DNA from: Chloroflexota bacterium
GTDB taxonomy: Bacteria; Chloroflexota; Limnocylindria; Limnocylindrales; CSP1-4
Assembly (NCBI GenBank): GCA_042408925.1
Contig: JBHOQO010000075.1
Coordinates: forward strand, 1-61,163
Reading direction: 5' to 3'
Length of the DNA stretch: 61,163 bases
This document shows, piece by piece, positions 1 through 61,163 of the stretch. A program made the position numbers and the translations under genes. The number at the start of each line of letters is the position of its first letter. The stretch's first letter is position 1. The notes beneath the pieces were generated by a model, which saw nothing but the letters and a program-made list of their open reading frames with translations, did not search any database and was not told the DNA's origin.

Positions 1-1
1 C

Positions 2-139
2 CCGACCCCGGGGCTCCTGGCCGCCCTCCGCCGAGCCCGCCGGATCGAGCCCGGGGTCTGGGCCGCGACGCTCCCGGGGCCGCCCGCGGCGCGGCCCGAC
101 GGACCGGCGCCCGACCTCGTTCGGAGGGCTCGGCCATGA
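2..139 (+). CDS. 3' end of an upstream CDS (partial, unknown product)
   Basis: Open frame PTPGLLAALRRARRIEPGVWAATLPGPP...RRARP* from the window edge. It ends in TGA 137-139, overlapping ATG 136 (ATGA coupling). Confidence 0.5.
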   Translation, partial: PTPGLLAALRRARRIEPGVWAATLPGPPAARPDGPAPDLVRRARP

Positions 140-888
140 GGCTCGCCGTGCGCCGCGCCGGCGTCGTCGCCGGCGTCGTCGCCAGCCTCGTCCTCGGCGC
201 CGCCTCGGTCAGGATCGCCGCCGAGTTGACCGCCGCCGCGGCGCCCCCGACCGTCCCGCCGGTCTCCATCGACACGCTCCGCCAGGCGCTCGCCGACGAG
301 CAGGCCCGCTCGGCCGCCCTCGAGGCTCAGCTCGCCGATCTGACCGGCCTCACCGAGCAGCTCCGAGCCGCCCTCGGCGAGACCGGCAGCCAGGTCGAGA
401 GCGACCAGCAGACGGCCGAGCAACTGCGCGCCAGGCTCGCCGACGCCGAGGCGAAGCTCGCGGCAACGACCCGGGCCCTCGCCGCCGCTCGGGCGCGCCT
501 CGCCGAGCTCGAGCGGGCGGCGACCGGCGGAGGGGCGACGAGCGGCGGCGGCTCGGCCGGGTCGGCGGCGGCGCCGAAGCCGACGCCGATCACCCTTGCC
601 ATCGACCTCGCCCTCGGCGGCGGCGGGGTGGCCGTCTCGTGGTCGGTGTGCCCGGTCGACGGCTTCGCCGCGTACGCCGTCGTCCGCTCGACCGACAAGG
701 AGGTCCACTGGCCGCCCGAAGACAACGACACCGAGATCGCCCGCCCGACGAACCGAGCAACGACGTCGGCCGTCGACGCGGGCGCCCCGTCGGGTACCCT
801 CGCCTACCGTGTCTACTGCCTCGTCCTCCGCGACGGCCAGCTGAAGGTGGCCGGCAAGAGCGGGACGGCGTCGATCGTGGTGCCGTGA
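136..888 (+). CDS. Exported or membrane-anchored coiled-coil protein with Gly/Ser linker and C-terminal FN3-like beta domain
   Basis: Hydrophobic N-terminus, heptad-like Ala/Leu/Glu/Arg stretch, GGGATSGGGSAGS linker, then VAVSWSVC...FAAYAVVRS...TSAVD...YRVYC (FN3-like pattern). Coupled to both neighbours. Confidence 0.7.
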   Translation: MRLAVRRAGVVAGVVASLVLGAASVRIAAELTAAAAPPTVPPVSIDTLRQALADEQARSAALEAQLADLTGLTEQLRAALGETGSQVESDQQTAEQLRARLADAEAKLAATTRALAAARARLAELERAATGGGATSGGGSAGSAAAPKPTPITLAIDLALGGGGVAVSWSVCPVDGFAAYAVVRSTDKEVHWPPEDNDTEIARPTNRATTSAVDAGAPSGTLAYRVYCLVLRDGQLKVAGKSGTASIVVP

Positions 889-1376
889 TGGTTCGCCCGC
901 AGGATCCCGGAGCGGACTCGAAGGCCGCGCGGTCGCGGTCGGCGCCGAAGCGGCCGTACCACGTCGTCGTCGCCGTCGGCCTCTCGACGGGCGTCTATGC
1001 CCTCAGCCTCGCCGGGGTCTCGATCCTCCAGTTCGAACACGACCGCCGCCTCATCGAGGCCCGCGAGCCGGTCGCCGACGCTGTCGCCGAGCTCGCCACC
1101 CGCCACGACCGGCTGACCCGGCGGCTCGACACCGTCCGCGGGGCGTACGAGCGGGCGGCCGACCGCTACGGGCTCGTCGGCGACGAGCTCCGCCGTCTCC
1201 ACGACCGCCTCGCCGACCTCCAGGGCCAGGTCGCCGCCATCGAGGGCGCCGCCGGACGGCTGCCGACGGCGATCTCGCTCCCCGCGGTGCCGCGGGCCAA
1301 GCCGGCCCCCGCCCCGGTCGTGAGCCAGTCGGCGCCGAAGACCCACGCCAAGACCGGAGCCTCGGGTGGCGGTTGA
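888..1376 (+). CDS. Single-TM coiled-coil protein ending in Pro-rich hinge and TGAS motif (candidate ApbE substrate)
   Basis: ATG 888 overlaps the upstream TGA (TGATG). Basic N-terminus, TM segment VVVAVGLSTGVYALSLAGVSIL, coiled coil, PAVPRAKPAPAP, then KTGASGGG*. Confidence 0.7.
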   Translation: MVRPQDPGADSKAARSRSAPKRPYHVVVAVGLSTGVYALSLAGVSILQFEHDRRLIEAREPVADAVAELATRHDRLTRRLDTVRGAYERAADRYGLVGDELRRLHDRLADLQGQVAAIEGAAGRLPTAISLPAVPRAKPAPAPVVSQSAPKTHAKTGASGGG

Positions 1377-2433
1377 GCCCGGGACCGGCCTGGCCGGCGA
1401 TCGACGCGGGGGCGCGGGCGATCCCGGCACCGGCCCCGCGGTCGTCCACCGGTTCGAGCGGCGGGTCATGGGCTCGCCGCTCCGCCTCACCCTCGTCTGT
1501 CGGCCCGACGACCCGCCGGCCCTCGCCGAGCGGGGCTGGCGTGCGGTGAGCGACGAGTTCGATGCCGCCGATCTCGCCTGCTCCCGCCACCGGCCGGAAT
1601 CCGAGCTCGTGGCCCTGAACGCGACGGCGGGGCGCGGTCAGGCCGTGCGGGTTTCGGCCCGGCTCTACGAGGCCGTCGCGACCGCCGAGCGGGCCTGGCG
1701 CCGAACCGGCGGCGCCTTCGACCCCCGGATCGCGGCCGATCTCGACCGCCTCGGCCAGCCGGGGGTCGTCCGGGTTCCCGCGACGGCCGCGGGCGATCCG
1801 GCGGACCGGCCCGGCCGGCCCTGGCTCGTCCGGGAGCCCCGCCATCGCCGCCTCGTCCTGGCCGAGCCGATCGACCTCGGCGGGATCGGCAAGGGACTCG
1901 CTCTCCGCTGGGCCTGGCGACGGCTCGCCGCCGTCCTCGCCGCGGCCGGGGTCGACGACGGAACACGCGGCTCCCGGTCGAAGCCGCGCGCGCTCCTCGA
2001 GGCCGGGGGCGACCTCGTCGCCTCGGGGCCGGCGCCTGAAGGGGGCCCCTGGCTCGTGGGGATCGAGGATCCCGAGGGCGGCGAGGAGCCCCTCGCCGTC
2101 CTCGTCGCCGAGGGCGCCGTCTGCACCTCGTCGGTCCGGCTTGGACGCTGGCGCGACGGCGCCGACCGGGTCGTCCACCACCTCGTCGATCCCCGGACCG
2201 GAGAGCCCGGGGGCGAAGGGCTCCTCGCGGTGACCGTCGCCGGCCCCGACCCGGCCTGGGCCGAGGTCTGGACGAAGGCCTGCTTCCTCGCCGGCCGCTC
2301 CGGGATCGAGGCCGAGGCGCTCCGGCGCCGGCTCGCGGCCTGGTGGATCGGGGCCGACGGCGAGCTGACGATGACCCGGGCGGCGGCGGAGCAAACGGTC
2401 TGGTCGACGGCCGGCTGGCGAATCGTCGGCTGA
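1366..2433 (+). CDS. apbE: FAD:protein FMN transferase (ApbE family)
   Basis: Motifs FDPRI, DLGGIGKG, EAGGDLVASG, WLVGIEDP, CTSS, HHLVDPRTG. No obvious signal peptide. Confidence 0.9.
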   Translation: MAVEPGTGLAGDRRGGAGDPGTGPAVVHRFERRVMGSPLRLTLVCRPDDPPALAERGWRAVSDEFDAADLACSRHRPESELVALNATAGRGQAVRVSARLYEAVATAERAWRRTGGAFDPRIAADLDRLGQPGVVRVPATAAGDPADRPGRPWLVREPRHRRLVLAEPIDLGGIGKGLALRWAWRRLAAVLAAAGVDDGTRGSRSKPRALLEAGGDLVASGPAPEGGPWLVGIEDPEGGEEPLAVLVAEGAVCTSSVRLGRWRDGADRVVHHLVDPRTGEPGGEGLLAVTVAGPDPAWAEVWTKACFLAGRSGIEAEALRRRLAAWWIGADGELTMTRAAAEQTVWSTAGWRIVG

Positions 2434-2516
2434 CGGCGCGGCCGGTCGGTACCGGGCCGGGGTCGCCGCGGGCCGGCGTCGGCACGGGGCGGCGGTCGCC
2501 GCGGGGCCGCGTCCGG

Positions 2517-3176
2517 CTAGGCGTCCACCGGGACGAGCCCGACCCGGACCGCGAAGCGGACGAGCCCTGGGACGTCGTGGATGTCGAGCCGCTCCATGAG
2601 CGCCGCCCGATGCGTCTCGACGGTCTTGACGCCGATCCCCAGGGCGTGGGCGATCTCCTGGTTCGTCCGCCCCTCGGCGATGAGCTGGATGATTTCGACC
2701 TGCCGCGGCGTAAGCCGGGCGAGGGGGCCCTGGTCCGACCCCGTCCGCCCGGCGAGCAGGTCGGCGACGACCGAGGTCGAGACGCTCGGGCTCAAGTAGA
2801 TCCGACCGCGGGCGACGGCGCGAAGGGCGAGGTCGAGCTCGTCGGGGTCGGCGTCCTTGAGGAGGTACCCGGCGGCCCCGAGGCGGAGCGACTGGCGGAC
2901 GTACTCCTCGCCGTCGTGGACCGAGAGCATGAGAACGCGCGGCGCCGGCTCCCGCGCCGTCAGCCGCCGCAGGACCTGGAGGCCGCCGAGGCCCGGCAGC
3001 GTGATGTCGAGGAGGACGACGTCGGGTCGGAGGGCGTCGACGAGCTCGAGGGCGGCGGCGCCGTCGGACGCCTCCCCGACGACACTGACCCCGTTCCGGC
3101 CGTCGAGGATCGCCCGGAGTCCGGCCCGCACGAGCCCGTGGTCCTCGACAATGAGGACCCGGAGCCGGCTCGTCAT
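2517..3176 (-). CDS. NarL/LuxR-family response regulator
   Basis: LIVEDHGLVRAG, DVVLLDITLPG, GYLLKDA, LTPRQVEIIQLIAEGRTNQEIA...KTVETHRAALMERL. Confidence 0.93.
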   Translation of the reverse strand: MTSRLRVLIVEDHGLVRAGLRAILDGRNGVSVVGEASDGAAALELVDALRPDVVLLDITLPGLGGLQVLRRLTAREPAPRVLMLSVHDGEEYVRQSLRLGAAGYLLKDADPDELDLALRAVARGRIYLSPSVSTSVVADLLAGRTGSDQGPLARLTPRQVEIIQLIAEGRTNQEIAHALGIGVKTVETHRAALMERLDIHDVPGLVRFAVRVGLVPVDA

Positions 3177-4129
3177 CGGTGACGGGCCGCGGACGCGAGG
3201 CCGACGCCTGCCCCCGGCCGGGCGAGCGGTTCGGGAGCGGGCGCCACGAACCGCTCAGGATGTCGGCTCGGCGCCTCCTCCGACCCGGGCGTCGATCGAA
3301 CCGCCGGCGCCCCGTCGAGGGGGAAGCGGGCTCGGATCCGGGTCCCGGCGTCCGGTGCCGACCGGATGTCGAGCTCGCCGCCGACCGCGAGGACCCGGGC
3401 CCGCATCCCCCAGAGGCCGCTGCTCGCTCCGGCGGCGGCGGCGAGGGTAGCTCGGACGACGTCGAAGCCCCGGCCGTCGTCGGCGACGACGAGCTCGAGC
3501 CAGCGCCCGCTGCGCCGGAGGACGACGTCGACGACCCTCGCCCCGGCGTGGCGATCGATGTTCGTGAGGGCCTCCTCGAGGACCCGGTAGCAGGCGGTCT
3601 CGACGGCGTCGGGGAGTGTCGCCTCGAGGCCGGCGCAGCGGATCCTGGCCCGGAAGCCGGCGAGGGCGGCGTGGCGGGCGAGCCCGCTTCGGGCGGCCGC
3701 CTCGAGCCCCAGATCGGCGACGATCGACGGGCGGAGCTCGCGAACGAACGAACGGACGGCTCGGAGCGCCTCGTCGATCTGCTGGAGGCAGACGTCGAGC
3801 GGGGTCCGCGAGCCCTGGGGGAGCCCGTCCCGGCCGAGGGCGACGATGGCGAGTCGGACGGCCGTCAGGGCCTGGCCGACGACGTCGTGGAGCTCGCGGG
3901 CGAGCCGCTGGCGCTCGAGCTCGATCGGCTCGCCGGACGGCGGCGGTGCGCCGGGACCCGAGGGACCGGCTGACGTCGAGGCCGACCGGGCCGCCGGCGA
4001 GCTGCCGGTCGCCGGCGAGCTGCCGGTCGTGCCCTGCGCCGCGGCGCCTCCGTCCTCCGAGCGGTCGGTGGGCGGAACCGACGCTCGGCTCCGCGCACTC
4101 CGTGGCGTTGGCAAGACGGGCCCGATCAC
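3173..4129 (-). CDS. HisKA_3 histidine kinase without recognisable sensor or TM domain
   Basis: ERQRLARELHDVVGQ, EEALTNIDRH, DDGRGF, SSGLWGMRARV. GTG 4129 has a GGAGGAGG RBS; the N-terminus is low complexity. Confidence 0.85.
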   Translation of the reverse strand: MIGPVLPTPRSARSRASVPPTDRSEDGGAAAQGTTGSSPATGSSPAARSASTSAGPSGPGAPPPSGEPIELERQRLARELHDVVGQALTAVRLAIVALGRDGLPQGSRTPLDVCLQQIDEALRAVRSFVRELRPSIVADLGLEAAARSGLARHAALAGFRARIRCAGLEATLPDAVETACYRVLEEALTNIDRHAGARVVDVVLRRSGRWLELVVADDGRGFDVVRATLAAAAGASSGLWGMRARVLAVGGELDIRSAPDAGTRIRARFPLDGAPAVRSTPGSEEAPSRHPERFVAPAPEPLARPGAGVGLASAARHR

Positions 4130-4537
4130 GTTCCCCTCCTCCACGTTCTGCGGCCGTGCCTGGCGTGCCAAACCGGCGATAGACACCCCTGCAGATCTCG
4201 CGATCGTCGCGCATCGATCGCCGAGCCGGTCGATGCCGTTCCCCTGTCACGGACGGCGGCGGGGACGAGCCGCCGTGCCATCAGGATCGCCCGTCGGGGC
4301 GGGCGCGGCAAGATCGCGGAAGGCGACCAATCGCGATGGTCATCATCGACCAGTTGCCGGGTCCGAACCGACCACGAGCGCGCGGATCGGGCGGGGCGGG
4401 CTCCCGGGCGATCGTGGCCGAGACGGAGGGTCGGGCTGGCGGACCCGTGTCGAGGCTCGGGAGGGGTTGACGACCCGCCTATACTCGCGGGTATCGGATG
4501 CGCCCTGTGGCGCGGCCGGGGCGCCGTCGATGGCGAG

Positions 4538-5683
4538 GTGGAGGTAGCGGAGGCGATGGGGGCCCAGCCGGTCGAACCCGGTCCGGTCCAGGAACAGCGT
4601 CGGTTCCGGCGTTGGCTCGCCGGGGAGCCGACATGGCTTCAGGCGGCCCTCGATCTGTTCGGCCTGTTCGTCATCGTCCTCACCTTCGCCCAGGCGGGCG
4701 ACCCGGATTTCCTCTTCCACGTCGTCTGGGTCGTCCTGGCGATCGAGGCGTTCCTCTTCGGCCTCCGGGTGACCGCCCTCCGGATCGCGCTGGCGACGGG
4801 CTTCCTCCTCGGCTACGAGCTCGCCGTCGAGGCGGAGCTCGCCCTCGCCGGCCGGCCGCTCGTGCCGCTCGAGTTCTCGATCTGGCCGGTCTCCGAGTGG
4901 CCGCTCATGGTCGTCATCTCGATCATCGTCGCGGTCATGGCCGACCGACTCGCCACGACCGGGCGTCGCTACGCGGGCCTCTACCGGCGGGCGAACGACC
5001 GGCTCCTCTCGGCTCAGGAACAGGAGCGTCGCCGCCTCGCCCGGGACCTCCACGACGGCGTCGGCCAGACGCTGACCGCCCTGACCCTGACCCTCGACGC
5101 CGCCGAGTCGCTCCTCTGGGCCGGCCCCGAGAAGCCGCCGGAGCACGCCCGGGCGGCGATCCGCCGGGCCCAGGAGCTCGCGGCAGCGGCCCTCGAGGAG
5201 ACCCGGGGCGTCGCCTTCCAGCTCCGGCCGGCCCGGCTCCACGAGACCGGCCTCGTCGCCGCCATCTCGGAGCTGGCGCGGATGGCCGGTCGCCCGGTCG
5301 AGGTCGTCGCCGAGCCCCGGCTGATCCGCCTCGGGCTCCTGGCCCCGGAGGCCGAGGTCGAGGCGTACCGGATCGTCCAGGAGGCGCTCGGGAACGCCCT
5401 CCGCCACGCCCGGGCGGAGCGGATCCGGATCGAGGCCGGCCTCGCCGGCGAGCGGCTCGTCGTCCGGGTCGTCGACGACGGCGTCGGGTTCGACCCCGAT
5501 CGGGTCCAGGGGCTGGGGCTCCCGGGGATGCAGGAGCGGGCGGCGGCGATCGGGGCCGTCCTCGCCGTCGTCAGCCGGCCGGGTCGAGGGACGACGGTCA
5601 CCCTCTCGATCCCCCTCGCCGGGCACCCCCGGTCGGTCTCCGGCGAGGTCGTCGACGCCGCGCCGATGGCGGCTCGGACCTAG
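4538..5683 (+). CDS. Membrane HisKA_3 sensor histidine kinase
   Basis: About 4 hydrophobic segments, then ERRRLARDLHDGVGQ, QEALGNALRH, DDGVGFD, GLGLPGMQERA. Start may be ATG 4556. Confidence 0.9.
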   Translation: MEVAEAMGAQPVEPGPVQEQRRFRRWLAGEPTWLQAALDLFGLFVIVLTFAQAGDPDFLFHVVWVVLAIEAFLFGLRVTALRIALATGFLLGYELAVEAELALAGRPLVPLEFSIWPVSEWPLMVVISIIVAVMADRLATTGRRYAGLYRRANDRLLSAQEQERRRLARDLHDGVGQTLTALTLTLDAAESLLWAGPEKPPEHARAAIRRAQELAAAALEETRGVAFQLRPARLHETGLVAAISELARMAGRPVEVVAEPRLIRLGLLAPEAEVEAYRIVQEALGNALRHARAERIRIEAGLAGERLVVRVVDDGVGFDPDRVQGLGLPGMQERAAAIGAVLAVVSRPGRGTTVTLSIPLAGHPRSVSGEVVDAAPMAART

Positions 5684-5694
5684 GGGCGAGGGCC

Positions 5695-6450
5695 GTGACG
5701 CCGGCGCGGGCTCGGACGTCGGCGGCCGAAGCGGCCGCCGACGGCGGGGCGGTCGTTGTGGGTGAATTCCATGGCGGAGGCGGGACGGCGCCGGGCGCGT
5801 CGGCCCGCGGTCCTGGTGCGATCCGGATCGGGATCGTCGAGGACCACGCCCTCGTCCGCGAAGGGCTCCGCCTCGTCCTCGAGCACGAACCGGGCCTCGT
5901 CGTCGTCGGCGAAGCCGACGGCTCCCAATCGGCCTTCGAGCTCCTCGCCGCCGACCCGGACATCCTGCTCGTCGACATCACGCTCCCCGATGTCGACGGG
6001 ATCGCCCTGATCCGGGCGCTCCTCGCGCGCCGCCCGGAGGCCCGGGTCATCGCCCTGACGATGCACCGGGATGCCGAGACGGTCCGGCAGGCGCTCCTGG
6101 CCGGGGCGCGCGGCTACGTCGTCAAGGGGGCCCGGTCGGCGGAGCTTGCCGACGCGATCCGGGCGGTCGCTCGGGGTGAGCGCTACCTCCACAGCTCGGT
6201 GACCGGGGTCATCGTCGACGACTCGATCCGCTGGCTCCAGTCGGGCGGCACGTTGAGCGCCCGGGAGCGCGAGGTCCTGAGTCTCCTCGCCGCCGGGAAC
6301 TCCTCGACGAGCGTGGCGAAGCTGCTCGGCATCAGCCCGCACACGGTCCGCCGTCACGTCGCGAACCTGTCGGCGAAGCTGAAGGTCCGGGGGATCGCCG
6401 GGCTGACCCGCTACGCCACCCAGCACGGGCTCGTCCGCGACGGCGACTGA
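5695..6450 (+). CDS. NarL/LuxR-family response regulator
   Basis: IVEDHALVREG, DILLVDITLPD, GYVVKG, LSAREREVLSLLAAG...HTVRRHVANL. Start GTG 5695 is uncertain. Confidence 0.9.
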   Translation: MTPARARTSAAEAAADGGAVVVGEFHGGGGTAPGASARGPGAIRIGIVEDHALVREGLRLVLEHEPGLVVVGEADGSQSAFELLAADPDILLVDITLPDVDGIALIRALLARRPEARVIALTMHRDAETVRQALLAGARGYVVKGARSAELADAIRAVARGERYLHSSVTGVIVDDSIRWLQSGGTLSAREREVLSLLAAGNSSTSVAKLLGISPHTVRRHVANLSAKLKVRGIAGLTRYATQHGLVRDGD

Positions 6451-6488
6451 CGCCGGGGTTGCGGGCCCCGAGCCGCCCGTCGGCTCCG

Positions 6489-7379
6489 TCAGCCGAGGGC
6501 GTCTCGAAGCGGCCGGGCGACCTCCCGCTCGATCGCCTCGACCCCGCCCGGTCCTTCCGCGGGCACCATCGCCAGGACGATCTCCGTCGCCCCGGCTCGG
6601 GCGAAGGCGAGACCGCCCTCGACGGCGGCCCGGCGCTCCCCGGCGGTCGTCCCGCACGAGACCTGGCCGACGAGGGCGAGGGTCGCCGGATCGCGGCCGA
6701 TCGCCTCGCAGGCCGCCCGCAGGGCGTCGCGGCGATCGACGAAGTAGTCGACGTCTCCGGCGGCGATCCCCGGCAGGAGCCAGCCGTCGGCGAGCCGGGC
6801 GGCGAGGGCGATCCCCCGGCGGCGCTGGCCGCCGAGGTAGATCGGGGGGCCGCCGGGAGTGCGGGGCGGCGGCTCGTTTGTCGCCCGGTCGAGCGGGTAG
6901 TAGGGGTCGGGGCGGGTCACGCCGGGCGGCGCCGCGGCCGCGGGGGAGAAGAGGGCCTTGAGGACCTCGACTGCGTGCTCGAAGCGATCGAAGCGCTCGG
7001 GCATCGGCGGCAGGGGGATCCCGAACTGGGCGTGCTCGCCCTCGTGCCAACCGGTCCCGAGGCCGAGGATGAACCGCCCGCCGGTCGCATGGTCGAGGAC
7101 CGTCGCCGCCTTGGCGAGGACCGCCGGGTGGCGGAACGTGTTCGCCAGGACGGCGTGGCCGATCCAGCGTCCCGGAACGCGGTGGGCGAGGGCGGCGGCG
7201 ACGGTGAAGGCCTCGAAGCTCGGCCCCCAGCGGTCGCCGGAGAGATCGGTCAGGTGGTCGTTCAGCCAGACCCCGTCGAAGGCGTCGGACTCGCCGATCC
7301 GGGCCCAGACCGCATCGAGGGTCGGCCAGTCGACCCGCTGCGGCGAGGTCTTGATCGAGATCCGGACCCGCGGGTCCAT
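6489..7379 (-). CDS. LLM-class (luciferase-like) flavin/F420-dependent oxidoreductase
   Basis: DGVWLNDHL, NTFRHPAVLAKAATVLDHATGGRFILGLGTGW, PPIYLGG. ATG 7379. Confidence 0.88.
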   Translation of the reverse strand: MDPRVRISIKTSPQRVDWPTLDAVWARIGESDAFDGVWLNDHLTDLSGDRWGPSFEAFTVAAALAHRVPGRWIGHAVLANTFRHPAVLAKAATVLDHATGGRFILGLGTGWHEGEHAQFGIPLPPMPERFDRFEHAVEVLKALFSPAAAAPPGVTRPDPYYPLDRATNEPPPRTPGGPPIYLGGQRRRGIALAARLADGWLLPGIAAGDVDYFVDRRDALRAACEAIGRDPATLALVGQVSCGTTAGERRAAVEGGLAFARAGATEIVLAMVPAEGPGGVEAIEREVARPLRDALG

Positions 7380-7396
7380 CGGCCGCGACGTTTCGC

Positions 7397-9133
7397 TCAG
7401 CCGAGGGGATGCGCGGCCCGCAGCCGCCCGCCGGTCGTCACCGCGCCCTCCGAGGCCGACGAGACGAGGGCCGCGTACTTGGCGAGGGCGCCGCTCCGAT
7501 AGCGAGGCTCCGGCGGTCGCCAGGCGGCCCGGCGGCGTTCGAGCTCGGCCGGATCGACGAGGAGATCGAGGCGCTTGGCGTCGACGTCGATCTCGATGAG
7601 GTCGCCGTCCTCGACGAGGGCGATCGGGCCGCCGAGGGCGGCCTCCGGGGCGACGTGGCCGATCATGAGGCCGTGGGTCCCGCCCGAGAAGCGGCCGTCG
7701 GTCAGGAGGGCGACCTCGGGCCCCAGGCCCTCGCCGACGAGGGCGGCGGTGACGCTCAGCATCTCCTGCATCCCCGGCCCGCCGACCGGGCCCTCGTAGC
7801 GGATGACGATGACGTCGCCGGGTCGGATCTGCTGATTCTTCACGGCCTCGAAGCAGGCGGGCTCGGAGTCGAAGACCCGGGCCGGGCCGCGGTGGTGGCG
7901 GCGTTCGTGGCCGGCGAGCTTGATGACGCAGCCGTCCGGGGCGAGGCTGCCGCGCAGGATCGCGAGGCCGCCGACCGGCTTGAGCGGTCGTTCGATGGGG
8001 ACGACGACCTCCTGGCCGGGCGTCTCGACGGCGGCGGCGGCGATCTCGGCGATCGTCCGCCCGTCGACCGTCCGGCACGATCCGTGGAGGAGGTTGCGCT
8101 TCAGGAGCTCGCGCATGACGAGGCCGACGCCGCCGGCCTCGTACATGTCCGCCGCCGTGAACCGCCCGCCGGGTTGCATGTCGGCGACGATCGGGGTCCG
8201 GTCGGCGATCCGGCCGAAGTCGTCGAGCTCGAGGGGGACCCCGAATTCGTGGGCGATGGCGAGGAGGTGGAGGACGGCGTTCGTGCTGCCCCCCGTCGCG
8301 GCAACCGAAGCGATGGCGTTCTCGAGGGCCTCGCGGGTCACGATGGAGGACGGCCGGATGTCGTGGCGGACGAGGCTCATCGCGATCTCGCCCGTCCGCC
8401 GGGCGGCCTCGTCTTTCGCCGGGTCCTCGGCCGGGATCCCGTTGAGGCCGGCCGGGCTGAGGCCGAGGAACTCGAGGGCGGTGCTCATCGTGTTCGCGGT
8501 GTACTGGCCGCCGCAGGCGCCGGCCCCGGGGCAGGCGACGTTCTCGATCTCGTAGAGCTCCTCGAGGCTGATCTTGCCGGCCCGGTAGGCACCGACGGCC
8601 TCGAAGACCGTGACGATCGTGGCGTTCCGGCGACCCCGATAGACGCCGGGGTAGATCGTGCCGTTGTAGAGGACGACGCCGGGGACGTCGAGACGGCCGA
8701 GGGCCATCGCCGCGGCCGGGATCGTCTTGTCGCAGCCGACGAGGCAGACGAGGCCGTCGAGGAGGTGACCGCGAACGACGAGCTCGATGCTGTCGGCGAT
8801 GACCTCGCGGCTGACGAGGGACGCCTTCATCCCCTCGGTCCCCATCGAGACGCCGTCGCTGACGGCGATGGTGTTGAACTCCATCGGAGTGCCACCGGCG
8901 GCCCGGATCCCTTCCTTCACGAACTCGGCGAGGCGACGCTGGTTGTAGTTGCAGGGCATCGTCTCGATCCAGCTTGTGGCGACGCCGACGAGGGGCTTCG
9001 AGAGGTCCTCGTCGGTGAAGCCGATCGCCTTGAGCATCGCCCGGGCCGGGGCGCGGTCGGGGCCTTCGGTCAGGGCGACGCTGTGGCGCTTCGCCGGGTC
9101 GGGGGGGCGGTGGTAGGGGTGGGGGTCGGGCAT
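7397..9133 (-). CDS. ilvD: Dihydroxy-acid dehydratase
   Basis: [60 protein letters not shown] 9133. Confidence 0.97.
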
Positions 9134-10041
9134 CGTGGGTCGTCCTCGCGTGGCTGGGCACACTCTGGCGGAGCCGGTCCGGGCCGACTCGGAGGTCGCC
9201 GGCCGACCGCTTCGCGCTGGTCTCGCCTCCAGTCTAGGCCGCGGGACTGTCTTCGGTCACCCGCGATGGTCACGTCGCTCCCTCGTCGGGGAGCCGGGCG
9301 ACGCCGTTGCCCGGCCTGCGCACCGGCCCGGCGTCTGGCAGGCCGCCGTGCGCGCGGGCCCGGGGTCCGCTCGTGTCGTGCCGCTCGAACGAACCAGATC
9401 CCCGCCAACGGTCCTTGCGGTGCGCGGAGCCAGGCCCGAACCGCCCGAGTCCGTGCCGGGAGCGTCGGGCGCAGGACGTCCTCGAAGCGGTCGACCTTGG
9501 CCCGCAGACCGGAGCGGTCCGGGAGGACGACGAGGCGGGCGACGGCGGCCGGTCGCCAGCCCCGCTCGGGCGCCAGGACGGCGACGGCGATCCGCGCCTT
9601 CCGATCGAGGGAACCGAGGAGGTCCTGGAGGTCGACGAGGTCGGACTTCACCTCGACGACGAGGAGCGCCCGAGCCTCGGGATGCCAGGCCACTAGATCG
9701 ATGGCGCCGCGCTCGCCGAAGTGGTTGAAGGTCCACTCGTGGAGGACCTCCCAGCCGAGCGCCCGGAGGATCGCCGTCGCGGCGGCCACGATCTCGGCGT
9801 GGTCGGCATCGAGGAGGCGGTCGAGCTCCGGGCCGCGCCACCGGACTCGAACCTCGAGGGAGGCGCCGAGGGCGCCGAGGACCGCTCGGAGGGCTCGGAT
9901 CGTCGTCGTCTCGAGATCGCCTCGTTCCAGGCGCGAGACTTGCTGCTGGCTCTGCTTCGCTCGCAGCCCGAGCTGGCGCTGGCTCAAGCCGAGCCGGAGT
10001 CGGATGACGCGGATGGTTCTGCCGATGCGGGCGCTGTCCAT
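9070..10041 (-). CDS. XRE-family HTH fused to PD-(D/E)XK-like nuclease domain, with long Arg-rich tail
   Basis: [28 protein letters not shown] (XRE HTH), then GAIDLVAW...LVVEVKS (D...ExK). The tail overlaps the ilvD start by 64 nt. Confidence 0.8.
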
Positions 10042-10200
10042 GGCGCGGAGTGTCGCCGCGGCCCCTCACCGCCCGCGTATCGGGGGTGGATCCCACCTCT
10101 GGCGGCGCACCCTGCCCCGGCTCCCGCCGCGGCCGCCGATCGGCCGCGCTCCCTCTGGATGGACTGCGCTGCAGTCTCATCACGGTCGCTCATCGGCCGC

Positions 10201-10649
10201 GGCACCGCGCCCGGGCCGCCGCTCGCTCCGTCCGGGCCGCGGATCTTCTCGGATACTCACCCGGGTAGTGAACCGCGCAACGCCCGCCTCGTTTTCCACC
10301 CCCGCCACCCCGATGCCGAGCGTGGCCGGTCGGCGGGTCGCCGGCGCGAGCCCGTGCGTTGTCGGCGATTACTCCCAGGGCTGGTACCTCGGAAGATCCG
10401 ACCAGCGGTTCACTACCCCGGGGCGTATTGTGGAAGTTCCGCCCCCTCGGCCCGGCCCGTCACTCGCCCCGCTAGTAGCCTGGAAATTGCGGGCTCGCGG
10501 CCGGCGGGAACGAAACCGACCTCCAGCGGCTCGCAGCCGTCACTCGCCCCGGTAGTAGCCTGGAAATTGCGGGGCCGCCGGCGGGCGACGCCGGTCGTGG
10601 ACCCTCCGGCGGTGCCCGGCGGGCGCTCGTACCGTGGACGGTTCCAGCG
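10201..10649. repeat. Dispersed ~449 bp structured intergenic repeat, copy 1
   Basis: Near-identical to 19528-19975 (offset 9327); first 138 nt identical. Internal 24-nt imperfect inverted repeat (10253-10276 / 10405-10428) and 37-nt direct repeats (10457-10493, 10537-10573). Confidence 0.95.
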
Positions 10650-10654
10650 CGCTG

Positions 10655-11869
10655 CTATCGCCGACGCCCATCCACATCCTCCGGCGCCGGATCCGCGGAG
10701 CTCGCTCCCTCTTCCGCGGCGACCGGCTCTTCCGCGGCGACCGGCTCCGCCGGCGACGTCCCGGCAGGCCCGGCCTCGCGACCGCCCGCCAACCCTCGGA
10801 AGGCGACACGGCGCCGCGGCAGCGTGGCCGCGACGCCTCGGAGCTCGGCCCACGAGAGCTCCCGCTGACCCATGATCCCGCCGGGGCGGAAGACGATGAC
10901 GAGGATGAAGAAGGCGGCCAGGAGGATGCCGCTCATGCCGTAGAGCAGGGTGGCATCCTCGATCCGCCGGAGCGCCTCGGCGATGGCAACGACGGCCACC
11001 GTACCGAGGATGGAACCGTTCACCGATCCCATCCCGCCGACGACGAGCATCGTGATGACTCGGAACGTCAGGTCGAAGTAGAAGACGGTCGGCGAGAAGG
11101 ACGTGATGAAGTGGGCGTAGAGGGAGCCGGCGACCGCCGTGAAGAAGGCGCTGACGACGAAGGCGACGAGCCGGGGTCGAAGGATCGAGACGCCCACGGC
11201 CTGGGCGGCCCACCGGTCGGCCCGCTGGGCGAACATCTCCCGCCCGAGCGAAGAGTGCTTCAGACGCCAGGCGACGAGGACGGTGACGACCGCCCAGCCC
11301 CAGGCCCACCAGGCGTTCGTGTACGGCGTGACGTTCGAGAAGGTCCGCGATCCCCGGGTGAAATCGTCAGCGTTGAAGAGGATGACCCGGACGATGACGA
11401 GGAACCCCAGGGTGGCGACGGCGACGAAGTGACCCGAGAGCCGAAGGAGGACGGCCCCGACGACGAGGGCGAGAGCGGCCACGAGGAGGCTGGCGAGGAT
11501 CGTCGCCGCCAACCAGCCGACCGGGAGCGGTCCGAGCATCTGATCGAAGTGGACGCCTGCCAGCCAGCCGGGAAGGCGCGGTAGGTAATCGGCCTTCTCG
11601 CGCAGGGGGAGCGTCAGGATCGCCGAGATGTAGGCGCCGAGGGCCATGAAGCCGATGTGGCCCAGCGAGAAGACGCCGGTGAACCCCGAGGCCAGGTTCA
11701 GGCTGACGACCAGGATCAGGAAGATCGCGAGGTTGATGGCGAGCCCCTGCCAGAAGGCGAGCCCCGACACGTCGAGCAGGGCGAGGAAGACGCCGAGGAG
11801 GACGAGGAGACCGATCGCCGGTCCGGAACGCCGGTTGCCGGCCGCCCCGCCCGCTGCCGGACGGCTCAC
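10655..11869 (-). CDS. livM: Branched-chain amino acid-type ABC transporter permease (LivM-like)
   Basis: LNLASGFTGVFSLGHIGF, LRLSGHFVAVATLGF, VVGGMGSVNGSILG. Confidence 0.88.
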   Translation of the reverse strand: MSRPAAGGAAGNRRSGPAIGLLVLLGVFLALLDVSGLAFWQGLAINLAIFLILVVSLNLASGFTGVFSLGHIGFMALGAYISAILTLPLREKADYLPRLPGWLAGVHFDQMLGPLPVGWLAATILASLLVAALALVVGAVLLRLSGHFVAVATLGFLVIVRVILFNADDFTRGSRTFSNVTPYTNAWWAWGWAVVTVLVAWRLKHSSLGREMFAQRADRWAAQAVGVSILRPRLVAFVVSAFFTAVAGSLYAHFITSFSPTVFYFDLTFRVITMLVVGGMGSVNGSILGTVAVVAIAEALRRIEDATLLYGMSGILLAAFFILVIVFRPGGIMGQRELSWAELRGVAATLPRRRVAFRGLAGGREAGPAGTSPAEPVAAEEPVAAEEGASSADPAPEDVDGRRR

Positions 11870-12837
11870 GGTGTCTCCTCCCGGGCGGCGCGGAGGATGC
11901 CGTTCGGGCGGAAGAGGAGCATGAGGATCAGGAAGACGAACACGAAGGCGTCCCGGTAGCTCGCGAGCCCGGCGGGGAAGAGGGTCGCCAGGAGGTCGTG
12001 GACCGACGGGGAGACGGATCCCGGCGGCAGGATGTCGGCGATCCCCGCGAGGGCGGTGGGGATGACCTCGAGGAGCCCGAGGGCGTACCCGCCGACCACG
12101 GCCCCGGTGAGGCTGCCGAACCCGCCGATGACCGCCGCGATGAAGGCCTTGAGGACGGGGGTAAACCCCAGGTACGGGTTGATCTGGCCCGCCTGGGAGG
12201 CGTAGAGGAAGCCGGCGACGGCGGCGAGCCCGGAGGCGATGGCGAAGGCCGTCGCCACGACCCGGTTCACGCGGATCCCCATGAGCTGGGCCGCGGTCAG
12301 GTCGTCGGCTGCCGCCTGCATCGACAGCCCCAGGCGGGTACGCGTCACGAAGAGACTGAGGAGGATGAGGAGGATGACCCCGCTGCCGAAGCTGGCGACG
12401 TTCACGCGCGGAATGGTCAGGGGCCCGAGGGCGACGACGCCATCGAGGCCCGGGGGCGCCGGGAAGGCGATCTGGATCGGCTGGCCCGCCAGCCGACTGA
12501 CGAGGAGGACGCCGTTCTCCAGGATCTGGCCGACCGCGAACGAGGTGAGGAGGACGGCGACGTCCGGCGCCCCGCGGATCGGGCGATAGGCGATCCGCTC
12601 CATCGCCAGACCTACCAGGACGGTCCCGGCGACCATGACCACGATGGCGGCCGGTAGCGGGAGACCGGCGAAGAGGGCGAAGGCCGCCAGATAGGCGGCG
12701 ACCATCATGATGTCGCCGTGGGCGAAGTTGATGAGTCGGAGGATCCCGAAGATCATCGCCAGGCCCACGGCCATGAGCGCGTAGAGGCTGCCGGCGCTGA
12801 GACCGTTGACGATCTGCTGGAGAACGTAGACGTCCAT
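11866..12837 (-). CDS. livH: Branched-chain amino acid-type ABC transporter permease (LivH-like)
   Basis: QQIVNGLSAGSLYALMAVGLAMIFGILRLINFAHGD, KAFIAAVIGGFGS. Confidence 0.9.
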   Translation of the reverse strand: MDVYVLQQIVNGLSAGSLYALMAVGLAMIFGILRLINFAHGDIMMVAAYLAAFALFAGLPLPAAIVVMVAGTVLVGLAMERIAYRPIRGAPDVAVLLTSFAVGQILENGVLLVSRLAGQPIQIAFPAPPGLDGVVALGPLTIPRVNVASFGSGVILLILLSLFVTRTRLGLSMQAAADDLTAAQLMGIRVNRVVATAFAIASGLAAVAGFLYASQAGQINPYLGFTPVLKAFIAAVIGGFGSLTGAVVGGYALGLLEVIPTALAGIADILPPGSVSPSVHDLLATLFPAGLASYRDAFVFVFLILMLLFRPNGILRAAREETP

Positions 12838-12840
12838 CGC

Positions 12841-13542
12841 CTAGTGCCCCAGGTACGACTGCTCGATGCGGGGATCGTGTCGGAGCTCGGCCGCCGGCCC
12901 GCTCAGCGTCACCCTGCCGGTCTCGAGGACGTAGACGCGGTCGGCGACGTCGAGGGCGTGGTGGACGTTCTGCTCGACGAGCAGAATCGTCAGGCCCTCG
13001 CCCTTGAGCTCGGCGATCGTCCGGAACACCTGCTCGACGATCAGCGGGGCGAGCCCGAGCGACGGTTCGTCGAGGATGAGAAGCCGTGGGCGACTCATGA
13101 GGGCACGGGCGATGGCGAGCATCTGCTGCTCCCCGCCCGACAGGGTCCCGGCGGCCTGCCCCAGTCGCTCGTGCAGGATCGGAAAGAGCGATTCCATCCG
13201 CTCGATGTCCCGCCGAACCTCGGCCGGGGGCCGCTGGATGCCGCCGAGGATGAGGTTCTCGCGGACTGTGAGCCGGCCGAAGACCCGGCGTCCCTCCGGA
13301 CAGTGGCTGATCCCCATCGCGACGATCTCCTCCGGCGCCGCCCGGGTGATCGCCCGGCCGAGGAACCGGACGACCCCAGCCCGTGGGCGAACGAGGCCCG
13401 AGATGGCCCTGAGCGTCGTCGACTTTCCGGCGCCGTTCGATCCCAGGATCGCGACGAGCTCCCCTTCGGCGACGTCGAGCGACACGCCGTGGAGGGCCCG
13501 GATGCTCCCGTAGGCGACCTCGAGGTCGCGGACCTCAAGCAC
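12841..13542 (-). CDS. livF: ABC ATP-binding protein (LivF-like)
   Basis: GSNGAGKST, HCPEGRRVF, LSGGEQQML, LDEPSLGLAP, VEQN. Confidence 0.93.
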   Translation of the reverse strand: MLEVRDLEVAYGSIRALHGVSLDVAEGELVAILGSNGAGKSTTLRAISGLVRPRAGVVRFLGRAITRAAPEEIVAMGISHCPEGRRVFGRLTVRENLILGGIQRPPAEVRRDIERMESLFPILHERLGQAAGTLSGGEQQMLAIARALMSRPRLLILDEPSLGLAPLIVEQVFRTIAELKGEGLTILLVEQNVHHALDVADRVYVLETGRVTLSGPAAELRHDPRIEQSYLGH

Positions 13543-14350
13543 TGCGAGCCTGCCCGATGTAGGCGGCGATGACGTCCGGGTCGTTGCGGACCGAGGCCGG
13601 GTCCCCGTCGGCGATGAGGACGCCGTGGTCGAGGACCTGGATCCGCTGGCAGAGGTTCATGACCAGTGGAATGTCGTGGGCGACGAGGATGATCGTCAGG
13701 TCGAGCTGGTCCCGGAGCTCGCGGATGAGGGCGAGGAGGTCCGCCGTCTCAGTCGGATGCATCCCGGCGTTCGGCTCGTCGAGGAGGAGGAGCCTCGGCC
13801 GCGACGCGACCGCACGGGCGATCTCGAGCCGTCGCTGATCGCCGTACGAAAGGCTGTGGGCCGGCCGGGCGGCGAGATCGCGAAGGCCGACGAGCTCGAG
13901 GAGCCCCAGGGCCTCGTCGTGGATCCGCTCCTCCTGGCGACGGTAGGTCCTCGTCGAGGCGAGGGTGGCCCAGAGTGAATAGCGATAGCGGCGCTGGACG
14001 GCGACCTTGACGTTGTCGATGGCCGTGAGGTCCCCGAAGAGGCGGATGTTCTGGAAGGTGCGCGCGATCCCCAGCCGGGCGACCTCGGCGGGCGGGCGGT
14101 GGGTGATCTCCCGCCCGTCGAGGTAGATTGCCCCGCTCGTCGGGCGGACCATCCCGGACAGGAGGTTGAACAGCGTCGTCTTCCCGGCTCCGTTCGGGCC
14201 GATGACGCCGTGGATGATCCCCGCCGGGAGGCGCACACTGTAGTCGGACAGGGCGAGGAGCCCGCTGTAGCGCTTCGTGAGGTGGCGAACCTCGAGCAGC
14301 GGCGAACGATCGTCTTCGGGTACGGTCACCACCCGATCCTCCTGGGACAT
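13535..14350 (-). CDS. livG: ABC ATP-binding protein (LivG-like)
   Basis: GPNGAGKTT, ARTFQNIRLF, LSYGDQRRLEIARA, LLDEPNAG. ATG 14350. Confidence 0.93.
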   Translation of the reverse strand: MSQEDRVVTVPEDDRSPLLEVRHLTKRYSGLLALSDYSVRLPAGIIHGVIGPNGAGKTTLFNLLSGMVRPTSGAIYLDGREITHRPPAEVARLGIARTFQNIRLFGDLTAIDNVKVAVQRRYRYSLWATLASTRTYRRQEERIHDEALGLLELVGLRDLAARPAHSLSYGDQRRLEIARAVASRPRLLLLDEPNAGMHPTETADLLALIRELRDQLDLTIILVAHDIPLVMNLCQRIQVLDHGVLIADGDPASVRNDPDVIAAYIGQARSA

Positions 14351-14626
14351 CGGACTCCGGACCGGGGTCGGAGCTCGCCGGGGCTTGGCGTCGGTGGCGC
14401 CGAGCCCGCTCCGGCTCACCCCCGAGCACGACCTCCGCGGTCGGGAGCGTGATGGCGGCGACTATCGCATAGGCGCCGGGGAGCGTCAAACCGATCGGTC
14501 GTCCTAGGGCGGCAGCGTCCCGCCTTACGCGCCGATCCCGGCTACCATCGGATGTCGTCGCCGAGACGGGTCGGGGGGCACCGTCGGCGCCCCCATGATC
14601 CATTGCCCGCCGGGCGGGAGGTGAGG

Positions 14627-15988
14627 ATGCCAACAACCATCGAGGACGTCGTCGCCCGGGCCCGCGAGGACGGGATCCGCCTCGTCCGCTTCCTGTACTG
14701 CGATCCGTCGGGGATCATCCGCGGCAAAAACGTCCACATCGACCTGTTGGAGGCCCGGATGCGGGGCGGCGTCGGGCTGACCCGGGCCCAGAACGCCATC
14801 AACCTCCTGGAACAGCTCGTTCCGGTCGAGGGCATGGAGCCGGTGGGCGAGATCCGGATCGTGCCCGATCCGGAGACCTACTCGCGTCTGCCGTGGGTGC
14901 CACGGACGGCGAGCCTCATCTGCGACCAGCTCGATCACAGCTGGCAGGACTGGGGAGCCTGCTCGCGGAGCTTTCTCAAGCGGGCGATCGCCGCCGCCGC
15001 CGACGCCGGGATTGTCGTCAAGGCGGCCTTCGAGAACGAGTTCTACCTCGCCGAGGAGGTGGACGGCGAGATCCGGCCCTACGGCAACGGACCCGTCTAC
15101 TCGTCGGCCGGGATGGACCGGGTGGCGCACGTCATCGACGACATCGTGGCGGCTCTCGAGGTCCAGGGGATCGTCGTCGAGCAGGCGATCAACGAGTACG
15201 GAGCGGGCCAGCAGGAGATCGCCGTCCGGTACAGCGATGCGCTCCGGGCTGCCGATACCCAGATCAAGCTTCGCGACACCGTCCGCGGTGTCGCCGAGGT
15301 CGGGCACGGCCTCGTCGCGACCTTCGCGGCCAAGCCGTTCGGCGACCAGATCGGCTCGGGGGCCCACATCCACTTCAGTCTCTGGTCCGTCGACGGACGA
15401 GACAACCTCCTCTACGATCCGGCGGCCGGCCCCGGGTTGGTGTCCGAGCTCGGGCGACGCTTCATCGCCGGCGTCCTCGACCACCTCCCGGCCCTCGTCG
15501 CCCTCACCTGCCCCAGCTACAACTCGTACGAGCGGCTGCGGCCCCAGGCCTGGGCCGGCTCGACGGTTTCCTGGGGGCCCGACAACCGGGAGGCGGCCCT
15601 CCGCGTCGTCTCGCCGTTCCGGGGCCGCGAAGAGGAGTCCACGAACCTGGAGCTCAAGACCTGCGATCCCAGCTGCAACCCGTACCTCGCCCTCGGCGGC
15701 CTCATCCACGCCGGTCTCGACGGGGTCCGGCGCGGTCTCGAGCCGCCCGAGCCCGCCCTCCACGACCCGGCGCTCCTCTCCGATGAGGAGCGCCGGCGAT
15801 GCGGGATCCGGCCGCTGCCGGCCTCGCTTCGGGACGCCCTGGCGGCGCTCCAGGCCGACGACGTCCTCTTCCCGGCCCTCGGCGACCTCCTGGGGCGCTG
15901 CCTCGTCGCGGTCCGGAGTGCGGAGGCGGCGGCCTTCGAGGCGATGACCCCCGAGGCGGCCCGGCTTGCCCACCTCCGGATCTTCTGA
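14627..15988 (+). CDS. Glutamine synthetase-like gamma-glutamyl ligase (GlnA4/FluG C-terminal-like)
   Basis: FENEFYL, NEYGAGQQEI, GSGAHIHFSL, WGPDNREAALRV, ELKTCDPSCNPYL. ATG 14627 after GGAGGTGAGG. Confidence 0.88.
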   Translation: MPTTIEDVVARAREDGIRLVRFLYCDPSGIIRGKNVHIDLLEARMRGGVGLTRAQNAINLLEQLVPVEGMEPVGEIRIVPDPETYSRLPWVPRTASLICDQLDHSWQDWGACSRSFLKRAIAAAADAGIVVKAAFENEFYLAEEVDGEIRPYGNGPVYSSAGMDRVAHVIDDIVAALEVQGIVVEQAINEYGAGQQEIAVRYSDALRAADTQIKLRDTVRGVAEVGHGLVATFAAKPFGDQIGSGAHIHFSLWSVDGRDNLLYDPAAGPGLVSELGRRFIAGVLDHLPALVALTCPSYNSYERLRPQAWAGSTVSWGPDNREAALRVVSPFRGREEESTNLELKTCDPSCNPYLALGGLIHAGLDGVRRGLEPPEPALHDPALLSDEERRRCGIRPLPASLRDALAALQADDVLFPALGDLLGRCLVAVRSAEAAAFEAMTPEAARLAHLRIF

Positions 15989-16138
15989 CGCCGGGTCGCG
16001 CCGGCAGGCGCCGGGCAGGTTCCCCCGGGGACGATCCGGTTGCCGTTCGTCGGCTCGGTGCCCGATGATTGGGGCTTCCGGTATCCCCGTCCCGGACGAC
16101 GGGTCTCGGTCCGGGGTGCTCGTCGCAGGAGGTAGGAC

Positions 16139-16834
16139 ATGTTCGCCAACGTCCGCGTCGTCGATCTCACACAGACCCTCCACCCGGGGACGGTCATGTG
16201 GCCGGGAGCCCCGGCGCCGGTGGCGGACACCGTCTTGACCGTCGCCCACGACGGCTTCTACAACCGCCGCCTCACGTTCATGGAGCACAGCGGGACGCAC
16301 TTCGATGCCCCGTGCCACATGGTCGAAGGCGCCGAAACCGTCGACCAGATCGGCCCCGAGCGCCTGTTCTGCCCGGTTGCCGTCATCGACATCAGCGCCC
16401 GGTGCGCCGGCGACCCGGACGCCGTCCTCAGCCTCGAGGAAGTCCACGCCTTCGAGGCGGCCCACGGAACGATCCCGAACGGGGCAGCCGTCTTCTTGCG
16501 GACGGGCTGGGAGACCTTCAACACCGATCCTGCCCGGTACGCGGGTGCTCCGGGGCCCCTCCGCTTCCCCGGGTTCGGCCCGGAGGCAGCCCGTTTCCTG
16601 GTCGAGGAGCGGGGCGCGGTCGGGCTCGGGATCGACACCCTCGGCATCGACCCGGGGTTCGACGCCGACTTCGTCGTCCATCGCCAGATCAGCCATCCTC
16701 GCGGCGTCTGGCATCTCGAGGGGCTGGAGAACCTCTCTGCGCTGCCGCCCCTCGGGGCCTGGGTCGTCGTCGGGGTCCTGAAGACGAAGGACGGGTCGGG
16801 CGGTCCGGCTCGGGTCCTCGCCCTCGTTCCGTGA
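16139..16834 (+). CDS. Cyclase family (kynurenine formamidase-like) metallohydrolase
   Basis: EHSGTHFDAPCH (HxGTHxDxPxH), GIDTLGID, HLEGLENL, GSGGPARVLA. Confidence 0.9.
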   Translation: MFANVRVVDLTQTLHPGTVMWPGAPAPVADTVLTVAHDGFYNRRLTFMEHSGTHFDAPCHMVEGAETVDQIGPERLFCPVAVIDISARCAGDPDAVLSLEEVHAFEAAHGTIPNGAAVFLRTGWETFNTDPARYAGAPGPLRFPGFGPEAARFLVEERGAVGLGIDTLGIDPGFDADFVVHRQISHPRGVWHLEGLENLSALPPLGAWVVVGVLKTKDGSGGPARVLALVP

Positions 16835-16852
16835 CGAGCGCCGGCGGGAGCC

Positions 16853-18124
16853 ATGGCGGGGGTCCCGGCGGGCAGCGACTCGGTGGCTGAGGGCGGCAGG
16901 CGGACCGATCCGCCGGCGGGCCTCGTCGCTACGGGGCCGATCGCCGACGGACCGCGTGCCATCGCCGACGGGCCGCATCCGGAGGTCAATGACCTCCTGG
17001 CGTCGGTCCGGCTTCTCGACCACCACGTCCACACCGTCCTTCGAGGGCGCTTGTCCGCCGAACGGCTCGTCGAGATCCTCAGCGAGTCGAACCGACCCGA
17101 GGCGGCCCGGCGGGCGGGGATGGCAACCCAGCTGGGGGTCGCGGTGCGTCGCTGGTGCGCTCCCCTCCTCGGTCTCGAGGCGGGTGCCGCTGCCGAGGCG
17201 TATCTCGCGCTCCGGGCGACGCTGCCGAACACCGACGTCGCGTCCCGGCTGCTCCCGGCTGCCCGCCTGGCGGGGCTCCTGGTCGACACCGGCTACCCGG
17301 TCGACGACGCGGTGCCCCTAGACGAGCTCGGGGAGCTCGCGGCGGCGCCGGTCCGGGGCGTGCTCCGACTCGAGCGCCTCGCCGAACGCGTCCTGCGGGC
17401 GGCGGGAGCCGCCGCGTTCCCGAACGCGTTCGAGGCGGCTCTGGCGGAGGAGGGCAGGCAGTCCGTCGCCGTGAAGTCGATCGCCGCCTACCGGACGGGG
17501 CTCGACCTCGACCCCGACCCTCCGGGCCGTGCCGAGGTCGTGGCCGCGGCAGGGGCCTGGCTGGCGGCCGTCGAGCAGGGCGCGGCGCCGCGGCTCGCCG
17601 ACCCCGTCATCGAGCGGTTCCTGCTCTGGAGCGCCGTCGAGCTCGGCAAGCCGCTCCAGCTCCATACCGGGTTCGGCGACCCCGACCTCGACCTCCACCG
17701 GGCGAACCCGCTCCTGCTGACGGGGTTCCTCCGGCGCACGGAGGGGCGCCTCTGGGTCCTCCTCCTCCACACGTATCCCTTCCACCGGGAGGCGGCGTAC
17801 CTGGCGCACGTCTTCCCCCACGTCGCCTTCGATATCGGGCTGGCGATCAACCACAGCGGCGTCGGGAGCCAGCTGCTCCTCGCCGAGGTGCTGGAGATCG
17901 CCCCGTGGTCGAAGCTGCTCTTCTCGTCCGACGCGTGGGGGATCCCGGAGCTCCACCTGCTCGGGAGCTGGCTCGTCCGGCGCGGGCTCGCCCGGATCCT
18001 CGGTCGCTGGATCGTCGACGGGGACTGGCAGCTCGACGACGCCCGCCGGTTCGTCGAGCTGCTGGCCGTGGCGAATGCCCGCGAGATCTACGGGCTGGGG
18101 GACGCTGATCTCCGGCTCGCGTAG
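16853..18124 (+). CDS. Amidohydrolase family protein (FluG N-terminal-like)
   Basis: LLDHHVH, KSIAAYRTGL, QLHTGFGD, LLHTYPF, FSSDAWGIPE. Start uncertain. Confidence 0.85.
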   Translation: MAGVPAGSDSVAEGGRRTDPPAGLVATGPIADGPRAIADGPHPEVNDLLASVRLLDHHVHTVLRGRLSAERLVEILSESNRPEAARRAGMATQLGVAVRRWCAPLLGLEAGAAAEAYLALRATLPNTDVASRLLPAARLAGLLVDTGYPVDDAVPLDELGELAAAPVRGVLRLERLAERVLRAAGAAAFPNAFEAALAEEGRQSVAVKSIAAYRTGLDLDPDPPGRAEVVAAAGAWLAAVEQGAAPRLADPVIERFLLWSAVELGKPLQLHTGFGDPDLDLHRANPLLLTGFLRRTEGRLWVLLLHTYPFHREAAYLAHVFPHVAFDIGLAINHSGVGSQLLLAEVLEIAPWSKLLFSSDAWGIPELHLLGSWLVRRGLARILGRWIVDGDWQLDDARRFVELLAVANAREIYGLGDADLRLA

Positions 18125-18235
18125 CCGAGACCGGCGACGCGGAGGCGGGCCGCGGCTCGACGGCTGGCGCCGGGAACGGACGGAGTGCTACGCTACGATG
18201 CCGATCGATCCCGAACATGGAAACGGAGGAGGAGC

Positions 18236-19402
18236 ATGTTCCGTCGCCTCGTTGCCCTCGGCCTGGTGGTCGGCCTCGTCGCTGCGGCATGCAGCGGCAC
18301 CGGTGGGGGGAACACGATCAAGGTCGGCGGCGGGTTCGCGCTTACGGGTGATGAATCAGCGCTCGACCTGCCCGCCGCCAACGGTGCCAAGCTGGCCGTG
18401 AAGGAGATCAATGCGGCCGGCGGTGTCCTCGGCAAGCAGATCGACTTCATCGTCCACGACAGCCAGTACAAGATGGACGTCACCGCCCAGACGGCGAAGC
18501 AGTTCGTCGAGCAAGACAAGGTCGAGGCGATGATCGGTTACACCGACACCGACTCGGTCCTCGCTGCCGGGCCGACGTTCCAGCAGGCGGGGATCCCCTT
18601 CATCAGCGTCGGTGCGACGTCGCCGAAGATCCCTTCCCAGGTCGGCGACATGATGTTCCTCGCTGCCTTCGGTGACAACGTCCAGGCTGCCGCCGGCGCC
18701 GAGTACGCGTTCAAGAACTTCGGCAAGACCGCCTATCTGCTCTGGGACAAGGGCGTGGAGTACACGACCCTCCTGGGTGGCTACTTCAAGTCGCGGTTCA
18801 CGGAGCTGGGCGGCACGATCGTCCTGGAGGACTCGTACGACGACAAGGCCACCGATTTCTCGGCCCAGATCGCCAAGGTCAAGGCCCTGCCCCAGCAGCC
18901 GGACTTCTACTACATCGCGGCGATGCCGTACAACGTCGGTCCGGTCGTGAAGCAGTTCCGCGATGCGGGGCTGACCGGCCCCATCCTCGGCGGTGACGGC
19001 TACGACACGCCCGACCTCGTCAGCGTCGCCGGGGCGGCCTCGGACAACGTCTACTTCTCCACCCACGCGCTCATGGATGCCACGAACGGCACCGACGGCA
19101 TCAAGAAGTTCATCGCGGCCTACAACAAGGAGTACGGCCGCGACCCGGAGAACGCCTTCGCGGCCCTCGGGTACGACACCGTGTACCTGCTCGTCGACGC
19201 CATCAAGCGGGCCGGCTCTACCGACCCCAAGGCGCTGAAGTCGGCGATCGAGGCAACGAAGGACTTTCCGGGGATCACGGGGTCGATCACCTTCAGCGCC
19301 GAGAGCCACGTGCCTCAGAAGGGGGTCACGATCATCGCCGTGAAGGACGGCAAGTTCACCCTCGGCGCCGAGGTCGTTCCGGAGAAGGTTCCGGCCCCGT
19401 AG
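18236..19402 (+). CDS. ABC substrate-binding lipoprotein (LivJ/K fold)
   Basis: Lipobox-like LVAAAC, INAAGGVLGKQI, ALGYDTVYLLVDAIKRAGS, FPGITGSITF. RBS GGAGGAGGAG. Confidence 0.9.
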   Translation: MFRRLVALGLVVGLVAAACSGTGGGNTIKVGGGFALTGDESALDLPAANGAKLAVKEINAAGGVLGKQIDFIVHDSQYKMDVTAQTAKQFVEQDKVEAMIGYTDTDSVLAAGPTFQQAGIPFISVGATSPKIPSQVGDMMFLAAFGDNVQAAAGAEYAFKNFGKTAYLLWDKGVEYTTLLGGYFKSRFTELGGTIVLEDSYDDKATDFSAQIAKVKALPQQPDFYYIAAMPYNVGPVVKQFRDAGLTGPILGGDGYDTPDLVSVAGAASDNVYFSTHALMDATNGTDGIKKFIAAYNKEYGRDPENAFAALGYDTVYLLVDAIKRAGSTDPKALKSAIEATKDFPGITGSITFSAESHVPQKGVTIIAVKDGKFTLGAEVVPEKVPAP

Positions 19403-19424
19403 GCGCTCGTTCGACGCGCGCCGT

Positions 19425-19453
19425 GGAGGGGGCCGACGTCGTCGGCCCCCTCC
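19425..19453 (+). terminator. Terminator-like hairpin after the SBP gene
   Basis: 13-bp perfect stem GGAGGGGGCCGAC/GTCGGCCCCCTCC with a 3-nt loop, followed only by GCTTGT (weak U tract). Confidence 0.6.
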
Positions 19454-19527
19454 GCTTGTACCTCGACCCGGGTTCGATGCGATGGCTCCAGTCCGAGGAG
19501 CGCACGTTCGCGCAGGCCGCCCGTTCC

Positions 19528-19975
19528 GGCACCGCGCCCGGGCCGCCGCTCGCTCCGTCCGGGCCGCGGATCTTCTCGGATACTCACCCGGGTAGTGAAC
19601 CGCGCAACGCCCGCCTCGTTTTCCACCCCCGCCACCCCGATGCCGAGCGTGGCCGGTCGGCGGGTTGCCGGGCCGCCCCCGCGAATCTTCCTCGGTTACT
19701 CCTAGGGGTGGTAACTCGGAAGATCCGACCAGCGGTTCACTACCCCGGGGCGTATTGTGGAAGTTCCGCCCCCTCGGCCCGGCCCGTCACTCCCCCCGCT
19801 AGTAGCCTGGAAATTGCGGGCTCGCGCCCGGCGGGAACGAAGCCGACCTCCAGCGGCTCGCAGCCGTCACTCGCCCGCCAGTAGCCTGGAAATTGCGGGG
19901 CCGCCGGCGGGCGACGCCGGTCGTGGACCCTCCGGCGGTGCCCGGCGGGCGCTCGTACCGTGGACGGTTCCAGCG
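19528..19975. repeat. Dispersed ~449 bp structured intergenic repeat, copy 2
   Basis: Same orientation as 10201-10649. It differs mainly in a central ungapped block (19666-19714), plus a few SNPs and a 1-nt deletion. Confidence 0.95.
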
Positions 19976-20009
19976 GGTTCGCGCTGCCCGCTACGGCGGG
20001 CGGGCCCGT

Positions 20010-21020
20010 CTAGAACGCGTCGAACCAGGCCTGGATCGCCTCCCGGTCGTCCGAGCGCGTGAGGGTGAGCGAGAGGAGCAGCCGCGCCTTCCAGGGAACG
20101 AGATCGCCGGCCGCGATCCAGCCCCGCGCCGCCATCGACGGACTCCGCGCCACCCGCCCCGAGCCGACCCGCGAGGCGATGCAGACGACGACCCCGGCCG
20201 CGCTCGCCCGCTCGAGCGCCGCGACCTCCCCCGGCGTCGGGTAGCCGGCGCCCGTGGCCGCGCCCACGATCCCGCGCGCCCCGGCCGCGACGAAGGCGTC
20301 GATCGCCGTCCCGTCGGCCCCGATGTACGAGACGACGACGTCGACCCGCGGGAGCCCGTCGAGCCCCCGGACGTCGAAGGGCGTCGCCGTCGTGTGCGAC
20401 CGCACCGGCCGCCCGACCCAGACGACCCGTCCATCGGCGTCGGCAACCCCAAGCGGCCCCGCGTCACGGGCGACGAAGGCGTCGGTCCGGAAGGTCGCCC
20501 CCTTCGTCACGTCCCGGGCCGACCAGATCCGGTCGTCGAGGAGGACGAGCGCGCCGAGCCCGGCTGCCCCCGGATCGGCCGCGACCCGGATCGCGTTCAA
20601 GAGGTTCAGGTCGCCGTCGGAGCTCAGAGCGGACGCCGGCCGCATCGCCCCGGTGACGACGATCGGCCGGTCGGTTCGGGCCGTCAGATGGAGGAAGTAG
20701 GCCGTCTCTTCGAGGGTGTTCGTCCCGTGGGTGACGACGACCCCCTCGGCGCCGGCAGCGATCGCCCCCTCCACCGCGCGTCCGACCTCCAGCAGGTCGG
20801 CGTCCCGGAAGGCGTGGCTCGGTCGCGGCCGGAACGGGACCTCGACGACCTCGGCGATCGAGGCCGCTTCGGGGATCCGGGCGAGGAGCTCGCCCGGGCC
20901 GAGCCGTCGCCCGGTCTCGAGATAGAAGGCGAGGTCGAGCCGGTCGGCGCCGAGGGCGTCGATGGTGCCGCCGGTGCTGATGAGGGCGATCCGGGGTCGC
21001 TCCGCCACGGCGCGCTCCAA
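20010..21020 (-). CDS. Asparaginase/glutaminase family protein
   Basis: ISTGGTI, THGTNTLEE, VTGAMRP, DGDLNL, RDVTK. TTG start. Confidence 0.88.
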   Translation of the reverse strand: MERAVAERPRIALISTGGTIDALGADRLDLAFYLETGRRLGPGELLARIPEAASIAEVVEVPFRPRPSHAFRDADLLEVGRAVEGAIAAGAEGVVVTHGTNTLEETAYFLHLTARTDRPIVVTGAMRPASALSSDGDLNLLNAIRVAADPGAAGLGALVLLDDRIWSARDVTKGATFRTDAFVARDAGPLGVADADGRVVWVGRPVRSHTTATPFDVRGLDGLPRVDVVVSYIGADGTAIDAFVAAGARGIVGAATGAGYPTPGEVAALERASAAGVVVCIASRVGSGRVARSPSMAARGWIAAGDLVPWKARLLLSLTLTRSDDREAIQAWFDAF

Positions 21021-21061
21021 GCGTTCGGTTCCGCGTCTGTTCCGCGGGAGTGCCGCGCCGC

Positions 21062-22138
21062 CTACACCCCGACGGCCGCAGCCGCCTCAGGGGCTTCGGT
21101 CGACCCGGCGTCCCCGGCCCCCACCCCCGTCCCGTGCCAGCCCGCCGCCCGCGCCGCCCACGCCTCGGCGATCGCCGCCGGCGGCCGATACCCCTCGACC
21201 CGGGCGATGAGCCGCCGGATCCGCCAGCCGAACCAGGGCCCCAGGGCATAGAGCGGCATCGGCTGGAGCCAGACCGCGCTCCCGAGGCTGACCGCGTCGG
21301 CCCCCGCCCAGAAGTACTCGCGGCAGTCGTCGAAGCTCCGGATCCCTCCGGTCGCGATGATCGGGAGCCGGATCCCCGCGTCCCGGAGCTCGGCGACGAC
21401 CCGCAGCCCGATCGGCTTGATCGCGCGCCCCGAGAGCGAGCCGAAGCGGTTCCGCATGAACGGCCGCCCCGTCGCCGGGTCGAGCCGGAGCGCCTTCACG
21501 GCGTTGATCGCCGTCACGGCCGCGACCCCGAAGCGCTCGGCGAGGCGGGCCTGGGCGACGTAATCCTCGTCGGGCGAGAGCTTCAGGATGACCGGGTGCC
21601 GGCTCCGCGGGACGGCCGCCGCCAGAACCTCTTCCAGGATCGTCTCGAAGGGAAAGTTCACGTTGTGGCACGAGACGTTGAACTCGACGGCGGCGATCGA
21701 GCCGACGGGGGCCCGCTCGTTCACCGTCTCGACGAGGCGGACGAACTCGTCGGCCGAAAAGCCGCCGACCGAAACGATCCGGTTCAGGTGGTGGGTCCGC
21801 GGGAAGTACTCCTCGAAGTAGCGGTCGATGCCGATGTTCGACCAGCCGAAGGCGTTCAGCCAGCCGGCGTCGACCCGCCGGAGGGCGCCGGCGTAGAGGC
21901 GAAGCATGGTCGGAAACTCGTGGAGCTTCCAGTCCTCGCGGAGGCTGAAGTGGCCCTCCCGCGGCTCGACGGTCAGGGTCCGGGTCGTCACGGCCCCGAA
22001 CCGCTCGAGGGGGACCCACTGGGCGATGGGCGAGAGCCCGTAGAGGACGAGGCGGCCGGCCGGGGCGCCGTAGCCCAGGAGGCTGGCTGAGGTGAGGAGG
22101 CGGTTCCGGAGGTGAATGCCGTTGAGGTCGATGGTCAT
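21062..22138 (-). CDS. Divergent dihydroorotate dehydrogenase family 1-like flavoprotein
   Basis: LRNRLLTSAS, EFNVSCHN, PVILKLSP, TAINAV, GSLSGRAIKP, PIIATGGI, GADAVSLGSA. Confidence 0.75.
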   Translation of the reverse strand: MTIDLNGIHLRNRLLTSASLLGYGAPAGRLVLYGLSPIAQWVPLERFGAVTTRTLTVEPREGHFSLREDWKLHEFPTMLRLYAGALRRVDAGWLNAFGWSNIGIDRYFEEYFPRTHHLNRIVSVGGFSADEFVRLVETVNERAPVGSIAAVEFNVSCHNVNFPFETILEEVLAAAVPRSRHPVILKLSPDEDYVAQARLAERFGVAAVTAINAVKALRLDPATGRPFMRNRFGSLSGRAIKPIGLRVVAELRDAGIRLPIIATGGIRSFDDCREYFWAGADAVSLGSAVWLQPMPLYALGPWFGWRIRRLIARVEGYRPPAAIAEAWAARAAGWHGTGVGAGDAGSTEAPEAAAAVGV

Positions 22139-22229
22139 GGCCTCCCTATGATCGCCGGTCGGCGCTTCGGCTGCACGGATTCTCCAGTCGAGCTCAGGGT
22201 CACGCCGGCCAGGTGGGGATCAGATGCGC

Positions 22230-22246
22230 TATGATGACGACATCAT
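22230..22246 (+). promoter_or_regulatory. -10 box (TATGAT) overlapped by a palindromic operator upstream of vapBC
   Basis: ATGATG-ACGA-CATCAT (22231-22246) is a perfect inverted repeat covering TATGAT (22230-22235) and reaching the ATG at 22245. Confidence 0.6.
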
Positions 22247-22514
22247 GGTGGCACGAACCCAGATCTACCTCCCCGATACCGAGCACCGAAAAGCGCGGAT
22301 CCGAGCCGCGGAACAAGGCATCTCGCTGTCGGAGTACATTCGCCGACTCGTGAGGCGCGATCTCGAAGGTGGGGGCGCGGGCTCCCCGGCGACCATCGAC
22401 GAGATCTTCGCCCTCGGTGGGGCGGGCGAGCCGACGGACGTCGGACGCGACAAGGATCGACTCGTCGGCGAGGCGATCGAGGCAGACCGGAGCGCCCGGA
22501 GCGCTGCCGGGTGA
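22245..22514 (+). CDS. vapB: Ribbon-helix-helix antitoxin (VapB-like)
   Basis: MVARTQIYLP...ARIRAAEQGISLSEYIRRLVRRDL. Stop overlaps the PIN gene start (GTGA). Confidence 0.8.
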   Translation: MVARTQIYLPDTEHRKARIRAAEQGISLSEYIRRLVRRDLEGGGAGSPATIDEIFALGGAGEPTDVGRDKDRLVGEAIEADRSARSAAG

Positions 22515-22924
22515 GCCTCTTCGTCGACACCTCGGCCTTCTTCGCGGCTGCCTACGCCGGCGATCGAAATCACCGCCGAGCGGTCGAGATCCTCCGCGGG
22601 CGGACCGACCTCGTCACGACGGACCACGTCCTCGTCGAGTCGTGGATCCTCCTTCGCCACCGGATCGGCCGCGCTGCGGCTGAGCAATTCTGGACGACCC
22701 TCCGCAGAGGCGCCGTTGCCATCGAAGCCGTCGGGCCCGCCGACCTCGAGGCCGCCTTCGCCATCGGGGACGCCTTCCCCGATCAGGACTTCTCGATCGT
22801 CGATCGGACGAGCTTCGCCGTCATGGAGCGGCTCGGCGTGGATGCCGTCGCCGCCTTCGACGACGACTTTGCCATCTACCGCTTCGGGCCCCGTCGCGAG
22901 CGGGCCTTCCGCGTCCTCCTCTAG
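22511..22924 (+). CDS. vapC: PIN-domain toxin (VapC-like)
   Basis: FVDTSAF, TTDHVLVES, FSIVDRTSF, AFDDDF (acidic PIN residues present). Confidence 0.9.
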   Translation: MSLFVDTSAFFAAAYAGDRNHRRAVEILRGRTDLVTTDHVLVESWILLRHRIGRAAAEQFWTTLRRGAVAIEAVGPADLEAAFAIGDAFPDQDFSIVDRTSFAVMERLGVDAVAAFDDDFAIYRFGPRRERAFRVLL

Positions 22925-24690
22925 ACCCGCGGGCCGGCCGCGCCCCGCGACTTGGGCACGCCACGCCTCGACGCGCCCCAGGCCGGGTCCCCGAGGACGC
23001 CATCGAGACCGAAGGCGCCAGCGACGACGCTCCGGAGCGTCGGGAGCGGAACTGCCCCCTCGCCGAGGAGGACGTCGTGGAAGCGCCGGAGGTCGAAGGC
23101 CGACCCGAGGGCCGCCTCAACGGCCCCCCGCAGCCGGAGGATCTCGAGCTGGCCCGTCTTGTAGGCGAGCGCCTGGCCCGGCCAGACGATGTAGCGGTCG
23201 ACCTCGTTGGCGATGTTGTTCGGGGCGAGGGCGGTATGGGCGGTCATGTAGGCGATCGCCTCGTCCCGGGTCCAGCCGAGGGCGTGGAGGCCGGTGTCGA
23301 CGACGAGTCGGCAGGCCCGCCAGGCGTCATACGAGAGGATCCCGAACCGATCGATCCGGCCCGAATAGAGGCCCATCTCGGCCGCCAGCCGCTCTGCGTA
23401 GAGGGCCCAGCCCTCGACGAAGGCGGTCGTGCCGAGGTGCCGCCGGAAGGCCGGCAGCCCGGCACGCTCCTGGGCGAGGGCGATCTGGAGGTGATGGCCC
23501 GGGATCGCCTCGTGGAAGGCGAGGGCTTCGGCCTCGTACCGGGGCCGGGTCGTCGGAGCCGAGCAGTTGATCCGGTACTCGCCCGGACGTCGTCCGTCGG
23601 CGGCCGGCGGCCGGTAGTAGGCGATGGTCGAGTGCTCGGCCTCGTGGTCGCCCATCGCCGCGACGACGCACGGCGCCGAGGGCAGCCGCCCGAACCAGTC
23701 GGGCAGGGCGGCCCGGGCGCGAGCGAGCGACCGCTCGGCGACGGCTCGGATCTCGTCGCCGGTCGAGAAGTGGAGCGCGGGGTCGCCGCGAAGACGCGCG
23801 ATCGTCTCGGCGAGGTCGCGAGCCCCGAGGACCCGACGACCGAGCTCGGCGAGTTCCCCGTCGATCCGCTCGACCTCGGCCCGCCCCGCGGCGTGGAGGG
23901 TCTCGGGCTCCAAATCGAGGGACGTATGGACCCGAACGAGCCGCCGGTACGTCTCGAGGCCCCCCGGGAGGTGGCAGAGCCCGGCCCGATCGTCGGGGCG
24001 GGCCCGAGGCAGGATCTCCTCGGCGAGGGTGCGGCGAAGGCGCTCGAACGCCGGCCGGATCTCCGTCTCGACGATCTCGACGAGGGCGGTCCGGAAGCGA
24101 TCGAACTCCCCGTCGGCGCCGTCGGCCGGCCGCTGCCGCCCCGGTGCCAGGAGGGCGAGGCGTCCGTTCGGCGTGGCGAGGATCGTCTCGATTTCCCCGA
24201 CGACCCGCTCGACCGGCGTCCGCGCCGCGACCAGGCCCTCGGCGAGCCCCCGCCGGAGGTTCGCCCCGTAGGCGTCGAGCCACGGGCCGATCGCCCGCCA
24301 GCGCGCGAGGAGGGTCGCCCGCTCCTCGGGCGTTCCGGCCGGCTGGACGTCGGCGAGGTTGAGCGCGGCGACCTGGGGCCCCTCGAGGGGATCGACCGTC
24401 CAAGCCCAGAGGTCGGCCTCGAGCTCGGCGAGCCGACCGCCGACGGCCTCGGCGAGGGCCGAGCGAGTCACGCCATCATCCGGCTCGGGCAACTCCACCG
24501 GATCGAGGGCCTCGAGTCGGCGGGCGAGCTCCGCCAGGCGGGCCCGTTCGGCGGCGACGGCGGCCCGAGTTCGGTCGGGGAGGCGGTCGTCGTGGCCGGG
24601 CTCGCCGATGGTCGTCGCGAAGAGAGGGTCGAAGGCGAGGGTGGCCTGCCAGAACGCCTCGGCCAGGTCGGCCAACGACGGCCGTGTCAT
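22921..24690 (-). CDS. DUF885 family (putative metallopeptidase-like) protein
   Basis: ALAFHEAIPGHHLQ, TAFVEGWALYAE, RACRLVVDTGLH, EVDRYIVWPGQALAYKTG. Confidence 0.9.
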   Translation of the reverse strand: MTRPSLADLAEAFWQATLAFDPLFATTIGEPGHDDRLPDRTRAAVAAERARLAELARRLEALDPVELPEPDDGVTRSALAEAVGGRLAELEADLWAWTVDPLEGPQVAALNLADVQPAGTPEERATLLARWRAIGPWLDAYGANLRRGLAEGLVAARTPVERVVGEIETILATPNGRLALLAPGRQRPADGADGEFDRFRTALVEIVETEIRPAFERLRRTLAEEILPRARPDDRAGLCHLPGGLETYRRLVRVHTSLDLEPETLHAAGRAEVERIDGELAELGRRVLGARDLAETIARLRGDPALHFSTGDEIRAVAERSLARARAALPDWFGRLPSAPCVVAAMGDHEAEHSTIAYYRPPAADGRRPGEYRINCSAPTTRPRYEAEALAFHEAIPGHHLQIALAQERAGLPAFRRHLGTTAFVEGWALYAERLAAEMGLYSGRIDRFGILSYDAWRACRLVVDTGLHALGWTRDEAIAYMTAHTALAPNNIANEVDRYIVWPGQALAYKTGQLEILRLRGAVEAALGSAFDLRRFHDVLLGEGAVPLPTLRSVVAGAFGLDGVLGDPAWGASRRGVPKSRGAAGPRV

Positions 24691-25862
24691 CGGATGCAGG
24701 AGCCCGTCCCGACCGCCGCCGTCCGCCCGATCGCCGGCGCGATCCGAACCGCGACCTCGACGGGCGAGAGGGCGTACCCGATGCCCGGGTCGGCCCGCGA
24801 CTCGGCGAAGACGAGGCCGCCGACCGTCCCGTCGGCGAGGACGAACGGCCCGCCCGAATCCCCGCGGTCGATCTCGGCCCGGAGCTCGAGGATCGAGCGC
24901 TCGACCGGTGTCCGGCCGTAGATGTCGCGACCCTCGGCGGTGAGCCGCCGCCCGACGGCCGCCGGGACGACCTTGAGGGGACCGCCGTTCGGGTAGCCGA
25001 GGGCCGCGCCGACCGCCCCCCGAGCGGGGTCGGCCGTCGCGAAGCGGAGGGGCCCGGCCCGCAGCCGCGGGGCGTAGAGGAGGGCGACATCGAGGTCCGG
25101 GTCGAAGAGGACGACGGTGGCGTCGACGGTCAGGCCGCCGCCGCTCACCCGCGTCGCGGTGGCCCCGGCGACGACGTGGGCGTTCGTGACGACGTACCCG
25201 GGCGCGACGACGACGCCGCTCCCGAGGAGGATCGCCCGGCAGGCCTGGCTCGTCACCTTCACCGTCGAGCCCGCGGCCGCTGCGGCGATCGCCCGCGTCT
25301 GGGCGTCCGACGGCAGCTCGACCGGCGGGGCCGGGATCGGCTCCAGTCCGACGAAGACGTCGGGCAGGCCCGAGGCGTCGATGACGGCCGCGAGCTCGTC
25401 GACGAGGGAGGTCGGCGGCGGGAGGACCTCGGCGAGGCCCCGGACGACGGCCGAGGTCTGGGCCTGGGCGGCGAGGGTCGGGAAGGGGCCGACGGCGAGG
25501 AGCCCGCCGGTGAGCCAGGCGACGAGGGCGCCCTGGACGGCGCCGACGAGGGCGCCGCCGACGCCGTCGAGGATGCCGAGGACTCCGCCGTCGATGGCGC
25601 GCTGGACGGCGCGGCCGAGGGTCGACCCGAGTCCCTCCCCGAGGACGACCGCCCCGAGGAGCCCGGCGATGACGGCGAGGGCCCGGGGGAGGGGATCGAC
25701 GTCGGCAAGGAGGTGGGTTGCCCAGGGGAGGGCGAGGACGGCCGTGACCGCCCCGGCCGCGGCCCCGATGAGGCCGCCGACCTGGGGCCAGAGCCCCGAA
25801 CGAGCCCCGGCGACGGTCGCCGCGACGATGAGGACGATGAGGGCGAGGTCGAGGAGGTTCAC
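24687..25862 (-). CDS. MarP-like membrane serine protease (CvpA-like TM region plus trypsin domain)
   Basis: N-terminal TM helices, CRAILLGSG, VVTNAHVV, DPDLDVA, RGDSGGP. Confidence 0.88.
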   Translation of the reverse strand: MNLLDLALIVLIVAATVAGARSGLWPQVGGLIGAAAGAVTAVLALPWATHLLADVDPLPRALAVIAGLLGAVVLGEGLGSTLGRAVQRAIDGGVLGILDGVGGALVGAVQGALVAWLTGGLLAVGPFPTLAAQAQTSAVVRGLAEVLPPPTSLVDELAAVIDASGLPDVFVGLEPIPAPPVELPSDAQTRAIAAAAAGSTVKVTSQACRAILLGSGVVVAPGYVVTNAHVVAGATATRVSGGGLTVDATVVLFDPDLDVALLYAPRLRAGPLRFATADPARGAVGAALGYPNGGPLKVVPAAVGRRLTAEGRDIYGRTPVERSILELRAEIDRGDSGGPFVLADGTVGGLVFAESRADPGIGYALSPVEVAVRIAPAIGRTAAVGTGSCIR

Positions 25863-26089
25863 CCGCCGAATGGTTGCACGGCCGCGTCAGCCGTGTCGGC
25901 GGCGCACCTCCGGGGGTTGCATCGGTGGCGTCGGCAGGGACGACGACGGCAGCCAGCTCCCCGTACGATTCCCGAACGGTCCGCTGCTAGTAGCGCGTCG
26001 CTTCGGTCGCCTGGACGAACAAGATCTGCGCGGGCTGGTCGACTCCGGCGCGGTCCATGGCGGCGGGCAGCGACGGATCGGTGGCAAAG

Positions 26090-26122
26090 GAGGACTCCGC
26101 CGACACGGTCGGCGGAGTCCTC
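26090..26122 (-). terminator. Intrinsic terminator directly after leuD
   Basis: 15-bp perfect stem GAGGACTCCGCCGAC/GTCGGCGGAGTCCTC with a 3-nt loop, immediately after the leuD stop, followed by CTTTG on the minus strand. Confidence 0.75.
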
Positions 26123-26743
26123 TCACACCGTCGCGAGCGTGTTCACCCGGGGCGGGTGGGCGGCTTCCCAGGCCGCGATCTCGACCTCCTTGGCGAGGAG
26201 GTAGCCGAGCTCGTCGGTCCCGGCCAGGAGCATCATCTTCGCGAACGGGTCGACGTCGAAGGGGAGGTCCTCGTCGCCGGGGAGGTGGACCCGCTGGGCC
26301 TCGAGATCGACGGTCAGCTCGACCTCCGGATCCCGCTCGACCAGCTCGAAGAGGTGGCGATGCTCGTCGGGGGTAACGACGATCGGCAGGAGCCCGTTCT
26401 TGAGGGCGTTGTTCCGGAAGATGTCGGCGCAGGAGGTCGTGATGACCGCCCGGATCCCCCAGGCGACGAGGGCCCAGGGGGCGTGTTCACGGGACGACCC
26501 GCAGCCGAAGTTGTCGCCGGCAAGGAGGATCCGCCGCCCCGCCATCTCCGGCCGATCGAGGACGAAGGGCGGCTCCTTGAGACGGCCGTCCTCCTCGAAG
26601 CGCCAGTCCCGGAAGAGCGCCTCGGCGAGGCCGGCCTTGTCGGTGACCTTGAGGAAGCGGGCCGGGACGATCTGGTCGGTGTCGATGTTCTCGACCGGGA
26701 GCGGGATGACCTTGCTCGTGAAGGTCGTGAAGGGTTCGGCCAT
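26123..26743 (-). CDS. leuD: 3-isopropylmalate dehydratase small subunit
   Basis: NIDTDQIVPARFL, GDNFGCGSSREHAPWAL, ADIFRNNALKNGLLP. ATG 26743. Confidence 0.97.
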   Translation of the reverse strand: MAEPFTTFTSKVIPLPVENIDTDQIVPARFLKVTDKAGLAEALFRDWRFEEDGRLKEPPFVLDRPEMAGRRILLAGDNFGCGSSREHAPWALVAWGIRAVITTSCADIFRNNALKNGLLPIVVTPDEHRHLFELVERDPEVELTVDLEAQRVHLPGDEDLPFDVDPFAKMMLLAGTDELGYLLAKEVEIAAWEAAHPPRVNTLATV

Positions 26744-26757
26744 GCTCGACGCTCTCC

Positions 26758-28218
26758 TCAGCGGGCGCCGCGGGCGGCGATGATCTCGATCCCGGGCAGG
26801 GTCCGCGGGTCGGTGATCGCCCCCGTGATCGCCGTCGCGGCGGCGGTGAGCGGCGAGGCGAGGAAGGTTCGACCGCCCTTGCCCTGGCGCCCCTCGAAGT
26901 TCCGGTTCGAGGTGCTGATCGCGTACTGCCCGGGCGCGAGCTGGTCGCCGTTCATGGCGATGCACATGGAGCAGCCGGCCTCGCGCCACTCGGCACCGGC
27001 GGCCCGGAAGATGTCGGCCAGCCCTTCCCGCTCGGCCTGGCGCTTCACCTCGCTCGAACCCGGGACGACCATGAGCTTGACCCCGGGTGCGACCTTCCGA
27101 TCGCGGAGGACCATGGCGGCGAGCCGGAGGTCGGTGATCCGGCTGTTCGTGCAGGAGCCGATGAAGACGACGTCGACCTTCTGGCCGAGGAGCGGCTGGC
27201 CGGGCCGGAGGTCCATGTACTCGAGGGCCCGCTCGAGGGCCCGCCGGGCACCGGGGTCGGGGAGCTCGTCGGGGGTCGGGACCCGACCCGTGATCGGGAT
27301 CCCCATCCCGGGGTTCGTCCCGTACGTCACCATCGGCTCGAGGCGGCTGGCGTCGATGGTCACGCTCTTGTCGAAGCGGGCGCCGTCATCGGTCGGGAGC
27401 CGGCGCCAGCGGGCGACGGCGGCCTCCCAGGCGGCCCCCTTCGGTGCGTGGGGGCGGTCCGCGAGGTACTCGAAGGTCGTGTCGTCGGGGGCGATGAGGC
27501 CGGCCCGGGCGCCGCCCTCGATGCTCATGTTGCAGATCGTCATCCGCTCCTCCATCGAGAGGGCGCGGATCGCCTCGCCGCGGTACTCGAAGACGTGGCC
27601 GGTGCCGCCGCCGACGCCGATCTTGGCGATGAGGGCGAGGATGATGTCCTTGCTGCTCACGCCGGGCGCGAGGCGGCCGTCGACCCGGACCTCGTACGTC
27701 TTCGGCTTACGCTGGAGGAGGCACTGGGTGGCGAGGACCATCTCGACCTCGCTCGTCCCGATGCCGAAGGCGAGGGCCCCGAAGGCGCCGTGGGTGCTCG
27801 TGTGGCTGTCGCCGCAGACGATCGTCATCCCGGGCTGGGTGAGGCCGAGCTCGGGCCCGATGACGTGGACGATCCCCTGGTGGGGCGAGCCGAGGCCGTG
27901 GAAGGGGATCCCGAACTCGCGGCAGTTCTCGGCGAGCTGGGCGACCTGGGCCGCCGCCATCGGGTCGATGATCGGGAGCGAGCGGTCGTGGGTCGGCACG
28001 GAGTGGTCGGCCGTGGCGACGGTCTTGTCCGGCCGGCGAACCCGGAGGCCGCGGGCGCGGAGGCCGGCGAAGGCCTGGGGGGAGGTCACCTCGTGGACGA
28101 GGTGGAGGTCGACGGCGAGGACGGCGGGGGCCCCGGGCTCCTCGACGACGACGTGGTCGTCCCAGATCTTGTCGACGATCGTCCGCGGCTCGGCGGTAGT
28201 TCGCGGGTCGGTGGTCAT
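26758..28218 (-). CDS. leuC: 3-isopropylmalate dehydratase large subunit
   Basis: [54 protein letters not shown]. Confidence 0.98.
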
Positions 28219-28452
28219 GGGTCCTTTCGCTGCGGCGGTGTCGGCGCCGGCGGCGCGCCCACGGCAAGGCGCCCGGCCGGCGGCCGATCCTGGTCTCGTG
28301 GTTCGTGCCGCGATCCTCGGGTCGGCCCGAGGCAGGCAGTCGGCCGTGCCCAGGCCGATCGGGGGACGGCCCGACAGCGTACCAGATCGCCGCCGAACGG
28401 CGCCTGTCGACCGCGCTGATACCCAGAGGTCCTTCCCCGAGGGTACGGGGAC

Positions 28453-30063
28453 CTAGCGGGACAAAACGCCGCCCCCGGGAACGGGCGCTCCAGCTGGTCG
28501 CTTGCGTCCCAATCTGCGCTCGCGAAATGCGAGGCAGGCCTGCCAGACCCTCTCGTGATCCACTCCAAGCACCCGGTCCACCAGGGCAGCCGCCCCCTTC
28601 TCGTCCCTCTTCCGCATCAACAGGTCGGCGTGATCGAACAGGCTGGCAAGGACAGGGATGGCCTGCGGGGTGACCTTGGGAAGCACGAGGCGCTCGGCCT
28701 CGCGGGTCTCCAGCTTGAGAACGCCGCCGCCGTAGGCTCGCCCCTCGATCTCGCCGCTGAGCAGGGTCAGCGAGCTGCACATCGCCACGGCGAGGGCACG
28801 GAGTGGCGGCGCATCGTCTCGGAGCGTCACCCCGTGGAGGAGGTTGGTACTCCACGCTCCGACCTCGTTGGCGATCAAGCGCGGGCCAAGGTGCGACATG
28901 TACGGCAGGAAGGCATGCGGGCGTCGGCGCGGTAGCGGTACGACGTACCAGGGACGGCGGACACGACACTTGTAGCGCCGCGGGATGCCGTCGTGTTCCC
29001 CCTCCTCGAGGTACCGCTGGACGGCAGCGCCGAGTCGGTTCACTCCATGAAGATCGAGCAGCCAGGATAGTTCCTCGACTCGAACCTGCAGACCAGGCAC
29101 GTCCTGCGGCCGCCGTACTGCTGGCGTGAGCACGTCAGGTGGCAAACCCCGTGCCTGGGCGTCGTCAGGGCTCAGAACGAAGAAGTCGTTGGCTCCGGTT
29201 ACGAAGCCGATGTCAACCGAGGCGATATCCCCGAGCCGCCCACCACCGTGCTCCTCGACGGCTTCCTGATAAACCTGACCCGCCAGGCTGTCCACCGCCG
29301 AGCTCCAGCGCCCGTTCGTCCAGGCGCTTCTTTCCCCTTCGCCGAAGGAGAGCTCTGCAAGGGCTGCCACGTCGGGAACCCGCCGAACGCTCAGACCATG
29401 CGGTTGATCGCTCGAGGCGAGCAGCAAGATCGCGTCAACCTGTGCGTCCTGGAAGACCATCCGGTCGAAGGCCACGATCAGGACCGAGCTGAAACGCCGG
29501 AGCAGGAAGGCTCGAACGGGTTCGGCATAGTCGGCGTGGAGGAGCTCGGCCGGCAGAACGAGTGCGAGACGGCCCTCCGGCTGTAGGAAGGCTGCCCCGT
29601 GGACCGTAAAGTGCGCCCACGAAGACGCGAGGCCGCTTAGCTCGACGCCCTGGGCGAGGGTTCGGCGCATTGCCTTCTCGCGTTCGCTACCGGCAAAGCC
29701 GTGGTAGCGGATGTACGGCGGGTTGCCGATGACGGCGTCAACCGGGGCGATCCCGGCCGGATCGAGATCGAAGAAGTCGACGTCCCGGATGTCGGCGGCC
29801 GGTGCGAGGGACCGGGCCTTCGCCGCCTCGTGCGGCTCGCGCTCCACGGCCAGGAGACGGTCGGCGGAGGCGACGCCACCGAGTTCCCGGAAGCGCTCGT
29901 CGATGGCTGCTACAAAGGCACCGTCTCCGCACGACGGCTCGAGGACTCGATCCACCGGCGATCGAACTGCCCACCGAACGAGGAACCGGGCCACCGCTGC
30001 CGGGGTGTAGAAGCCGCCCCGCGCCTTCGCCTCCTCGCGGCTCTCAACCGTGATCGCTCCCAT
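28453..30063 (-). CDS. N6-adenine DNA methyltransferase (gamma class) with C-terminal target-recognition region
   Basis: GGFYTP, VLEPSCGDGAF (SAM binding), IGNPPYIRY (motif IV), KCRVRRPWY, YGGGVLKLE. Confidence 0.9.
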   Translation of the reverse strand: MGAITVESREEAKARGGFYTPAAVARFLVRWAVRSPVDRVLEPSCGDGAFVAAIDERFRELGGVASADRLLAVEREPHEAAKARSLAPAADIRDVDFFDLDPAGIAPVDAVIGNPPYIRYHGFAGSEREKAMRRTLAQGVELSGLASSWAHFTVHGAAFLQPEGRLALVLPAELLHADYAEPVRAFLLRRFSSVLIVAFDRMVFQDAQVDAILLLASSDQPHGLSVRRVPDVAALAELSFGEGERSAWTNGRWSSAVDSLAGQVYQEAVEEHGGGRLGDIASVDIGFVTGANDFFVLSPDDAQARGLPPDVLTPAVRRPQDVPGLQVRVEELSWLLDLHGVNRLGAAVQRYLEEGEHDGIPRRYKCRVRRPWYVVPLPRRRPHAFLPYMSHLGPRLIANEVGAWSTNLLHGVTLRDDAPPLRALAVAMCSSLTLLSGEIEGRAYGGGVLKLETREAERLVLPKVTPQAIPVLASLFDHADLLMRKRDEKGAAALVDRVLGVDHERVWQACLAFRERRLGRKRPAGAPVPGGGVLSR

Positions 30064-30100
30064 GGGCGTACCGTCCTCCTGGAGCGTGACAGCTAGGCCG

Positions 30101-30910
30101 TCACGCCCTCAATCCGAGCACGTCCTGGCACGCTCGGTACAGGACGCGATCGATGCTCAGATCGACGGGCACGGGGACGACCCGGTACTGGGTCGGAGCC
30201 GTCACCGACACGGGCGTAAAGCAGAAGAGACCCACACCGTCCAGGACCTGGGCCGCAGCGCGAGCGTGGCGCACCACCGCATCGAAGTCTCGTTCGTCGA
30301 CGACGCGTGCCGTAATGAAGAGGTATGCGCGGGGTGGTACTGATCGGAGCCACGAGGTCAGGTTCCCTCCGGGGATCGACGTCGGAGACTTGCCTTGGCC
30401 AGCCATGATGCGGCCGTACTCTGCCTTTAGGTCGATCGTCTTGAAGGCGACCTCCTGGATCCGCTTCTGCAGGTCGGCCGATCCTCGCCGCCCGATCGGC
30501 ACCTGCCTCGGAGACAGGGGATGTCGTGGGGTGCCGACCGCCTTCGCTTCGAGAACAAAGCCTGCGATGCCGCCGCTTGGGTAGGTCAGGTCGAGATTGT
30601 GGTTCGGGTAGACGAGGCCCGGAACGCCGCGGCGCGAGTAGAGCGTCACGCCGGCGCAGTTCTCCAGGAGCAGGGCCAACAAGTCGTTGAAGAAGTCCCC
30701 CTTGCCGTTCTGGAGATCGCCGATATCCGCCGTTCCAGATGCGACGTTCGAGTCGAACTGCTCCATGGCGCGGACAAACACAGCCTCGATCTGGCTCCAG
30801 GACGTTGCGCCGGAGGCCTTTGCCGTCGTGTACATCGCCCACAGGGGAGCACAACCTGGCTTGGTCGCCACGATCCGGCTAGTTGAGCGGGCGGTTGCTT
30901 GGCGCGCCAT
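30101..30910 (-). CDS. Putative type II restriction endonuclease (PD-(D/E)XK)
   Basis: 270-codon ORF from ATG 30910 with NLDLTY...VLEAK, directly upstream of and co-oriented with the MTase. Atypical codon usage. Confidence 0.7.
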   Translation of the reverse strand: MARQATARSTSRIVATKPGCAPLWAMYTTAKASGATSWSQIEAVFVRAMEQFDSNVASGTADIGDLQNGKGDFFNDLLALLLENCAGVTLYSRRGVPGLVYPNHNLDLTYPSGGIAGFVLEAKAVGTPRHPLSPRQVPIGRRGSADLQKRIQEVAFKTIDLKAEYGRIMAGQGKSPTSIPGGNLTSWLRSVPPRAYLFITARVVDERDFDAVVRHARAAAQVLDGVGLFCFTPVSVTAPTQYRVVPVPVDLSIDRVLYRACQDVLGLRA

Positions 30911-31017
30911 GGCATGAGGATGCCACGTCGGGCTCAGCCTCGTCGGCCAGCAGAGGAACGTTGACCGTGAGCGCTCCTTGCGGTGGTGGAAGTGGAGTAG
31001 GGAGTTTCCCGCCTCCT

Positions 31018-32334
31018 CTACCCCGTCGCGGCCCTCCCGTCGACGATCCCACCGAACGGCGTCCGGAGGGCGGCGAGGGCGCCCAGGGCGAGGAAGCCGG
31101 CGACGACGAGCCAGATCGAGGTCACCCCCGTCGCGCCGGCGAGGGCGCCGACGGCGGTCGGGACGACGAGGAGCGACGCCCGATTGCCGGTCAGGCGGAC
31201 CCCGAGGGCCAGGGCCCGCTCGCGGCGCGGGGAGCGGTTCGCGACCCAGGCGATCGTCATCGGCTGGCCGAGGCCGAGGCCGAGGCCGGCGAGGATCATG
31301 AGGGCGGCGAGGACCGGCGTCGGCGGGACGACGACGAGAGCGCCGACCCCGAGGGCGGCGAGGATCATGCTCGCGGCGAGGAGCCGCTCCCGGCCCAGGC
31401 GCTCGATGAGGGCGCCCATGAACAGGCGCGAAATCAGGCTCGCTGCCGCCCTGAGCGACAGGAGGAGGCCAACGACCTCGACCGGGAGACCGACGGCTTC
31501 GCCGTAGGCCGGCAGGTAGGCGACGAGGACGTCGACCGACGAGAGGACGGTGATGCTGACGAGCATCGCCGTCGCCATCCCGGGGCGCCGGAGGACGAGC
31601 CAGGCGGCCCGGGCCAGCCCGACCCGGGGCTCGTCCTCCCCCGGCGGACGGGGGCGCGGGGGACGGTGGGGGATCGTGAGGGCGAGCCCGAGGGCGATGG
31701 TCGCCATGGCGGCGCCGAGGAGGAAGACGGGTGTCTCCGGGGTGAGGGCAACTCCGCCGAGCGACGGCGTGACGGGGCCGGCCGACGAACCACCGACCCC
31801 GGCCGCGACACCGGCGCCGAGGACGAGACCCGCCGTCGCCGGGCCGATGAGCTGCCCGAGCGATGCGCACGTCGCGTACCACCCGTAGCGGAGCTCCCGT
31901 CCCTCGCGGGGCCCGCGGTTCGCGATCATCGTCTGGCCGGCGACGTGGCTCGTGATCTGGCCGAGGCCGAGGAGCGTCATCGCCGCGGCGAGAACGAGGA
32001 GGGAATCGGCGGCGGCGGTCACGAGGCTGGCGACGGCGAGGATCGCCATCGCCCCGGCGAGGAAGCGGGCTTCGCCGCGGCGATCGACCCAGCGACCGAT
32101 GGCGACCGCCGTCGCCGCCGGGAGGATCGAGAAGGCCGACTGGACGAGCCCGATTTCGAAGGGACCGGCGCCGAGGCCGAGGGCGCGGTACGTGACGACC
32201 GGCCGGACGGCGTTCACCGCCCCGACGGAGAGGACGACGATGACGAGCTGGGCGGACAGGCTCCGGATCCAGCTGCGATCGGAGATCGAGGACGATGACG
32301 GCTGGCGGCCGGCTGTCGGTGGCTCCTCCAGCAT
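31018..32334 (-). CDS. MFS transporter
   Basis: About 12 hydrophobic segments; GRWVDRRGEARF and GALIERLGRERL loop motifs. Confidence 0.9.
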   Translation of the reverse strand: MLEEPPTAGRQPSSSSISDRSWIRSLSAQLVIVVLSVGAVNAVRPVVTYRALGLGAGPFEIGLVQSAFSILPAATAVAIGRWVDRRGEARFLAGAMAILAVASLVTAAADSLLVLAAAMTLLGLGQITSHVAGQTMIANRGPREGRELRYGWYATCASLGQLIGPATAGLVLGAGVAAGVGGSSAGPVTPSLGGVALTPETPVFLLGAAMATIALGLALTIPHRPPRPRPPGEDEPRVGLARAAWLVLRRPGMATAMLVSITVLSSVDVLVAYLPAYGEAVGLPVEVVGLLLSLRAAASLISRLFMGALIERLGRERLLAASMILAALGVGALVVVPPTPVLAALMILAGLGLGLGQPMTIAWVANRSPRRERALALGVRLTGNRASLLVVPTAVGALAGATGVTSIWLVVAGFLALGALAALRTPFGGIVDGRAATG

Positions 32335-32677
32335 GAGGCGTGCGGGTCAGGTGCTCGAGACAGCCGGCCACCGGGGCTGGGCGACGGCTGGTGGGGGACG
32401 GACGATTGTGGGCTCCGTGAGCTTCAGGGGTCGTGCGTGGAGCGCGATGCCTGCCATCGATGGCAGCCGGCCACGAGGCTGGGCCGTCGCCGTCCATCGT
32501 ACGAGAGGGACGCCGGCTTTGCGCCCCCGACTCGCACCAGACCATGCTCCGGGCATCGTCGGCCGCATCGCGGACAATGAGGAGCGTCATCCGGCCACTG
32601 CCGACCGAGTCGAGGGTCAACGCCGCTCGTCACGCATCGAGAGGGTGCGGAGAGCGGCGTTGGCATCGGTGGTTGTT

Positions 32678-33409
32678 TCAGCTCGTGTCGGCCAGCAACT
32701 CCCGCAGATCCTCGATCCAAGGGTAGCCCGGTTCTCGGCGCGCTCCCGGCCGGGCCACGAGGACGCATGCCACGCCCGCTCGGTGCGCCGCCTCGGCGTC
32801 CTCGCTGGGATGGTTGCCGACGTAGAGCGTCTCCGCTGCGGGCACGCCGGCAGTGGCGAGTGCGACCCGGAGGGGCGTGGGGTCTGGCTTCTCTGCGCCC
32901 GCCTGGGCCGACGTGACGACGAGGCCGAGGTACGACCCCGCCCCCAATGCCTCGAGCAGCCCTGGCAGCCAGGCGTCCCAGTTCGAGACGACGCCCACGA
33001 AGACGCCAGCCTGGCGCATGCCGCTCAGGGTGGGGAGCGCGTCGGGGTAGAGCATCCAGCGAGATGGCTGCCGGATGTCCGCCCAGAGCGCCCGCGCGAT
33101 TTCCTTGGGGCGCTCGAGTCCGCAACGCAGGACGACCTGCAGATAGAACCACTGCCAGAGGCGCCCGCATTCCTCGGGCGCTCCATATCGGAGCCCTCGC
33201 TGCCGCATCCGCCCCAGCGCGGCGAAGAGCTCTGAGCTCGCCGTCGCCAGTCGATCGGCGTCGGCTTCGGTCCCGTGCTCCCGACAGATGTCCGCCAGCA
33301 GATCTCCGAACGGCCGCGCGGTGTCGACGAGGGTTCCTCCGGCGTCGAACAGGACCGCCCGGTAGGGCCGGTGGCGGAAGATCAGACGCCCCCTCGAGTC
33401 AGGCACCAT
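32678..33409 (-). CDS. HAD-superfamily phosphatase, last gene of the rib operon
   Basis: LFDAGGTL (motif I), [24 protein letters not shown]. Start overlaps the ribH stop. Confidence 0.85.
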
Positions 33410-33872
33410 CACCCAGGGCCCGCAGGAGGTTCGCCATTTCGATGGCGGCCAGGGCTGCATCCCAGCCGCGGTTCCCGGCCTTGGTGCCCGCCCGCTCCAC
33501 CGCCTGCTCCAGGGTGTCGGTGGTGAGCACGCCGAAGGTGACCGGAACGCCCGTCTCGCGGCTGGCCGCAGCGATCCCTCGAGCTGCCTCGGCGGCGACG
33601 TACTCGAAGTGCGGCGTCGCGCCGCGGATGACGGCCCCGAGGCAGATGATGCCGTCGTAGCGACGGCTGTCGGCGAGGCGGCGCGCCACGACGGGAATCT
33701 CTAGGGACCCCGGGACCCATGCCACGTCGACCGCGTCCGGCGCAACGCCGTGCCGTCGGAGGCAGTCCAGGGCGCCCTCGAGCAGCGTCTGGGTGATGGC
33801 ACCGTTGAAGCGGGCGACCACGACGCCGAATCGGAGCCCGTGCCCGACCAGCTGTCCTTCGAATACCTGCAT
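33399..33872 (-). CDS. ribH: 6,7-dimethyl-8-ribityllumazine synthase
   Basis: [45 protein letters not shown]. Confidence 0.97.
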
Positions 33873-33892
33873 GTTGGCACTCCTCCTCGATG

Positions 33893-35113
33893 TCAGATGT
33901 GGAACAGATGCCCGAGCTTGTCCCGCTTGGTTCGGAGGTACCGCTGGTTGTGCGGCGTCGGGGGGACCACCAGCGGCAACCGCTCCACGATCTGCAGGCC
34001 GTACTGGTCCAACGCGGCAAGCTTCCGGGGGTTGTTGGTGAGCAGCCGGATCTTGCGGGCGCCAAGATCAAGCAGGATCTGAGCGCACACCCCATAGTCC
34101 CGGGGATCAGGCGGAAACCCCAGGACCTCGTTGGCCTCGACGGTATCGAGCCCCTGCTCCTGGAGGGCGTAGGCTCGAACCTTGTTGGCCAGGCCGATGC
34201 CGCGACCTTCTTGGCGGACGTAGAGCAGCACGCCACCGGCTTGGCCGATGAGCTCCAGCGCTTGGCCCAGCTGGCGCCCGCAGTCGCAGCGAAGGGAGTG
34301 GAGCGCGTCGCCGGTCAGGCATTCGGAGTGGACGCGGACCAGCACCGGCTCCGCCGGGGTCACGCGTCCGCGGACGAGCGCGAGGTGCGTCTGGCCCGTC
34401 GACAAGTCCTCGTAGGCGTGGACCGCGAACTCGCCGTGCGCCGTCGGGAGGGTCGCCGCCGCGACGCGCTCGACCACCCGCGCCTGGGTCCGACGGTAGT
34501 TCACGAGCTCGGCGATGGTGATGAGCTTCAGCCGGTGCTCCCGGGCGAACTCCACGAGCCGCGGCAGCCGCGCCATGCGGCCGTCGTCGTCCATGATCTC
34601 GCAGATGACTCCGGCCGGTGCCAGCCCCGCCAGGCGGGCGAGGTCGACTGCGGCCTCGGTGTGCCCACGCCGGCGCAGCACCCCACCGGGCTCGTACCGG
34701 AGGGGGAAGACGTGCCCGGGCCGCCGCAGGTCGGCCGGGCGGGTCGCCGGATCCACCAGGGCTCGAATCGTCAGGGCACGTTCGTAGGCCGAGATGCCGG
34801 TCCGCGTGCTCCGGTGGTCAACGGAGACGGTGAACGCGGTGCAAGCGCGATCCTCCGAGACCGGCACCATCATCGGGATGTCCAGGGCGTTCAGCCGGTC
34901 GGCGGTCAGGGGCACGCAGATGAGCCCCCGCCCGTACCGGGCCATGAAATTGACGGCCTCCGGGGTGACGAGTTGGGCCGCCATCACGAGGTCGCCCTCA
35001 TCCTCCCGCTCCTCGTCGTCTAGGACCACCACCATCCGGCCGGTGCGGATGTCTTCGACGGCCTCAGGAACGGTGGCAAAGGGGCTCGTGGCGAGCGCGG
35101 GGGTCACCGCCAT
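33893..35113 (-). CDS. ribBA: Bifunctional DHBP synthase / GTP cyclohydrolase II
   Basis: [22 protein letters not shown]; [10 protein letters not shown]...[19 protein letters not shown]. Confidence 0.97.
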
Positions 35114-35739
35114 GGACGTGGCCCCCTCCCCACCGCGGAGCCTCCCCGTGCCGACGCCAGGAGCCTCTCGACGTATTTCCCTAGGACGTCCGCTTCGAGG
35201 TTGACGGGCTCACCGACCATCCGTCGACCCAGAGTGGTGGCGGCGAGCGTGTGTGGAATGAGAGCCACGGCGAAGCCGCGCCCGCCCGGGGTTTCGCTCA
35301 CCACCGTCAGGCTCACGCCGTCCACGGCGATGGATCCCTTGGGGACGACGTACCGCATGACCTCGGGCGGGGCGGCGATCTCGAGGAGGACCCCCTCGCC
35401 GTGGGATCGACGGGCTGTCACCCGTCCCACCGCGTCGATGTGACCCTGGACGAAGTGGCCGCCGAGGAAACTCGTCGGCCGGGCCGGGCGCTCGAGGTTC
35501 ACCGGTTCGCCGGGACGGAGCTCCTTGAGCGTCGTCCGGCGCAACGTCTCCAGGACGACATCCATGCCGGCGACGGCGGACTGGATGTCGGTGATGGTGA
35601 GGCAGACGCCGTTGACGGCCAGACTATCCCCGGGTCGGAGGCCATCAAGGCCGCCGAGGTCCACCGCCAGTCGCATCCCCCCGGATGAGCGGCTGACGGC
35701 CACGACCGTTCCCTTGGCTTCGACGATGCCGGTGAACAT
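35104..35739 (-). CDS. ribE: Riboflavin synthase (alpha chain)
   Basis: MFTGIVE, AVNGVCLT, GGHFVQGH, GSIAVDGVSLTV. Confidence 0.97.
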   Translation of the reverse strand: MFTGIVEAKGTVVAVSRSSGGMRLAVDLGGLDGLRPGDSLAVNGVCLTITDIQSAVAGMDVVLETLRRTTLKELRPGEPVNLERPARPTSFLGGHFVQGHIDAVGRVTARRSHGEGVLLEIAAPPEVMRYVVPKGSIAVDGVSLTVVSETPGGRGFAVALIPHTLAATTLGRRMVGEPVNLEADVLGKYVERLLASARGGSAVGRGPRPWR

Positions 35740-36930
35740 TCAGGACCTCGCCTCCGATGCCGCGGTGGCCGTGGGCGCAGGCCCGGCGGGTGAAGCGACG
35801 TAGCCTTCCAGCAAGACGTCATCACCGATCCGCCTTGCGGCGAGCCCCCGGATGGGGATGGCGTCGGCCAGGCGTGCGACGCCATCACCGCCTACCGGTC
35901 CCGGGGCCGCGACTCCGCCAACGATCCTGGGCGCGACGAAGATCAGGACCTTCTGGACCAGGCCGGTGGCCAGCGCTGCGGCGCTCAGCGTCGGTCCCCC
36001 CTCAAGCAGGACGTGGACGATGCCGCGGCGCCCCAGCTCGGAGGCCAGCGCCTGGAGGTCGACCCGGCCGTCGGCTCCCGGCGGTAGCCGAAGGACCTCG
36101 GCTCCGGCCGCCTCGAGCGCCCGGACCCGGTCGGCGGGAGCGTCGGACGTCACGGCGATCAGCGGCGGACGCGAGTCTCCGGCTGAGGTCAGGACCCGAG
36201 CCGCGGTTGGGGTCCGCGCGGCGCTATCGACGACGACCCGCAGCGGCTGTCGCGGCGCTCGGCTCAGCGGCGTGGTTCGCCCGGCCGGCCGGGCGGTCAA
36301 GAGCGAGTCGTCGGCGAGCACCGTCCCGATACCAACCACGACGGCGTCCACCTCCGTGCGAAGGGCGTGGACCAGCCGCCGAGAGTCCTCACCGGAGATC
36401 CATCGAGCGTCTCCGCTGCGGGTAGCGGCCCTACCGTCGAGCGTCATGGCGACCTTCATGGTCACGAACGGCAGGCCGGTGCGGCGGTGATGGACGTATG
36501 CCTCCAAGAGCCGGCCGGCCTGATCTCCCAGCAGGCCCACGTCCACGGCGACCCCGGCCCGGCGGAGGTCGGCGACCCCTCGGCCGGCAACCCGCGGATC
36601 AGGGTCCAACATCGCCGTGACCACGCGCGCGATGCCAGCGCGACGGATGGCTTCGGTGCAGGGCGGCGTTCGGCCGGTGTGACAGCAGGGCTCGAGCGTG
36701 ACGTACAGGGTCGCTCCACGGGCCCGGGGCCCGGCTTTTCGGAGCGCGACCACTTCGGCATGGGCCGAGCCGGCGGCGGCGTGGTACCCCGAGCCCACGA
36801 CCGCGCCGTCCGGCGCGACGACGACCGCCCCTACGGCCGGATTGGGGCTCGTCCAGCCCAACCCTCGACGCGCAAGGCCCAGTGCGCGCCGCATGGCGCC
36901 GAGGTCCGTCGAGGGACCGGTCGCGGCCAT
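35740..36930 (-). CDS. ribD: Bifunctional pyrimidine deaminase/reductase
   Basis: SPNPAVGAV, HAEV, TLEPCCH...PPC, KVAMTLDG, LEGG. ATG 36930 with an AGGAGG RBS. Confidence 0.96.
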   Translation of the reverse strand: MAATGPSTDLGAMRRALGLARRGLGWTSPNPAVGAVVVAPDGAVVGSGYHAAAGSAHAEVVALRKAGPRARGATLYVTLEPCCHTGRTPPCTEAIRRAGIARVVTAMLDPDPRVAGRGVADLRRAGVAVDVGLLGDQAGRLLEAYVHHRRTGLPFVTMKVAMTLDGRAATRSGDARWISGEDSRRLVHALRTEVDAVVVGIGTVLADDSLLTARPAGRTTPLSRAPRQPLRVVVDSAARTPTAARVLTSAGDSRPPLIAVTSDAPADRVRALEAAGAEVLRLPPGADGRVDLQALASELGRRGIVHVLLEGGPTLSAAALATGLVQKVLIFVAPRIVGGVAAPGPVGGDGVARLADAIPIRGLAARRIGDDVLLEGYVASPAGPAPTATAASEARS

Positions 36931-37000
36931 GAGTCCTCCTGTCGACGTGCCGCCCCGTTGTTCTTCGTCCAACTTCCCGCGGCCTTGGGGCGACGCAAAT

Positions 37001-37025
37001 AGGCCCCGGGGACGCCCCGGGGCCT
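37001..37025 (-). terminator. Terminator-like hairpin in the FMN riboswitch expression platform
   Basis: 11-bp perfect stem AGGCCCCGGGG/CCCCGGGGCCT, followed on the minus strand by ATTTG. Lies between the aptamer and ribD. Confidence 0.65.
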
Positions 37026-37080
37026 GGAACGCACGACACATCGCAGTCGCGCGACCTGGACCGTCGCGCGGCTCACCTCT

Positions 37081-37276
37081 GTGCCTTCTTCCATCCGGAC
37101 TGTACCGTCGGCTCCGGATTCCCACCGGTATCAGTCCCACGGCCGGCTGCGGCTGTGGGAGTCGCGGCGCTCGTCCCCCGCGTGGCTGGCGGAGGCATCA
37201 CCACCGATCGGGAATTGGGGCCACATCGAGAGCCGCAACAAGCTCCCAAAGAGCCCCTCACCCTGCCCCGAAGGCG
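37081..37276 (-). ncRNA. FMN riboswitch (RFN element) with an atypical L2 insertion
   Basis: Minus strand reads GCCTTCGGGGCAGGGTGA..[40 nt]..AATTCCCGATCGGTGGT ... GATACCGGTGGGAATCCGGAGCCGACGGTACAGTCCGGATGGAAGAAGGC. P1 is GCCTTC/GAAGGC; located upstream of ribD. Confidence 0.92.
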
Positions 37277-37518
37277 TATGCACTTATGCGCAGAGCATAC
37301 CATCTGGGTGGGTGGGCTCCGCGGGTTTGGAACGTCTCCTCCTGCTCGGTGGGCAGGCCGGTGGTGCGGCGACCGTCGACACCCACGTGGGGCGTTTTCC
37401 GAGGGGCGCAGTCGCCGTACGAAGCTCCCGGGCTTCGAGCCCGTCTCGCCGGCAATCGCATGGCATGACGCCGACCGCCATACAACCAGAGATGAGTTGA
37501 CGAACGACCCGCTGCTCC

Positions 37519-37527
37519 TGGTACACT
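37519..37527 (+). promoter_or_regulatory. Extended -10 promoter candidate for the ilv leader
   Basis: TGgTACACT matches TGnTANNNT, about 90 nt before the leader GTG. Confidence 0.5.
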
Positions 37528-37617
37528 GCGCTTGCTTCGCCCCGGGGCTTGCCCGAGGCGGGCGCGCGAACGCCCGGCCCTGTGGGCCGGACCCGAACGA
37601 GTGGAGCAGCGAGCCTC

Positions 37618-37839
37618 GTGTTCGACGGACGAGACCCAGACCGCCGCCCCGCCGCCGTCGTCCTGACGACGAACGGTCGCCAGGCGAGCCTGCCGCTCGC
37701 TGCCTTCCGACTCGTCGACGTATCGCTCCTCGGGCTCCTTCGCTCGCTTCTTGCCGGCCTCGAGGACCTTATTGGCCTCCTCCTTATTGCCGGCCCCCGG
37801 CGAGAGAACGGAGGGATCCGGAGGAACGATCGCAGCTAG
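37618..37839 (+). CDS. Leu/Ile/Val-rich leader peptide of an ilv-leu attenuator
   Basis: 16 of the 26 codons at 37711-37788 encode L/I/V, including rare CTT x5, ATT x2 and GTA. Stop lies 23 nt before a terminator. Start uncertain (GTG 37618 or TTG 37549). Confidence 0.65.
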   Translation: MFDGRDPDRRPAAVVLTTNGRQASLPLAAFRLVDVSLLGLLRSLLAGLEDLIGLLLIAGPRRENGGIRRNDRS

Positions 37840-37862
37840 CGCCATCGGACCACCGAAACCCG

Positions 37863-37899
37863 AAGGGACCCTCGCCGGGAGGCGAGGGTCCTTTGTTGT
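37863..37899 (+). terminator. Attenuator terminator before ilvB
   Basis: Stem AAGGGACCCTCGCC-GGGA-GGCGAGGGTCCTTT (14 bp, one G.U) followed by GTTGT. Its 5' arm can alternatively pair with GAGGGATCC at 37811-37819. Confidence 0.8.
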
Positions 37900-37979
37900 C
37901 GGCCGGGTTGCACCCGCGCCGACGGACGCGAGAACCACCCAACCACGAGGCAGAAGGCGATACAGAGGAGACGTCGGCG

Positions 37980-39886
<1,907 letters not shown>

Positions 39887-39890
<4 letters not shown>

Positions 39891-40519
39891 GCGCCGATCC
39901 CAACTCGAACGGCCGCGCCCCGGCCGACCCGACCGCGATCGCTCCGACCGGCCAGGCACCCGCCCCGGCCCATGCCGCCCCGCGCGAGCGGGCCGTCCCC
40001 GGAACCGGCGAGAAGCACCGCCACGTCCTCGTCGCCATCGTCCTCAACCGGCCGGGCGTCCTCAACCGGGTCGCCTCGCTCATGCGGGCCCGGAACTTCA
40101 ACATCGAATCCCTCGCCGTCAGCCACACCGACCAGCCCGACGTCAGCCGGATGACGATCACCCTCTACGGCGACGACGTCGCGGTCGAGCAGGCGGCGAA
40201 GCAGCTCTACCGGCTCATCGACGTCCTGAAGGTCCAGGACGTCACCGCCGAGCCGACGATCGAGCACGAGCTCGCCCTCGTGAAGGTCCGGGCGACCGAG
40301 CGCACCCGCTCGGAAGTCATCAAGATCGTCGAGCTCTACCGGGGCCGGATCGTCGATCTCTCGGCCGATCACGTCATCGCCGAGGCCGTGGGGACCGAGA
40401 GCGAGGTCGACGCCTTCGTCGCCCTCCTCCGCGGCTTCGGCATCAAGGAGCTCGTCCGGACCGGGGCCGTCGTCATGAGCCGCGGTTCGGCCTCGATCGA
40501 GGAGGCGATCAAGCGATGA
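39887..40519 (+). CDS. ilvN: Acetolactate synthase small (regulatory) subunit
   Basis: [48 protein letters not shown]. Confidence 0.95.
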
Positions 40520-41568
40520 CAGCCCGGATGTACTACGACGCCGACGCCGATCCGGCGGCCCTCGCCGACCAGACCGTCGCCGTCATCGGCTACGGGAGTC
40601 AGGGCCACGCCCACGCCCTGAACCTCCACGACTCGGGCGTCCGGGTCGTCGTCGGGCTCGCCCCGGGGAGCAAGAGCCGACCCCTCGCCGAAGAGGCGGG
40701 CCTGGCGGTCGCCGACGTCGCCGAGGCGACTCGCCGGGCGGACGTCGTCATGATCCTCGTGCCGGACACGGCCCAGAAGGACGTCTACGACGCCGAGATC
40801 GGGCCGAACCTGCGGCCGGGCCAGCTCCTCATGTTCGCCCACGGCTTCAACATCCACTTCGGGCGGATCGATCCGCCGGCCGACGTCGACGTCGGCATGG
40901 TCGCCCCGAAGGGCCCCGGACACCTCCTGCGAAGCGTCTACCAGCAGGGCGGCGGCGTCCCGGCCCTCTTCGCCGTCCATCGCGACGCCACCGGGACGGC
41001 TCGACCGCGGGTTCTCGCCTACGCCCGGGCCCTCGGCTGCACGCGGGCCGGCGTCCTGGAGACGACCTTCGCCGAGGAGACCGAGACGGATCTGTTCGGC
41101 GAGCAGGCCGTCCTCTGCGGCGGGACCGCCGCCCTCGTCAAGGCCGGCTTCGAGACCCTCGTCGAGGCCGGCTACCAGCCCGAGCTCGCCTACTTCGAGG
41201 TCCTCCACGAGCTGAAGCTCATCGTCGACCTCATGTACCGGGGCGGGCTGAACTTCATGCGCTTCTCGGTCTCCGACACGGCCGAGTACGGCGACTACGT
41301 CTCGGGGCCGCGGATCATCGACGACCACGTCCGGGCGACGATGAAGCAGATCCTGGCCGAGATCCAAGACGGCAGCTTCGCCCGGCGCTGGATCGAGGAG
41401 AACGAGCGCGGCCGGCCGGAGTTCAACCGGCTCCGCGAACGCGACCGCGATCATCTCATCGAGCGGATCGGGGCCGAGCTACGGGCCCAGATGCCGTTCA
41501 TCGACCCGGTCGTCGTGACGGCCGGGCAGGCGCAGGCCGCCGCGAGCGGCCGAGGAGGTTCTCGCTGA
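40516..41568 (+). CDS. ilvC: Ketol-acid reductoisomerase
   Basis: [49 protein letters not shown]. Confidence 0.98.
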
Positions 41569-43208
41569 TGGCGACGTCAGTACCTCGCCCGAGCGGGCCC
41601 TTCGTCCCCGAGGGGACCGTCCGGATCTTCGACACGACCCTCCGCGACGGCGAGCAGGCCCCGGGCGCCGGCCTCACCGCCGCCGAGAAGCTCGAGGTCG
41701 CCCGGGCCCTCGCCCGGCTCCGGGTCGACGTCATCGAGGCCGGCTTCCCGGCCGCCTCGCCGGGCGACTTCGAGGCCGTCCGCCGGATCGCCCAGGAGAC
41801 GAAGGGCGGGATCGCCGTGGCCGCCCTCGCCCGTTGCCGGGACGGCGATCCGCAGCGGGCGATCGAGGCGATCCGGGTCGCCGAGCGGCCCCACCTCCAC
41901 GTCTTCATCGCCACCTCCGACATCCACCTCAAGCACAAGCTCCGGATGAGCCGCGAGGAGGCCCTCGCCGAGGCCGTCCGCTGGGTCCGCTACGGCCGCC
42001 AGCAGCTCGGCCGGGACGCCGAGATCGAGTTCAGCGCCGAGGACGCGAGCCGGACCGACCCCGAATTCCTCCTCCAGGTCTACGAGGCGGTCGTCGAGGC
42101 GGGGGCCTCGACGGTGAACATCCCCGACACCGTCGGCTACGCCATCCCGGGCGAGTTCGCGAGTCTCGTCCGCCGGGTCGTCGACCTCGTCGGCGACCAG
42201 GCGACGGTCTCGGTCCACTGCCACAACGACCTCGGTCTCGCCACGGCGAACACCCTCGCGGCCGTCCAGGCCGGGGCCCGGCAGGTCGAGGTCACGATCA
42301 ACGGCCTCGGCGAGCGGGCCGGCAACGCCTCCCTCGAAGAGGTCGTCATGGCCCTCCGGACCCGGCCGACCCAGTTCCCGAACCTCGCCCCCGGGGTCGT
42401 GACGGAGCAGATCACCGCCGCCTCCCGGCTCGTCTCCTATCTCACCGGTTTCCCGGTCCAGCCGAACAAGGCGATCGTCGGGGCGAACGCCTTCGCCCAC
42501 GAATCAGGGATCCACCAGGACGGGGTCATCAAGAACCCGCTCACCTACGAGATCATGACCCCCCAGTCCGTCGGTCTCGCCGGGAGCCAGCTGACGATCG
42601 GCAAGCTGTCCGGGCGGAAGGGCCTCCAGGCGAAGCTTCGCGAGCTCGGCCACGACGTCGAGGGCGAGCGCCTCGAGGAGATCTACCGGGCCGCCATCGC
42701 CCTCGCCGACACGAAAAAGGAGGTGACCGACGCCGACCTCCTCGCCCTCGTCGAGCAGCAGGCGGCCAAGGTCCCGGCCTCGGTCGAGCTCCTCGGCTGG
42801 AGCGTCACCTCGTCCAAGGGCGGCCGCTCGGTCGGGACCGTCTCGCTCGTCGTGGACGGCGAGGAGCGCTCGGTCGAGGCGTCGGGGAACGGCCCGGTGA
42901 ACGCCCTCTACGGGGCGATCGACGCCGCCGTCGAGCCGGTCCTCGGCTGGCACCCGATCCTGACCGAGTACGAGATCAAGGCCGTCTCGGCCGGGGAGGA
43001 CGCCCAGGGCCAGGTCCTCGTCCGCTGCCGTCGCTCCACCGACGACGGCCCGGGGGCGCTCGTCGTGAGCGGCCACGGCCTCTCGACGAACATCATCGAG
43101 GCCTCCCTCGAGGCCTACCTCGTCGCCCTGAACAAGCTCCACGGAGCGTCGATCGGCGGCGCCTCGGCGGCCTTCGTCTCGCCGCGGACGGCCGAGGAGC
43201 TGCCGTGA
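41568..43208 (+). CDS. leuA: 2-isopropylmalate synthase
   Basis: [37 protein letters not shown]; C-terminal allosteric domain with GNGPVNA. Confidence 0.97.
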
Positions 43209-44371
43209 GCGCCGGCTCGGAGGCGACCTACCGGGTCGTCGCGATCCCCGGCGACGGCGTCGGGCCGGAGGTCCTCGCCGCCGGGCGGGCCGTCGTCGAG
43301 GCGGCCCTCGCGGCCGACGGGGCGCGGGTCGTCTGGACCGAGATCCTCGCCGGCGGGGCGGCCATCGACGCCTACGGGGTCCCCTTGCGCGACGAGGACC
43401 TTGCCCGCGCCCACGACGCCGACGCCGTCTATCTCGGCGCCGTCGGCGGTCCGAAGTGGGACGACCCCCGGGCCGCCGTTCGGCCCGAGCAGGCCCTCTT
43501 CGCCCTCCGCGGCCGCCTCGAGCTTTTCGCCAACCTCCGGCCGGTGACGGTCCACCCGGCCCTCCGGGCGAGCGCGCCGGTCCGGGCCGACCTCCTCGAG
43601 GGCGTCGACCTCCTCATCGTCCGCGAGCTGACGTCGGGGCTCTACTTCGGCCGGCCGTCGGAGGAGCGGCAGACCGCCGAGGGCCGGGTCGCCGTCGACA
43701 CGCTCTGGTACACCGAGCAGGAGATCGCCCGGGTCGTCCGCCTCGCCTTCGAGCTTGCTCGCGGGCGCCGGCGGCACGTGACGAGCGTCGACAAGGCGAA
43801 CGTCCTCGCCACCTCGCGCCTCTGGCGGAAGGTCGTCGAGGAGATCGCCCCCGAGTTCCCGGAGGTCCGCCACGAGCACCGGCTCGTCGACGCCTGCGCC
43901 ATGCAGCTCGTCCGCCGCCCGGCCGATTTCGACGTCCTCGTCACCGAGAACCTCTTCGGCGACATCCTCTCCGACGAGGCGAGCGTCCTCGCCGGCTCGC
44001 TCGGGATGCTTCCCTCGGCCTCCCTCGGGGAGCGGCGGACCGCCCACGGGCTCTTCGGCCTCTACGAACCGATCCACGGCTCGGCTCCGGACATCGCCGG
44101 GCGCGACGTGGCGAACCCGATCGGCACGATCCTCTCGGGTGCGATGCTCTGCCGGACGTCCCTCGGGCGCGAGGCGGCGGCCGAGGCGATCGAGACCGCC
44201 GTCACCCGGGCCATCGACGACGGGTTCCGGACCCCCGATCTGCTGCCGGCCGATCCCGCCGAAGCCGAGCGCTGCCGTCTCGTCGGGACGAAGGAGATGA
44301 CGGCCGCCATCGTCGACCGGATCGCGATTCTTCGGCCGGCGCCGGCATCGCCGGTGGCCGGCCGACGCTGA
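43205..44371 (+). CDS. leuB: 3-isopropylmalate dehydrogenase
   Basis: GDGVGPEV, GAVGGPKWD, VRELTSGLYFG, VDKANVL, NLFGDILSDEA, YEPIHGSAPDIAG. GTG 43205. Confidence 0.97.
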   Translation: MSAGSEATYRVVAIPGDGVGPEVLAAGRAVVEAALAADGARVVWTEILAGGAAIDAYGVPLRDEDLARAHDADAVYLGAVGGPKWDDPRAAVRPEQALFALRGRLELFANLRPVTVHPALRASAPVRADLLEGVDLLIVRELTSGLYFGRPSEERQTAEGRVAVDTLWYTEQEIARVVRLAFELARGRRRHVTSVDKANVLATSRLWRKVVEEIAPEFPEVRHEHRLVDACAMQLVRRPADFDVLVTENLFGDILSDEASVLAGSLGMLPSASLGERRTAHGLFGLYEPIHGSAPDIAGRDVANPIGTILSGAMLCRTSLGREAAAEAIETAVTRAIDDGFRTPDLLPADPAEAERCRLVGTKEMTAAIVDRIAILRPAPASPVAGRR

Positions 44372-44465
44372 CCCCGCCTCCGACGGTGGCGATCGAGGCG
44401 GCCGACCGGCGGATGCGGGACCCATCGACGGAACCGCCGCCTCCTCCTTCGAAGGGACCACTGCC

Positions 44466-46181
44466 ATGACGAACCGAACACCCGACGTCTCCGGCCCATC
44501 TCCGGCCGGTTCGCCCGCGGGCCAGCCGGTCGTCCTCTACGACACGACGCTCCGCGACGGCACCCAGGGCGAGAACATCACCCTCTCCCTCGCCGACAAG
44601 CTCCGGATCGCCCGCCTCCTCGACGAGTACGGGATGCCGTACATCGAGGGCGGCTGGCCGGGCTCGAACCCCAAGGACGTGGAGTTCTTCCGGGCCGCCC
44701 GACAGGTCCGCTGGGCGAACGCCAAGCTCGCCGCCTTCGGCTCGACCCGCCACCGCTCGAACCGTCCCGAACGGGACCCGAACCTCCGGGAGCTCGCCGC
44801 GGCCGAGACGCCGGTCGTGACGATCTTCGGCAAGAGCTGGCTCCTCCACGTCACCGAGGTCCTGGGTGCGACGCCGGCCGAGAACCTCGCCATGATCGCC
44901 GAATCGGTCGCCTTCCTGGTCGAGCGGGGACGCGAGGTCGTCTACGACGCCGAGCACTACTTCGACGGCTACCGGGCCGACCCGGCCTACGCCCTGGCGA
45001 CCCTTCGGGCGGCCCGGGAGGCCGGAGCCCGCACCCTCGTCCTCTGCGACACGAACGGCGGGACCCTCACCTCCGACCTCGTCCGGATCTTCACCGAGAC
45101 CCGGACCGCCCTCGAGGCGGACCCGGGTGCGCCCCCCGTCGTCTGGGGAATCCACACCCACAACGACGCCGAGCTCGCCGTGGCGAACTCCCTCGCCGCC
45201 GTCGAGGCGGGCGCCCGCCACGTCCAGGCGACGATCAACGGCTACGGCGAACGGTGCGGGAACGCCAACATGGTGAGCGTCCTCGCAAACCTCGCCCTCA
45301 AAACCGACCTTCCGCTCCTGCCGGTCGGCGGTGGGCCGTTGACCGAGCTGACCCGCCTGGCTCGGACCGTCGCCGAGATCGCCAACGTCGTCCCGAACGA
45401 CTACCAGCCGTACGTCGGCCGCTCCGCCTTCGCCCACAAGGGCGGCGTCCACGGGGCGGCGGTCGCCAAGGTGGAGCGGAGCTACCAGCACGTCGATCCC
45501 GCCCGGGTCGGCAACGCCGGCCGGCTCGTCGTGTCGGAGCTCGGCGGGAAGGCGAACACCCGGATCCGGGCCGAGCAGCTCGGCCATCGCCTCGACGGGG
45601 TCGTCGACCCGAAGGTCCTGAGCCAGCTCATCAAGCAGCTCGAGGCCGACGGGCTCGCCTTCGAGGGCGCCGAGGCGTCCTTCGAGCTCCTCATCCACCG
45701 CCACGAGCCCGGCTACGCCGCCCCGTTCCGGATCGTCGACTACACCGTCCTCGTCGAGCAGCGCGAGGGCCGCGAGCTCCTCGCCGAGGCGACGGTGAAG
45801 GTCGAGGTCGACGGCGAGGTCCTCCACACCGCCGCCGACGGCAACGGCCCGGTCCACGCCCTCGACGGGGCGCTCCGGAAGGCGCTCCGGGCCTTCTACC
45901 CGGAGCTCGACCGGGTCCACCTCATCGACTACAAGGTCCGGATCCTCGACGGCGAGCGGGCGACGGCGGCGAAGACCCGGGTCATCATCGAATCGACGGA
46001 CGGGGTCCGCCAGTGGGCGACGATGGGCTCGGACACCAACATCATCGCCGCCTCGGCAGCCGCCCTCGCCGATTCGCTCGAGTACGCGATCTGGAAGACG
46101 AACGCCGCGCCGCGGCGCCGGGACGAGCGCCAATTCGCGGTCGCCCGAGCCGGCGGCGCCAGTCAGGAGGCCGATCGATGA
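44466..46181 (+). CDS. cimA: Citramalate synthase
   Basis: YDTTLRDGTQGE, IEGGWPGSNPKD, FGKSWLLHV, DAEHYFDGY, SAFAHKGGVH, FEGAEASFEL. Confidence 0.92.
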   Translation: MTNRTPDVSGPSPAGSPAGQPVVLYDTTLRDGTQGENITLSLADKLRIARLLDEYGMPYIEGGWPGSNPKDVEFFRAARQVRWANAKLAAFGSTRHRSNRPERDPNLRELAAAETPVVTIFGKSWLLHVTEVLGATPAENLAMIAESVAFLVERGREVVYDAEHYFDGYRADPAYALATLRAAREAGARTLVLCDTNGGTLTSDLVRIFTETRTALEADPGAPPVVWGIHTHNDAELAVANSLAAVEAGARHVQATINGYGERCGNANMVSVLANLALKTDLPLLPVGGGPLTELTRLARTVAEIANVVPNDYQPYVGRSAFAHKGGVHGAAVAKVERSYQHVDPARVGNAGRLVVSELGGKANTRIRAEQLGHRLDGVVDPKVLSQLIKQLEADGLAFEGAEASFELLIHRHEPGYAAPFRIVDYTVLVEQREGRELLAEATVKVEVDGEVLHTAADGNGPVHALDGALRKALRAFYPELDRVHLIDYKVRILDGERATAAKTRVIIESTDGVRQWATMGSDTNIIAASAAALADSLEYAIWKTNAAPRRRDERQFAVARAGGASQEADR

Positions 46182-46732
46182 GCAACGCCATTGCCGCCGA
46201 GCCGGGAGCCGGCACGGCCCCCGGCCCGACCCTCGAGCTCGTCCGCTGGACGGTGACCTCGGGCAGCAACGTCCAGAGCCGGGGCGCCGTCGTCATCGGC
46301 GCCGGCGATCACCAGTGGGAGGCGTCGGCCGAGGGGAATGGCCCCATCGACGCCCTCTATCGGGCGGTCGACGCCGCCCTCGCCGACGTCCTCTCCGGAC
46401 ACCCGCGCCTCCTCGCCTTCGACATCCACGCCCTGACCGGCGGAACCGACGCCGAGGGCGAGGTCCGAGTCCGGGTCGCCCCGCCGGCCGAAGCCGGCGG
46501 GGTCCGGGCGTCCGGCGAATACGAGGGCCGGGCCCGCTCGACGAACATCGTCGCGGCTTCGATCGTCGCCTATATCGACGCCCTGAACCGGATCCTCGCC
46601 GAGGCCCACTGGCAGGGGGCGGCGGAATCGGCCGGCAACCGGCGCCGGGCGCGGCCGGCCCGGGGCGGCCGGCGGGCCGAGCTCGACGAGGAGGCGGGCC
46701 GGATCGACACGACCGAGTGGTTCAACCGCTAG
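46178..46732 (+). CDS. Stand-alone LeuA-type allosteric (regulatory) domain protein
   Basis: WTVTSG...EASAEGNGPIDALYRAVD...FDIHALTGGTDAEGEV...STNIVAASIVAYIDALN, collinear with the C-terminus of the leuA in this window. ATGA-coupled to cimA, with an AGGAGG RBS. Confidence 0.85.
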   Translation: MSNAIAAEPGAGTAPGPTLELVRWTVTSGSNVQSRGAVVIGAGDHQWEASAEGNGPIDALYRAVDAALADVLSGHPRLLAFDIHALTGGTDAEGEVRVRVAPPAEAGGVRASGEYEGRARSTNIVAASIVAYIDALNRILAEAHWQGAAESAGNRRRARPARGGRRAELDEEAGRIDTTEWFNR

Positions 46733-46792
46733 GCGGCGGGCGTCCGTGCCGCCGCACGACCGGCGGTTCGAGCCCGTAGACTCGTCTCCGCC

Positions 46793-47815
46793 ATGTACGG
46801 CGGATCCGATCCGACCCTGATCGCCGCGGCCGAGCGGTCCGCGCGGCTGGCCGGCGGCGGCGACCGCCGGCTCCGAGCCGAGACCCCGCTCGTCCCGGGG
46901 GCGGCGAGCCGGCCACCCGGCCCGATCGCCCACGCCGGCGAGCCGGGGGCCTTCGCCGAGGATGCCCTCCTCGCCTTCTTCGGCGACGTCGAGCGGCTCG
47001 CCCTCCCAAGCTTCCGGAGCGTCTTCGCGGCGGTCACCGAGGGGCGCGCGGCGGCCGGGGTCCTTCCGATCGAGAACCTCGTGAACGGGACGGTCCGCGA
47101 GAACTACGACCTCCTCCTCGAGCACGATCTCGTCATCGGCGGCGAGGTCGTCGTGCCGGTCCGGCTCTGCCTCGCCGCCCTGCCCGGCGAACGGCTCGAG
47201 GCGATCGAGCGGGTTTACTCCCACCTCCAGGCCCTCGGCCAGGCCGAGCGCTTCCTCCGCTCCCGACCCTGGCAGCTGCTGACGACGTACAACACGGCCG
47301 GGGCCGGGCGGCTCATCGCCGAGCGCGGCGAGCGGGGGGCCGCGGCGGTCCTCTCGCCGCGGGCGGCCGCCCTCTTCGGGCTCGAGGTCCTGGTCGAGGA
47401 CGTCGCCGACGTTCCGGACAACCGGACCCGCTTTCTCGTCGTCGCCCGGCCCGACGACGGGGCCTGCCCGGCCTGGCTGGCCGAGCAGGCGGCGCTCGTC
47501 GCCCGGCGGCGCGGCGCGACGCCGGACGGGGCCGAGTCCGCGAGCCCGGCGCTACGGACGACCCTCGTCCTGGCCGTCGAGAACGTCCCGGGGGCGCTGC
47601 TCCGGGTCCTCGCCGTCTTCGCCGAGCGGGGCCTGAACATGAGCAAGCTCGAGTCGCGGCCCTCGCGGGAGCGGGCCTGGGAGTACGTCTTCTGGGTGGA
47701 CCTCGACGGCGCCCTCCGGGCGGACGAGCCGGAGGGTGTCGAGACGCTCGCCGCCCTCGGCCGGGTCACGACGATGTGCCGGGTGCTCGGGGTCTACCCC
47801 GCGGGCGAGGCCTGA
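46793..47815 (+). CDS. pheA: Prephenate dehydratase (PDT plus ACT)
   Basis: GVLPIENLVNG, YSHLQALGQ, DNRTRF, PGALLRVL, NMSKLESRP, YVFWVD. Confidence 0.92.
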   Translation: MYGGSDPTLIAAAERSARLAGGGDRRLRAETPLVPGAASRPPGPIAHAGEPGAFAEDALLAFFGDVERLALPSFRSVFAAVTEGRAAAGVLPIENLVNGTVRENYDLLLEHDLVIGGEVVVPVRLCLAALPGERLEAIERVYSHLQALGQAERFLRSRPWQLLTTYNTAGAGRLIAERGERGAAAVLSPRAAALFGLEVLVEDVADVPDNRTRFLVVARPDDGACPAWLAEQAALVARRRGATPDGAESASPALRTTLVLAVENVPGALLRVLAVFAERGLNMSKLESRPSRERAWEYVFWVDLDGALRADEPEGVETLAALGRVTTMCRVLGVYPAGEA

Positions 47816-47926
47816 GCACGAGCCTGGCGGCGGGACGCCGGCTCCCCCTCGTTCGACAACGACACGTGACCGGACGCGTGGCACCCGCCGCCAGTGAAGG
47901 TCCCCGCCGCGACCGCGTCCGGTCCC

Positions 47927-48395
47927 TCAGGGTCGCGCTCGTTCGGCCACGTTCTGGACGGCGGCCAGCAAGCGACCCAGACAGGCGATGGCGCGACTCA
48001 GGCTCGCCGACTTCGCGCCTGCCTCCTGTGGGCGCCACCAACCCGCGGACGCAGCGAACTCAATCATCCGGCTCGTGTACTCGGGGCCGACGACGCGGCC
48101 GCTTCGCGGAGTCGGAACGAGACCCTCGCGGATGGCTGCTCGCGTGGACATCCGGGCGAGCTGGACGATGAGGGATTTGGGATCGGAAACGTCGTCTGGC
48201 ACCCTCGGGATGCGATGGACGGAGACGCCGAGAAACCTCGCGATCTGCGGCCGATCGGCCGACAACCACGCTTCCACCTCGCGAACGGCGATGCGGAAGC
48301 ACATGTGCGGCGCCGGCTGGGGGAGCCATCGGGCCCGCCCGGCGGGCGCGCAGGGAAAATCATCGTCGAGGTCGACGAGAACGACCCATGGAGAG
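47927..48395 (-). pseudogene. 5'-truncated DUF4276-like ATPase-partner gene
   Basis: SPWVVLVDLD...CAP...FRIAVREVEAWL...DPK...GRVVGPEYTS. The N-terminal part is missing and the frame is joined directly to the ATPase fragment. Confidence 0.65.
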
Positions 48396-49046
48396 TCTGC
48401 GCAGGCGCGCCTGCTGCGTGCGCTTCGGTGTCCGCGCGATCTGCTCCAGGAAGTCGCCTCCGTACGGATCGTTCGGCCTGCCGATGTACCGGTCGGGGTC
48501 ACGGATCAGCTGAGGGACGATGTGGAGATACCGGATCCCGTGGAGGAAGTCGACGACCTCGCGAAATTGGCGATTCGCGTTGACCTGCTCAAGGTGGGTT
48601 TGGCCGAGTCGAGCTTCGTCGGCTCGGTCCTCTTCGAGGGGCCGATCGAGGAGAAGCTCGCCGCAGCGGACGACGGTTTCCCGGGTTACAACGGGCGTCC
48701 GCTTTGCCCGCTGGGTGAAGGACAGCGTGTACTGCCAGCGATTCGGCTCGCCCGTCGTCCCGAGCCCGACGCTGACCGTGACAACCGGCTCTCGTCTCGC
48801 GCTCAGCGACCGAATGGCCGAGACGCCGCCTCGGGCCCGGACGGCGGCTTGGAGCCCGCCGCCCACCTCGACCAGATCCCTGAGAAACCGAACGGAATCG
48901 AGGAGGTTGGACTTGCCCGCAGCGTTCGGGCCGACGATGAAGACCCGGCGCGCCAACCCGACGTCGACGTCGCTGAAGTTTCGCCAGTTCCTCAATCTGA
49001 GCCGCGTGATCCGGAGCGGTTCTGTGAGCGGTGCCAACGGGGTCAT
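48360..49046 (-). pseudogene. 3'-truncated AAA_21/ABC-type ATPase
   Basis: ITRLRLRNWRNF, VGPNAAGKSNLLD (Walker A). No signature, Walker B or H-loop; the frame runs into partner-gene sequence near 48396 and stops at 48360. Confidence 0.75.
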
Positions 49047-49291
49047 TGCCCGGCATTATCGCTCCCGCGCCGGCCCCACTTCTTGAGCTTCGCACCGCCG
49101 GAGCGGGTCGGTGCCTCTCTCGCTTGGGACGCGACTCCGGTCGGGGTGTCGCGGATGGTCGCTGCTCGGCCGCGTTGAAGGACGAGGGAAGCCGCTTTGG
49201 GCGCCGGCCTACAATGGCGGCGACGCGATCACACGAGCGCCGGCCGCGCGTCGATCCGACCACGACGCGCCCAGTCCCAGGAGTCGCACGC

Positions 49292-50737
49292 ATGGCCACG
49301 ATCACCGGAACGACCCCCCATCCCATCTTCCTCGCCGGCCGCTGGGCCGATTCGCCCGAGCTCCTCCCGGTCGAGAACCCGGCCCGCCCGGGCGACCTAG
49401 CCGGGGCGACGTACCAGGCGACCCCCGAGCAGGTCGAGGAGGCGGTGACGGCGGCCGTTGCCGCCTTCGAGGAGACCCGCCGCCTCCCCGCCTATGAACG
49501 GGGCCGGATCCTCCGCGAGATCAGCGCCGGGATCAAGGAGCGCCGCGAAGAGCTCGGCCGCCTCATCGCCCTCGAAGCCGGCAAGCCGATCCGCGACGCC
49601 CTTACCGAGGTCGACCGGGCCGTCCTGACGTTCCGGCTCGGGGCCGAGGAAGCCGAGCGGATGTACGGCGAGGTGATCCCCCTCGACCTCATGGCGAGCT
49701 CGAAGGGTCGGGTCGGGATCAGCCGCCGCTTCCCGGTCGGGCCGGTCCTCGGGATCAGCCCCTTCAACTTCCCGCTCAACCTCGCCGCCCACAAGCTCGC
49801 CCCGGCCATCGCCGCCGGCTGCTCGATCGTCCTGAAGCCGCCGTCGAAGGACCCCCTGACGATGCTGACCGTCGCCGAGATCATCGAGCGGACCGGGCTC
49901 CCGGCCGGGGCGGTGAGCATCTTGCCGATGAGCCGCGAGCTCGGCGACCGCCTCGTCGCCGACCCCCGCTTCAAGCTCCTGACGTTCACCGGCAGCCCGT
50001 CGGTCGGCTGGCGGCTCAAGGAGCGGGCCGGCAAGAAGAAGGTCGTCCTCGAGCTCGGCGGGAACGCCGGCGTCATCGTCGACGCCTCGGCCGATCTCGA
50101 CTGGGCGGTGAAGCGGATCCTCGTCGGGGCGTTCACGTACGCCGGCCAGGTCTGCATCAGCGTCCAGCGGATCTTCGTCCACGAATCGGTCTGGCAGCCG
50201 TTCCTCGACCGCTTCCTCGCCGGGGCCGCCGCGCTCAAGGTCGGCGACCCCCTCGATCCGGCAACCGACCTCGGGCCGATGGTCGATCGGGCCGCCGCCG
50301 AGCGGACCCAGCGCTGGGTCGACGAGGCCGTCGCCCTGGGCGGCAAGGTCCTCCTCGGCGGTCGGGCCGACGGCGCCTACTTCCCGCCGACGGTCCTCGT
50401 CGAGACCCCGGTCACCGCCCAGGTCTGCAGCAACGAGGCCTTCGCCCCCCTCGTCGTCGCCTTCCCCTTCCGGGACTTCGGCGAGGCGATCCGGGCCGTG
50501 AACGACAGCTTCTTCGGCCTCCAGACCGGGGTCTTCACGAACGATCTCGCCCACGCCTGGACGGCCTTCGAGGAGCTCGAGGTCGGCGGGGTCATCGTCA
50601 ACGACATCCCGACCTACCGGATCGACCACATGCCGTACGGCGGGGTCAAGGATTCGGGCCTCGGCCGGGAGGGGCTCCGCTGGGCGATCGAGGACATGAC
50701 CGAGATCCGGCTGATGGTCCTCGCCTGGCCGAGCTGA
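49292..50737 (+). CDS. Aldehyde dehydrogenase
   Basis: ISPFNFPLNL, FTGS, VLELGGN, AGQVCIS, EAFAP, FGLQTG, PYGGVKDSG. ATG 49292. Confidence 0.95.
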   Translation: MATITGTTPHPIFLAGRWADSPELLPVENPARPGDLAGATYQATPEQVEEAVTAAVAAFEETRRLPAYERGRILREISAGIKERREELGRLIALEAGKPIRDALTEVDRAVLTFRLGAEEAERMYGEVIPLDLMASSKGRVGISRRFPVGPVLGISPFNFPLNLAAHKLAPAIAAGCSIVLKPPSKDPLTMLTVAEIIERTGLPAGAVSILPMSRELGDRLVADPRFKLLTFTGSPSVGWRLKERAGKKKVVLELGGNAGVIVDASADLDWAVKRILVGAFTYAGQVCISVQRIFVHESVWQPFLDRFLAGAAALKVGDPLDPATDLGPMVDRAAAERTQRWVDEAVALGGKVLLGGRADGAYFPPTVLVETPVTAQVCSNEAFAPLVVAFPFRDFGEAIRAVNDSFFGLQTGVFTNDLAHAWTAFEELEVGGVIVNDIPTYRIDHMPYGGVKDSGLGREGLRWAIEDMTEIRLMVLAWPS

Positions 50738-50794
50738 GGGGCGGGGGCGAGTCGAGCCGTCGCAGGGGGCAGCGGCTCGCCGCCGCCATCGTGC

Positions 50795-50834
50795 ACAAAT
50801 AGTTGCAGAAAAGAGTTACAAATACTGCTATCCT
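50795..50834 (+). promoter_or_regulatory. AT-rich promoter island with extended -10 and ACAAATA direct repeats
   Basis: ACAAATA at 50795 and 50818, TTGCAG at 50803, TGcTATCCT at 50826-50834. Strikingly AT-rich against a very GC-rich background. Confidence 0.6.
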
Positions 50835-50932
50835 GATCTCGTAGCGAGGCGCGGACGCGGGGACGACGTCCGCCGCCCGCCCGGCCCGGTCCGCCCGGAC
50901 CGGGTGGCCCGACGCGACGGAACGAGGAAGAC

Positions 50933-51538
50933 GTGGGCACGAGTCAGGGAGTTCCGCGGCGTGGCGGCCGACCGCCGGGGCTCTCGCCCCTGGCGATCGA
51001 GGTCGCCCTCGCCCTCGGCCAGGAACGGTCGGGGCTCAGGCTCGCCGAGCTGGCGGCAGGGATCGGCGCCCCGGTCAGCTCGGTGCAGACGGCGCTCCGC
51101 TCGCTCATCGAAACCGGGATCGTCGAACGGATCGAACGCCAGCCGCCCGGCTACCGGCTCGTCGACGACCATCCGGCCACCGCCGACCTGGTGAACCTCG
51201 CCAGTCGGCTCACGCCCCCCGATCTCGCCCTCGCCATCGTCCTCCGGAGCTGCCGGTCCGTCACCTGGGCCGCTCGCGACGGGCTCGGCGTCGTCGTCGC
51301 CCTCGATCCGGCGGCGGACCCGGACGATCGCGCTCGGTTCCTCGAGACCATCGAGCACCTGCGGGCCGACCCCCGGCTGGCGAGCTCGATCACGATCTTC
51401 GAAGCCGACGAGCTGGCCCGCCTCCTCCGGGTCGACCTCGCCCTTCGGGCCCGCCTCGCCGCCGCCGAACCGCTCCGCGGCCGCCTGTCCCGGCTGCGGC
51501 TCGTCGGGCCGTCGGGGAGCGCCCCGGCTCGCCGCTGA
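50933..51538 (+). CDS. Winged-HTH protein with uncharacterised C-terminal domain
   Basis: GLRLAELAAGIGAPVSSVQTALRSLIETGIVER...YRLVDDHP. The C-terminal ~100 aa were not recognised. Confidence 0.65.
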   Translation: MGTSQGVPRRGGRPPGLSPLAIEVALALGQERSGLRLAELAAGIGAPVSSVQTALRSLIETGIVERIERQPPGYRLVDDHPATADLVNLASRLTPPDLALAIVLRSCRSVTWAARDGLGVVVALDPAADPDDRARFLETIEHLRADPRLASSITIFEADELARLLRVDLALRARLAAAEPLRGRLSRLRLVGPSGSAPARR

Positions 51539-51606
51539 CGGCGAGCGCCAGCCGCCGGCGGACCGTCGCCGATCTCGACGCTGCCGTTCGGCCTACACTC
51601 GCGCCC

Positions 51607-53310
51607 ATGACTCCCGAGCCGCGCCCCCGGACCGCCGCCGACCTCCTCGTCGCCTGCCTCGAGGCCGAAGGCTGCGAGTACGTCTTCTCGGTGCCCGGCG
51701 AGGAGACCCTCGACCTCCTCGATGCCCTCTCGCGATCGACGAGCGTCCGCCACGTCACGACCCGCCACGAGCAGGGGGCGGCCTTCATGGCCGACGTCTA
51801 CGGCCGCCTCACCGGCCGGCCGGCGGTCGCCCTCTCGACCCTCGGGCCCGGCGCGACGAACCTCGTCACCGGCGTCGCCGACGCCTTCCTCGACCGGGCG
51901 CCGATGGTCGCCATCACCGGCCAGGCGGCGGCCGACAAGCTCCACAAGGAGGCCCACCAGGTCGTCGACATCGTCCGGATGCTCGCTCCGGTCACGAAGT
52001 GGAACACCCGGGTCGAGCGGGCCGAGGCGATCCCCGAGATCGTCCGCAAGGCGTTTCGGGTCGCCGCCCTCGAAAAGCCCGGGCCGACCCACATCGAGCT
52101 CCCCGAGGACCTCGCCGGCTCGCCGGTGTCCGAGGACCTCCGACCGCTCGTCCCGACCCACGCCTACTTCCCGGTCCCGACCGACGAGGCGATCGAGCAC
52201 GCGGCGATGCTCCTCGCCGCCTCGAACCGGCCGATCGTCCTGGCCGGGAACGGGGTCCTCCGGCGCCGGGCGGCCGATGCTCTGCGGGCCTTCGCCCGCG
52301 GCCTCCACGTCCCGGTCGCCGTCACGTTCATGGGCAAGGGCGCCATCGACGACCGCTCCCACCTCTCGCTCATGGCCGTCGGCCTCCAGGCCCGCGACCA
52401 CGTCCTCACCGGGTTCGACCGCTCCGACCTCGTCGTCGCCGTCGGCTACGACCTCGTCGAGTACGCTCCGGCCCGCTGGAACGGCGACGGCCGGCGACCG
52501 ATCATCCACATCGACACCCAGCCGGCCGAGACCGATGCCGCCTACCGACCGGTCGTCGAGCTCGTCGGCGACATCGAGACGACGCTCCGGCGGCTCCTCG
52601 CCGCCGTCATCCCGCGGGGCGTCGGGGGTCGGGACGCCGCCGAGCGCCACGAGGCCCAGGAAATCCTCGTCCACGCCGACCTTCGAGCCCGGATCCTCGA
52701 GGATCTCGCCGCCTTCGCGCAGGACGAGGCCTGGCCCGTGAAACCGCAACGCCTCGTCGCCGAGCTCCGGGCCGCGCTCGCCCCGGCGGACATCGTCGTC
52801 TCCGACGTCGGCGCTCACAAGATCTGGATCGCCCGGCTCTTCCAGGCCTACGAGCCGAACACCGTCGTCATCAGCAACGGCTTCGCGGCGATGGGGATCG
52901 CCGTCCCCGGGGCGATCGCCGCCGCCCTCGTCCACCCCGACCGAACGGTCGTCGCCGTCACCGGTGACGGCGGCTTCCTCATGAACGTCCAGGAGCTCGA
53001 GACGGCCGTCCGGCTCGGGCTCCCGATCAAGGTCGTCGTCTGGCGCGACGACGGCTACGGACTCATCGACTGGAAGCAGCGGACGGCCTTCGGCCGGCCC
53101 TTCGGGGTCGAGTTTGGGAACCCGGACCTCGTCGGCCTCGCCCGGGCCTTCGGGTTCGCCGCCGTTCGACCGACGTCCGCGGCCGAGCTGCCGGGCGCGC
53201 TCCGAAGCGCCCTCGAGCATCCCGGTCCGGCCCTCGTCGACGTCCCCGTCGACTACGCCGAGAACCTCCGGCTCACCGAGCGCCTCGGGGCCTTGGCCGG
53301 CCTCGGCTAG
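51607..53310 (+). CDS. ThDP-dependent enzyme, acetolactate synthase large-subunit-like (second paralog)
   Basis: FSVPGEETL, RHEQGAAFMADVYGR, TLGPGATN, SNGFAAMG, GDGGFLMN. TACACT lies 7 nt upstream of the ATG (leaderless-like). Confidence 0.92.
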   Translation: MTPEPRPRTAADLLVACLEAEGCEYVFSVPGEETLDLLDALSRSTSVRHVTTRHEQGAAFMADVYGRLTGRPAVALSTLGPGATNLVTGVADAFLDRAPMVAITGQAAADKLHKEAHQVVDIVRMLAPVTKWNTRVERAEAIPEIVRKAFRVAALEKPGPTHIELPEDLAGSPVSEDLRPLVPTHAYFPVPTDEAIEHAAMLLAASNRPIVLAGNGVLRRRAADALRAFARGLHVPVAVTFMGKGAIDDRSHLSLMAVGLQARDHVLTGFDRSDLVVAVGYDLVEYAPARWNGDGRRPIIHIDTQPAETDAAYRPVVELVGDIETTLRRLLAAVIPRGVGGRDAAERHEAQEILVHADLRARILEDLAAFAQDEAWPVKPQRLVAELRAALAPADIVVSDVGAHKIWIARLFQAYEPNTVVISNGFAAMGIAVPGAIAAALVHPDRTVVAVTGDGGFLMNVQELETAVRLGLPIKVVVWRDDGYGLIDWKQRTAFGRPFGVEFGNPDLVGLARAFGFAAVRPTSAAELPGALRSALEHPGPALVDVPVDYAENLRLTERLGALAGLG

Positions 53311-53352
53311 GGCAGGGGGCCGGCGGGTCGGCCCTCGGCGCGCCCTGCGGTC

Positions 53353-55143
53353 TCAGCCGGCCGCGGCCCGGGGCGAGCGTCGGGCGAGGGCGGCGTCGAG
53401 CGGCGAGCGGTCGGCGAGGAGGGCGGCCATGTCGACGCGGCGGAGCGTCGGCGCGGCGGTCGGTCGGCCGAGGAGATAGCCCTGGGCCGTCGCGATCCCG
53501 ATCTGCCGAACGAGGGCGAGCTGGGCCGGCGTCTCGACGCCCTCGGCGACGGCGAGGGCGTCCCAGCGGCGAGCCAGGTCGAAGAGCGAGCGGAGGACGG
53601 CGACGGCGCTCGGCGACTGATCGCCGGCCTGGACGAGGGAAAGGTCGATCTTCACGAGGTCGAACCGCAGCTCGGAGAGGAGCCGGAGCCCGGCGTTGCC
53701 GGCGCCGATGTCGTCGGCGGCGACCCGGACGCCCCGGGCCCGGCAGGCGGCGACGACGGCCCGGACTCGCTCGAGGTCGCCGATCGTCGCCCGCTCGGTC
53801 AGCTCGACGACGACCCGCTCGGGCTCGATCCCCGCCCGGTCGAGGAGGCGGAGGAGGCGGGTCGCCGAGAACTCCGGCGCCTCGAGGGTTCGGGGCGAGA
53901 CGTTGAGGCTCAGGAACTGGTCGGGATCGAGGAGTTCGGCGCCGGCGAGGACCGTCTCGAGGCAGGCGAGGTCGAGGTCGACGGTCCGACCGGCGGCCTC
54001 GGCCGTCGAGAAGAGGCCGAGGGCGTCCTCGAAGCCGGCCGCGGCCGACGGGCGGGTGACCGCCTCGAACCCGATGACGACCCCGGTCTGGAGGTCGACG
54101 ATCGGCTGGTACGCGGGAAGGAGGTGCCGCTCCCGGACGGCGCGGTCGAGGGCGGCGATCCGGAGGGCGCTCGGGCTCGCCACGATCCGCGGGGAGCGGG
54201 CCGGGTCGAAAACCCGGACCTCCGTCCGCCCGGCTCGTTTCGCCTCGTAGAGCGCGGCGTCGGCCTTCTCGTAGAGCTCGTCGCGGTCGAGGCCCATCGC
54301 CGGAGCGGCGGCGATGCCGGCCGAGAACGACACGGCGCCGAGGGCGTCGCGGCCGACCCGGGGCTCGAGGCAGGCGGCGAGGAGGCGCCGGGCGACGACC
54401 GCGGCGTCGTCGGCCTCGGTGAAGGGGAGGAGGAGGGCGAACTCGTCGCCGCCGATCCGGAAGGCCCGGTCGGTCCGCCGGATCCCCTCGCGGAGACGCC
54501 GGGCGACCTCGACGAGGACGGCGTCGCCGACGGCGTGGCCCCGGCCGTCGTTCACGAGCTTGAAGTCGTCGAGGTCGATGAGGACGAGGGCGGCGCTCGT
54601 CCGATAGCGGCGGCACTGCTCGACGAGCCGGGCAAACTCCTCCTGGAAGGCTCGGTGGTTGCCGAGGCCGGTGAGCGAGTCCTCGAGCGACGAGGTTCGG
54701 GCGGAGCGGTAGAGGGCGTGGAGCTCACGGCGGGCCCGGTCGAGCTCCTCGGCGGGGCGGACGATCTGGCGGGCGAGCCAGAGGGTGAGGTCGGCGGCGA
54801 GGGCGAAGAGGACGGCACCGCCGGCCAGGGCCCAGAGCGGCGCCGACCCGGCGGCCCGCGACAGTGCCCCGACCGGGTTCGGACCGAGCAAGGTGCCGCC
54901 GACGAGTCCGGCGATCCCGGCCAGGACGGCGGTCCCGGCGATCGAGAGGACGAGGCGGATTCGGACGAGTCGGAGCTCGGGCGAACCGTCGAGGGCGGCG
55001 GCCGGATCGTCGGGCGGCGCCGACGCGCCCGGAGGCTCGTCGGTCTCTGGGCGGCTCGGTCCGACGCCGTCCGAGGGGTCGAGGGGGGGCCGGAACGGTC
55101 GTCCGTCGCCCCGATCGGTCGGCGGCGTCCACGATGCGAGCAC
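53353..55143 (-). CDS. Membrane-anchored GGDEF-EAL protein
   Basis: 2 TM segments, DSLTGLGN, DLDDFKLVND, RRTD (I-site), RIGGDEF; YQPIV, EAV, DDIGAG, KID, AEGVET, QGY. Confidence 0.92.
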   Translation of the reverse strand: MLASWTPPTDRGDGRPFRPPLDPSDGVGPSRPETDEPPGASAPPDDPAAALDGSPELRLVRIRLVLSIAGTAVLAGIAGLVGGTLLGPNPVGALSRAAGSAPLWALAGGAVLFALAADLTLWLARQIVRPAEELDRARRELHALYRSARTSSLEDSLTGLGNHRAFQEEFARLVEQCRRYRTSAALVLIDLDDFKLVNDGRGHAVGDAVLVEVARRLREGIRRTDRAFRIGGDEFALLLPFTEADDAAVVARRLLAACLEPRVGRDALGAVSFSAGIAAAPAMGLDRDELYEKADAALYEAKRAGRTEVRVFDPARSPRIVASPSALRIAALDRAVRERHLLPAYQPIVDLQTGVVIGFEAVTRPSAAAGFEDALGLFSTAEAAGRTVDLDLACLETVLAGAELLDPDQFLSLNVSPRTLEAPEFSATRLLRLLDRAGIEPERVVVELTERATIGDLERVRAVVAACRARGVRVAADDIGAGNAGLRLLSELRFDLVKIDLSLVQAGDQSPSAVAVLRSLFDLARRWDALAVAEGVETPAQLALVRQIGIATAQGYLLGRPTAAPTLRRVDMAALLADRSPLDAALARRSPRAAAG

Positions 55144-55326
55144 GAGCTCCTGGGTCCTCTCCCACTACCGGGCGCCGGCCGCGCGTCGGGCCCGGCGCGG
55201 CGGGGGCGTCCGCGCACCACCTTCTCACGCTGGTGACGGAGACGGCGATGACCCGTTCGTCCCGGGCCGGGCCGGGACGAACGGCGGACCGGATGCCCGG
55301 GCGGTCCAGGGTGGGACGGTGCGGGG

Positions 55327-55803
55327 TCAGTCGAGCGGTTCGATCTCGGCGGCCTCGCCCTCAAAGGCCCGGATCGCGGCCCGGTAGTCGGCCGGGACCG
55401 GGACCGGGCGCCGGGTCGTCGTGTCGACGAGGACGAGGGTCAGGCGGGCGGTGCACATGAGGACGTCGTCGGGGATCCGGACCGCCAGGCACTCGGCCGT
55501 CACCGAGGTCCGACCGATCCGGACCGTCCGGGTGAAGACCTCGAGGAGGTCGTCGAAGCGGGCCGGGGCGACGTACTCGACGGCGATCGCCCGCATGACG
55601 AACTGTCGCTCGCCGTGCCAGAGCCCGAGGAGCCCGAGGTGGCGGTGGTACTCGATCCGGGCCTGGTCGAAGTAGGGCAGATAGCGGCCGTAGTAGACGA
55701 CGCCCTGGGCGTCGGTGTCGCTGAAGGAGACCCGAGCGAGGGCCGAGTAACGGAACGGCGGGCGGCGCTCGGTCACCCGCCCGGTTTCGAGGTTCGACGT
55801 CAT
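55327..55803 (-). CDS. Acyl-CoA thioesterase (YbgC/FadM-like hotdog fold)
   Basis: RVSFSDTDAQGVVYYGRYLPYFDQAR, EYVAPARFDD. Confidence 0.9.
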   Translation of the reverse strand: MTSNLETGRVTERRPPFRYSALARVSFSDTDAQGVVYYGRYLPYFDQARIEYHRHLGLLGLWHGERQFVMRAIAVEYVAPARFDDLLEVFTRTVRIGRTSVTAECLAVRIPDDVLMCTARLTLVLVDTTTRRPVPVPADYRAAIRAFEGEAAEIEPLD

Positions 55804-55871
55804 GGCACAGCGGATCGTAACCGGCGCCCCGGGACTCGCGCCGGGTCTCGAGCGGGTAGGATCGAACGACG

Positions 55872-56420
55872 ATGGACGAGCTCACCGTCGCCGGCCGCGT
55901 CCTGGCCCTGACGGTCGGCGACATCACGACGATCGCGGCGGACGCCATCGTCAACGCCGCCAACAGCGCCCTTGCCGGCGGGGGCGGCGTCGACGGGGCG
56001 ATCCATCGAGCCGGCGGCCCCTCGATCATGGCCGAGCTGCGGGCCCGCTACCGCGGCTGCCCGACCGGGAGCGCCGTCGTGACCGGCGCGGGCAACCTGC
56101 CGGCCCGCTGGGTCATCCACGCCGTCGGGCCGCGCTGGCAGGGCGGCGACCGCGGGGAGGCGGCCCTCCTCGCCTCGGCCTACCGGACCGCCTTCGGCCT
56201 CGCCGACGAGCTCGGCGCCCGGAGCGTCACGTTCCCAGCGATCAGCGCCGGGATCTACGGCTACCCGCTGGAGGAGGCGGCTCGGATCGCCCTGGAGACC
56301 GTCGCCGACTGCCTCGCGGGGGCGCGCTCGGTCGAGCGGGCGACCTTCGTCCTCTACTCCGAGGACACCTACCGGGTCTTCGCCCGGGCTCTCCGCCAGC
56401 GACCGCCCACGGGGGCGTGA
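55872..56420 (+). CDS. Macrodomain O-acetyl-ADP-ribose deacetylase (YmdB-like)
   Basis: GDIT, DAIVNAAN, GGGGVDGAIHRAGG, VIHAVGP, FPAISAGIYGYP. Confidence 0.93.
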   Translation: MDELTVAGRVLALTVGDITTIAADAIVNAANSALAGGGGVDGAIHRAGGPSIMAELRARYRGCPTGSAVVTGAGNLPARWVIHAVGPRWQGGDRGEAALLASAYRTAFGLADELGARSVTFPAISAGIYGYPLEEAARIALETVADCLAGARSVERATFVLYSEDTYRVFARALRQRPPTGA

Positions 56421-56426
56421 CCGGCG

Positions 56427-57158
56427 TCAGCTGAGCGTTCCGCCGGGCTCGAGCTCGTGGACGGTGACGTCGCCGAGGCCGCGGGCGGCGAGCTCGGCTC
56501 GGAGCTCCGTCGGCGTCCCGGCGAGGATCGGGAACGTCCCGTAGTGGATCGGCAGGACGTGCTTTGCTCCGAGGAGCTCGACGGCGAGGGCCGCCTCCCT
56601 GGGCCCCATCGTGTAGTGGCCGCCGATCGGGAGGATCGCCAGCTCCGGGCGGTAGAGCTCGCCGATGAGCCGCATGTCGCCGAAGACGTTCGTGTCGCCG
56701 GCGTGATAGAAGCGAAAGCCGTTCTCGACCTCGACGACGAAGCCGGCCGGTTCGCCGAGGTAGAGGGGGACGTCGGCCTTGGGGTTCCAGTCGCCGGCCG
56801 AATGGTCGGCGCCCGTCATCGTGACCCGGAGCCCGGCCGCTTCGACCGTCCCGCCCTTGTTCATCCCGACGATCCGCTCGGCGGCCTCGGGGACCTGCTT
56901 GGCCGCCCACAGCGAGCACTCGTGGATCGTCGGCCAGGTCGGCCTGAAGCGTCGGGCAAGCTCGAGGGCGTCGCCGAGGTGGTCACCGTGCCCGTGGGTC
57001 ACGAGGAGGACGTCGCAGCGCTCGACGGCCGACGCCGGCTTCGGGCTCTTCGGATTGCCGAACCAGGGGTCGATGAGGACGGTCCGGCCGCCCGGCGTTC
57101 GAACCTCGACGCAGGCGTGGCCGTACCAGGTGAAGGACGTGTCGCGACCGAGACTCAT
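56427..57158 (-). CDS. Metal-dependent hydrolase, MBL fold (UPF0173/UlaG-like)
   Basis: WYGHAC, LIDPW, THGHGDHLGD, ADHS, YHAGDT, PIHYGTF. Confidence 0.92.
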   Translation of the reverse strand: MSLGRDTSFTWYGHACVEVRTPGGRTVLIDPWFGNPKSPKPASAVERCDVLLVTHGHGDHLGDALELARRFRPTWPTIHECSLWAAKQVPEAAERIVGMNKGGTVEAAGLRVTMTGADHSAGDWNPKADVPLYLGEPAGFVVEVENGFRFYHAGDTNVFGDMRLIGELYRPELAILPIGGHYTMGPREAALAVELLGAKHVLPIHYGTFPILAGTPTELRAELAARGLGDVTVHELEPGGTLS

Positions 57159-57222
57159 GCTGCACCTCCGGGCGAATCCTAGTCGGCCCGGCGGCGGCCG
57201 GCGCAGCCTACACTGTTCGCCC

Positions 57223-58068
57223 GTGCCGGCCGAGCAGATCGCCTCGAACCTTGCCTTCGTGAACTGGACCGTCCTCGCGAGCCTCGCCGTCGGCTGTCTC
57301 GGGGCCGTCGTCCTCCTTCGCCGCCGGACGAGCGCGACCCGCGGCTACCTCGCCTTCGCCGCCGCCTGCGCCGTCGCCTTCGGCCTCCTCGCCTGGCTCG
57401 CCGACGGTGCCCTCCCGCCGACGATCGTCGGCTCGCCGGTCGTCGTCGACCCGGCCTGGGATGGGCCTCGGCGGGCCGGGCTCCTCGTCTTCGTCGTCCT
57501 CGCGGCGGCCGTCGTCGTCGCCGTCGTCCGGGGCTCGGCCCTCGGGGTCCTCGGACCCCTCGCGGTCGCCGCCGGCGCGGCCGTCCTCGGTGCAGCAGCC
57601 CTCGGCTGGGGCGGGTCGGCGCTCGGGCGGTTCCTCCTCGTCGTCGAGCTCGGGCTCCTCGCCGCGGCGACCGGCGGCGTCTTCGCGGCGATGGTCCTCG
57701 CCCACTGGTACCTGGTGACCCCGAAGCTCCCGGAAGGCCCGCTCGTCCTCCTCGCCCGGGGACTCGTCGGCGTCGTCGGGGCCCAGCTCGCCCTCTTCGG
57801 GATCGCGGCGGCCGTCGGGCTCGGCGCCCCGGGGAGCGGCGTCGGGCCGCTGTTCGGGGTCCTCGGCGGCCCGTGGGCCTTCTTCGTCTGGCTGCGGCTC
57901 GCCGTCGGCCTCGTCTTCTCCTTCGTCCTCGTCTGGGCGGCCTGGCAGACGGCTCGGACGCGGTCGATGGAATCGGCGACCGGCCTCCTCTACATCGGCG
58001 TCGGAACGATCGCCGCGGGTACGATCCTGGCAGCCGGCTGCTACTTCGGCGGCGGGCTGATCCTGTGA
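57223..58068 (+). CDS. Conserved multi-pass membrane protein of unknown function
   Basis: About 8 hydrophobic segments; AMVLAHWYLVTPKL and SMESATGLLY motifs. GTG 57223 lies 8 nt after TACACT. Confidence 0.75.
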   Translation: MPAEQIASNLAFVNWTVLASLAVGCLGAVVLLRRRTSATRGYLAFAAACAVAFGLLAWLADGALPPTIVGSPVVVDPAWDGPRRAGLLVFVVLAAAVVVAVVRGSALGVLGPLAVAAGAAVLGAAALGWGGSALGRFLLVVELGLLAAATGGVFAAMVLAHWYLVTPKLPEGPLVLLARGLVGVVGAQLALFGIAAAVGLGAPGSGVGPLFGVLGGPWAFFVWLRLAVGLVFSFVLVWAAWQTARTRSMESATGLLYIGVGTIAAGTILAAGCYFGGGLIL

Positions 58069-58123
58069 GGCGCGGGTCCTCGGCCCCGGGACGGGCCGCC
58101 GGCGGCAACGGAACGGAGGATCG

Positions 58124-58957
58124 ATGACGGCGATGCGGATCCGGGTCCGCCTCTTCGCGATCCAGCGCGAGCAGGCGGGGACGCGCTCGGTCGAACTCGA
58201 GCTCGACCCCGGGGCCACGATCGAGGACGCCTGGGCGGCCCTCGTCGAGCGGTTCCCGATCCTGGCTCCCGGCCGCCCGAGCGTTCGCTTCGCCCGCAAC
58301 GGCGCCTACGCCGGACCCGGCGACGTCCTCGCCGACGGCGACGAGCTGGCGGTCATCCCGCCGGTGAGCGGCGGCTCCGAGGAGGGCGGCTCCGAGGAGG
58401 GCGGCTCCGAGGGAGGCGGGCCGGATGGGGCGCGACCCGATCGCCGGCGCATCCTTCGCCTCCAGGCCGAACCGTTCGCGCCCGACCTCCTCGCGCAGCT
58501 GAGCGCCCGCCTCGCGACCGAGGCCGACGGGGCGGTCGTCGCCTTTCTCGGGCGGACGCGGGTCAGTCCCGGTACCCCGGCCCCGGGCCAGGAGGCCGAG
58601 GCGGCCCGTCACGCCGGGCGCCGGGTCGAGGGCCTCGAGTACGAGGCGCTCGAGCCGATGGCCCTCGCGGTCCTCGAGACCATCGCCGATGAGATCGCCG
58701 AGCGGTTCGGCGTCGAGCGGCTCGCGGTCGTCCATCGACTCGGCCCCGTCCCCCTCGGCGAACCGTCGATTGCGGTCGTGGCCGTCGCCCCCCACCGCGA
58801 CGCGGCGTTCGCCGCGGCCCGCTACGCCATCGACGAGACCAAGGCCCGCGCGCCGATCTGGAAGGCCGAGCACTTCGCCGACGGCCACGTCTGGATCGGC
58901 GAGCCAGCCCGACCCGGGCCGGCGGAGGGATCCGCCGAGGCGAGCGGGGAGCCGTGA
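58124..58957 (+). CDS. moaE: MoaD-MoaE fusion (molybdopterin synthase, MoaX-like)
   Basis: IRVRLFA...DELAVIPPVSGG (MoaD), linker, then GAVVAFLGRTR, LEYEA, VHRLG, HRDAAF, TKARAPIWKAE (MoaE). Confidence 0.92.
   Translation: MTAMRIRVRLFAIQREQAGTRSVELELDPGATIEDAWAALVERFPILAPGRPSVRFARNGAYAGPGDVLADGDELAVIPPVSGGSEEGGSEEGGSEGGGPDGARPDRRRILRLQAEPFAPDLLAQLSARLATEADGAVVAFLGRTRVSPGTPAPGQEAEAARHAGRRVEGLEYEALEPMALAVLETIADEIAERFGVERLAVVHRLGPVPLGEPSIAVVAVAPHRDAAFAAARYAIDETKARAPIWKAEHFADGHVWIGEPARPGPAEGSAEASGEP
58370..58414 (+). repeat. 15-nt tandem repeat x3 encoding the GGSEE linker
   Basis: GGCGGCTCCGAGGAG at 58370 and 58385, GGCGGCTCCGAGGGA at 58400. The first unit begins at the MoaD Gly-Gly. Confidence 0.9.
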
Positions 58958-60666
58958 GCCGAAGCGCCCGAGCCCTCGACCGCTTGGCGACCCTCGCCGA
59001 CGACCTCGCGGCGGCGTGGGCGCCCCGGGGTCGAGGCCGGGCCAGCGCCGGCACCGAGCGGGCCCTCCTCCGGCTCTTCGGGGTCGAGGGGCTCGACGGG
59101 GCGGGCAAACCCCTCGCCTGGTCGGTCGTCGAGCGCTATGCCGGACGGGATCCGGGGCGGCTTGGCCACGGGATCACGCTCCCGTTCGCCATCGCGCTCC
59201 TCGAGTACGACGTCGACCCGCAGCAGCTCGCCCTCGACGTGGCGGCGGGCGTCGTCGACCTCGCCTTCGAGGCAAACCTCCTCGCCGAGCCCGACCGCCG
59301 GGCGACGGCGGAGGCCGAGGCGGCCCGGCTCCTCGACGCCGCGATCGAGCGGATCGACGCGAACCGGACGGCCCGGACCGAGCTCCGCTCGCTCCTCGGG
59401 GACGCGGAACCGCCGCGGCTCGGCGTGCTCCTCGACGTCGGGACGGCCGCCGAGGCGCGCCGGGCCGGGGCGTCCGTGGTCCGGGCGGGGGCCGACGTCG
59501 TCCTCGTCGAGACGCCCTCGGGGCGAGAGCTCGTCGAGCGCCTCAGCGTCGCCGGTCTCGAGGTCGTCCGTTGGCAGCCGCCCGAGCCCGCGGTCCGCGC
59601 CGGCGGCGGTCGGCCACTCGAGGCGGGTCGGGAGGCCGTCGACGCCGAGCCGCCGGCCCCGCCGGGGAGCCAGCGCGGCCTCGCCGCCCTCCGGCGGACC
59701 CTCGACGAGGTGGCCGCGGAGCGCGCCGCCTACGTCCGGATCGCGACCTCGGCGCCGGCCTTCGGCGCTCCGGAACAGGCCGTCGTCGCGGCCCTCGAGC
59801 GGGTCGACCTCGTCGTCGCCGATCCGTTCCGGGAGATCGTCGACGACGGCGTCGACCCGGACCGAGCGCTCGCCGACCACGCCTTCGCCCAGCGGCTCGT
59901 CCGCCGGAGCGGGGCGACGCTCGTCGTCGGTCCCGGGCCGCTCGTCATCGGTCCGGATCTGGCGGCGGGGCGCCCCTCCGACGCGGCGGGCCTCGTCGGT
60001 CGGGCGGTGGCGCTCCTCGCCGTGTCCGTCGGCCTGGCGCGGCGGGCGGGGTTGGCGCCGACCGACGTCGTCGTCGACGCCGTGCCGAGCTGGCTCAGCG
60101 AGGAGCCGGACGCGGTCCAGCTCAGCCTCGCGACGGTCGCGGTCGAACGGGCGCTCTTCCCCGGTCATGCGTTCGCCTTCCGCCGGCCTCGGGTCGGGGC
60201 CGGACCGTTCTCGCCGGCCGCCTGGCCGGCGCTCGTGGCGGGCCTCCTGCCCGTCGCCGGGCCGGTCGACGTCGTCCTCGGACCCGAGGCGGATCCCGAG
60301 GCGATCGGTCGGACGGTGGCCGGGCTGCGGGCGGCGGCCGCCGTCGCCGACGGCCTGCCGCGGATCGAGGCGCCGACGCTCCGGGGCGCCGGTGCGGAGC
60401 TCGTCGAGCGGGTGCTCGAGGTCGGGGCGGCGTATCTCGCCGAGCTTCGGGAGGGCGGACCGGCGGCCATCCAGGAGGGGCTCGCCCGGGTCGGGGGAAA
60501 CGGACGCCGTCCGGGCGGCGGAGCGCTCGTCGGGGCGGTGCTCGGGTCGGCGGGCGGGGCAGGTGGCCTCGGAGGCGGCGGGGGCGGCCGACCGGCCGGG
60601 TTTGGGGGCGAGGCGGTCGTCGAGCGGGGCGGTGCCTTCGATCCCCTCGCCGCCTTCGAGGTCTGA
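58954..60666 (+). CDS. Degenerate homolog of lysine 5,6-aminomutase alpha subunit (KamD-like)
   Basis: ERALLRLFGVEGLD...PL..SVVE, LRRTLDEVAAERAAYVRI, AALERVDLVVAD, GVDPDRALADHAF, C-terminal VVERGGAFDPL. All are collinear with KamD as recalled from memory; no beta subunit is adjacent. Confidence 0.7.
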   Translation: MSRSARALDRLATLADDLAAAWAPRGRGRASAGTERALLRLFGVEGLDGAGKPLAWSVVERYAGRDPGRLGHGITLPFAIALLEYDVDPQQLALDVAAGVVDLAFEANLLAEPDRRATAEAEAARLLDAAIERIDANRTARTELRSLLGDAEPPRLGVLLDVGTAAEARRAGASVVRAGADVVLVETPSGRELVERLSVAGLEVVRWQPPEPAVRAGGGRPLEAGREAVDAEPPAPPGSQRGLAALRRTLDEVAAERAAYVRIATSAPAFGAPEQAVVAALERVDLVVADPFREIVDDGVDPDRALADHAFAQRLVRRSGATLVVGPGPLVIGPDLAAGRPSDAAGLVGRAVALLAVSVGLARRAGLAPTDVVVDAVPSWLSEEPDAVQLSLATVAVERALFPGHAFAFRRPRVGAGPFSPAAWPALVAGLLPVAGPVDVVLGPEADPEAIGRTVAGLRAAAAVADGLPRIEAPTLRGAGAELVERVLEVGAAYLAELREGGPAAIQEGLARVGGNGRRPGGGALVGAVLGSAGGAGGLGGGGGGRPAGFGGEAVVERGGAFDPLAAFEV

Positions 60667-60704
60667 GGGGGCGGCGAGCGGCCGATCCCGACCGCCGGTC
60701 CGGG

Positions 60705-60971
60705 CTACGACTCCCGGAAGACGAGGTCGTGCTCGCGGACGTGGTCGGCGACCTTGATGGCGACGTCGTCGCCCGGGTTCGCGCGATCGACGCGCCGGTG
60801 CTCGATCTCCATCGACTCGACGGTCTGGACGAGGTCGGTCGTGTGGCCGCGGATGTGGATCCGGTCCCCGACGGCGAGGGGAGCCCGGAGGCTCAGGGCG
60901 GCGACGGAGAGGTGGCTGAAGTAGTGGGTGACGGTGCCGACGGCATCGGCAGGGTCGTGGGTCTCGGACAT
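60705..60971 (-). CDS. Small beta-barrel protein (EF-Tu domain II / U32 C-terminal-like)
   Basis: VGTVTHYF, LAVGDRIHIRGHTTD..QTVESMEIE, GDDVAIKV...VREHDLVF. RBS GAGGAGG. Confidence 0.8.
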   Translation of the reverse strand: MSETHDPADAVGTVTHYFSHLSVAALSLRAPLAVGDRIHIRGHTTDLVQTVESMEIEHRRVDRANPGDDVAIKVADHVREHDLVFRES

Positions 60972-61163
60972 GGTGCACCTCCTCGGGCTGACCGTACACC
61001 GTCGTGCGACGCTCGTCGAGACCCGCCCGCCGTCACGCCAGTACGCATCCGAACGTCCGTGCCGGCGGCTGCCGGCCCGCTCCCGCGCCCGGTCGCGGGC
61101 GCGTGCACCCGGTGCACATTCTGGGGGCCCGGTCGGCCCCCGAGGCGGCCGGCCTGTCGGTTC

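Follow-up and report, generated by a model that had tools for sequence, protein, structure and literature searches.

What is a relative of KamD, the alpha subunit of lysine 5,6-aminomutase, doing at the end of a molybdopterin synthase operon, and can it still be an aminomutase there? The question is raised by the window analysed here (the whole stretch of 61,163 nucleotides), which comes from the Limnocylindria, an abundant uncultured group of soil and freshwater bacteria. Few known enzymes are as demanding of cofactors as the B12/PLP aminomutases, and a barrel subunit that evolution has long retained by itself while rewriting its cofactor site represents an enzyme subunit with a new job. Our answer, held with somewhat better than even confidence, is that the aminomutase alpha subunit has here given rise to a lineage-specific, neofunctionalised protein that is accessory to the moaDE operon. 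We found no paper in the literature that treats the Limnocylindria together with an aminomutase.

The gene and its descent from KamD

The gene occupies 58954..60666 on the plus strand and encodes 570 aa; KamDL (KamD-like protein) is the label given to its product in this analysis. It begins with a GTG that overlaps the TGA of the upstream MoaD-MoaE fusion gene in the four letters GTGA (58954..58957, plus strand), an arrangement suggestive of translational coupling, and the junction reads ...GAGCC GTGA GC, with a Shine-Dalgarno-like GGGGAG just 5' of the start. The same GTGA overlap recurs in one relative (L009). Codon-position GC is 0.87/0.57/0.91, as expected of a coding frame, and supports this frame over a 725-aa minus-strand ORF opposite KamDL, which we reject as a shadow. 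An earlier note on this DNA had described a full-length KamD-like ORF overlapping the moaDE stop, and the sequence confirms it.

The similarity to KamD is real over the full length of the protein, and Pfam, profile, hhalign and Foldseek comparisons all agree on it. KamDL matches PF09043, the Lys-AminoMut_A domain superfamily, at 97.6 bits (E 7.7e-28; gathering threshold 25 bits), and scores 96 bits against NF052384, the NCBIfam equivalog for functional KamD, for which the cutoff is 600 bits. The KamDL family profile finds 1xrs_A at E 1e-35 over residues 12-504, and hhalign pairs KamDL with KamD at 99.5% over 486 columns, at an identity of 18-21%. The structural comparison with lysine 5,6-aminomutase that the earlier note had proposed likewise recovers the KamD fold: the AF2 model of KamDL (pLDDT 89, pTM 0.90) gives TM 0.72-0.79 in Foldseek to 1XRS, 8T0V and 9Q1A (including 9q1a_C and 1xrs_A). 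OraE (ornithine 4,5-aminomutase, 3KP0/3KP1) and GlmE (glutamate mutase, 1CB7) belong, as does KamDL, to the B12-mutase TIM-barrel superfamily, and they appear as second and third tiers (E 2e-8 and 1e-4, respectively) with TM of 0.33-0.46, far weaker than KamD; OraE has its own fused B12 domain, whereas KamDL lacks both such a domain and a partner.

The TIM barrel and the N/C-terminal clamp of KamD are thus retained whole, as a helical clamp (residues ~1-150), an eight-stranded barrel (~151-445) and C-terminal helices with a tail. The two proteins have in common the framework motifs ER..(C/L)RL.G..G.D..G.PL, RI..NR..R, Y.RL, PE.A...A.ER.D, R...D..F, FP..PL and, at the C-terminus, G..(G/A)V.E....(F/Y).P(F/L). 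They differ in that the segments YVPYGATTEGFGGTFATQENF and GMLTEAIHTPF, invariant in KamD, are absent or variable in KamDL, and in an eight-residue insertion after beta5 on the KamDL side. An exhaustive profile search of 1.84 billion representatives returned 619 matches at E <= 1e-3, and the best 150 of these 619 are the KamDL family or its fragments, with no more distant KamDL-like family among those 150 and the tail of canonical KamDs not seen in that list.

A rewritten cofactor site and a missing partner

The side chains of KamD that contact PLP are Arg184, Ser189, Tyr236, Ser238, Tyr263, Arg268 and Asn299, and Glu341 is the proposed stabiliser of the deoxyadenosyl (dAdo) group (PMC3958899). 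Each of the seven contacts is 100% conserved across 25 canonical KamDs, and none is kept in KamDL, where four concordant alignments place Thr187, Glu192, Ser266, Pro268, Arg293, Asp298 and Pro329 instead. In addition, Glu341 of KamD has become a variable Ser379, Asp298 of KamD an invariant Gly328, and Lys370, which has a substrate role in KamD, Ala408. The first change is found in the beta2 strand and its following loop (VVLVETPSGREL, residues 182-193; 59497..59532, plus strand), the equivalent of the PLP-phosphate loop R184-T-T-G-Q-S189, in which Arg184 is replaced by Thr187 and Ser189 by an invariant Glu192, Pro188 of KamDL also being invariant. Across the beta3 and beta4 loops (residues 262-298; 59737..59847, plus strand), Tyr236 gives way to Ser266, Ser238 to an invariant Pro268, Gly264 to an invariant Glu294 and Arg268 to Asp298. 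The NDALY segment of KamD aligns here to A289-D-P-F-R293, so that the ADPF reading of the earlier note is borne out by all four alignments, with Arg293 at the position of Tyr263 and Phe292 one position before it. Finally, the beta5 loop GPGPLVIGPDLAAGRPS (residues 326-342; 59929..59979, plus strand) stands in place of GEDNY in KamD, with Gly328 for Asp298 and Pro329 for Asn299, and it contains the eight-residue, family-specific insertion, of which Asp335, Gly339 and Pro341 are invariant.

The partner subunit fares no better. KamE was sought with PF16554 (OAM_dimer), which has no match in the genome, a MAG that is 92% complete, so that the absence of a partner is probable rather than certain; with PF02310 (B12-binding), whose sole good match is a methylmalonyl-CoA-mutase small subunit adjoining MeaB; and with tblastn of Clostridium KamE against the genome, for which the best E is 0.97. 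Neither KamE nor any B12-binding gene lies near KamDL in 82 related loci, and a Clostridium locus used as positive control has kamE directly after kamD. The orphan status proposed in the earlier note, both nearby and elsewhere in the genome, therefore stands within the completeness of this MAG. None of the lysine fermentation genes kamA, kdd, kce, kal or reactivase occurs near KamDL. A KamA homolog (57% identical) sits on another contig, and we rejected covariation of KamDL with lysine 2,3-aminomutase, since this homolog is near-universal in the order and is found also in KamDL-minus genera and in a 1.1-Mb sister family. Judged from its sequence and its genome, KamDL is in all probability not an aminomutase, because the PLP contacts and Asp298, Glu341 and Lys370 are replaced, KamE is missing and the equivalog score is 96 against 600 bits.

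Could the protein simply be decaying? The earlier note had called it degenerate, and a kamD acquired horizontally and since turned pseudogene, or an annotation artefact, would account for the low identity to KamD, the lost active site, the several independent losses and an insertion of low complexity. The dN/dS check that had been suggested gives an omega of 0.02-0.08 among close KamDL pairs (dS 0.17-0.45), which is strong purifying selection; there are 64 invariant columns among 58 KamDL sequences, an unbroken frame is seen in 78 genomes and in at least 184 loci at species level, the model is confident (pTM 0.90) and the GC pattern is that of coding sequence. In our view these selection and conservation data refute the idea, to which we leave next to no chance. 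Indeed, the residues that now fill these active-site positions do not vary either (E192, P268, E294, G328 and P329), and so the site has been remodelled rather than decayed, which is where the word degenerate fails. KamDL has the marks of a pseudoenzyme or neofunctionalised enzyme homolog: the ancestral catalytic and cofactor residues are gone, and the fold and purifying selection are kept. The C-terminal Gly-rich insertion listed in the earlier note (~513-545; 60490..60588, plus strand) is present, as it had claimed, but is a loop of variable length, predicted to be disordered and specific to the closest clade, with pLDDT <50 at 520-545 in the AF2 model.

Conservation is unevenly spread over the protein. 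The N-terminal 150 residues are its best conserved part (0.76), and the loops after beta2-beta5 reach 0.73-0.88 and that after beta6 0.69, compared with 0.28-0.46 after beta1, beta7 and beta8. The conserved beta2-beta6 loops may leave room for a new catalytic or ligand site, and a good many residues that have become invariant, being Pro or Gly, may be structural rather than ligand-binding. The same pattern bears on the idea that KamDL is still an adenosylcobalamin enzyme, borrowing the 149-aa MCM-type small subunit encoded beside MeaB for a PLP-independent radical rearrangement. The genome does use AdoCbl, and with two MCM-type large subunits and one small B12-binding subunit detected, that small subunit is probably shared already; moreover, the clamp regions of KamD, which according to the 1XRS paper reportedly touch the Ado ligand and the Rossmann domain, correspond to the best conserved part of KamDL. 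Against this, the proposed dAdo stabiliser Glu341 is not conserved, conservation in KamDL is lowest in the loops after beta7 and beta8, which do not vary in KamD, no B12-binding gene lies near KamDL in any of the 82 loci, no reactivase is adjacent, and the KamE dimerisation domain is without an equivalent in the genome. We regard such an enzyme as very improbable.

The moaDE operon and its distribution

KamDL follows a conserved gene order among its relatives, namely membrane protein, O-methyltransferase (optional), MoaD-MoaE, M55 (optional), S58 (optional) and KamDL, and it closes the operon wherever the upstream DNA reaches far enough to tell. In 75 of 82 loci MoaDE precedes KamDL on the same strand, and the seven others have too little upstream DNA, so that both the operon suspected in the earlier note and the moaDE synteny that it proposed to check extend well beyond this window. 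The MoaD-MoaE fusion (277 aa; 58124..58957, plus strand; ThiS 59.5 bits, MoaE 102 bits) supplies the genome's sole MoaE, and MoaC, Moco enzymes and FdhD are all present in the same genome. Its MoaD part ends in PPVSGG at residue 84 and is followed by a SEEGGSEEGGSEGGG linker. MoaX of Mycobacterium tuberculosis is likewise a MoaD-MoaE fusion, active only once cleaved after Gly-Gly; the likeness is to KamDL's upstream neighbour, with its internal PPVSGG and linker, and not to KamDL. The first gene of the operon (57223..58068, plus strand) encodes a membrane protein of 281 aa and eight helices, with the motifs GHWYLVTPKL and TARTRSMESATGLLYI, that has no Pfam or NCBIfam match, and its predicted fold is nearest to NrfD/PsrC-type quinone-site subunits, a weak resemblance at the level of the fold. 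Before it, on the minus strand (56427..57158), lies a divergent metallo-beta-lactamase-fold hydrolase of PRK00685 type that is syntenic in 65 of 82 loci. The wider neighbourhood of MBL hydrolase, Macro, 4HBT and GGDEF-EAL genes is partly syntenic as well, and a convergent gene for a SAMP-like ThiS protein lies downstream of KamDL in most relatives.

KamDL occurs in 78 of the 301 genomes sampled across the class, all 78 of them within one Limnocylindria-type family and no other, of which ~92 genomes were sampled. Of the at least 184 species-level loci found, 79 were retained, and bar a few odd bin labels these carry the names Limnocylindria, Chloroflexota or Chloroflexia. The locus was found in DNA metagenomes only (hot spring, subsurface and freshwater) and in none of the RNA runs. 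Three lineages have deleted KamDL alone and retain the operon with a still-fused MoaD-MoaE, from which it follows that KamDL is not required for Moco synthesis: it is a dispensable accessory gene, whichever of the roles offered in the earlier note, scaffold, sensor or new enzyme, it may fill, and its loss without loss of MoaDE shows that there is no obligatory link between KamDL and Moco. KamDL was also considered as an essential protease or processing factor for the fusion and was rejected, since genomes without it keep the fused gene.

Operon membership could reflect inherited gene order and not shared function, in which case KamDL would have a role unrelated to Moco or to the operon, for example a regulatory or structural one elsewhere in the cell. 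The three losses with MoaDE kept are what this would lead one to expect, as are gaps of >30 bp to the upstream gene in about a third of loci (~25 of 78, some of which may hide undetected genes) and the partial synteny of the wider neighbourhood, which points to slow rearrangement in the family. We nevertheless think it quite unlikely, in that the same-strand downstream position is kept in 75 of 75 informative loci at 45-55% protein identity, in spite of gene gains and losses between MoaDE and KamDL, and a 4-bp overlap recurs in 22 of 78 relatives with whichever gene happens to be upstream.

That intervening gene is often a peptidase, either M55, a DppA-type D-aminopeptidase (immediately preceding KamDL in 49 of 82 loci), or S58, a DmpA-type beta/L-aminopeptidase (12 of 82), frequently with overlapping stop and start. 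This raises the idea of a new enzyme of D-/beta-amino-acid or peptide metabolism acting on M55/S58 products, with a barrel mouth that would be a metal or acid/base site for amino-group-bearing substrates and with MoaDE as a mere neighbour. The ancestral KamD substrates, D-lysine and beta-lysine, would fit, and conserved acidic residues would suit amines. However, KamDL comes straight after MoaDE, with no peptidase between them, in the source clade and at least 20 other loci; the neighbour that never changes is MoaDE, the peptidases being optional; M55 is kept in genera without KamDL (L119, L122); and half of the barrel-mouth loops are unconserved, with no recognisable catalytic motif. A peptidase-linked enzyme is therefore unlikely, though by no means far-fetched. 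Apparent MoaE-KamDL and M55-KamDL fusions (P0261, P0170 and others) were discarded as Rosetta-stone evidence, as they are long matches with partial domains only; the low-scoring 'full-length' matches that were checked contain Arg-rich wrong-frame stretches, so that frameshifts or gene-calling errors probably account for the fusions as well.

What the remodelled barrel may do

For KamDL as a neofunctionalised accessory of the moaDE operon, the likeliest activity, as we infer it, would be that of a cofactor-independent binding or catalytic protein using the remodelled half of the barrel mouth and working without PLP or B12. The acting region would comprise the N-terminal clamp and the loops after beta2-beta6, the half of the mouth that held PLP, which now appears to be lined with invariant acidic and Pro/Gly residues and Trp380. 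A set made up of E192, D290, E294, D335, E384 and W380 would replace the phosphate-binding Arg and Ser of KamD, and this putative acidic pocket, read from sequence and secondary structure, would be less suited to a phosphate cofactor than to a metal, a cationic ligand or a peptide tail inserted into it. On the side where KamD has its invariant K370 and TEAIHTPF, the loops that follow beta7, beta8 and beta1 have meanwhile turned variable. In our working model, KamDL would be an accessory protein with a binding or modulating role, or else an enzyme of simple acid/base or metal chemistry, co-expressed with molybdopterin synthase and serving the operon's pathway outside the core Moco route.

A more specific proposal can be drawn from the aminomutase itself, in which the lysine-PLP arm of KamE enters the mouth of the KamD barrel. 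KamDL might be a sulfur-carrier or Moco component whose acidic mouth and clamp take up a small molecule, or the tail of a protein, supplied by the operon partners. Candidate ligands would be a pterin intermediate or a Gly-Gly C-terminus, either that of MoaD or that of the SAMP-like ThiS protein. In that case KamDL would couple molybdopterin synthase to the NrfD-like membrane protein, whether as carrier, as chaperone or as modifying enzyme. We consider this decidedly doubtful.

The fixed place of KamDL after the only molybdopterin synthase is a concrete handle on its function, and the practical impact will be modest until that function is found. At present the family is automatically annotated as 'lysine 5,6-aminomutase subunit alpha', a label that would mislead metabolic reconstructions of the Limnocylindria by suggesting lysine fermentation and B12/PLP chemistry.

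Homology to KamD and the loss of its cofactor site

KamDL, the KamD-like protein encoded at 58954-60666 (+) (GTG start, 570 amino acids), is a true, full-length homologue of KamD, the alpha subunit of lysine 5,6-aminomutase, as the earlier note had proposed from the reading frame, and KamD is its closest known protein. It belongs to Pfam PF09043 at the domain level (97.6 bits), and a profile of 58 family members matches, among solved structures, only the alpha chains 1xrs_A, 9q1a_C and 8t0v_A of lysine 5,6-aminomutase (E ~1e-35), in an alignment covering residues 12-504 of 516. Similarly, hhalign against 25 canonical KamDs runs end to end over 486 columns, with 99.5% probability and 21% identity. 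The AlphaFold2 model (pLDDT 89, pTM 0.90) is poorly ordered only in the 200-238 linker and residues 520-545, and the same three chains rank first in Foldseek (target-normalised TM 0.72-0.79), ahead of ornithine aminomutase and glutamate mutase.

In the alpha subunit of the enzyme, PLP is contacted by Ser238 (pyridine N), Tyr263 (stacking), Asn299 (O3') and Tyr236, its phosphate by Arg184, Arg268 and Ser189, while Glu341 probably stabilises the deoxyadenosyl moiety (PMC3958899). Four independent alignments (phmmer, a profile HMM, hhalign, and MAFFT run together with eight canonical KamDs) gave one and the same mapping onto KamDL of ten positions that are invariant in the 25 canonical KamDs. Arg184 becomes Thr187 (Val in the KamDL consensus), Ser189 an invariant Glu192, Arg268 Asp298, Tyr236 Ser266, Ser238 an invariant Pro268, Asp298 an invariant Gly328, Asn299 Pro329 and Lys370 Ala408, with variable residues replacing both Glu341 (Ser379) and Tyr263 (Arg293). 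Phe292 lies just before the latter. The mapping confirms that the NDALY segment reads ADPF, as had been noticed. The exchange of phosphate-binding Arg and Ser for invariant Glu and Asp counts against a phosphate cofactor; a cation, metal, amine or inserted protein segment would fit the rewritten site, and KamDL would work without PLP or B12. It is unlikely that KamDL keeps some residual B12 chemistry through a borrowed small subunit, given the loss of Glu341 and of the beta7/beta8 loops.

The partner is missing too. The earlier note saw no kamE nearby, and this now extends to the whole source genome, a 2.8-Mb metagenome-assembled genome in 156 contigs (92% complete): KamDL is its only PF09043 gene, no OAM_dimer domain was found in it, and tblastn with Clostridium KamE (the beta subunit) gave no match (best E 0.97). 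In the Clostridium locus that served as positive control, kamA, an ORF, a MutS-like reactivase, kamD and kamE are consecutive. The one good B12-binding match in the source genome is the methylmalonyl-CoA mutase (MCM) small subunit adjoining MeaB.

KamDL shares PF09043 with KamD, but fell short in every functional test of membership run on it: equivalog score (96 bits against the 600-bit NCBIfam cutoff), PLP ligands, radical and substrate residues, KamE partner and pathway context. Judged on its sequence, KamDL is not an aminomutase, and represents a clear, well-supported case of enzyme-subunit repurposing. Public databases call its relatives 'lysine 5,6-aminomutase subunit alpha' or 'hypothetical protein', and our literature search found no paper linking its lineage (Limnocylindria) to an aminomutase.

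A maintained gene with a rewritten barrel mouth

In a window of ~76% G+C, the codon-position GC of the KamDL frame (0.87/0.57/0.91) marks it as coding, and the long ORFs in other frames and on the opposite strand are shadows. Its GTG start, with a GGGGAG motif a few bases 5', overlaps the TGA that terminates the gene before it (...GAGCC-GTGA-GC).

More than 748 homologues of ~530 amino acids exist, a scan with one genome per species yielded at least 184 loci, and 79 of these were kept, their labels being Limnocylindria, Chloroflexota or Chloroflexia, bar a few odd bin names. Close pairs with unsaturated dS (0.17-0.45) give dN/dS of 0.02-0.08; against 68%-identical relatives the window gene gives ~0.34, with dS saturated. 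The 58-sequence alignment holds 64 invariant columns, residues that replace PLP ligands among them. KamDL is under purifying selection and is not decaying, and a pseudogene is excluded by the data; 'degenerate', the word used earlier, is not supported as it stands, since the low dN/dS and the invariant replacements speak for remodelling of the site and not for its decay.

Conservation is highest in the N-terminal clamp (0.76), high in the loops after beta2-beta5 (0.73-0.88), 0.69 after beta6, and low after beta1, beta7 and beta8 (0.28-0.46). At the barrel mouth, the former PLP half now has acidic residues plus Pro/Gly, and an 8-residue insertion, PDLaxGxPSD, follows beta5. Such unevenness suggests that the PLP-holding half was rewritten and then frozen; the other half, home in canonical KamD to the invariant K370 and TEAIHTPF loops, appears freed from constraint. 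KamDL would accordingly be expected to act through its clamp and rewritten beta2-beta6 face. The Gly-rich C-terminal insertion (~513-545) singled out earlier does exist, but is just a disordered loop of varying length restricted to the closest clade. In five genomes (G154, G190, G073, G166 and G309) the six-frame match to the C-terminus crosses one in-frame TGA, which probably reflects either an alignment running beyond the genuine stop or a frameshift close to this variable loop.

The molybdopterin synthase operon and its variants

Targeted tblastn over 82 loci bears out the proposed operon with a membrane protein and MoaD-MoaE. The near-fixed order is a metallo-beta-lactamase-fold hydrolase (-), divergent from the operon and at 56427-57158 in the window, then on the plus strand the membrane protein, an optional O-methyltransferase (58/82), the MoaD-MoaE fusion (MoaDE), optional M55 D-aminopeptidase (49/82) and S58 DmpA-type peptidase (12/82) genes, and KamDL, optionally followed by SAMP-like ThiS (-) and BNR (-) genes. 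In 75 loci MoaDE is found upstream of KamDL in the same orientation, the other seven having at most ~1.4 kb of upstream DNA. Among 78 junctions with the upstream gene there are 22 four-base overlaps, 16 other overlaps, 15 gaps of up to 30 bp and 25 larger gaps, and the four-base overlap recurs whatever gene stands upstream. The reading we favour ties KamDL to the MoaDE operon, either as an accessory protein that binds or modulates or in a simple new catalytic role. Two rival readings are that KamDL works together with the optional M55/S58 peptidases in the metabolism of D- or beta-amino acids, though the clade of the window gene has the minimal operon of membrane protein, MoaDE and KamDL, and that its function has nothing to do with its neighbours, against which the recurrent synteny speaks.

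MoaDE (58124-58957 (+); ThiS 59.5 bits, MoaE 102 bits), whose MoaD portion, up to a terminal PPVSGG at residue 84, is followed by a Gly/Glu-rich linker, SEEGGSEEGGSEGGG, is the sole MoaE of a genome that also has MoaC, FdhD, and sulfite-oxidase-type and bis-MGD-type enzymes, and is therefore the housekeeping molybdopterin synthase. Fusions of the M. tuberculosis MoaX type become active only upon cleavage after Gly-Gly, and no dedicated protease for this one is evident. KamDL itself is ruled out as a required processing factor, because genomes lacking it keep the fused gene, as does the whole family. KamDL occurs in 78 of 301 genomes sampled from the class, all in the window's own family (~92 sampled), and is absent from every sampled genome of genera g16 and g37 and from part of g25, including 3-10-contig assemblies; these genomes retain MoaE. 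In six viewed directly, the membrane protein, optional methyltransferase, fused MoaDE and optional M55 are intact, and the operon ends without KamDL. This intact operon makes KamDL an accessory gene, dispensable for Moco synthesis and fusion processing.

The membrane protein (57223-58068 (+); 281 amino acids, 8 helices) has no family match in Pfam or NCBIfam and at least 3355 homologues, the named ones among 120 listed all being 'hypothetical protein'. Its sequence is better conserved than that of KamDL and includes the motifs GHWYLVTPKL and TARTRSMESATGLLYI. The nearest structural likeness of the AF2 model (pLDDT 92.6) is to NrfD/PsrC-type quinone-site subunits, namely ActC/ActF of Alternative Complex III and PsrC of polysulfide reductase (TM 0.5-0.6, Foldseek E 7e-4 to 0.045). 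Subunits of this type anchor molybdoenzyme complexes in the membrane, and the predicted likeness is of note given the adjoining molybdopterin synthase.

Other genes of the locus and genome

A lysine 2,3-aminomutase (KamA) homologue (C29:43739-44965; L125 8569-10191) is 57% identical to the Clostridium enzyme, neighbours a sulfite-oxidase-type molybdoenzyme, rhodanese, FdhD and a bis-MGD-type oxidoreductase, and has no other lysine-fermentation genes that we found nearby. Nearly all genomes of the order carry it irrespective of KamDL, at 75-92% identity and even in the reduced 1.1-Mb ones, so it provides no functional link to KamDL. MCM-type subunits lie at C156:5092-6654 (-), C156:16985-18469 (-) and C19:25698-27245 (-); the one free-standing B12-binding small subunit detected, in an operon with MeaB, set against two large subunits encoded elsewhere, suggests that both share it or that a second small-subunit gene is absent from the 92%-complete assembly.

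In most relatives an 89-residue, free-standing SAMP1/MoaD-like protein with a free ...VSGGGG C-terminus converges on KamDL (in locus L004, 9593-9862 (-)), followed by a BNR/Sortilin-type beta-propeller gene (9865-10947 (-)), with equivalents in 52 and 51 of the 82 loci, respectively. Downstream of KamDL in the window this pair is absent, and the end of the contig soon follows. There, an 88-residue ORF (60705-60971 (-)), convergent with KamDL and syntenic in only 3/82 loci, shows weak likeness, below cutoff in both cases, to the Peptidase_U32 C-terminal beta-barrel (E 1e-4) and EF-Tu domain 2 (E 2e-3).
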